Source of the DNA: a virus
Lineage: Duplodnaviria > Heunggongvirae > Uroviricota > Caudoviricetes
Direction: 5' to 3' (one strand)
Virus record (IMG/VR): IMGVR_UViG_2537562092_000003
Length of the DNA stretch: 28,548 nucleotides
The notes under the pieces are model-generated. The model had not been told where the DNA came from and did not search any database. It saw only the letters and a program-made list of their open reading frames with translations. How positions within the stretch are numbered: position 1 is the stretch's first letter; each line of letters starts with the position of its first letter. Shown here one piece after another: positions 1 to 28,548 of this stretch. Made by a program: the position numbers and the translations under genes.

Positions 1-498
1 CATATTCTTTTCGGCGACATGCTCGGGGTAACCATCGGCGATATAATCCAGACGGTGATTATTGCCGGGCTGGTTACACTTGTTATTAGCGTAAAATGGC
101 GGGATTTTTTGCTGTTCAGCTTTGATTATCAACAGGCGCAGGTAAGCGGTTTGCATACGAGATGTCTGCATTATGGGCTGCTGTGCATGGTCTCTCTGAC
201 CATTGTGGCGACGCTGAAAGCGGTAGGTATCATTCTCTCCATTTCTCTGCTCATTGCGCCTGGCGCCATTGCGGTACTCCTGACACAACGCTTTCATATT
301 GCGCTCCTACTGGCGATTGGCATATCGGTAATAGTGTCAATGACTGGTGTCTGGTTGTCCTTTTTTATCGACAGTGCACCAGCTCCGACGATTGTCGTCT
401 TATTCGCGGTTGTGTTCATCATGACGTTCACCGTTACCAGCATCAACGCACGCACAAAGGGAAACACCCATACACAGGATTTGTCATCACCCAATTAG
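1..498 (+). CDS. sitD: Divalent-metal ABC transporter permease (ABC-3 family), C-terminal part; 5' end lies outside the window
   Basis: ORF 19-498 is open to the window edge. Polytopic hydrophobic sequence typical of ZnuB/MntB/SitD permeases, not identical to K-12 ZnuB as I recall it. Assignment to Sit is by family resemblance only. Confidence 0.5.
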   Translation, partial: HILFGDMLGVTIGDIIQTVIIAGLVTLVISVKWRDFLLFSFDYQQAQVSGLHTRCLHYGLLCMVSLTIVATLKAVGIILSISLLIAPGAIAVLLTQRFHIALLLAIGISVIVSMTGVWLSFFIDSAPAPTIVVLFAVVFIMTFTVTSINARTKGNTHTQDLSSPN

Positions 499-635
499 CA
501 CAACATCCGAGGGCAGCATCGTCCGCTGGCCCACAGAAGTCCGGAAAGTCATGGAAGGTCGTTGTTGGGAGGAGGTACAAATTCTCTCATGCAAAAAATA
601 CGTAAAATCGATAATAGCTGGAAATAATTCAATAC

Positions 636-697
636 ATGCACTCTCGAAAGTGCATCAGCCAACCGCAGAACGTTATTGCATACAACGTTTCTGCGGC
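636..697. repeat. Two adjacent hairpin-forming inverted repeats (7-bp stem 636-655; about 12-bp stem with one bulge 663-697)
   Basis: atgcact/agtgcat and ccgcagaacgtt/aacgtttctgcgg read directly; no flanking T-run on either strand, so not a classic intrinsic terminator. Confidence 0.5.
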
Positions 698-849
698 ATA
701 ATCCCAATGATTACTCCCTGACAGGGTTCGTAGGCCACTCAATATCAGGTGCAGTTGATGTATCAACACGGTTCAGCAGCATCCGATACTTTTTCCAGGC
801 TTCCAGCAACGGGGTTTCTTCCTCCGTTGCATATACAGCTCACCTTTTT

Positions 850-1149
850 TCACCCACGATTAACCAACAGCCAGACCAGCAGACACGCCACCACCGGCAC
901 AGCAAAATCCATCAGGCTTGCCACATCCCATGCACGTGTATCAAAACCGCCCCACCACGGCATATTCATTCGCTTGCCATGCCCGAACATTTCGATCCAG
1001 CGATATTCTGCCTGGGTGTGTTCACGCGCAATGAAGAACGTACAACCGGCTATCGCCCCGTAAGCCCAGTTCCCGGTAAAAAGACCAATCAGTAGCTGCG
1101 CAGCCACAGCACAAAGCGCATGAAGGAAAGGTGTTATATCCATTTTCAT
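850..1149 (-). CDS. Hypothetical small membrane protein
   Basis: ORF with two hydrophobic segments; ATG at 1147-1149 (track start 1158 is a TTG). No family recognised. Confidence 0.35.
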   Translation of the reverse strand: MKMDITPFLHALCAVAAQLLIGLFTGNWAYGAIAGCTFFIAREHTQAEYRWIEMFGHGKRMNMPWWGGFDTRAWDVASLMDFAVPVVACLLVWLLVNRG

Positions 1150-1156
1150 CCTACCC

Positions 1157-1180
1157 AATAAAACGGGGCGCTCGGCCCCT
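1157..1180 (-). terminator. Putative intrinsic terminator downstream of the 346-aa fibre gene
   Basis: Minus-strand hairpin GGGGC-cgagc-GCCCC followed by TTTTATT. Confidence 0.45.
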
Positions 1181-1185
1181 TAATA

Positions 1186-2226
1186 TTATTTAGACGCAAG
1201 CGCCGCCTCAATTACAGATAATCTTTGTCTTAATTCTGCGTTTTCTTCTTCCAGTGCTGTTATTCTGTCGTCTGACTCTCTGGCTACCTGAACAAGCAAG
1301 CCAGTAACACCAGAATAATCTACTGTGTAATAACGTTCACCTTCTTCACCTTCCGATCCGCTCGCACCGTCCTGATATTTCATTGCGGAACCTACAACTT
1401 CTGGGATTGCTTCCAGAGCTTCCTGTGCAATGACACCAGCATAGGGCATACCGTTTTCTTTAAGCGTGTATGTATAGCCGTTCATTTTACGGATGCGGTC
1501 GGTTGCATTATCGATCACCTGAATGTTGTCTTTCAGATCCCGGTCGGAATGCTGGTTAAATGCGGTGGCATGACATGCACCATTAACGCTTAACATATAG
1601 GTGTTATCGGTATTTTTCTGCGCATAGAACATATAAGCGCCACCATCAACACCGACTTCATAAACAACAGGACGGCTGGAATTTCCCCATAATAACGTCG
1701 ACACACCAGAATACGCCGTACCTTGCGTGTTTAGTGTCATGGTCGACCCGTGATTAGCATATTTGATCTGCAATGAGTCTGTATTATCAAACTTAATAAG
1801 CGCGTTACTTCCCCGCACACCATACGACATGAGACAGTTCCCCATCTTAAGGTAACCATCACTGCCTGGAAAAATTAAAGTTCCTCCGTAAAGATCACTA
1901 AAGTCCCAAAAGATACCTTTTGTCCCGTTATGTGTGACGATCCTCGTCATTGTATCTTTAGTACCATCAATATTTTTTCTGGTATATATGTCACTATAAG
2001 CGTTTTCCGTTTCACCAGTCTTATTTGACAAATGCAGCTTACCGCTGAATATAGTTCCAGTTGTTGGCAATGTTTTTTGATCATAGATTACATTGCAATA
2101 ACCATTCCATGTTGTTTTATTGTCTACATAAGATTTTGTTGCGTAGCTTCCTTGATCGTTTTTTAATTTGCTAACGTCGGATTTTAGCGTTTTGATGTCA
2201 TCAGGAATTACTGTCGATGTAGCCAT
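1186..2226 (-). CDS. Tail fibre/tailspike-like protein with C-terminal intramolecular chaperone (peptidase S74-like) domain
   Basis: C-terminus HSDRDLKDNI...GYTYTLKENG...GVIAQEALEAIPEVV...ITALEEENAELRQRLSVIEAAL matches the autoproteolytic chaperone domain motif of phage fibres/endosialidases (recall). Region looks AT-rich by eye. Confidence 0.6.
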   Translation of the reverse strand: MATSTVIPDDIKTLKSDVSKLKNDQGSYATKSYVDNKTTWNGYCNVIYDQKTLPTTGTIFSGKLHLSNKTGETENAYSDIYTRKNIDGTKDTMTRIVTHNGTKGIFWDFSDLYGGTLIFPGSDGYLKMGNCLMSYGVRGSNALIKFDNTDSLQIKYANHGSTMTLNTQGTAYSGVSTLLWGNSSRPVVYEVGVDGGAYMFYAQKNTDNTYMLSVNGACHATAFNQHSDRDLKDNIQVIDNATDRIRKMNGYTYTLKENGMPYAGVIAQEALEAIPEVVGSAMKYQDGASGSEGEEGERYYTVDYSGVTGLLVQVARESDDRITALEEENAELRQRLSVIEAALASK

Positions 2227-2235
2227 TTTTCTTCC

Positions 2236-2517
2236 TCACATCCAGCCACGAAGTTGATGCTCAACAGCAACCACGTATTCATCGAATAATGACGATATTT
2301 GCGAATCATTAATGATGCGCACGTTTACAAAATATCCGTCTTCCTTAACACATACCGGTTCGCCATCTTCAGTCAGTTCTCCGGTTTCTTTGTACACGTT
2401 ACCTATCACGTCGATAAGAATATCATCCTGCATCGACTCGTCATCATAATAGCCAATACTCTCCATAAAGGCCGAAAAGTCGGCCCTGTCTTCAAATTTG
2501 AGTGTTAAATCTTTCAT
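2236..2517 (-). CDS. Hypothetical acidic protein between the two fibre genes
   Basis: 93-aa ORF whose stop overlaps the next gene's start; no family recognised. Confidence 0.35.
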   Translation of the reverse strand: MKDLTLKFEDRADFSAFMESIGYYDDESMQDDILIDVIGNVYKETGELTEDGEPVCVKEDGYFVNVRIINDSQISSLFDEYVVAVEHQLRGWM

Positions 2518-4898
2518 TAGATTGACTCCCCCACCTGAGCATCAGTCAATGCCTTGTGCCATATTCTGAAATTCCTGACATGACCAAATAAATGACGTAA
2601 CCCGGCTGTAGTCTGGCCTCCAATACGGATAATTGCGGTGTTCTGAATACAGGACCATGTGGTTTTTGTTTCGCTGGATATATGCCCGTTACTTACTGAG
2701 CACGTAGACTGCTCTGACTTTACACGCATCCCCATAACCATTTTTTCAAGCGATGCGTTTTCGTTTACCCGTCTGTTAGCTCCTCCAATATCGCAATAAG
2801 GAAATCCGTCGTAATCTGTTGAACGACCGAAGCCAAGAATAATAGCCGCTCCGGTTTGATGACCGCCGGTATCAAAAACACGTGGCGCTGCATTTGGCGT
2901 TTTATACCAGTTCTTATGTACCTCACAAAGAACCGTAAAAGGAAGATTATAAAGATTATTCTTAATTGGAACTGTAACTATATCGCTTGCGCGGGTCGCC
3001 GCCGTCGCTCCTGATATAATAAAAGATGATACACAAGGCCCATCTTCTACTTGTGGGGTGGCCAGATAAATATAGTCACCAGATACGGTTGCCCCGCTCT
3101 GCTTAGGAGAATACTGTATCTGAGAGCCTATTTTTAACTCCCCATCAATTGCCTGAATTGTTGCCTCTGCAAAAATCCATCCGGTAGCTTCGTCCTTTCT
3201 GACTCTCGCTGTAATCCTTGAGGCAGCACCGCCTGTCATATTAATTTCAAGCGTTTGTGTATCAATATACGCATCACCAAGAAAAGTTGTTGCGCTACCG
3301 TCATATTTATCAAACCGGATACGCAACCTTACCTGCAGTTCTGTTTTAAAACGACATGAGGTTGTCACGTGTTTATTATCGCCTGAGACATCAACTGACT
3401 TTGTTGCAGCAATTGATGCCATATTAATGGCTGAGGTTTGCCCAATCAGAGAATCGTTGCAGACAAACTTTCCATAGGTAAAACCAAAATTATCCGTCCC
3501 TGTTTCGGGCACATCCATATTTGACGATCGCCCCCAACTGGCAGGGCTTTCCGAATTGAGCATGTAGTTTGTTCTTTGCCCCTCAATAAGCAGGCCATCA
3601 CGTTCAAATCGTGGCTCGTCAATGGCAGCCTCTGTCAGCACACCAGATTTGTTAATATAGGTTGCTTTCGATGCACGTTTAAACTTAACAATCTTGTCGC
3701 CAGGCATCGTTATTTCATCGTCACCAATAACAATTTTTTTATATGACGGCGAAAAGCCCGTAATCATATCCAGCGAATCGTTAAATGGTATCCACACATC
3801 AGGCAGCGGCTGTAAGACATATTTATACGGCTCCGCAGCCTGGCTTGCGTACTCTCTGGCTGCATCTTCGCTTGCTTTAGCTGCCGTCTGGCTTGCTGCC
3901 GATGCTTTCGCTGAGTTCGCAGCCGCTGTTTCGCTCACCTTTGCGTTGGTTTCACTGGTTTTTGCTGCTTTTTGACTGTTAGCTGATGCAGTGGCAGAAG
4001 CAGCCGCCGCGCTTGCAGAACTGGCTGCGGCACTCTCGCTTTGAGCCGCTGCATCCTGACTGCTTTTCGCCGCAGTTTCACTGGCTTTGGCATTCGTTTC
4101 GCTGGTCTTCGCTGCCGTCTGGCTGGACTTTGCGTTAGTTTCACTCGTCTTCGCAGCTTTCTGGCTGTTAGCCGCAGCAGTTGCTGATCCAGCTGCTGAA
4201 GTCGCAGAACCGGCTGCCGCGCTCTCGCTTTGGGCTGCTGCAACCTGGCTGTTTTTTGCCGCAGTTTCACTGGCTTTAGCATTCGTTTCGCTGGTTTTCG
4301 CTGCCGTCTGGCTGGACTTTGCGTTGGTTTCGCTCGTCTTTGCGGCTGTCTCACTGTTTTTCGCGTTGGTTTCTGATTTTTTGGCTGCTGTCGCGGAGTT
4401 TGCCGATGCAGTCTGTGAGGTCGCTGCCGCCTGTGCGCTGTTAGCTGCATTCGTTTCTGAGGTTTTCGCCGCGTTCTTCGATGATGCCGCTGCAGTTTCG
4501 GATTTCTTTGCCGCCGCTGCGCTCTGAGAGGCGGCTTCAGCGTTGCGTGCCGCTTCTTCCACCATTTCCTCAAAACGACGCAATGCCTCCGGCATGACAT
4601 CATCTTCCGTCATGGCACCGAGAAAATCATTCAGCGTACCTGGTCTGGAACCTTCATAGACGGTAATGGTCCCGGCATGTGAAGGCGGAAAACCTTCAAC
4701 CAGCAGGGTGACGCTGTACTGGCCATACTCAACATCCATGCTGTAACGCCCGGCTTCATCCGGATTTTCAGAGGCCACCGTGTTCACCAGTACCGTGGTG
4801 CTGTTACGCTTTGCCTTCAGTTGAATAGTGCAGTTCTGTATTGGTTTTCCCGCACCATCTTTCAGCACACCTGAGATTTTTACTGCTGCCATATCCAC
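2517..4898 (-). CDS. stfR: Side tail fibre protein (Stf-like); N-terminus lambda/Rac Stf-like, C-terminal receptor-binding part different
   Basis: N-terminus AVKISGVLKDGAGKPIQNCTIQLKAKRNST...GRYSMDVEYGQYSV matches lambda Stf as recalled; long (KTSETNAKxSETAAK)n repeat tract. True start may be the ATG at 4892. Confidence 0.75.
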   Translation of the reverse strand: MDMAAVKISGVLKDGAGKPIQNCTIQLKAKRNSTTVLVNTVASENPDEAGRYSMDVEYGQYSVTLLVEGFPPSHAGTITVYEGSRPGTLNDFLGAMTEDDVMPEALRRFEEMVEEAARNAEAASQSAAAAKKSETAAASSKNAAKTSETNAANSAQAAATSQTASANSATAAKKSETNAKNSETAAKTSETNAKSSQTAAKTSETNAKASETAAKNSQVAAAQSESAAAGSATSAAGSATAAANSQKAAKTSETNAKSSQTAAKTSETNAKASETAAKSSQDAAAQSESAAASSASAAAASATASANSQKAAKTSETNAKVSETAAANSAKASAASQTAAKASEDAAREYASQAAEPYKYVLQPLPDVWIPFNDSLDMITGFSPSYKKIVIGDDEITMPGDKIVKFKRASKATYINKSGVLTEAAIDEPRFERDGLLIEGQRTNYMLNSESPASWGRSSNMDVPETGTDNFGFTYGKFVCNDSLIGQTSAINMASIAATKSVDVSGDNKHVTTSCRFKTELQVRLRIRFDKYDGSATTFLGDAYIDTQTLEINMTGGAASRITARVRKDEATGWIFAEATIQAIDGELKIGSQIQYSPKQSGATVSGDYIYLATPQVEDGPCVSSFIISGATAATRASDIVTVPIKNNLYNLPFTVLCEVHKNWYKTPNAAPRVFDTGGHQTGAAIILGFGRSTDYDGFPYCDIGGANRRVNENASLEKMVMGMRVKSEQSTCSVSNGHISSETKTTWSCIQNTAIIRIGGQTTAGLRHLFGHVRNFRIWHKALTDAQVGESI
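3848..4553. repeat. Imperfect tandem DNA repeats inside stf encoding the Ala/Ser/Thr/Lys-rich repeat tract
   Basis: Near-identical blocks visible by eye, for example 4080-4150 versus 4260-4330. Confidence 0.7.
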
Positions 4899-4900
4899 TC

Positions 4901-4929
4901 CACAAAAAAGCCCGCCTGAACCGGCGGGC
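4901..4929 (-). terminator. Intrinsic terminator between lom and stf
   Basis: Minus-strand GCCCGCC-ggttca-GGCGGGC followed by TTTTTTGT, lying just upstream of the stf ribosome-binding site. Confidence 0.6.
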
Positions 4930-4956
4930 TGTCATAACACTGTGTTACCTGGCTAA

Positions 4957-5556
4957 TCAGAACTTATAACCGACACCCACGATGAAACCGTCAGTGCGCC
5001 AGTCACCACTGCCGGAGCCTTCATAAGCAATATCAATGGCCACGGATTCGGTCGGGTTAAACTGCACGCCAGCCCCCCACGCCAGAGACGTGTTGCTGTG
5101 GCGACCGTCATCACTTCCGGTCAGCACATCGTGCGTTTTCCCCTTGTTGTCAGTTACGCGGAGGTAATCCCCGGAAAAAGTCGAAACACGGCTGTAAGCC
5201 ATACCCGCCATCGCATACGCGCTGAACCATTCATTCACGCGCACAGACGGCCCCGCCATCACGCTGAACCAGCGGTTACGCACGGAATCTTTATGCCAGC
5301 GGGTATCGCTGTAACGGGTCAGCTGACGATTCTTGTATCCTGCATAACTGAATGACGTCACCAGCCCCAGCGTGTCCGTAAATTCATAACGGTATTTCAC
5401 GTTAATGCCCTTCAGGTCATCACTGCCTGGCATATCAGTATGGGTCTGAAGATACCCGGCGCTTAGTGTGGACTGATGCTCTGCTGCGCTCGCTGGCGTA
5501 CCAGCGGCAACCAGCCAGACTACTGCGGACAGAATAACAGCACATAATTTACGCAT
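4957..5556 (-). CDS. lom: Lom/Ail/PagC-family outer membrane protein
   Basis: Signal peptide followed by AEHQSTLSAGYL...NVKYRYEF and C-terminal GVGYKF, as in lambda Lom (recall). Intact here; K-12 lomR is IS-disrupted. Confidence 0.85.
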   Translation of the reverse strand: MRKLCAVILSAVVWLVAAGTPASAAEHQSTLSAGYLQTHTDMPGSDDLKGINVKYRYEFTDTLGLVTSFSYAGYKNRQLTRYSDTRWHKDSVRNRWFSVMAGPSVRVNEWFSAYAMAGMAYSRVSTFSGDYLRVTDNKGKTHDVLTGSDDGRHSNTSLAWGAGVQFNPTESVAIDIAYEGSGSGDWRTDGFIVGVGYKF

Positions 5557-5623
5557 AATTACCTCTCGCTTTTCTGCAATAAAAAAGGCACCATTTCTGG
5601 TGCCCGTATCTGGGTTATAAAAT

Positions 5624-6586
5624 TCAGCTAATCGTGATGCCTGTAGTGGCTTTCTTCATCACCACAACCAGCAAATCGCTGATACTTGCTGTGGGATACC
5701 AGCCATTTACCCACCATGCTGATACAGAAAACTCCAGTGTCATTACACCACTGCCTGCAGGCATATCAATAACACCCGTGTAAATCAGAGTATTATCCAG
5801 AGCCGTTCGGTTATAAATTTCAGCCCCGTTTTTCTTCACTATCAGGCGGCATGACGAATAAGTATCGCTATTCTCCCGCTCATGTCTGGCACCGCAGAAA
5901 GCCACCGCTGGAATAACAATTTGCCGGTCAAACGACTGATCGTCATAAACCCTGACGGTAATAGTCCCTGATGGCCACCGCTCCGGTGCACGGGAGTCCC
6001 GGGGGAAAGCTTTGCCCACTGTTTTAACGAGATCGCCTTCAATCTGGTTCGCGGACAGTTTTCCCAGAACCCGACAGTTCTCGTTAATCGTGACATTATT
6101 GAGCGTCCCGGAGTTCGCATTCACGTTACCGCTGATATCGGCATTTTTCGCCGTCAGCCGCCCGTCCGGTGTCAGGGAAAATACCGGAGGATTGCCGCCA
6201 CTGGTAATGGTGGGAGCCGTCAGATACTTCAGGAACACTTCGTTCATGAATATCTGGTTGCCCTGCGCCACAAACATCGGCGTTTCATTCCCGTTTGCCG
6301 GGTCAATAAACGCGATACGGTTAGCGGCAACCAGGAACTGGCTCAGTTTGCCTTCCTCCGTATCCTCCATACTAAGGCCAAGCCCCGCGACATAATGCCT
6401 GCCGTCTTCGGTCTGCTCAATTTTGACGCCCCACATGGCATTCCATTTATCGTTGGCGTCCTTCCACTCTTTCGAAAACTCCTCCAGTTTGCTGGCGTTA
6501 TCCTCCGTCAGCTCGACTTTTTCCAGCAGCTCCTTGCCGAGATGGGATTCGGTTAACGTAGGTTCCGGAATCCAGATACAGCTCGG
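5624..6586 (-). pseudogene. C-terminal fragment of host-specificity protein J (central tail fibre); N-terminal majority of the gene absent
   Basis: ORF 5624-6436 resembles the lambda gpJ C-terminus as recalled ([24 protein letters not shown]...). The same frame stays open upstream to a stop at 6587-6589, so this is an internal piece of a longer gene. Confidence 0.7.
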
Positions 6587-7274
6587 TCATTCCGCCGCTG
6601 TTTTTCTGCGTCTGTTTCTGCCCTAACTGGACAGCACCGATCGTCATAAACAATTCACCACAGCGACCGAGATTCGTGTACGTATTCACATCCTCGTTAA
6701 TGCGCCCCATGAATGAGAACGGTCGATCAACCGAACAGATAAAGCTGTTCATTGCCTTGCGTTTCACCCACGAAGCATGGCCGCCATTGTCACCAAGAAA
6801 ATCCCCGCCCTGCGACATAGCGATGGAAAGAACAGGTATTGATTCGTAGTACGCCAGCATTTCAGAAAGGATCGCATCCAGTTTCCTTATCGGAAAATAG
6901 GCCTGGTCATAGTTGCGATCCACCCGAAACTGGAACTCGTGATAATCATCATCGAGCTGAATGAAGTATTTACACCCGACCAGTTTTGCCAGGTCGAAAC
7001 AGGCATTACGGGCGTAAAAAATTGAGCGGCGGTCACCAAAATTATCGGCTTCGTCAAAACGACTGGCGATATCGGCTTTGGAAAATACCAGCACCTGTTC
7101 ACCAAATTCAGCCATGTACTGATGCCGTGTCTTATCTTCATCATCAACAACGATAAAAATTTTCCCGGTATAGCCAGCACGACGCAACGTCCGGTAAGTC
7201 AGAACTTTTTCCGGTCGCCCGTGAGTCAGAATAAAGGCGCAAAAATCATCACGCATATTCCTCCTCCCCGCCAT
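6498..7274 (-). CDS. Hypothetical protein with GT-A-like acidic motifs, apparently truncated; its 3' end reads out of frame into the J fragment
   Basis: Strand-acidic motifs IFIVVDDED and YFIQLDDDY resemble the DxD motif of nucleotide-sugar transferases (weak, by eye). The last 30 or so codons (6498-6586) overlap J-homologous DNA in another frame. Confidence 0.4.
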
Positions 7275-8037
7275 GCATGATCTCCACCATGCGCTGCGTC
7301 ATTCGGACAAATCCATTTTCAATAGCCTGCTGATAATCAATGATCACCAGCGCCGACTCCTCGAAAAGGCACTGAATTTCAGCGGGGGCATGAGCGTAAT
7401 AGTCCGCAATTCTGCTGAAATTAAACACCGTGTGACGTTCTGCCGCACACAGGAGGAATTTCTCAATATCAGGATCAAGGGACGCCGAACGTATCCGGCT
7501 GATCAGCTCCTGAGTTTTCGTATCGTCGTACAGTTCACTGATATCCGGTTTACCGCCCGACGGCTCATAAACAGGCGTATCAATTTTCGTCGTATACGGC
7601 TCCTCCTTATTTCCTGTACCGGGCAAAACATCCGTCAACAGTTCATCAATTTCTGTCGGGCCGAAGCCTGTCAGGGAGACATCAAAATCAGCATTGATTA
7701 GGACCGACAGCTCCATCCGCAACAGATCTTCATCCCAGCCAGCATTCATCGGTAGGCGATTATCTGCCAAGCGGTACGCCTTTTTCTGCTCATCCGTCAG
7801 GCCAGACAGAACAATGACCGGAACAGAATCCATTTTGAGCATTTCAGCCGCCATAACACGACCGTGACCCGCAATAATTTCGCCCTTTTCGTCAATCAGC
7901 ACCGGATTAGTCCAGCCGAATTGCTTAATACTTTCTACCAGTTGTGCCACCTGCTCAGTACTGTGCGTCCTGGCGTTGTGCGCATACGGTGACAATTCTT
8001 GTAATGGGCGATAGACTATCTTTAATTTCTCGCTCAT
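7249..8037 (-). CDS. ParB-like nuclease domain protein
   Basis: N-terminus ...PYAHNARTHS...GWTNPVLIDEKGEIIAGHGR is the ParB/sulfiredoxin-fold signature. Probably the intact form of the gene left as a remnant in K-12 Rac. Confidence 0.7.
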   Translation of the reverse strand: MSEKLKIVYRPLQELSPYAHNARTHSTEQVAQLVESIKQFGWTNPVLIDEKGEIIAGHGRVMAAEMLKMDSVPVIVLSGLTDEQKKAYRLADNRLPMNAGWDEDLLRMELSVLINADFDVSLTGFGPTEIDELLTDVLPGTGNKEEPYTTKIDTPVYEPSGGKPDISELYDDTKTQELISRIRSASLDPDIEKFLLCAAERHTVFNFSRIADYYAHAPAEIQCLFEESALVIIDYQQAIENGFVRMTQRMVEIMHGGEEEYA

Positions 8038-8174
8038 ACAGCCTTGCTTTATGAATAAAACGCACCCCAGCAGCCAGTGCTACTGGGGGCGGAGGTGTTG
8101 CTGGTAAAGTTAGGTATTGGATCAATGAGTGAGTCAATATAATATTAAACTCACAATTATAAATCAGCCATATA

Positions 8175-16825: not shown

Positions 16826-17248
16826 TTACCGAATAAATTCCTGGATACTTCCTCGATAAAACATCAGTACACGCTTCATAACTTCGCTCTTACGGCACTC
16901 GCTACAGATTATATTCAGACGCCCGTCATATCGGCGTATTTCTCCGTCTGGTAATGACCAGATAAGGTCAGGATCAACCACAACCGTTTTTTTCACCTTT
17001 GCCCTGGATAGTTTTTTGCGGGCGTTATTCCAGTCCTTACGAGCCTGTTCAGAGGTAAATAACCCATAGCCAGAGTTGTATACATCGCCACTGGCAACCA
17101 ACTCTCTGGCAAGAATGCTCATCAGATATCTTGTCGCCCCTGTCTTGGCCTCCAGTTGCCTTAACGTCTCGCGCCCACTCTGGCGTACGAGATCAACAAT
17201 CTGCCCTTTAATTTTTTCTCGCTCTTCCTGTGTTAATACTTTTGCCAT
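16826..17248 (-). CDS. Hypothetical protein with winged-helix-like N-terminus and C-terminal CxxC
   Basis: Likely start MAKVLTQEEREK at 17248; no family recognised. Confidence 0.4.
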   Translation of the reverse strand: MAKVLTQEEREKIKGQIVDLVRQSGRETLRQLEAKTGATRYLMSILARELVASGDVYNSGYGLFTSEQARKDWNNARKKLSRAKVKKTVVVDPDLIWSLPDGEIRRYDGRLNIICSECRKSEVMKRVLMFYRGSIQEFIR

Positions 17249-17264
17249 AAGCCCTCCCCTAGAA

Positions 17265-17990
17265 TCACTTTTCCGACACAATACGACTGGAGGAATCGAC
17301 AATCTGACGGACAATATCCTGGTGCTTGTTCAGCTCACGCAGCGCGGCGCAGACTCGCTCCCACTTCTGGACATAACTTTTCGCCCGGCGCAGTTCGCGG
17401 TTTGCCATTTGCAGCGATGGTATAATCAGGTCATTGGCTCGCGTTTCAGTGAACGATGGTAGTGACTGCACAATGTCCCCCACAGTATCTGTTTTAATTT
17501 CTTCCTGTGTTGCCGCTTCCTGTACTGGTAACGCAACACCGGCTGGCTGAGGAAAGCCTTTACCAGGTGTTTTCACTACCGATACAACTTTCGGCTCTGC
17601 TGGTAAATTACCGTCCGGCAGGCAGTAACGAAATTTACCGTTCTGATTTACGCGAATCAGACGACCTTTGCTGATGGCCATAGCCAGCGATGAGTTCACC
17701 CTGCGGGAAGTAATTCTGAATATCAGTGCAAGTTCATCAGCCGCTTTAGGGCCATGCTGTTCAATCGCCTCGATCAGCATTTGCGCTGTCACTTTAGAAG
17801 CCTGTGCTACAGATGCGTTTTCGTCGGTTTGAGTCAACCACCACATCGGGCCCTTGTTATCAGCTTCCCCACGACGCTTCAGTTTCCACAGCTCGTTAAT
17901 CGCCTCATCCCGGGTCATTCCCAGACGTGCTGCCACTTCCTGGGAAGAGGCTTTTCCCATTGCTTTCAGTGCGTCAAAAACGGTCTCCAT
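17265..17990 (-). CDS. Hypothetical protein with N-terminal HTH-like segment, downstream of replication genes
   Basis: Likely start METVFDALKAMGK at 17990; may be the intact counterpart of the K-12 pseudogene at this position. Confidence 0.45.
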   Translation of the reverse strand: METVFDALKAMGKASSQEVAARLGMTRDEAINELWKLKRRGEADNKGPMWWLTQTDENASVAQASKVTAQMLIEAIEQHGPKAADELALIFRITSRRVNSSLAMAISKGRLIRVNQNGKFRYCLPDGNLPAEPKVVSVVKTPGKGFPQPAGVALPVQEAATQEEIKTDTVGDIVQSLPSFTETRANDLIIPSLQMANRELRRAKSYVQKWERVCAALRELNKHQDIVRQIVDSSSRIVSEK

Positions 17991-18012
17991 TAAAATTTCC
18001 TCCCGGTAAAAA

Positions 18013-18759
18013 TTACTTCTCAATTCCTGGCTGACCAACATTCGGGCGCCAGCTCTCCCAGTTAAAATTCACCCATCGCCCGCCGTTCATGGTCATCCGA
18101 TCCATAATCCTCTCGCCGAGCAATGTTTTCATGGCCTCATAGTTCAGGTTTGTCAGCATCCCCACGCTGCGGATCGACGCTGTCCGGCGATCAACAATCT
18201 GGTGCAGTACCACCTGCTCGTTTTTTGTCTCGCGCTGAATGCCAATTTCATCAAGAACCAGCAGATCCACTTCGCACAGTTCCCGCAAAAATTTTTCGCC
18301 TGATTGCCCGTCGTCATAGCTGGCGTGTAGAGCACTCATAACATCAGCCACGGTAACCACAATCACTGTCTGACCGTTTTTCAGCAGGCGATTCCCGATA
18401 GCCGCCGCCAGATGGTTTTTTCCGGTACCAGGTTTTCCGCTAAACGCAAAATTTGTACACCCGACCATCAGTTCATCGGCGATGGATTTCGCCTGGCTCA
18501 ACGCGTATCGCTGGCCGTCGTTCTGCACCTGGTAATTCGAAAACGAGCATTTGCGGTGCAACGGCTGGATGCCGGAGCGATTCAGAATTTTTTCCACCCG
18601 CAACTGACGATTCTGGCGATTGATCTCCTCGCAACGTTTCTGGCCTTCTGCAAGTTGCCACTCGCGCCACTCCGCCACCGTCCTGAATGGCGCGGTTACA
18701 TGTGGCGGGGCCAGTCTGCGGATACGTTCCAGAACGCCGCCTGTCGCAATATTTTTCAT
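18013..18759 (-). CDS. ydaV: DnaC-like replicative helicase loader (IstB-like AAA+ ATPase)
   Basis: Walker A GKPGTGKNHLA and Walker B DLLVLDEIG. Confidence 0.8.
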   Translation of the reverse strand: MKNIATGGVLERIRRLAPPHVTAPFRTVAEWREWQLAEGQKRCEEINRQNRQLRVEKILNRSGIQPLHRKCSFSNYQVQNDGQRYALSQAKSIADELMVGCTNFAFSGKPGTGKNHLAAAIGNRLLKNGQTVIVVTVADVMSALHASYDDGQSGEKFLRELCEVDLLVLDEIGIQRETKNEQVVLHQIVDRRTASIRSVGMLTNLNYEAMKTLLGERIMDRMTMNGGRWVNFNWESWRPNVGQPGIEK

Positions 18760-18765
18760 GGTCAG

Positions 18766-19554
18766 TTACCCCCTGAAGCCTGGCGGGATCGCACTGTCCG
18801 GAAACGAGACAGTGTTAACCTGTCGGAGCAACGTCTCAGGCCGAACACTTTTCGGCGCGAACAAGCCCTGGTATTCATTGGCGATGCTGTGTCGAATCAC
18901 CTGCTCAGGGGTAAAACCCTGCTGGCGGAATTTTTCCAGTTCCCGTATCGCCCCGTTAGCGCCCTGCTCCGTTCGAATCGGTTTTCGCAATGCCTGCCTG
19001 AACTGGACCCACTCATTCCAGAGTGTTTCTGGCAACCAGTCGGGCAGAGCAATGGCCTCCGGCTCGAATTGTTTAGACGCTCGTTTTTGCCGAGGGGGAT
19101 TTAGGGGGAGATCAGTATTTATATCTTCCTCTTCCTCTTCCTCTGGTAACGCTTTTTGATCCGTTTGTGTAACGCTGGCAGCGTTACCTTTTCGCTTCAG
19201 TTCGCGTATTTTTGTAACTCTCTCGTTTGTAACCGCCCGTTTTTTCGAGCTTTTTCCGTTATGACGCTCAAAGTTTGGTAGTGAAAGCACTCCATCACTT
19301 TCGACCAGCCATCCAACCTGAATTAACGCATCAGCAAAACCAGCCATAAAAGTGATACGGTCTATTGCACTTTTTGTAACGCCTCGAGCGTTACACTCTG
19401 CGTTACCGTCTATCATTTGTTGATCCGCCCATGCCCAGAAGCGAATGACTTTCCCTAATGCGGCATCTGGATCAATATTCAGAATCTCAGCAAGCCTGAA
19501 TATTTCCGGCTTATCCGGCGTAATAACTTCGAGCTTTATCCAGTTTGAAGCCAT
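18766..19554 (-). CDS. Replication initiator / replisome-organiser-like protein
   Basis: First gene of the replication pair upstream of the DnaC-like gene; acidic low-complexity linker (EEEEEED); contains the GTAAC repeat array. Confidence 0.6.
   Translation of the reverse strand: MASNWIKLEVITPDKPEIFRLAEILNIDPDAALGKVIRFWAWADQQMIDGNAECNARGVTKSAIDRITFMAGFADALIQVGWLVESDGVLSLPNFERHNGKSSKKRAVTNERVTKIRELKRKGNAASVTQTDQKALPEEEEEEDINTDLPLNPPRQKRASKQFEPEAIALPDWLPETLWNEWVQFRQALRKPIRTEQGANGAIRELEKFRQQGFTPEQVIRHSIANEYQGLFAPKSVRPETLLRQVNTVSFPDSAIPPGFRG
19146..19236. repeat. Cluster of GTAAC/GTTAC repeats including the 19-bp palindrome GTAACGC-TGGCA-GCGTTAC (19169-19187)
   Basis: Read directly; falls in the codons for the initiator's interdomain linker (RAVTNERVTKIRELKRKGNAASVTQTDQ). 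Confidence 0.6.
19376..19394. repeat. 19-bp palindrome GTAACGC-CTCGA-GCGTTAC (second copy)
   Basis: Read directly; inside the initiator coding sequence (encodes CNARGVT); an extra GCGTTAC half-site at 19400-19406. Confidence 0.6.
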
Positions 19555-19567
19555 TTGTTTTCACCTT

Positions 19568-19586
19568 GTAACGCTCGCAGCGTTAC
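19568..19586. repeat. 19-bp palindrome GTAACGC-TCGCA-GCGTTAC (third copy) in the leader upstream of the initiator gene
   Basis: Read directly; followed by a second inverted repeat CCGAAC-aaaaca-GTTCGG. Confidence 0.6.
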
Positions 19587-19631
19587 ATTTAACTGATACC
19601 GAACAAAACAGTTCGGTACGATTAATTTCAA

Positions 19632-20054
19632 TCAATGCACTACGACAGAATCGCTAGGAGAACCGCCGCCGCTGAAATGTGCTTTACGGTAAACGGCCTG
19701 GACTGCATCATCATGCGCATCAATTGCCGTACTCAGTGCATCCTGTGCCGCCAGTAATGCACGGCGTTCCAAGGTATCGAAGATGCAGAGTCGGTGACGC
19801 AGCTCGCGAGGAAGAATTGCCAGAACCGCAGGGATCAGTTTCTGAATTTTTTCCCTTTGCGCATTCGTTTCACCTTTCAACCAACGATGATAGATATTCT
19901 GCTGATTGTTCCAGTCCTTGCCTGGTACCAGGGGCAATTCGCCGCCCCCCTGGTGCAGATATTCTTCAGTAATTGCGTTAGCGACCCACGCCTGCCCTTT
20001 TTCGGCTGCCAGGGCTAACAACACTGATTCGATGTGCTCATGCTTGATTTTCAT
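19632..20054 (-). CDS. ydaT: YdaT-like protein (Rac immunity-region toxic protein)
   Basis: 140 aa, MKIKHEHIESVLLALAAEKGQAWVANAITEEY..., matching K-12 YdaT as recalled. Confidence 0.8.
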   Translation of the reverse strand: MKIKHEHIESVLLALAAEKGQAWVANAITEEYLHQGGGELPLVPGKDWNNQQNIYHRWLKGETNAQREKIQKLIPAVLAILPRELRHRLCIFDTLERRALLAAQDALSTAIDAHDDAVQAVYRKAHFSGGGSPSDSVVVH

Positions 20055-20305
20055 GAATCAACTCCCATCAGCTTTTTCGTAGTAGTTTTATTTCTGCCAA
20101 TAGTTAAAATTGCATCGGCAGAAAATAATCCGTTTGATGCATGAGCGATTTTTTCAGCGTAATTTGTTTCGCCGGTATATTCTGTGCGAGGCAATTTTCC
20201 GTTATCCATCCATTTGTAGATTGCTCTTTGGCTGACACCACAAACGTCGGCCACAACAGAAACGCGAACAGTTTTGATTACATCTTCAAGTGTTTTCTGG
20301 TTCAT
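20051..20305 (-). CDS. ydaS: Cro-like HTH regulator, divergent from the repressor
   Basis: Start MNQKTLEDV at 20305 with SD GAGGA; HTH VCGVSQRAIYKWMDNG. Symbol assigned by synteny only. Confidence 0.55.
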   Translation of the reverse strand: MNQKTLEDVIKTVRVSVVADVCGVSQRAIYKWMDNGKLPRTEYTGETNYAEKIAHASNGLFSADAILTIGRNKTTTKKLMGVDS

Positions 20306-20384
20306 ATCATCCTCACAATGTGAACTTTGAGTACATGCTATAACAGAACTGACAGTACATTCAAGAGCGAATATCATTGAACTT
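20306..20384. promoter_or_regulatory. Divergent promoter/operator region (OR-like) with AGTACAT half-sites
   Basis: AGTACAT at 20330-20336 and 20354-20360 between the divergent cro-like and repressor genes. Confidence 0.5.
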
Positions 20385-20804
20385 ATGGTTCATGAAGATA
20401 AAGCGCGTAAAGAGTTCGCCAGTAGGCTTGCGCTAGCCTGTGAAAACGCTGGTTATGAACAACATGGAAGGCAGGCAGAAATTGCCCGTCGAATGAAATT
20501 AACACCAAAAGCGGTTAGCAAATGGTTTAATGGTGAAACAATTCCTCGCCGAGAGAAATTAAGGGAATTAGCAACACTCATTGGAACAACACCAACCTAT
20601 CTTTTGGGAGAGGATACAGAAGAAAGTGGACAGATACGTTTCTATCAGGAGTTAAATCCAAGACAAAAAATCATCATTGACCTTCTGGACGAGCTCCCTG
20701 ACAGTGAGACAGATGAACTTTTAAAAACTCTTGAGGAGAAAAAACAGAAGTACAATGCAATTTACGAAGAGTTAGCACGAAAGAAAAAACAAAAAGCCTC
20801 TTAA
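20385..20804 (+). CDS. CI-like immunity repressor (XRE-family HTH)
   Basis: N-terminal HTH (QAEIARRMKLTPKAVSKWFNGETIP), acidic charged C-terminus; divergent from the cro-like gene. Confidence 0.7.
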   Translation: MVHEDKARKEFASRLALACENAGYEQHGRQAEIARRMKLTPKAVSKWFNGETIPRREKLRELATLIGTTPTYLLGEDTEESGQIRFYQELNPRQKIIIDLLDELPDSETDELLKTLEEKKQKYNAIYEELARKKKQKAS

Positions 20805-20876
20805 ACCAGCATAAATCCGGTAGCGTCCCCCTCCGGGTTTGTGCTTCACTTTATCCCGTCTCATTTTTTTATACAT

Positions 20877-20921
20877 AAAATGTACTTAAAGTACTTTACA
20901 ATGATGAACACAAAGTACATT
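20877..20921. promoter_or_regulatory. OL-like cluster of GTAC-centred palindromes downstream of the repressor gene
   Basis: AATGTACTT, palindromic TAAAGTACTTTA and AAAGTACATT share the AAGTACA core seen in the OR-like region. Confidence 0.45.
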
Positions 20922-21091
20922 ATATACCTACCAACCCACCCCGCCCCACAGAACGCCGGGCAATACTTCGAGTTACCAGGCAGTGGTCAGGGGTTAAGTA
21001 GCCAGCCCGAGGCGTATGAACATGACGGCGGGATTCAAATTTTGCAGTGCAGCAGTTAGTTCCGCCACCCGGCGTTAAGGGGATAGATAAG

Positions 21092-21226
21092 ATGGTGCAT
21101 TACGAAGTAGTTCAGTATTTGATGGATTGTTGCGGTATCACTTACAACCAGGCTGTGCAGGCTTTACGCAGCAACGACTGGGATCTCTGGCAGGCAGAAG
21201 TCGCTATACGTAGCAACAAGATGTGA
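21092..21226 (+). CDS. ydaG: Small Rac protein YdaG-like (44 aa)
   Basis: MVHYEVVQYLMDCCGITYNQAVQALRSNDWDLWQAEVAIRSNKM; below the track cutoff, translated by hand. Symbol by recalled length and synteny. Confidence 0.5.
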   Translation: MVHYEVVQYLMDCCGITYNQAVQALRSNDWDLWQAEVAIRSNKM

Positions 21227-21236
21227 GATTCGCAAA

Positions 21237-21392
21237 ATGCAAAAAATCGACCTCGGCAACAACGAATCCCTGGTGTGCGGCGTGTTCCCCAACCAGGATG
21301 GAACGTTCACTGCCATGACGTATACCAAAAGCAAAACATTTAAAACCGAAACTGGTGCGCGCCGATGGTTGGAGAAGCACACAGTAAGCTAA
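21237..21392 (+). CDS. ydaF: Small Rac protein YdaF-like (51 aa)
   Basis: MQKIDLGNNESLVCGVFPNQDGTFTAMTYTKSKTFKTETGARRWLEKHTVS; translated by hand; its stop overlaps the sieB stop convergently. Confidence 0.5.
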   Translation: MQKIDLGNNESLVCGVFPNQDGTFTAMTYTKSKTFKTETGARRWLEKHTVS

Positions 21393-21877
21393 CGATTAAA
21401 ACGTCTACTCCTGCTGTTCCAGAATAACTTCATAAAATGGGAGTATTTTTCGGTGACGAGATAATAAGAACAGTTTGCGCTATCACTCTGATGTTGAATG
21501 ATGCCCTTCCGTTCTAATTTTTTCATAACCGGGTTACGGCAAGGAGAAGTGATAATAAGATTTCCTGTTTTAAGGAAATCTTTAAATACAGCGATTTCTT
21601 TCTCAGATAAACGAAGCAATACTCGTTGCTCTGGTAGTAATGAATAATGCTTTTGAATATGTGCTCGCAATCTTGAGAAGGAAATGGCGACCACGAAAGA
21701 AAAGGCAAAAACGATAATCTGAAAGAGCCAAGGTATTTCAGTATAAGCATTGAATGCGACAGTAAACTCTTTCGGTATCAGCCAGAGAGTGAGACCAAAA
21801 ATGATAATCGTATACATAAGTCTTTCGAGTGGCTCGTTAGCAAAAAGTTTCAACAATGGAGTAAATACATCCAACAT
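21389..21877 (-). CDS. sieB: Superinfection exclusion protein B
   Basis: 162 aa from MLDVFTPLLKLFANEPLE...; matches Rac SieB as recalled. Track ORF is extended upstream without support. Confidence 0.85.
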   Translation of the reverse strand: MLDVFTPLLKLFANEPLERLMYTIIIFGLTLWLIPKEFTVAFNAYTEIPWLFQIIVFAFSFVVAISFSRLRAHIQKHYSLLPEQRVLLRLSEKEIAVFKDFLKTGNLIITSPCRNPVMKKLERKGIIQHQSDSANCSYYLVTEKYSHFMKLFWNSRSRRFNR

Positions 21878-22318
21878 ATCAATAACTCTCAACTGTAAGG
21901 GTATTGAAATGTTAACACAAGCTCTCGCTGTAGGGGTATAGCCGAGACCACCGAAGCCCGGAGGTGGTGAAATAAAACCGGGCACAACACGAAGGCGCAT
22001 TTCCGATATCCATAAAGAGTCGGTCTTGTCTGTTAAATTTAAATGGTGGGAGTGCGCCTCCGGTTGTAAATAACGACATTGCTGTGTGTAGTCCTGGCGG
22101 CATCAGTTTTTTTCTTGAAGTTCGGCTGATGTCCGCCCTTTTTAAAGTGAATTTTGTGATGCGGTGAATGCGGCTAAGCGCACGTGGCACAGTTAAAAGT
22201 CATGTTAGTCCTTATTGGTTTGGGTGGGAAAGCCGACTGTAATTGTTAACTGGTTGCAGTCACCTGGAGGCACCAGGCACCGCATCAACAAAGTTCATTT
22301 GTAAAAATGGAGATAATT

Positions 22319-22540
22319 ATGATTGCACATCACTTCGGAACTGATGAAATACCACGTCAGTGTGTGACTCCTGGCGATTATGTTCTTCATGAAGGCCGGA
22401 CATATATTGCCTCGGCAAACAATATTAAAAAGCGAAAACTATATATTCGTAACCTGACCACAAAAACATGCATTACTGACCGCATGATTAAAGTCTTCCT
22501 CGGTCGTGATGGTTTACCTGTAAAGGCGGAGTCATGGTGA
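22319..22540 (+). CDS. kilR: KilR, FtsZ-targeting killing protein
   Basis: 73 aa from [35 protein letters not shown]...; matches K-12 KilR as recalled. Confidence 0.85.
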
Positions 22541-22710
22541 TGACTAAGAAAATAAAATGTGCTTACCACCTTTGCAAAAAAGACGTTGAAGAAAGCAAAG
22601 CTATTGAAAGAATGCTTCACTTCATGCACGGGATTTTATCAAAAGACGAACCGAGAAAATATTGCAGTGAAGCTTGTGCCGAAAAAGACCAGATGGCACA
22701 TGAACTTTAA
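22540..22710 (+). CDS. ydaE: YdaE-like small zinc-binding protein (56 aa)
   Basis: [14 protein letters not shown]...YCSEACAEKDQMAHEL; start overlaps the kilR stop (TGATG); translated by hand. Confidence 0.7.
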   Translation: MTKKIKCAYHLCKKDVEESKAIERMLHFMHGILSKDEPRKYCSEACAEKDQMAHEL

Positions 22711-22784
22711 TTAATTGACTATTCGAAACTGAATTTATGCCAGAAATGGCAGGTATTCGCTCAACCTTAATTAAGGAGAAAAAC

Positions 22785-23060
22785 ATGATTACCAATTATG
22801 AAGCCACTGTTGTAACTACCGATGACATTGTTCACGAGGTGAATCTGGAAGGAAAGCGCATTGGCTACGTAATTAAAACAGAAAATAAAGAAACCCCATT
22901 CACTGTGGTTGATATCGATGGTCCATCAGGCAACGTAAAAACACTTGATGAAGGTGTCAAAAAAATGTGCCTGGTGCATATCGGAAAGAATCTGCCCGCA
23001 GAAAAAAAAGCCGAATTTCTGGCAACTCTAATTGCAATGAAATTAAAAGGTGAAATCTGA
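22785..23060 (+). CDS. racC: RacC protein
   Basis: Start MITNYEATVV with SD AAGGAG; 91 aa. Confidence 0.7.
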   Translation: MITNYEATVVTTDDIVHEVNLEGKRIGYVIKTENKETPFTVVDIDGPSGNVKTLDEGVKKMCLVHIGKNLPAEKKAEFLATLIAMKLKGEI

Positions 23061-23161
23061 AAGAAATAGCCTGCGTATGGCGCAGGCTATGAACAGTGTG
23101 TATCCGGCAAGATCATTCACTGAACAAAACGAATTTTAATCTGAGTTGAGGTTAAAAAACA

Positions 23162-25762
23162 ATGAGCACAAAACCACTCTTCCTGTTACGGAAAGCGAAA
23201 AAATCATCCGGTGAACCTGACGTCGTCCTGTGGGCAAGCAACGATTTTGAATCGACCTGTGCCACTCTGGACTACCTGATCGTTAAGTCAGGTAAAAAAC
23301 TGAGCAGCTATTTTAAAGCTGTTGCCACGAATTTTCCTGTCGTTAATGACCTGCCCGCTGAAGGTGAGATCGATTTTACCTGGAGTGAACGCTATCAACT
23401 CAGCAAAGACTCCATGACATGGGAACTAAAACCGGGAGCAGCACCAGACAACGCTCACTATCAAGGCAATACCAACGTCAACGGCGAAGACATGACTGAG
23501 ATTGAGGAGAATATGCTACTCCCAATTTCTGGCCAGGAACTGCCCATTCGTTGGCTTGCTCAACACGGCAGCGAAAAACCGGTAACGCACGTTTCACGCG
23601 ACGGACTCCAGGCATTACACATTGCTCGGGCTGAAGAACTACCGGCTGTTACTGCCCTGGCTGTTTCCCACAAAACCAGCCTGCTCGACCCGCTGGAAAT
23701 TCGCGAACTCCACAAACTGGTTCGTGACACTGACAAAGTTTTCCCTAATCCTGGTAATTCAAACCTGGGACTGATAACTGCTTTTTTCGAAGCATACCTG
23801 AACGCTGACTACACCGATCGAGGACTGCTGACAAAAGAGTGGATGAAGGGTAATCGTGTTTCACACATCACTCGCACGGCTTCCGGTGCTAATGCTGGCG
23901 GCGGAAACCTCACCGATCGCGGCGAAGGTTTCGTACACGATCTGACGTCACTGGCGCGCGACGTAGCCACTGGCGTACTGGCCCGTTCAATGGATCTGGA
24001 CATCTATAACCTTCATCCGGCACACGCTAAACGCATTGAGGAAATTATCGCTGAAAATAAACCGCCCTTTTCTGTTTTCCGCGACAAATTCATCACCATG
24101 CCTGGCGGGCTGGATTATTCCCGCGCCATCGTGGTTGCGTCCGTAAAAGAAGCACCAATTGGGATCGAGGTCATCCCCGCGCACGTCACTGAATATCTGA
24201 ACAAAGTACTGACTGAAACCGATCATGCCAACCCTGATCCGGAAATCGTGGATATTGCCTGCGGTCGCTCCTCTGCCCCGATGCCGCAGCGAGTAACAGA
24301 AGAAGGAAAACAGGATGATGAAGAAAAACCGCAACCATCTGGAACAACGGCAGTTGAACAGGGAGAGGCTGAAACAATGGAACCGGACGCAACTGAACAT
24401 CATCAGGACACGCAGCCGCTGGATGCTCAGTCACAGGTAAATTCTGTTGATGCGAAATATCAGGAACTGCGGGCAGAACTCCATGAAGCCCGGAAAAACA
24501 TTCCATCAAAAAATCCTGTCGATGCCGATAAATTGCTTGCTGCATCACGTGGTGAATTTGTTGACGGAATTAGCGACCCGAACGATCCGAAATGGGTAAA
24601 GGGGATCCAGACTCGCGATTGTGTGTACCAGAACCAGCCAGAAACGGAAAAAACCAGCCCAGATATGAATCAACCTGAGCCAGTAGTGCAACAGGAACCG
24701 GAAATAGCCTGCAATGCCTGCGGCCAGACTGGCGGGGATAACTGCCCTGACTGTGGTGCGGTGATGGGCGACGCAACATACCAGGAAACATTCGATGAAG
24801 AGAGTCAGGTTGAAGCTAAGGAAAATGATCCGGAGGAAATGGAAGGCGCTGAACATCCGCACAATGAGAATGCTGGCAGCGATCCCCATCGCGATTGCAG
24901 TGATGAAACTGGCGAAGTCGCAGATCCCGTAATCGTAGAAGACATAGAGCCAGGTATTTATTACGGAATTTCGAATGAGAATTACCACGCGGGTCCCGGT
25001 ATCAGTAAGTCTCAGCTCGATGACATTGCTGATACTCCGGCACTATATTTGTGGCGTAAAAATGCCCCCGTGGACACCACAAAGACAAAAACGCTCGATT
25101 TAGGAACTGCTTTCCACTGCCGGGTACTTGAACCGGAAGAATTCAGTAACCGCTTTATCGTAGCACCTGAATTTAACCGCCGTACAAACGCCGGAAAAGA
25201 AGAAGAGAAAGCGTTTCTGATGGAATGCGCAAGCACAGGAAAAACGGTTATCACTGCGGAAGAAGGCCGGAAAATTGAACTCATGTATCAAAGCGTTATG
25301 GCTTTGCCGCTGGGGCAATGGCTTGTTGAAAGCGCCGGACACGCTGAATCATCAATTTACTGGGAAGATCCTGAAACAGGAATTTTGTGTCGGTGCCGTC
25401 CGGACAAAATTATCCCTGAATTTCACTGGATCATGGACGTGAAAACTACGGCGGATATTCAACGATTCAAAACCGCTTATTACGACTACCGCTATCACGT
25501 TCAGGATGCATTCTACAGTGACGGTTATGAAGCACAGTTTGGAGTGCAGCCAACTTTCGTTTTTCTGGTTGCCAGCACAACTATTGAATGCGGACGTTAT
25601 CCGGTTGAAATTTTCATGATGGGCGAAGAAGCAAAACTGGCAGGTCAACAGGAATATCACCGCAATCTGCGAACCCTGTCTGACTGCCTGAATACCGATG
25701 AATGGCCAGCTATTAAGACATTATCACTGCCCCGCTGGGCTAAGGAATATGCAAATGACTAA
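23162..25762 (+). CDS. recE: Exodeoxyribonuclease VIII (RecE)
   Basis: 866 aa; closely matches K-12 RecE as recalled, including the C-terminal nuclease domain. Confidence 0.95.
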
Positions 25763-26564
25763 GCAACCACCAATCGCAAAAGCCGATCTGCAAAAAACTC
25801 AGGGAAACCGTGCACCAGCAGCAGTTAAAAATAGCGACGTGATTAGTTTTATTAACCAGCCATCAATGAAAGAGCAACTGGCAGCAGCTCTTCCACGCCA
25901 TATGACGGCTGAACGTATGATCCGTATCGCCACCACAGAAATTCGTAAAGTTCCGGCGTTAGGAAACTGTGACACTATGAGTTTTGTCAGTGCGATCGTA
26001 CAGTGTTCACAGCTCGGACTTGAGCCAGGTAGCGCCCTCGGTCATGCATATTTACTGCCTTTTGGTAATAAAAACGAAAAGAGCGGTAAAAAGAACGTTC
26101 AGCTAATCATTGGCTATCGCGGCATGATTGATCTGGCTCGCCGTTCTGGTCAAATCGCCAGCCTGTCAGCCCGTGTTGTCCGTGAAGGTGACGAGTTTAG
26201 CTTCGAATTTGGCCTTGATGAAAAGTTAATACACCGCCCGGGAGAAAACGAAGATGCCCCGGTTACCCACGTCTATGCTGTCGCAAGACTGAAAGACGGA
26301 GGTACTCAGTTTGAAGTTATGACGCGCAAACAGATTGAGCTGGTGCGCAGCCTGAGTAAAGCTGGTAATAACGGGCCGTGGGTAACTCACTGGGAGGAAA
26401 TGGCAAAGAAAACGGCTATTCGTCGCCTGTTCAAATATCTGCCCGTATCAATTGAGATCCAGCGTGCAGTATCAATGGATGAAAAGGAACCACTGACAAT
26501 CGATCCTGCAGATTCCTCTGTATTAACCGGGGAATACAGTGTAATCGATAATTCAGAGGAATAA
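25755..26564 (+). CDS. recT: RecT single-strand annealing protein
   Basis: 269 aa from [14 protein letters not shown]...; start overlaps the recE stop. Confidence 0.95.
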
Positions 26565-26620
26565 TTCAGCCTGGCGGTGTAATGCACCGCCAACTTGAAA
26601 TATTTTTTATGAGAAAAATT

Positions 26621-28548: not shown

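Follow-up and report, generated by a model that had tools for sequence, protein, structure and literature searches.

In phage lambda and in the Rac prophage of E. coli K-12, the side-fibre genes (stf and tfa, or stfR and tfaR) lie at one and the same site, downstream of J and lom. The Stf proteins open with a collar domain (PF08400), which in Ur-lambda attaches the fibre at the junction of tail tube and distal tail protein, and continue into a repeat shaft, represented in Ur-lambda by the proximal coiled coil of residues 102-393 (PMC12617516). K-12 Rac is itself a tail-less prophage that has kept its fibre genes, and lambda recombines with them (PMC3945230). Lateral fibres built of two proteins are also known. 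In DT57C/DT571-2 LtfA/LtfB and phiEco32 gp14/gp15 (branched, L-shaped), the second protein docks by a short conserved N-terminal segment, and genetics has established that LtfA is required as the attachment site of LtfB (PMC4728585; PMC10713586). For the virulent and complete phage IrisVonRoten (Bas32), the BASEL authors propose a lateral fibre in which Gp22 forms the proximal part, ending in a galectin-like domain, and Gp24 an attached distal fibre that bears a chaperone; Gp23, encoded between them, goes without discussion in their text.

The DNA analyzed here, a window of 28,548 nucleotides, carries intact tail-fibre genes of this kind at one end of a Rac-type prophage from E. coli. Three intact genes, stf, o93 and o346, occupy 1186-4898 on the minus strand, on which the other features placed below, the deletion junction apart, also lie, and the order at the right end of the prophage is 'J-lom-stf-o93-o346-membrane gene-'tfa, followed by sitDCBA. 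Every element described in an earlier, sequence-only reading was found in its place, with statistics far beyond chance; each of the three ORFs matches a full-length PHROG family from end to end, and none is frame-disrupted. The best explanation, to which we assign a probability of about 80%, is that a recent deletion left the genes of an ordinary two-part side fibre behind as a remnant.

The stf ORF (2517-4898) encodes 793 aa from a GTG; RefSeq starts it at the ATG at 4892 (791 aa), which is preceded by GGAG 6 nt upstream and is probably the true start. The N-terminal collar domain (residues 1-134, 4497-4898) matches the "Prophage tail fibre N-terminal" family PF08400 over residues 5-134 (E=7e-67) and, over residues 5-97, the solved Ur-lambda Stf collar domain 9E7M (StfN; E=7.5e-49). 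Since it is ~90% identical to the Ur-lambda collar, it should fit lambda-like tails. The lambda-type, repeat-rich proximal shaft behind it (residues 135-346, 3861-4496) is the counterpart of the Ur-lambda coiled coil and contains a tandem repeat with a period of 189 nt (2.2 copies, 83% matches, 3939-4358). Collar and repeat bear out the lambda/Rac-type N-terminus and repeat tract first noticed in the letters, and the alignment to lambda orf-401 (58% identity) ends at residue ~346, up to which lambda and Rac Stf share the same collar and shaft.

Beyond this point lies a foreign receptor-binding region (residues 347-793, 2517-3860), 447 residues long where some 400 divergent ones had been expected, with no match to the C-terminal part of lambda Stf; lambda orf-314 and Tfa likewise matched none of the proteins of the locus. 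Residues 437-637 (2988-3590) match the head-spike-fibre domain NF048003 (E=3.3e-13, 50.5 bits against a cut-off of 36), and the end of the protein gives a weak Laminin_G_3 match (E=0.006, under the Pfam threshold), so that the original guess of a LamG-like domain holds. The NF048003 profile also matches the sequence of the RcGTA head spike fibre Rcc01080 (GhsB; E=2.6e-6), which binds capsular polysaccharide (PMC7296036). This likeness is one of sequence profile, the matching part of Rcc01080 being unresolved in the solved structure, and Rcc01080 differs from Stf in that it decorates the head, as a single copy, and is anchored through an Ile/Leu-Gly repeat. We infer that the Stf C-terminal domain, whose predicted structure is a low-confidence monomer model (pLDDT 41.5), is lectin-like, of the RcGTA head-spike-fibre type with a LamG-like end. 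By tblastn it is found in 217 phage records.

The acidic 93-aa ORF reported to follow stf is o93 (2236-2517; pI 4.05, with 22 Asp+Glu to 7 Lys+Arg), a match to phrog_1361, a family of unknown function (E=2.5e-46), with an AF2 model of pLDDT 86.8. The stf stop and the o93 start overlap (TAATG), and 9 nt separate the o93 stop from the o346 ATG. Among 1.84 billion representatives it falls into 51 clusters, always as a stand-alone protein, and no fusion to either fibre was found there. The genes for the Stf C-terminal domain and o93 are adjacent in all seven phage records common to both tblastn lists. The pair is also seen without a distal fibre, in phage 21 and in remote environmental phages (below). 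Its constancy points to o93 as the cognate partner of the Stf C-terminal domain, either an assembly chaperone or a small structural connector. The type of o93 also co-varies with that of the adaptor on the following fibre, a correlation confounded by the physical linkage of the two.

That fibre, o346 (346 aa, 1186-2226), consists of three parts. The conserved N-terminal adaptor (residues 1-35, 2122-2226), which begins MATSTVIPDDIKTLKSDVSKLKND and is proposed to be a docking peptide, is invariant in Tritos and ESCO3. The body and tip of the short distal fibre follow (residues 36-226, 1549-2121), and residues 87-337 match the C-terminal tips of the long tail-fibre families phrog_5668 and phrog_6578. 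The C-terminal part (residues 227-346, 1186-1548) comprises the intramolecular chaperone domain and a C-terminal helix. The chaperone that had been recognized by eye at this end is confirmed by PF13884 (Peptidase_S74, residues 227-278, E=6.3e-14, 52.4 bits against a cut-off of 22); the domain opens with the motif SDRDLK, in which Ser227 and Lys232 form a Ser-x4-Lys dyad, and the region aligns to the chaperone-bearing end of phage S16 gp37 (6f45, E=1.2e-3). As in the S74 domains of K1F endosialidase, T5 pb1 and S16 gp37, the dyad stands at the start of a C-terminal domain and a helix follows. Those domains end long fibres or spikes, whereas o346 is a very short fibre with a gene of its own; self-cleavage at Ser227, releasing the chaperone domain, is predicted.

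Taken together, the three genes represent an already known design, a lateral fibre made of two proteins. Comparison with the tail-fibre loci of complete phages, as the initial reading had proposed, yields the same arrangement in P2-like, T5-like (IrisVonRoten Gp22-23-24), Seuratvirus, Nonagvirus and lambdoid phages, mostly with the conserved adaptor at the head of the distal fibre. A fibre with the Stf-type C-terminal domain, an ORF of 92-93 aa and a second fibre occur in the same order and with the same overlaps in five settings: a P2-like prophage (L007), where a 303-aa gp34/gp37-type second fibre is followed by a Caudo_TAP chaperone gene; tinuso (L009), with a second fibre of 224 aa; the Seuratvirus VogelGryff; IrisVonRoten; and IMG/VR loci, in 78 of 78 of which the ORF after o93 begins with the adaptor and differing bodies stand behind it. 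The adaptor is recognizable in the P2-like prophage, in tinuso and in IrisVonRoten Gp24.

IrisVonRoten shares both gene order and spacing with the present locus. Stf residues 133-793, the lectin-like C-terminal region included, share 52% identity with Gp22, and o93 shares 39% with Gp23 (92 aa; E=1e-24). The adaptor motif recurs at the start of Gp24 (MVTKTVIPTDITKLK; adaptor MVTKTVIPTDITKLKN), and an S74 chaperone domain closes that protein. Unlike this prophage, IrisVonRoten is virulent and complete; its anchor is of the T5 type (LtfC-dependent) in place of the lambda collar, and Gp24 is a T-shaped protein of 574 aa with two binding domains, as against the 226-residue mature part of o346. DT57C-type fibres differ further. 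They carry S74 chaperone domains on both proteins, LtfA itself being S74-ended, no o93-like gene has been described for them, and tblastn detects no sequence relationship between the adaptor and these T5-like phages. With the same kind of module functioning in many free-living phages, the fibre locus is ordinary and represents no new system.

Relative to lambda and Rac, the distal half of Stf and Tfa have been replaced by an unrelated cassette comprising the lectin-like domain, o93 and the S74 fibre. The mosaicism noted at the outset is borne out, as the Stf C-terminus, o93 and o346 make up a compositionally foreign block (1186-3860) between lambda-like ends, bounded by the lambda-like stf 5' sequence and the tfa 3' remnant. 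The distal genes are indeed AT-rich, at 41-45% GC against 53-55% in the flanks (stf C-terminal part 44.6%, o93 41.5%, o346 41.7%; stf N-terminal part 54.6%, downstream membrane-protein gene 53.4%, tfa remnant 50.8%). That downstream gene (850-1143; phrog_1443, E=3e-58), which encodes a predicted membrane protein of 97 aa, accompanies the fibre module; counterparts of the protein are TRITO_22 of Tritos (99% identity) and CPT_21_24 of phage 21 (95%), the latter annotated with a signal sequence and 2 TMDs. A Tfa-type gene had been thought missing from the locus, and an intact one is; what survives is a 120-bp 3' remnant, annotated in RefSeq on the identical sequence as the pseudogene "tail fiber assembly protein, missing N-terminus" (711-830), within a stretch (661-831) that matches lambda at 90% identity over 173 nt (the tfa 3' end and the sequence beyond it) and marks the right-hand boundary of the cassette. 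Recent exchange of receptor-binding modules, likewise suspected earlier, is supported by near-identical DNA in isolated lambdoid phages and by a break inside o346: Tritos, 2G7b, HannyBb and PhiR63_1 are 98-99% identical across stf, o93 and the first 35 o346 codons, after which identity drops (megablast places the break to Tritos-type phages at ~2121). The virulent Nonagvirus ESCO3 retains 89-92% DNA identity over o346, o93 and the stf 3' part. At the protein level, residues 36-115 of o346 diverge from both Tritos and ESCO3, and residues 116-346 are conserved.

The absence of a tail, also part of the sequence-only reading, is plain from the RefSeq annotation of the identical sequence, which lists no gene for terminase, capsid, tube or tape measure between intR and sitD, and is due to a single deletion of 19,232 bp. 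Against an intact relative, the junction lies at 6553-6555 within a 3-bp microhomology, TTA; window 1-6555 corresponds to L002 20001-26555 and window 6553-7000 to L002 45788-46235. The deletion joins the 5' part of a TET-associated-glycosyltransferase-like gene (6556-7256; PF20691 TAGT, E=1.3e-34; phrog_842), which RefSeq calls "missing C-terminus," to the 3' end of the central tail fibre gene J (5624-6555, ~310 C-terminal codons), "missing N-terminus," whose 270-aa ORF matches PF09327 and PF12421. Window 1-6555 is 99.985% identical to Ecol_316, in which the J remnant is collinear with full-length gpJ and the sequence runs on into a complete J and the genes for tape measure, tube, capsid and terminase. 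On the right flank of the junction identity to Ecol_316 falls to ~98.8%, and this strain is therefore not the exact parent. The tail genes of K-12 Rac were lost through different deletions.

Of 5,426 complete E. coli genomes, 11 have the junction. In ~18 others the same fibre locus stands beside a full J gene, and the single case looked at among these proved to be a complete prophage; the three-gene module occurs in 281. Among the 11 genomes with the deletion, 8 have all three ORFs intact, and at least two have stf or o346 broken by independent IS3 insertions (o346 in strain 2-1, stf in isolate 2014-01-7375). That the genes had been "retained," with the selection this word implies, is thus a less simple account than recency, although weak selection on the fibre ORFs in the deletion lineage is conceivable.

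On the remnant explanation, the one illegitimate 19.2-kb deletion took out a stretch that runs from the glycosyltransferase-like gene into J, of which the first ~820 codons are gone, and that had held terminase, capsid, tail tube and tape measure. The fibre genes would owe their survival to a position beyond its reach and to its recency rather than to any need for them. In the complete phage, Stf would trimerize, its collar clamping the junction of tail tube and distal tail protein as in Ur-lambda; the coiled-coil shaft would end at the position of lambda's hinge, and from residue ~360 the foreign lectin-like domain would probably bind a surface polysaccharide. The o93 gene would be translationally coupled to stf and its product would partner this domain, and o346 would be a second short fibre whose first ~35 residues dock onto the Stf end or o93. 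The S74 domain would fold the o346 trimer and then detach itself by a cut at Ser227, so that the mature fibre would be ~226 residues long and contribute a second binding specificity.

The last step presumes that o346 belongs to the side fibre. It might instead form an independent short fibre or spike elsewhere on the tail, with o93 merely a chaperone of Stf. Phage 21 has stf and an o92 gene but no distal fibre. Among remote environmental phages, the Stf C-terminal HMM picks out 8 of the 14 upstream ORFs (E 1e-44 to 6e-6); these ORFs adjoin an o93-like gene with no adaptor-type fibre after it. Nor does any fusion or structural link tie o346 to Stf. Adaptor-bearing fibres, however, always stand directly behind the Stf-domain/o93 pair, and since they occur on unrelated tails (lambdoid, Queuovirinae, T5-like siphoviruses and a P2-like myovirus), that pair is their sole common partner. 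The adaptor is matched in only 16 phage records (tblastn, E <= 0.01), eight of which, those with their neighbourhoods seen, carry the module (seven lambdoid/Nonagvirus isolates and swan01; the other eight, JenP1 and PhiR49_1 included, fall outside this count). With DT57C LtfB and phiEco32 gp15 as precedents for short conserved N-termini that dock fibre on fibre (PMC4728585), a separate location for o346 appears improbable.

Two uses had been suggested for fibre genes in a tail-less prophage. The bacterium might have kept the proteins for itself, for example as adhesins or for surface-glycan binding, and the intact ORFs in the window and in most deletion-carrying genomes would fit, as would the adjoining lom (4957-5556; Ail/Lom outer-membrane protein, PF06316, E=6e-122) and sitABCD, prophage genes that benefit the host. 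Nothing supports co-option itself, and we consider it very unlikely indeed. Stf and o346 have no apparent signal peptide or secretion route; the sequence is essentially that of a complete prophage and therefore displays no lineage-specific adaptation; a PADLOC search for defence systems gave no hits; and there are the IS3 knock-outs. The operon, moreover, lies behind a terminator-like, GC-rich hairpin with a T-run (4909-4930, between lom and immediately upstream of stf; an 8-bp stem with 7 GC pairs by consensus scan), at a site matching the annotated terminator directly upstream of the stf of phage 21. Fibre operons of lambdoid phages depend on late antitermination. With no tail for attachment in the host, the genes would be inert cargo, probably unexpressed. 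The other suggestion, a reservoir from which superinfecting or co-resident lambdoid phages recombine in the genes, or phenotypically mix the proteins, and so change host range, is plausible by analogy, yet we hold it only tentatively as an explanation of the locus. Such an effect is possible for any prophage remnant and does not in itself speak for maintenance to that end, the IS3 disruptions in sister genomes argue against strong constraint, and use in trans would require late-gene expression from a defective element past the hairpin. In its favor, the cassette has lambda-like flanks usable for recombination (stf 5' part 84% identical to lambda over 545 nt, besides the tfa 3' end), and recE and recT are still encoded in the window (RefSeq annotation). 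Nor is the idea new: capture of Rac stfR/tfaR by lambda has already been measured, markers in stfR being acquired at ~2e-6 per lysogen-forming phage, mostly through Red-beta (PMC3945230), and the orphan fibre genes described here may in the same way remain available for recombination with incoming lambdoid phages.

Three minus-strand genes make up the fibre module (1186-4898). The side tail fibre gene stf (2517-4898) encodes 793 residues if read from a GTG, and the ATG at 4892, which is the RefSeq start and has GGAG 6 nt upstream, is judged from sequence context to be the likelier start. Its stop is overlapped, as TAATG at 2517, by the ATG of o93 (2236-2517, minus strand), a 93-aa acidic ORF with a computed pI of 4.05; o346 (1186-2226, minus strand), encoding a 346-aa fibre, starts 9 nt past the o93 stop and is preceded by AGGAAG. 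All three frames are undisrupted and match phrog_1419, phrog_1361 and phrog_4563, respectively, end to end. GC content is 54.6% in the 5' part of stf, 44.6% in its 3' part, 41.5% in o93, 41.7% in o346 and 53.4% in the next gene. The sequence-only reading had placed three genes here with an AT-rich distal part, and the ORF, PHROG and GC data confirm both points. The foreign cassette is bracketed by the lambda-like 5' part of stf and a 120-bp 3' remnant of tfa at 711-830 (661-831 being 90% identical to lambda). It had also been claimed that no Tfa-type gene follows stf; this stands insofar as a BLASTP search with Stf gave no match to Tfa, or to the lambda distal part (orf-314), and must be amended for the remnant. 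Between o346 and this remnant lies a gene for a 97-aa predicted membrane protein (850-1143, phrog_1443), 95-99% conserved in the lambdoid isolate Tritos and in phage 21, which always comes after the fibre genes, with a bidirectional GC hairpin at 1165-1179 between it and o346; its function could lie in lysogenic conversion or exclusion.

The N-terminal part of Stf is that of a lambda-type side fibre. Residues 5-134 correspond to PF08400, "Prophage tail fibre N-terminal" (E=7e-67), and the solved Ur-lambda Stf collar (9E7M), to which this collar is homologous, aligns over residues 5-97 (E=7.5e-49). The gene also lies where a lambda-type stf is expected, downstream of the 3' remnant of J (5624-6555) and lom (4957-5556), all on the minus strand. 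Unlike lambda-type Stf, on the other hand, the protein is alignable to lambda orf-401 only up to residue ~346, lacks both the lambda distal domain and a Tfa (Caudo_TAP) chaperone, and belongs to an element that encodes no cognate tube/distal tail protein ring. Residues 437-637 instead belong to the NCBIfam "phage head spike fiber" family (NF048003, E=3.3e-13; score 50.5 bits, cut-off 36), and the family profile of this domain recovers Rcc01080, a head fibre of RcGTA that binds capsular polysaccharide (PMC7296036). The LamG-like domain that the sequence-only reading envisaged was found as a weak Laminin_G_3 match at the extreme C-terminus. The shaft contains a 189-nt tandem repeat, and the differing N-terminal anchors all converge at residue ~360-374, near the meeting of the proximal coiled coil and the hinge of the Ur-lambda fibre (PMC12617516). 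An AlphaFold2 model of residues 347-793, built on a shallow alignment (77-98% identity), reached a mean pLDDT of 41.5 and was judged unusable.

The earlier assignment of a self-cleaving chaperone domain to the C-terminus of the 346-aa protein holds up well. Residues 227-278 match Peptidase_S74 (PF13884) over profile positions 1-57 of 58 with a score of 52.4 bits (cut-off 22; E=6.3e-14), and the domain opens with the Ser227/Lys232 motif SDRDLK, which aligns with SDRRIK of S16 gp37 and is invariant in the o346 homologues of Tritos and of the virulent Nonagvirus vB_EcoS_ESCO3. In the K1F endosialidase, a catalytic Ser/Lys dyad, five residues apart, reportedly opens the S74 domain. By this motif, the domain of o346 would be released autoproteolytically after trimer folding, and the expected mature protein would comprise residues 1-226. 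Conservation along o346 is discontinuous, with residues 1-35 invariant, 36-115 variable and 116-346 conserved. The second fibres as a class resemble one another only in their first 25-35 residues (M-x-T-x-T-V-I-P-x-D-I-x-x-L-K), here called the adaptor, and have unrelated bodies.

The loss of the tail can be traced in some detail. Bases 1-8100 are 100% identical to E. coli strain 13TMH22, whose RefSeq annotation includes the Rac gene set (intR, xisR, recET, ralR, kilR, sieB, the ydaS/T/V region, trkG, ynaK), and the element is a Rac-family prophage. The RefSeq order runs from sitABCD through the tfa remnant, membrane gene, o346, o93, stf, lom, the J remnant, a truncated hypothetical gene and ynaK to trkG, lysis genes, tRNAs, replication and immunity genes, and then recET and intR. 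That annotation has no morphogenesis genes, and no tail genes between intR and sitD, in agreement with the description of a prophage without a tail. In strain Ecol_316, the counterpart of bases 1-6555 (99.985% identical) runs into a full-length J, beyond which lie tail assembly genes, tape measure, tube, capsid, portal, terminase and a glycosyltransferase-like gene. It is inside this last gene that the window resumes, 19,232 bp being missing relative to Ecol_316, the cognate tail genes among them; the breakpoints share only TTA, the signature of a single illegitimate deletion. As the right flank (6553-7323) is ~98.8% identical to Ecol_316, against 99.985% left of the junction, Ecol_316 is a close relative of the parent rather than the parent, and the parent prophage was itself mosaic relative to it.

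Among 5,426 complete E. coli genomes, the three-gene module occurs in 281 and the deletion junction in 11, and ~18 further genomes carry an identical fibre locus beside sitD with an intact J. At least two of the 11 deletion carriers have independently acquired IS3, in o346 (strain 2-1) and in stf (isolate 2014-01-7375); another genome search match, OY754392, has an insertion pattern in o346 like that of strain 2-1, the one inspected. The single deletion, its rarity and the IS3 hits argue that the fibre genes were spared by chance in a recent event and are already decaying, and nothing requires selection for keeping them. Fibre genes left behind in a tail-less Rac are a textbook situation in E. 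coli K-12. The locus is an ordinary prophage remnant, and it matters little for the genome that carries it, being a recent, decaying relic of a common prophage.

Several features around the junction merit a brief record. A 258-aa ORF at 6498-7274 was rejected as a real gene, for its frame runs from the truncated glycosyltransferase-like gene over the junction into out-of-frame J. The former gene (6556-7256), truncated here by the deletion, is TET-associated-glycosyltransferase-like (PF20691, E=1e-34), is labelled "GREB1-related" in some genomes, and in intact relatives is paired with a gene that has a ParB/Srx N-terminal domain, immediately upstream of terminase (Ecol_316 45559-46555), a pairing that hints at a DNA-modification module. 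The adjoining ynaK (7249-8037) is a RefSeq pseudogene in 13TMH22, yet here the ORF has its full 262 aa and matches phrog_620 end to end. By the 13TMH22-type annotation, trkG follows at 8175-9632 as in K-12 Rac, then tRNA-Gly and tRNA-Thr (11723-11876) and a QueH-like epoxyqueuosine reductase gene beside a DUF1971 gene (15478-16146). Directly beyond the fibre end of the prophage (1-498 and upstream) lies the iron/manganese transporter operon sitABCD. The isolated lambdoid phage 21 (1-2985) has sitABCD at the same position after its side fibre genes, with sitD 97.5% identical, so that the operon here looks like phage-borne cargo rather than core chromosome; a literature search on phage 21 with sitABCD and a side tail fibre found nothing specific, and likewise for ECOR prophage phages.

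What the module might still do in the lysogen was framed by the sequence-only reading as a choice between a reservoir for superinfecting phages and co-option, for example for adhesion. In Ur-lambda, the N-termini of twelve Stf chains assemble into a collar where the tube meets the distal tail protein, and four trimeric fibres emerge from it (PMC12617516); because this element has lost the genes for tube and distal tail protein, such a collar has nothing to hold here. A terminator-like hairpin lies between lom and stf. Lambdoid late-operon expression needs antitermination, and with this hairpin one would expect little or no expression in the lysogen. Adhesion finds no support, given that a PADLOC search with four proteins matched no defence system, that IS elements have knocked out fibre genes, and that a complete prophage has the identical sequence. 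A reservoir role is plausible, in that flanking homology is present and recET is encoded, although this is an established concept rather than one specific to this locus; lambda captures Rac stfR at ~2e-6 (PMC3945230).

The same module is found in complete phages. The locus is mosaic, as proposed, and the idea that receptor-binding modules were exchanged recently is also supported. In four isolated, plaque-forming lambdoid phages (Tritos, 2G7b, HannyBb and PhiR63_1), DNA identity is 98-99% over stf, o93 and the first 35 codons of o346, and ESCO3 carries o346, o93 and the 3' part of stf at 89-92%. A search with the Stf C-terminal region matched 217 phage records, including T5-like, rV5-like, Dhillonvirus, Drexlerviridae and lambdoid phages, and in E. 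coli prophages it is also fused to P2-type fibre N-termini. In every coliphage or E. coli prophage examined, the stop of the fibre gene with this domain is overlapped by a 92-93-aa ORF, examples being a P2-like prophage, tinuso, Seuratvirus VogelGryff and ESCO3, and in most cases a second fibre gene follows after ~10 nt. VogelGryff has the same three-gene arrangement; the second fibre is of 303 aa and gp34/gp37 type in the P2-like prophage, where a Caudo_TAP chaperone gene comes next, of 224 aa in tinuso, and in 78 of 78 IMG/VR loci either of the 346-aa type or a short S74 fibre of 234 aa. The design is common to temperate and virulent coliphages of very different tails, at up to 92% DNA identity.

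The closest named counterpart is Gp22-23-24 of the T5-like phage IrisVonRoten. Gp22 is 52% identical to Stf residues 133-793 and Gp23 39% identical to o93 (E=1e-24); the second fibre, Gp24, begins ~10 nt downstream (the spacer here is 9 nt), starts MVTKTVIPTDITKLKN with the same N-terminal motif, and ends in an S74 domain. In the model of the BASEL authors, Gp22 is the proximal fibre, its galectin-like C-terminal domain protruding, and carries Gp24 as distal fibre. Two-protein lateral fibres have been noted generally for small siphoviruses (PMC8594841), and a short conserved N-terminus has genetic precedent as a docking element in DT57C LtfB and phiEco32 gp15 (PMC4728585). The fibre encoded here is of this known kind, a two-protein lateral tail fibre. 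By analogy, the Stf collar in a complete phage would work as in Ur-lambda, and each fibre would have lectin-like domains at its end and bear a second fibre, short and self-processed, which would give two glycan or surface specificities; judging from the sequences, the distal fibre may attach through its adaptor to the Stf end or o93. IrisVonRoten infects K-12 with restored O16 antigen, and its describers suggest that the lateral fibres recognise this glycan as primary receptor, which is indirect evidence that fibres of this type may handle O-antigen.

The role of o93 is the point at which readings diverge. Its family forms 51 clusters among 1.84 billion representatives, never named and always stand-alone: an exhaustive HMMER search for o93-fibre fusions yielded only small stand-alone proteins, barring two spurious repeat hits. 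Pfam and NCBIfam searches gave no match, the family profile found nothing below E=0.01 among PDB sequences, and a viral-contig scan with the remote relative P0278 had no match. AlphaFold predicts the structure confidently (pLDDT 86.8), and no informative structural resemblance to the predicted fold was found. Homologues occur in 181 phage records, and in all 7 records matched by both the o93 and the domain search they directly abut the Stf-type domain. In phage 21, stf and an o92 gene are followed by the membrane-protein gene, with no adaptor-bearing fibre after them; among the ORFs upstream of the o93 relatives in remote environmental phages, the Stf C-terminal HMM matches 8 of 14, again with no adaptor-bearing fibre following. 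Since o93 accompanies the domain even where no adaptor fibre is present, we take domain plus o93 to be the stable pair, which fits a cognate chaperone or a tip subunit.

One could alternatively propose that o93 (PHROG 1361) and the ~30-residue adaptor form a portable socket-and-plug by which unrelated distal fibres (346-aa S74, 234-aa S74, Tfa-dependent gp37 and T-shaped dual-domain types) dock on one kind of lectin-ended proximal fibre in lambdoid, Queuovirinae, T5-like, rV5-like and P2-like phages, with o93 a structural connector and not a folding chaperone. The argument for adaptor docking at this site is that the tails are otherwise unrelated, their sole common partner being the Stf-type domain with o93. 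In the P2-like prophage, moreover, the Stf C-terminus is ~95% identical to that of the window but the o92 protein only 50% and the adaptor 37%, so that o93 and the distal fibre can be exchanged jointly. Such joint exchange would suit a connector, and linkage explains it equally well; co-variation of o93 type with adaptor type was likewise discounted as evidence of contact, the genes being 10 nt apart. We put the connector reading, over this whole range of fibres and phages, at about 35%, and lean towards o93 being a chaperone or a partner of the tip, which may at the same time provide the socket.

The comparative by-product of this analysis is a single three-gene fibre design, in which a lectin-ended proximal fibre is combined with a 93-aa partner and a distal fibre bearing the adaptor. 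Deciding between chaperone and connector would improve host-range prediction from sequence and aid the design of chimeric side fibres for lambda-based delivery vectors; were o93 a connector, it would offer a ready-made handle for engineering phage host range. We rate the interest as modest for the uncharacterised o93 family and the portable adaptor, and as low for the locus itself.

A few database observations accompany this survey. Four GenBank records labelled Campylobacter phage C11, C12, C13 and C15 (MG065692, MG065635, MG065652, MG065654) contain coliphage-type fibre modules, with the Stf C-terminal domain at 88% amino-acid identity and an adjoining o93 homologue in C13; as genomes of such size are usual among T5-like and rV5-like coliphages, either the labels are wrong or another host was used for growth, in all probability. 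Some E. coli prophages among the module search matches encode a single protein, "prophage tail fiber N-terminal domain and S74 family...", and such a lambda-type Stf ending straight in the chaperone domain is a one-gene alternative to the split design. Finally, BL21(DE3) carries at NC_012892 1584694-1586957 a trio annotated as head spike fiber domain protein, hypothetical protein and tail fiber domain protein, at ~88% identity, which might serve as a convenient background for experimental work on the module.

Follow-up and report, generated by a model that had tools for sequence, protein, structure and literature searches.

A conserved phage cassette pairing a ParB-like protein with a TAGT-family glycosyltransferase survives as a remnant in a defective Rac prophage of Escherichia coli

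Glycosyltransferases of the TAGT/JGT type (Pfam PF20691, TET-associated glycosyltransferase) include phage 5hmC enzymes and the trypanosome base-J glucosyltransferase. They combine a GT-A fold with an R...DDD...ED pattern of conserved residues, and the phage-encoded members are sometimes arranged in tandem arrays with sugar-nucleotide enzymes adjacent, all features that recur in the cassette described here. Phage GT-A/JGT-like enzymes act on DNA, and tandem glycosyltransferases also build glycans on 5hmC; in the NEB survey that documents this, glycosyltransferase contigs without 5mYOX or ThyS were set aside as less likely to be DNA-modifying (bioRxiv 10.1101/2023.12.21.572611). The T6-type TAGT also acts on DNA and is thought to add a second glucose to glucosyl-hmC. 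A different use of the same Pfam domain is found in animal GREB1, a cytoplasmic protein of 1,949 aa whose substrate for O-GlcNAcylation is ER-alpha and which, unlike the enzyme considered here, has no ParB partner (PMC7968844). ParB-like proteins have in turn been tied to DNA modification by prophage-borne fusions of ParB_N to DNA methyltransferases (PHROG 498; PADLOC MTase_II) and by the first ParB-dependent dioxygenase, reported in 2026, 5mYOX176, which requires the adjacent ParB176 to act on double-stranded DNA (PMC13229309). For sugar transferases, the link to ParB has so far been a computational proposal only, as the initial annotation of the present locus stated and in agreement with PMC8256090, bioRxiv 10.1101/2023.12.21.572611 and PMC13229309.

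We analysed a window of 28,548 nucleotides (IMG/VR virus record IMGVR_UViG_2537562092_000003) and found within it a remnant, in a defective Rac prophage of E. coli, of a conserved two-gene phage cassette. Both open reading frames lie where the initial annotation had placed them; they are on the minus strand, at 7249-8037 (262 aa) and 6498-7274 (258 aa). Its placing of the pair at the lysis/structural junction was also correct, with the lysis genes and trkG moron on the upstream side and what is left of the structural genes on the downstream side (Table 1). The corresponding K-12 Rac genes, ynaK and ydaY, likewise sit between trkG and tail genes, and RefSeq applies the name ynaK here. In K-12, ynaK is shorter (~87 codons) and ydaY is a shorter pseudogene, whereas the window carries the full 262-codon ParB-like gene and 234 of the 310 TAGT codons. 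RefSeq annotates only the first 258 nt of this intact ParB-like gene, as a short pseudogene, and thus under-annotates it. The region is found in 3,500 of 5,426 complete E. coli genomes, and 869 of the 5,426 (~16%) carry the gene complete or almost complete, with at least 80% of it present. We found no paper on the function of ynaK or ydaY, in line with the earlier remark that the role of the pair is not established.

Table 1. Features of the ParB-like/TAGT locus, in window coordinates
Feature	Coordinates	Strand	Basis
Full-length ynaK, intact 262-codon ParB-like partner gene	7249..8037	-	ORF; ParB_N; PHROG 620; homologues
ParB/Srx N-terminal nucleotide-binding-type domain and helix pair, residues 1-135	7633..8037	-	Spo0J alignment, AF2, Foldseek
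Acidic linker, predicted disordered, with conserved Tyr/Thr/Pro motif	7543..7632	-	AF2 pLDDT, alignment
C-terminal all-helical partner domain (CTD), residues 166-262	7249..7542	-	Conservation, TAGT association
8-nt overlap ATGCGTGA, ParB stop and likely TAGT start	7249..7256	-	Sequence, RefSeq start, homologues
ydaY, truncated TAGT-family GT-A glycosyltransferase gene, codons 1-234 of 310	6555..7256	-	PF20691, PHROG 842, alignments
Out-of-frame read-through of TAGT frame into J-derived DNA	6498..6554	-	Junction mapping
Deletion junction, 3-nt microhomology	6553..6555		Parental sequences compared
Tail-tip protein J, C-terminal fragment (right-hand deletion partner)	5624..6556	-	RefSeq pseudogene; Phage_Tail_Tip, Ig_GpJ_C
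Terminator-like hairpin after trkG moron	8065..8088	-	28 nt upstream of ParB start

The first gene had been described as encoding a ParB/sulfiredoxin-fold protein, and this description holds. Pfam ParB_N (PF02195) matches at 29.3 bits against a cut-off of 26.3, PHROG 620 matches with an E value of 3e-89, and a Foldseek search with the AF2 model gave Noc, CTP-bound ParB and KorB as best matches, and PadC too (E 4e-6 to 1e-4). The gene is conserved along its full length in 53 homologues, and the open reading frame in the window is identical to the copies in intact prophages. Its product is predicted to consist of a ParB/Srx nucleotide-binding-type domain, a helix pair, a disordered linker and a small helical CTD, and to be acidic overall (median pI 4.7 for the partner, 8.8 for the TAGT); AF2 pLDDT is 72-92 over residues 1-90, 60-86 over 91-135 and below 50 over 136-158. 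This layout, compared by description, is common to ParB176, which likewise lacks a DNA-binding domain and is encoded next to its cognate enzyme (PMC13229309). The two systems differ in that the enzyme here is a glycosyltransferase and not a dioxygenase. While the ParB/Noc/KorB clamps are the best structural and sequence matches to the N-terminal domain, our protein departs from them in several respects: it is strongly acidic, no HTH or other recognisable DNA-binding domain was detected by Pfam or in the AF2 layout, no ParA is annotated in the prophage, and box II reads AGHGR (AGHGRVMAA) in place of canonical GERR, in the Spo0J alignment and in homologues. Canonical ParB relies on the box II glutamate for CTP hydrolysis, and this residue is replaced here; G57 and R60 of box II and a box III-like ADN are kept. 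Box II, the missing HTH and the lack of an annotated ParA together set the protein apart from a canonical CTP-dependent ParB partition or clamp protein. It also resembles the ParB-fused DNA methyltransferases, whose N-termini match residues 3-141 and 10-141 (PHROG 498 and PADLOC MTase_II; E 3e-50 and 6e-38). In contrast to those fusions, the module is here joined to the CTD, and the enzyme is encoded by a separate, putatively translationally coupled gene.

The CTD is a domain without a curated family and the dedicated partner of the second gene. It spans ~110 aa, with invariant R201, Y214 and D234 and near-invariant H202, Q222, E226 and G242. It has no Pfam or PDB match: a profile search against the PDB returned spurious coiled-coil matches only, and in Pfam there was only a sub-threshold match to Phage_Gene47, in 2 of 26 members. 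The domain nevertheless is abundant, with 1,191 clusters among 1.84 billion representatives. In most loci it forms the C-terminus of the ParB-like protein, and ~15% of cassettes use it without a ParB domain, which sets them apart from ParB176, where both domains are needed.

The initial annotation had likened the second gene product to a nucleotide-sugar transferase on account of its acidic motifs. These motifs, IFIVVDDED and YFIQLDDDY, are present, and the profile and structure comparisons place the protein in the GT-A class as a TAGT. Pfam TAGT (PF20691) matches at 120.4 bits against a cut-off of 27.5, and the E value of 1.3e-34 over the whole profile (positions 4-205 of 205) is far beyond chance; contrary to the initial annotation, the fold assignment is not weak. 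PHROG 842 also matches (E 4.7e-87, positions 1-216 of 270). R14, DDD102-104 and E188/D189, invariant across the family, are retained in the window copy and fit the R...DDD...ED pattern of phage and JGT DNA glycosyltransferases (bioRxiv 10.1101/2023.12.21.572611); the predicted model of an intact homologue has a GT-A fold with a DxD motif. No PDB relative was found at E values up to 1, nor any NCBIfam model or PADLOC match. In RefSeq, the intact protein of E. coli is entered as 'GREB1-related protein'. PHROG 842 bears the label 'beta-glucosyl-HMC-alpha-glucosyltransferase', inherited from distant members of the family; the T-even enzyme of that name was rejected as an identity for this protein, the Rac prophage having neither a dCMP hydroxymethylase nor an alpha-glucosyltransferase, and the label is misleading for phages of this kind. 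The previously noted 26-nt overlap between the two genes applies to the longest open reading frame only. The TAGT most likely starts at the ATG at 7256, as indicated by RefSeq and by homologues, which begin MRDDF, and the overlap is then 8 nt. With GGAGGAGG at 7260-7267 preceding this ATG, the arrangement may be read as translational coupling of the ParB-like and TAGT genes.

Truncation of the second gene had also been recognized correctly. Identity to the intact 310-aa TAGT stops after codon 234 (window 6555), and the last 18 codons of the open reading frame (6501-6554, followed by a stop at 6498-6500) derive from the tail-tip gene J, read out of frame, and are foreign to the native protein. 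Relative to an intact Rac-like prophage, 19,281 bp are missing, and the TAGT has been joined out of frame to J at a 3-nt microhomology (6553..6555, TAA on the minus strand). This deletion removed the 3' end of the TAGT gene, a 69-aa ORF, TerS, TerL, portal, head and tail genes, and the 5' two-thirds of J. E. coli ST70 (NZ_CP102244) is one carrier of an intact Rac-like prophage. The Pfam TAGT domain itself (profile 4-205) is kept. Since the final 76 residues are gone, and with them K235, P244, H260 and H261, which are invariant across the divergent family, the window copy is probably inactive; the deletion would have left the ParB-like gene as an orphan. Both genes are truncated in other ways in many further E. 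coli strains, and the end points of these deletions cluster within the two genes, at hot spots near TAGT codons 230-236 and ParB codons 162-168. We considered Pin-type invertase pseudo-sites as the origin of such hot spots. A GTAAACC half-site at the ParB hot spot is the sole match, and we reject this origin because both junctions with recoverable parents (the window and L063) show 3-nt microhomology.

The pairing itself extends far beyond E. coli. Our first scan for related loci returned almost only near-identical E. coli prophages and was replaced by scans headed by distant members. In all, ~340 phage, metagenome and genome contig loci had enough flanking sequence. The CTD adjoins the TAGT in 190 of 190 assessable non-redundant loci (E. 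coli-like prophage, annotated-phage and diverse viral-contig sets); the TAGT is present in all 74 loci found via the CTD, and the CTD in all 78 assessable genome loci. This constant pairing with a dedicated CTD protein distinguishes the clade from characterised TAGT/JGT-type enzymes, from which the window copy further differs in lacking the conserved C-terminal block. In a single case (L139), ParB_N, CTD and TAGT form one natural fusion. All annotated phages examined have the two genes overlapping, by 4-29 nt in five distant phages. The initial annotation had allowed that the pair might have no conserved linkage elsewhere; the linkage is kept from E. coli to Lactobacillus, Nocardia, Porphyromonas and a halovirus. 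A large terminase, from one of four TerL families, follows the ParB_N-containing form in 83 of 83 assessable loci, the cassette opening the DNA-packaging (late) gene block in phages. The pair immediately follows the cos site in Lactobacillus phage c5; in Nocardia phage NTR1 it stands immediately before TerL, and no TerS is annotated there. In larger phages the neighbour of the CTD-only form is a sliding clamp or DNA polymerase A. An NDP-sugar epimerase/dehydratase is added in nine loci, and one locus (L217) combines a cytidylyltransferase-like ORF, of a family seen twice in the neighbour set, with five tandem TAGT paralogs.

Taking these observations together, we slightly favour reading the intact cassette as a ParB-assisted, packaging-linked DNA glycosyltransferase. 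Both proteins would be co-produced late in infection. The ParB-like protein may then activate or position the glycosyltransferase on double-stranded phage DNA, and the second gene product, a basic GT-A enzyme of the TAGT/JGT family, would move a sugar from a nucleotide-sugar onto DNA around the time of packaging. Such a mechanism would mirror the activation by ParB-like proteins of a subclass of phage thymine dioxygenases. This reading draws on the conserved-residue pattern, the Pfam TAGT match, the ParB_N domain with its likeness to methyltransferase fusions, the obligate CTD pairing, the terminase and sugar-nucleotide neighbours, the basic enzyme beside an acidic partner, and the 5mYOX176 precedent. 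Against it stand the lack of a recognisable DNA-binding domain in the acidic partner, the replaced box II glutamate, the protein substrate of GREB1 and the setting aside of such contigs in the NEB survey. A further difference from characterised TAGT/JGT-type enzymes concerns the acceptor. No TET/JBP (5mYOX) enzyme, thymidylate-synthase-like (ThyS-type) hydroxymethylase or C5-methyltransferase was found in the window, in the intact prophage or anywhere in phage c5 (complete genome, 31.8 kb), nor among the recurrent neighbours of 150 loci (in the last scan, among the top 25 families listed). None of the acceptors known for DNA glycosyltransferases is thus present. We give a lower but appreciable probability to packaging- or replication-coupled glycosylation that is independent of hydroxymethyl-pyrimidines. 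The acceptor would be unmodified DNA, a DNA end or a carrier protein, and the ~110-aa CTD would serve as a previously undescribed cofactor domain, obligatory for this clade of TAGT enzymes, to which the ParB domain is added specifically in the terminase-linked form.

It is also conceivable, though rather unlikely, that the cassette glycosylates a protein, either the partner itself at the Tyr/Thr motif of its linker, by glycogenin-like priming or GREB1-like O-glycosylation, or a packaging or virion protein. The activity of GREB1 on a protein and the absence of a hydroxylated-base pathway would both fit. So would the linker, predicted to be disordered, in which the motif Y148-[TS]149-x-K151-x3-P155-x-Y157-E-P is highly conserved across 158 distinct sequences (Y148 95%, T/S149 92%, P155 91%, Y157 94%), placing its three hydroxyl-bearing positions at 92-95%. 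The CTD and TAGT are strictly paired one-to-one, and behind one CTD gene there may stand two to five TAGT paralogs in tandem, together with sugar-nucleotide enzymes, as might be expected for a glycan built on one carrier. However, the N-terminal module of the partner is the one fused to DNA methyltransferases, the cassette is always found in packaging or replication modules, the TAGT is basic, and characterised phage relatives, JGT and the T6-type enzyme act on DNA, as do the tandem glycosyltransferases of 5hmC. The first candidate hydroxyl, Ser/Thr160, was rejected as a conserved acceptor, since this position varies between K, T and S.

We regard as improbable a counter-defence or host-directed enzyme, which would glycosylate a host molecule (a nucleotide signal, RNA or host DNA) and not the phage genome. 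It would account for the lack of an evident phage-made acceptor base, and ParB-CTPase-fold fusions in prophages have been proposed to serve anti-defence. However, position and operon structure suggest late, packaging-coupled rather than early expression, the TAGT matches none of the PADLOC defence models, and nothing supports this role directly.

For the window copy, there is similarly little to recommend the view that the remnant is not inert and that a benefit to the host explains why the intact ParB-like gene or the truncated TAGT persists. The unaltered ParB-like reading frame, the retained Pfam TAGT domain and the wide distribution of the region in E. coli are consistent with it, and in one screen six antibiotics showed a higher MIC when the ynaK fragment of K-12 was overexpressed (PMC12924614). 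However, these MIC data come from overexpression only, a terminator-like hairpin lies just upstream, and the variety of truncations in other strains argues against retention. In addition, the DNA matches intact copies at 99.9-100% identity, which makes the deletion too recent for selection to show.

Finally, a packaging accessory, in which a small-terminase- or HNH-like helper marks or recognizes pac/cos and the transferase fold is secondary or non-catalytic, is highly improbable: the constant terminase neighbour, the positions in c5 and NTR1 and a possible cleavage site marked by the clustered deletion end points favour it, but the catalytic GT-A residues do not vary within the family, the cassette is associated with sugar-nucleotide enzymes, CTD and TAGT also occur far from terminase in replication modules, and most loci have a separate TerS (Terminase_2 in E. 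coli; in 35 loci, a small Sf6-like HTH protein that separates TAGT from TerL). The narrower suggestion that the second gene might itself be the small terminase fails, as it does for the first, with no TerS family match for either and an intact E. coli locus that has its own TerS following the TAGT.

The window copy is probably a dead remnant, and it matters only as a pointer to the intact cassette. That cassette is very widespread, occurring in many bacterial phyla and in a halovirus. ParB-linked DNA-modifying phage enzymes have only recently come under test. About two-thirds of phage GT-A/GT-B contigs are without a known source of an acceptor base, and the cassette is a clean representative of that set.

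The intact form of this gene pair of the E. coli Rac prophage most likely constitutes a two-component, late-expressed glycosyltransferase system. Both ORFs that the initial annotation had called, of 262 and 258 aa, are present on the minus strand. The second had been credited with only a weak fold assignment; in fact it matches the Pfam TET-associated glycosyltransferase family (PF20691, TAGT; E 1.3e-34) over profile positions 4-205 of 205 and PHROG 842 over positions 1-216 of 270, and the acidic motif YFIQLDDDY already singled out holds the invariant DDD102-104. R14, K167 and D189 are likewise invariant among members only 25-49% identical, E188 is near-invariant in close homologues, and these residues fit the R...DDD...ED pattern of phage and trypanosome JGT-like DNA glycosyltransferases. 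Given the profile match and this invariant active-site pattern, the fold assignment is strong; no sequence relative was found in the PDB. In its intact form the E. coli protein is 310 residues long, and RefSeq names it ‘GREB1-related protein’. TAGT goes by ‘beta-glucosyl-HMC-alpha-glucosyltransferase’, the label of PHROG 842, in many phage genomes, where its partner is called ‘chromosome partitioning protein’; these names are inherited from T-even relatives or the ParB domain. The former is probably wrong for small phages such as c5, since these have no annotated hydroxymethylcytosine pathway.

The partner is recognized by Pfam ParB_N (29.3 bits, cut-off 26.3) and aligns with PHROG 620 over its full length (E 3e-89). 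PDB sequences of Spo0J, ParB and Noc align with its N-terminal 95 residues, and the best Foldseek matches of its AF2 model (pLDDT 69.6 overall, 72-92 over the first 90 residues) are Noc, CTP-bound ParB, KorB and PadC. Its box II reads AGHGRVMAA where canonical ParB has GERRxRAA; the conserved arginine is retained and the CTP-hydrolysis glutamate is absent. Neither the Pfam scan nor the model revealed a helix-turn-helix. The model consists further of a helix pair (residues 103-134), an acidic, predicted-disordered linker (136-158) and an all-helical C-terminal domain (CTD, 166-255). Residues 3-141 also match the N-terminal modules of PHROG 498 (E 3e-50) and PADLOC MTase_II (E 6e-38), both ParB-fused phage DNA methyltransferases. 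The ORF is complete in the window and identical to the intact-prophage copy. Of its 262 codons, RefSeq (PGAP) covers no more than the initial 258 nt, as an incomplete ‘ynaK’ pseudogene, which leaves approximately 520 nt of coding sequence unannotated, intact prophage included; the likely cause is a naming model derived from the truncated K-12 gene. A literature search on ynaK and ydaY function turned up just one over-expression screen, in which the ynaK fragment of K-12 increased the MIC for six antibiotics (PMC12924614).

The linkage of the two genes extends to distant phages. The overlapping pair recurs in Lactobacillus phages phi jlb1 and c5, Nocardia phage NTR1, a Porphyromonas phage and halovirus HHTV-2, where the partner is conserved over its full length at 24-42% identity; it forms ORF1 and ORF2 immediately after the cos site in c5, and Orf1 and Orf2 immediately before TerL in NTR1. 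Diverse loci were gathered by scans headed by distant members and analysed with ad hoc HMMs, and the non-redundant set comprised 195 TAGT loci (41 E. coli-like prophage, 6 annotated phages and 148 diverse viral contigs). The CTD lies beside TAGT in all 190 loci with enough flanking sequence, immediately upstream in 177; the other 13 mostly have extra TAGT paralogs or another gene in between, and include one downstream CTD and one single ParB_N-CTD-TAGT polypeptide of 522 aa. When the CTD alone served as query, TAGT was present in 74 of 74 loci, and across species-representative genomes of many phyla the CTD accompanied TAGT in 78 of 78 assessable loci. Among 1.84 billion representatives this domain, which has no match in Pfam or the PDB, accounts for about 1,200 clusters, and it is always C-terminal. 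Three polar residues of the domain (R201, Y214, D234) are invariant; four further positions (H202, Q222, E226, G242) are near-invariant, as are Y148, [TS]149, P155 and Y157 of the linker. Roughly 15% of cassettes encode it as a stand-alone protein of 120-148 aa that lacks the ParB domain, as in Vibrio phage pv27, where it is annotated as hypothetical. Elaborated cassettes were also seen in which the pair contains or adjoins an NDP-sugar epimerase/dehydratase, a radical-SAM-like ORF with the motif CxxxCxxC, or a histidine phosphatase.

The genomic setting differs between the two forms. The ParB-domain form is followed by a large terminase in all 83 loci whose downstream sequence reached at least 2.5 kb; the terminases represent four TerL families, and a small Sf6-like TerS often intervenes. 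CTD-only cassettes occur in replication modules of larger phages; of 23 such cassettes, 9 have a DnaN-like clamp and 8 have DNA polymerase A. In large phages the order is a stand-alone CTD gene, TAGT and then the DnaN-like sliding clamp, or DNA polymerase A is near. The most likely reading is that the ParB domain is tied specifically to the packaging-linked form. An NDP-sugar epimerase/dehydratase directly follows TAGT at nine loci. TAGT is basic (median pI 8.8), and both partner domains are acidic (pI 4.7).

The copy studied here is a recent deletion remnant, as judged from alignment with the intact prophage of E. coli ST70 (NZ_CP102244). The proposed truncation is borne out: identity to the intact protein stops after codon 234, where a 19,281-bp deletion with 3-nt microhomology at its junction fuses TAGT to the last third of the tail-tip gene J, so that the final 18 of the 258 codons are out-of-frame J DNA. 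What DNA remains shares 99.96% identity with the intact copy, and the deletion is therefore recent. It removed the TAGT 3' end, a 69-codon ORF, TerS, TerL, portal, head genes and most tail genes. K235, P244, H260 and H261, invariant throughout the family, are missing, as are F237, Y238, R258 and W265, invariant in close relatives; the product is presumably inactive. A 26-nt overlap had been claimed as well; with the ATG used by homologues and RefSeq (MRDDF..., GGAGGAGG just ahead), the overlap with the ParB stop is instead 8 nt, ATGCGTGA. At least 11 complete E. coli genomes carry the 1.9-kb region with 100% identity, and 3,500 of 5,426 contain parts of it; TAGT DNA occurs in 996 of these 5,426, with at least 80% of the gene in 869.

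Gene order was taken from the RefSeq annotation of an identical stretch and Pfam scans. On the plus strand it runs tail fibre, lom, J fragment, gene pair, trkG, Rz/R/S, two tRNAs, Q-like antiterminator, QueH, replication/immunity genes, sieB, recE, recT and integrase. This order places the pair between the lysis genes, with trkG, and the structural remains, as the initial annotation had it. The K+ transporter gene trkG has been inserted as a moron between Rz and the ParB-like gene. At its end, 28 nt upstream of the ParB start, stands a strong terminator-like hairpin whose 10-bp stem has 7 G-C pairs and is followed by a T-rich tail; transcription of the pair should be limited by it unless antitermination operates. 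The prophage also carries cargo related to tRNA or tRNA modification, namely tRNA-Gly(TCC) and tRNA-Thr(TGT) just upstream of the lysis cassette, and QueH (epoxyqueuosine reductase) and DUF1971 genes in the nin-like region. Both genes of the pair contain deletion hot spots, and across different strains of E. coli each hot spot is followed by at least 10 different fusion partners. Five junctions resolved at the DNA level lie no more than 10 bp from the window junction, and the same tail-fibre/tfa peptides recur at both hot spots. Possible causes are a terminase cut site, invertase pseudo-sites or microhomology.

Coordinates of the gene pair, its surroundings and related loci
Feature	Sequence	Coordinates	Strand
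ParB-like ORF, under-annotated	window	7249-8037	-
ParB-like ORF, under-annotated	L001	9697-10485	
ParB-like ORF, under-annotated	L002		
TAGT ORF, truncated	window	6498-7274	-
TAGT start codon	window	7256	-
End of identity to intact TAGT	window	6555	-
Hot spot, TAGT codons 230-236	window	6553-6573	
Hot spot, ParB codons 162-168	window	7534-7554	
Related loci for hot spots	L059, L063-L066		
trkG	window	8065-9650	-
tRNA genes	window	11723-11876	-
DUF1971 gene	window	14522-14866	+
QueH gene	window	15478-16146	-
One CTD gene, five tandem TAGT paralogs, cytidylyltransferase-like ORF	L217	3794-9218	
ParB_N-CTD-TAGT fusion	L139	5281-6849	
Elaborated cassette	L228	6861-7799	
Elaborated cassette	L158	936-1904	
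Elaborated cassette	L252	4995-5990	
Stand-alone CTD, 139 aa (pv27)	L087	6489-6908	
Stand-alone CTD (about 23 others in IMG/VR)	L101	5607-6011	
Stand-alone CTD	L125	5607-6011	

Systems of this kind are already known. JGT-related phage GT-A enzymes glycosylate 5hmC in DNA; approximately 65% of some 25,000 phage glycosyltransferase contigs had no nearby 5mYOX or ThyS and were set aside, and the neighbours noted included ParB-like proteins, terminases, clamps and epimerases (bioRxiv 10.1101/2023.12.21.572611). The T6-type TAGT is thought to add a second glucose onto glucosyl-hmC. In a 2026 study, a subclass of phage thymine dioxygenases needed a ParB-like protein to act on dsDNA. Lacking a DNA-binding domain, this protein comprises a nucleotide-binding domain, a helix pair, a disordered linker and a C-terminal domain. 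The same study attributes to Aravind’s group the proposal that modification enzymes are directed by ParB while DNA is packaged (PMC13229309). A survey of the ParB-CTPase fold mentions neither glycosyltransferases nor terminases. The present clade differs in its obligate CTD, its terminase linkage and its lack of a hydroxymethyl-base source.

We propose that the ParB-like protein, via its CTD, would activate or position the TAGT enzyme on DNA. A DNA substrate is favored by the relatives of TAGT, the partner’s kinship with methyltransferase-fused modules, the setting in packaging or replication modules and the precedent of 5mYOX. What weakens it is the lack of any known acceptor base: TET/JBP, ThyS and C5-methyltransferase genes were not recurrent in neighbour scans of TAGT loci, and none was found in the complete 31.8-kb c5 genome or the Rac prophage. 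A serious rival is that the cassette glycosylates protein, possibly including the partner’s own conserved Tyr/Thr motif; protein glycosylation by the same domain is documented for GREB1 (PMC7968844). The initial observation is confirmed and its interpretation supported. With intact copies available in E. coli, what the cassette glycosylates can be tested directly.

Follow-up and report, generated by a model that had tools for sequence, protein, structure and literature searches.

The window, by which we mean the whole stretch of 28,548 bp that was analysed, is 100% identical to several E. coli chromosomes. Its annotated neighbourhood, in which intR lies beside ttcA and is accompanied by xisR, recET, ralR, kilR, sieB, ydaF and trkG, identifies the window as the Rac prophage itself. 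The 1.7-kb replication module of this prophage is covered to at least 80% in 617 of 5,426 complete E. coli genomes. It contains, on the minus strand, a gene (18766..19554) for a protein of 262 aa that falls into PHROG 2509 (phrog_2509, 'replication initiation protein') and that RefSeq labels a 'hypothetical protein'; we refer to it below as the initiator. The gene ydaV (18013..18759, minus strand) starts 7 bp downstream of the initiator gene and encodes a DnaC-like helicase loader (504.6 bits with PRK12377; 304 bits with the DnaC equivalog). On the other side lie the genes for a YdaT/CII-like regulator (19632-20054, minus strand), a Cro/YdaS-like regulator (20051-20377, minus strand), and a RacR/CI-like repressor (20385-20804) that is divergently transcribed. 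YdaT recognises TTGATT-N6-AATCAA (PMC9986795, PMC11879457), and a perfect box of this type is present at 20044-20061. A second candidate box at 19618-19635 has two mismatches; five matches of that quality occur in the window vs 3.1 expected, and we attribute this one to chance.

The initiator consists of an N-terminal domain (aa 1 to about 122), a disordered linker, and a C-terminal domain, a two-domain split that is seen in the PHROG matches, in the comparison with E. coli K-12, and in the structure model. The match to PHROG 678 ('O-like') is confined to residues 85-237, and there is a marginal NCBIfam match to the C-terminus of DnaT. In the AlphaFold2 model (mean pLDDT 68) the N-domain is confidently predicted to be helical and to include a beta-hairpin (aa ~10-95); a basic helix follows (aa 102-122), then disorder (aa 123-175), and last a helical C-domain. 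Fold searches returned weak matches only, many of them to winged-helix domains; the predicted fold is compatible with a winged-helix DNA binder, without being diagnostic of one. For the initiator and 23 diverse members of its family, no Pfam family was matched by the N-domain at E <= 0.1, bar four unrelated single-member hits, and the same comparison gave no detectable sequence relation to the Phage_rep_O domain of lambda O. The PDB contains no sequence relative of the N-domain with a solved structure. A HMMER scan with the N-domain nevertheless retrieved 6,506 representatives of 50%-identity clusters at E <= 1e-3. Only two plasmid records carry this domain, and both are phage-like; in the 41-kb circular phage-like 'plasmid' of Pusillimonas, this initiator and the adjacent 'ATP-binding protein' gene are the only candidate replication genes.

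Palindromes, half-sites and a polypurine tract in the initiator gene

A preliminary description of this DNA had reported three perfect copies of a 19-bp palindrome in and upstream of the initiator gene. An exact search of the 28,548-bp window with the pattern GTAACGC-N5-GCGTTAC (GTAACGCNNNNNGCGTTAC) agrees, returning the same three copies at 19169-19187, 19376-19394, and 19568-19586 (P1, P2, and P3; all sites are given here without strand). Beyond the initiator region the window holds no further copy, and 100 dinucleotide-preserving shuffles of it yielded none vs the three in the real sequence; chance is excluded as the source of the trio. The perfect 7-mer half-sites are similarly concentrated: 8 of the 12 in the whole window fall within 19146-19586, and the remaining four are scattered over about 28 kb, for which about 3.5 are expected by chance. 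Pentamers of the type GTAAC/GTTAC number 10 per 460 bp at the site region vs 2.07 per kb window-wide.

Read in the direction of the gene, the first copy is P3 (GTAACGC-TCGCA-GCGTTAC; 19568..19586), which occupies -32 to -14 of the 5' leader, counted from the initiator ATG, with no gap between it and the Shine-Dalgarno sequence AAGGTGA (19561-19567). A consensus scan found no promoter on the gene strand, either for the initiator or around P3, and P3 is therefore not callable as a classical promoter operator. The first cluster within the gene is formed by P2 (19376..19394; CDS nt 161-179), a perfect palindrome that encodes C54-N-A-R-G-V-T60, and by an extra half-site GCGTTAC (19400..19406; CDS nt 149-155, codons G50-N-A52), which stands 12 bp from P2 and completes a > > < triplet. 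The second cluster comprises two degenerate half-sites, GTAACCG (19229..19235; 5/7 matches) and GTAACTC (19214..19220; 6/7 matches), the latter at a position (nt 335) where several relatives have a perfect half-site; then the perfect palindrome P1 (19169..19187; CDS nt 368-386), encoding G123-N-A-A-S-V-T129 in the same frame as P2; and finally a half-site GTAACGC (19146..19152; CDS nt 403-409). This last half-site is 23 bp from the nearer half of P1 and is read in the other frame, as codons A135-L-P137 within a family-wide 'ALP' motif. The earlier translation of the two in-gene palindromes as Asn-Ala...Val-Thr codons (GNAASVT and CNARGVT) is thus correct. The same description had put the densest cluster (19146-19236) within the codons for the acidic linker; the cluster exists, but these codons (E138-D144, 19123-19143) adjoin it, and it lies on their 5' side in gene orientation.

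Directly 3' of the second cluster, the acidic-linker codons form a polypurine tract of 21 nt, AGAGGAAGAGGAAGAGGAAGA (19124..19144, minus strand); no other purine/pyrimidine run of the window is as long. Its counterpart in 145 distinct relatives is usually (GAGAA)n encoding REEKRREEK, has a median length of 21 nt, and exceeds every other run of its own locus in 128 of the 145. The interval 19106..19145 (no strand) is a local minimum of G+C (0.375) and holds the least stable 30-mer of the replication genes, and we consider it as the candidate unwinding region. It is only modestly unstable, being 62% A+T and having a nearest-neighbour z of 1.67, the 95th percentile of the window. No DnaA box (<=1 mismatch) or IHF consensus was found in 18900-19700.

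Conservation of the sites and change of half-site between clades

IMG/VR was scanned for the exact palindrome, which gave at least 120 loci. Among the loci listed, tblastn found an N-domain homologue in 101, at 28-100% amino-acid identity, and in nearly all of these 101 matches the palindrome lies inside the coding sequence of the homologue, often twice and 192-260 bp apart. In the palindrome loci listed, the first site nearly always encodes x-N-A-x-x-V-T, while the second site is in this frame in most loci and in the frame V-T-x-x-A-L in about 17. Relatives were also fetched independently of the palindrome, by peptide patterns from the conserved FxRHNGxTAK stretch. The viral sample obtained in this way comprises 69 distinct regions (44-100% amino-acid identity), and the bacterial sample 79 loci in species-representative genomes of Beta- and Gammaproteobacteria, Planctomycetota, Akkermansia, Kiritimatiellae, and CPR bacteria. 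At least three half-sites are present in 27 of the 79 bacterial-genome loci and in all 69 viral regions, nearly all of which have them grouped around nt ~149-173 and ~335-427. The site of the first cluster begins at nt 149 in most relatives, and the second cluster has one to five half-sites. An upstream palindrome occurs in 46 of the 69 viral relatives, in leaders that are otherwise unalignable, and in two of the 79 genome loci (L210 and L215, both Paraburkholderia). In the species-representative genomes the density of half-sites is 2.46 per kb at -150 to +560 of the gene start vs 0.13 per kb in the flanks, an enrichment of about 19-fold, and homologues with as little as about 35% amino-acid identity still have the sites. 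In 75 divergent loci with GTAACGC sites, the C-domain was found twice, YdaV five times, a RacR-like protein once, and YdaT never. Since the other proteins of the module are nearly absent from these loci, the N-domain is the only consistent partner of the sites.

Selection evidently acts on the DNA of the sites, because they are read in two frames, because their spacers are free to change, and because third-codon positions are conserved within the half-sites. For the 81 palindromes of the second cluster that were scored, 53 are in frame 1 (NA..VT) and 25 in frame 0 (VT..AL). The 5-nt spacer of the palindrome varies freely among relatives: conservation over 69 distinct relatives of the window sequence is 95-100% in half-sites vs 58-77% in spacers, the halves of P2 standing at 100% and 99.8% vs 58% for its spacer, and the lone half-site at 19146-19152 at 96%. 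Conservation at third-codon positions is 0.92 within half-sites vs 0.70 elsewhere (Mann-Whitney p = 4e-5, a value that is indicative only, the sequences being phylogenetically related). Neighbouring half-sites are spaced by 12 bp (260 cases), 23 bp (56), or 33 bp (14), approximately in steps of one helical turn, and each extra half-site adds four codons to the initiator gene in the family. Between the clusters there was no signal of helical phasing; their distances (204-243 bp) are mostly multiples of 3 plus the frame offset. The AlphaFold2 model puts the residues encoded by site 1 (aa 50-60) in a low-confidence loop of the N-domain and those encoded by site 2 (aa 123-137) where the disordered linker begins. 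Being part of the coding sequence, the sites are confined to stretches that the protein can tolerate, a surface loop and the disordered linker, and we propose that it is the sites that dictate the local peptide x-N-A-x-x-V-T.

The half-site GTAACGC is absent from about half of the distant genome sample. Assigned by k-mer counting, the loci without it have other repeated 7-mers in the same > > < geometry and likewise in two clusters in the gene: a GTCACGC class (nt 138/149/161 and 346-399), a GTAGACG class (nt 142-178 and 358-386), and a GTCCGCA class (nt 55/66/78 and 334-390). The class of half-site largely tracks the clustering of the N-domain sequences, and the peptide at site 1 shifts with the DNA, being G-N-A with GTAACGC and G-H-A with GTCACGC. 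When alignment columns were set against half-site class in a crude test for specificity-determining residues, the only columns to emerge were in the site-encoded loop or were confounded by phylogeny.

A comparable replacement is seen within Rac prophages. Between the initiator and YdaU of K-12 MG1655, aa 139-262 are common (78% identity) and the N-terminal domains are unrelated, that of K-12 YdaU being DUF1376. Since the C-domain alone is common to both, the window carries a Rac variant with a swapped specificity domain, a classic lambdoid mosaic. GTAACGC does not occur in 6 kb of the K-12 ydaU region; the linker codons of K-12 ydaU carry instead (A/G)TGTTCAAACA twice and one inverted copy, and these repeats sit just before GATC...CCCCCTAAATCCCCC, where the homology to the window begins. 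On sequence comparison, therefore, the site covaries with the N-terminal specificity domain of the initiator. That the sites behave as cognate DNA sites of this domain is supported by the change of half-site with the N-domain clade and by the entire replacement of the half-sites in K-12 YdaU.

A putative Rac-type prophage origin and its alternatives

Our preferred reading, to which we give a probability of about 0.72, is that the initiator has its cognate sites in these palindromes and half-sites, in and just before its own gene, and that together they form a Rac-type prophage origin. The preliminary description had already suggested initiator sites, and the comparative data (conservation, use of two frames, enrichment at the gene, covariation with the N-domain) lend support to that suggestion. 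It had also likened the arrangement to the lambda origin, a parallel that is supported as well, without the two layouts being identical: sites between the two domains, a strand-asymmetric tract, and an adjoining loader gene are found here too, whereas the three clusters about 200 bp apart and a tract of 62% A+T depart from it. Against our reading stand the spread of the sites over about 440 bp in three clusters, where lambda has a single compact block of iterons, the lack of obvious helical phasing between these clusters, the modest instability of the candidate unwinding tract, and the lack of DnaA and IHF sites near it. According to the mechanism that we propose, dimers of the initiator would bind the 7-5-7 palindromes through the apparently winged-helix-like N-terminal domain, and additional subunits would fill the flanking half-sites, mostly 12 or 23 bp apart. 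The complex at the second cluster (19146-19187), possibly bridged to the first cluster about 207 bp away, may then destabilise the polypurine, relatively A+T-rich tract at 19106-19145, after which the C-terminal domain, which is common to K-12 YdaU and resembles O and DnaT, would recruit a complex of DnaC-like YdaV with DnaB. P3 probably has an autoregulatory role, judging from its position against the ribosome-binding site. This position, together with its recurrence in unalignable leaders, suggests either autoregulation or a third anchor of the origin; most likely the leader copy would allow the initiator to limit read-through transcription of its own gene, if it is not such an anchor.

Other explanations of the repeats have to be weighed against this one. 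The initiator could bind its sites solely for regulation, by autorepression, as a roadblock to read-through, or by handcuffing in copy control, with the origin elsewhere in the prophage. The position of P3 (-32 to -14), hard against the ribosome-binding site, would suit such a role, as would the dispersed clusters, the modest instability of the adjoining tract, and the lack of DnaA and IHF sites. Yet it is the two in-gene clusters that are universal, the upstream copy occurring in a subset only; a conserved polypurine tract always follows the second cluster, and a further array of repeats was not noticed anywhere in the replication module. The lambdoid origin, moreover, occupies the same position in the gene (PMC7466680), and we consider regulation alone to be unlikely. 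Operators for a host factor or for another regulator of the phage (YdaT, YdaS, or the RacR-like repressor) might be suspected from the several HTH regulators in the module, but they are decidedly improbable: the box of YdaT is TTGATT-N6-AATCAA, with its perfect copy elsewhere at 20044-20061, and YdaT and YdaS are both missing from the 75 divergent site-carrying loci, in which a RacR-like protein appears once. Nor would a shared host factor explain hosts that range from Enterobacteriaceae to Planctomycetota and Akkermansia, or a half-site that depends on the clade.

Two further possibilities concern the transcript and the protein. Each palindrome can be folded as a hairpin with a 7-bp stem and a 5-nt loop, the plus strand at 19169-19187 was flagged as resembling a terminator, and P3 lies beside the ribosome-binding site, all of which would fit an effect of mRNA structure on translation or stability. 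The stem sequence, however, is fixed within a clade and shows no compensatory substitutions, and many copies are unable to pair in this way, either because they stand alone as half-sites or because they form direct repeats (> > > <) with a 12-bp spacing, so that we hold an RNA hairpin to be very improbable. Least credible to us is that the repeats in the DNA are the by-product of a repeated protein motif, N-A-x-x-V-T, with no role in cis. P1 and P2 do share a frame and a peptide pattern, and the peptide DGNAxSVT is widespread in the N-domain family; P3, however, is non-coding, 25 of the 81 scored palindromes of the second cluster use the VT..AL frame, and synonymous positions are more conserved within half-sites than elsewhere. 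The motif also falls in a low-confidence loop and a disordered linker, and the peptide changes with the half-site.

Comparison with known origins and significance

P22 gene 18 and the phages phi80, 82, and 21 are counted among the lambdoid origins that lie within the initiator gene. Ori-lambda has its iterons and an A+T-rich tract midway along gene O, and the O protein becomes longer when iterons are added; in the Stx phages P27 and 933W, two iterons correspond to 13 aa added to O (PMC7466680). The locus described here resembles ori-lambda in several respects. Candidate sites with dyad symmetry are embedded in the initiator's own coding sequence; some of them (P1 and the half-site at 19146, codons 123-137) fall in the codons between the putative DNA-binding N-domain and the C-domain that would contact the loader; and a strand-asymmetric tract follows 3' of the sites, a candidate here (z = 1.67) for the easily melted tract of lambda. 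A change of N-domain is accompanied by a change of site, and C-domains are swapped as modules. The addition of sites lengthens the protein, by 13 aa per two iterons there and by four codons per half-site here, and a two-domain initiator is followed by a helicase-loader gene. The differences are equally apparent. Lambda has four to six tandem iterons of 18-19 bp, whereas here 7-5-7 palindromes are combined with half-sites at a spacing of mostly 12 or 23 bp; the sites make up three clusters, separated by about 200 bp, of which one lies in codons of the structured N-domain and one in the 5' leader. In place of the 40-bp A+T-rich block of lambda there is a polypurine repeat of about 62% A+T; the loader is DnaC-like and not a lambda P, and the N-domain is outside the lambda O family.

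Rac of K-12 reportedly has a genetically defined origin, oriJ, the names attached to it being Diaz et al. 1979 and Potrykus et al. 2000 (see the reference list of PMC11014345). With oriJ the present locus shares the prophage and the chromosomal position (the intR-ttcA junction, recET, kilR, sieB, trkG), the order ydaS-ydaT-initiator-ydaV of the module, and an initiator C-domain that is 78% identical. It differs in that K-12 YdaU has the unrelated DUF1376 N-domain and the (A/G)TGTTCAAACA repeats, with no GTAACGC sites; the origin specificity here should therefore differ from that of K-12 Rac. In the literature open to our search, oriJ is mentioned (PMC3945230), and we found no nucleotide-level description of it or of this palindrome. 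A different comparison is offered by iteron plasmids.

In the iteron plasmids, such as P1 (repA with incC/incA), F, and pSC101, the Rep protein is autoregulated and its sites are non-coding direct repeats of 17-22 bp, usually with DnaA boxes. Like them, the prophage locus has repeated putative initiator sites that flank or overlap the expression signals of the rep gene, and the role proposed for P3 would similarly couple origin firing with self-repression. It differs from them in that all sites but P3 are coding and that 18900-19700 has no DnaA box (<=1 mismatch).

A more far-reaching view, which we regard as tentative and rather doubtful, is that the locus is no lambda look-alike but represents a distinct and widespread class of origin: an uncharacterised initiator family, whose roughly 6,500 clusters extend from Enterobacteriaceae to Planctomycetota and Verrucomicrobiota, would write its binding sites into its own gene. 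Two half-site clusters, about 200-300 bp apart, would on this view bracket part of the codons for the DNA-binding domain, and a DNA loop wrapped on an initiator oligomer would bridge them. The (GAGAA)n repeat could be an unusual unwinding or triplex-prone element that replaces the A+T-rich tract, and the peptides G-N-A-x-S-V-T, A-L-P, and R-E-E-K-R-R-E-E-K would be imposed mainly by cis-acting needs of the DNA and less by the function of the protein.

Under our preferred reading, that of a Rac-type origin in which the initiator recognises sites in its own gene, the lambda paradigm is unaltered: an origin within the initiator gene is an expected arrangement, here encountered in an uncharacterised family. 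For a Rac prophage variant that is common, the analysis points to a candidate origin at the level of nucleotides, and it gives a protein that RefSeq labels 'hypothetical' a provisional function. The sites could help to predict incompatibility or cross-activation between the replication modules of co-resident prophages, and they suggest synonymous mutations that would disable the prophage origin without changing the protein. More generally, a large, uncharacterised initiator family without a Pfam model is exposed, whose putative cognate sites can be read from the gene. Its specificity has changed between clades with the layout unchanged, which makes it a natural system for studying the co-evolution of a protein and its DNA sites under overlapping coding.

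Recombination joints and repeats in the initiator gene

The O-like proteins of prophages Gifsy-1 and Gifsy-2 align with the window initiator (18766-19554) from residue 89 on, with 36% identity over a span that takes in the conserved basic FxRHNGxSxKKR helix. With K-12 YdaU, in contrast, the alignment begins only at residue 139. Because the two alignments start at different points, the initiator contains two or more different recombination joints. In nearly all members of the family, both in bacterial genomes (L202-L281) and in viral contigs (L121-L200), the second site cluster is directly followed by a perfect polypurine repeat of pentanucleotide units, (GAGAA)4-8, which lies at nt ~380-430 of the initiator genes and encodes R-E-E-K-R-R-E-E-K. 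A period of 5 nt within a coding sequence suggests that the constraint on this repeat acts at the level of the DNA. In four close relatives from viral contigs (L166, L168, L171, and L172) the second palindrome, counted from the start codon, is offset by 1-2 nt, from nt 368 to nt 369 or 370, while every site is still intact. Such a shift implies an indel or frameshift in their initiator genes, and these contigs may represent decaying prophages.

The ydaU gene of K-12 MG1655 has a repeat of its own, (A/G)TGTTCAAACA, with two copies 33 bp apart and a perfect inverted copy (3011-3021, 3044-3054, and 3068-3078 of L201, the ydaU region of NC_000913.3), all within the linker codons and directly ahead of an A+T-rich, GATC-containing stretch. 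Two weaker copies within the DUF1376 codons (2763-2774 and 2848-2859 of the same locus) read GCTGATGTT(C/G)AA. The ydaU repeats are candidate iterons of oriJ, the genetically defined origin of the K-12 Rac prophage.

Regulatory elements around ydaT

The perfect YdaT-box TTGATTTTCATGAATCAA (20044-20061) overlaps the ydaT start codon; it corresponds to the site identified by footprinting in K-12 Rac (PMC11879457) and agrees with the consensus for CP-933P (PMC9986795). A candidate second box over the ydaT stop codon (19618-19635; two mismatches) was rejected as being at chance level, with 5 such matches in the window versus 3.1 expected. The ydaT-initiator intergenic region also holds a predicted stem-loop with an 8-bp stem (19597-19618, minus-strand RNA). 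The variant seen most often in relatives differs by three substitutions, all in the 5' arm (A>G, A>G, and C>U). Each of them leaves a G.U pair in the sense RNA, whereas an antisense RNA would have C.A mismatches. This points to an mRNA structure of the gene strand rather than to the plus-strand terminator flagged by a consensus scan.

Other features of the prophage

Rfam places the RalA antitoxin sRNA (225 bits) at 26814-26992 on the minus strand, adjoining ralR, and two minus-strand tRNA genes in the late region (11726-11797 and 11804-11876), annotated in an identical genome as tRNA-Gly and tRNA-Thr. An IS3-family transposase gene with a programmed frameshift (~940-2170; 1243-2471 in locus L282) is situated among the tail-fibre genes, and several tail genes near the insertion are annotated as truncated pseudogenes. 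Even if the replication module is intact, the prophage therefore probably has a defect in morphogenesis.
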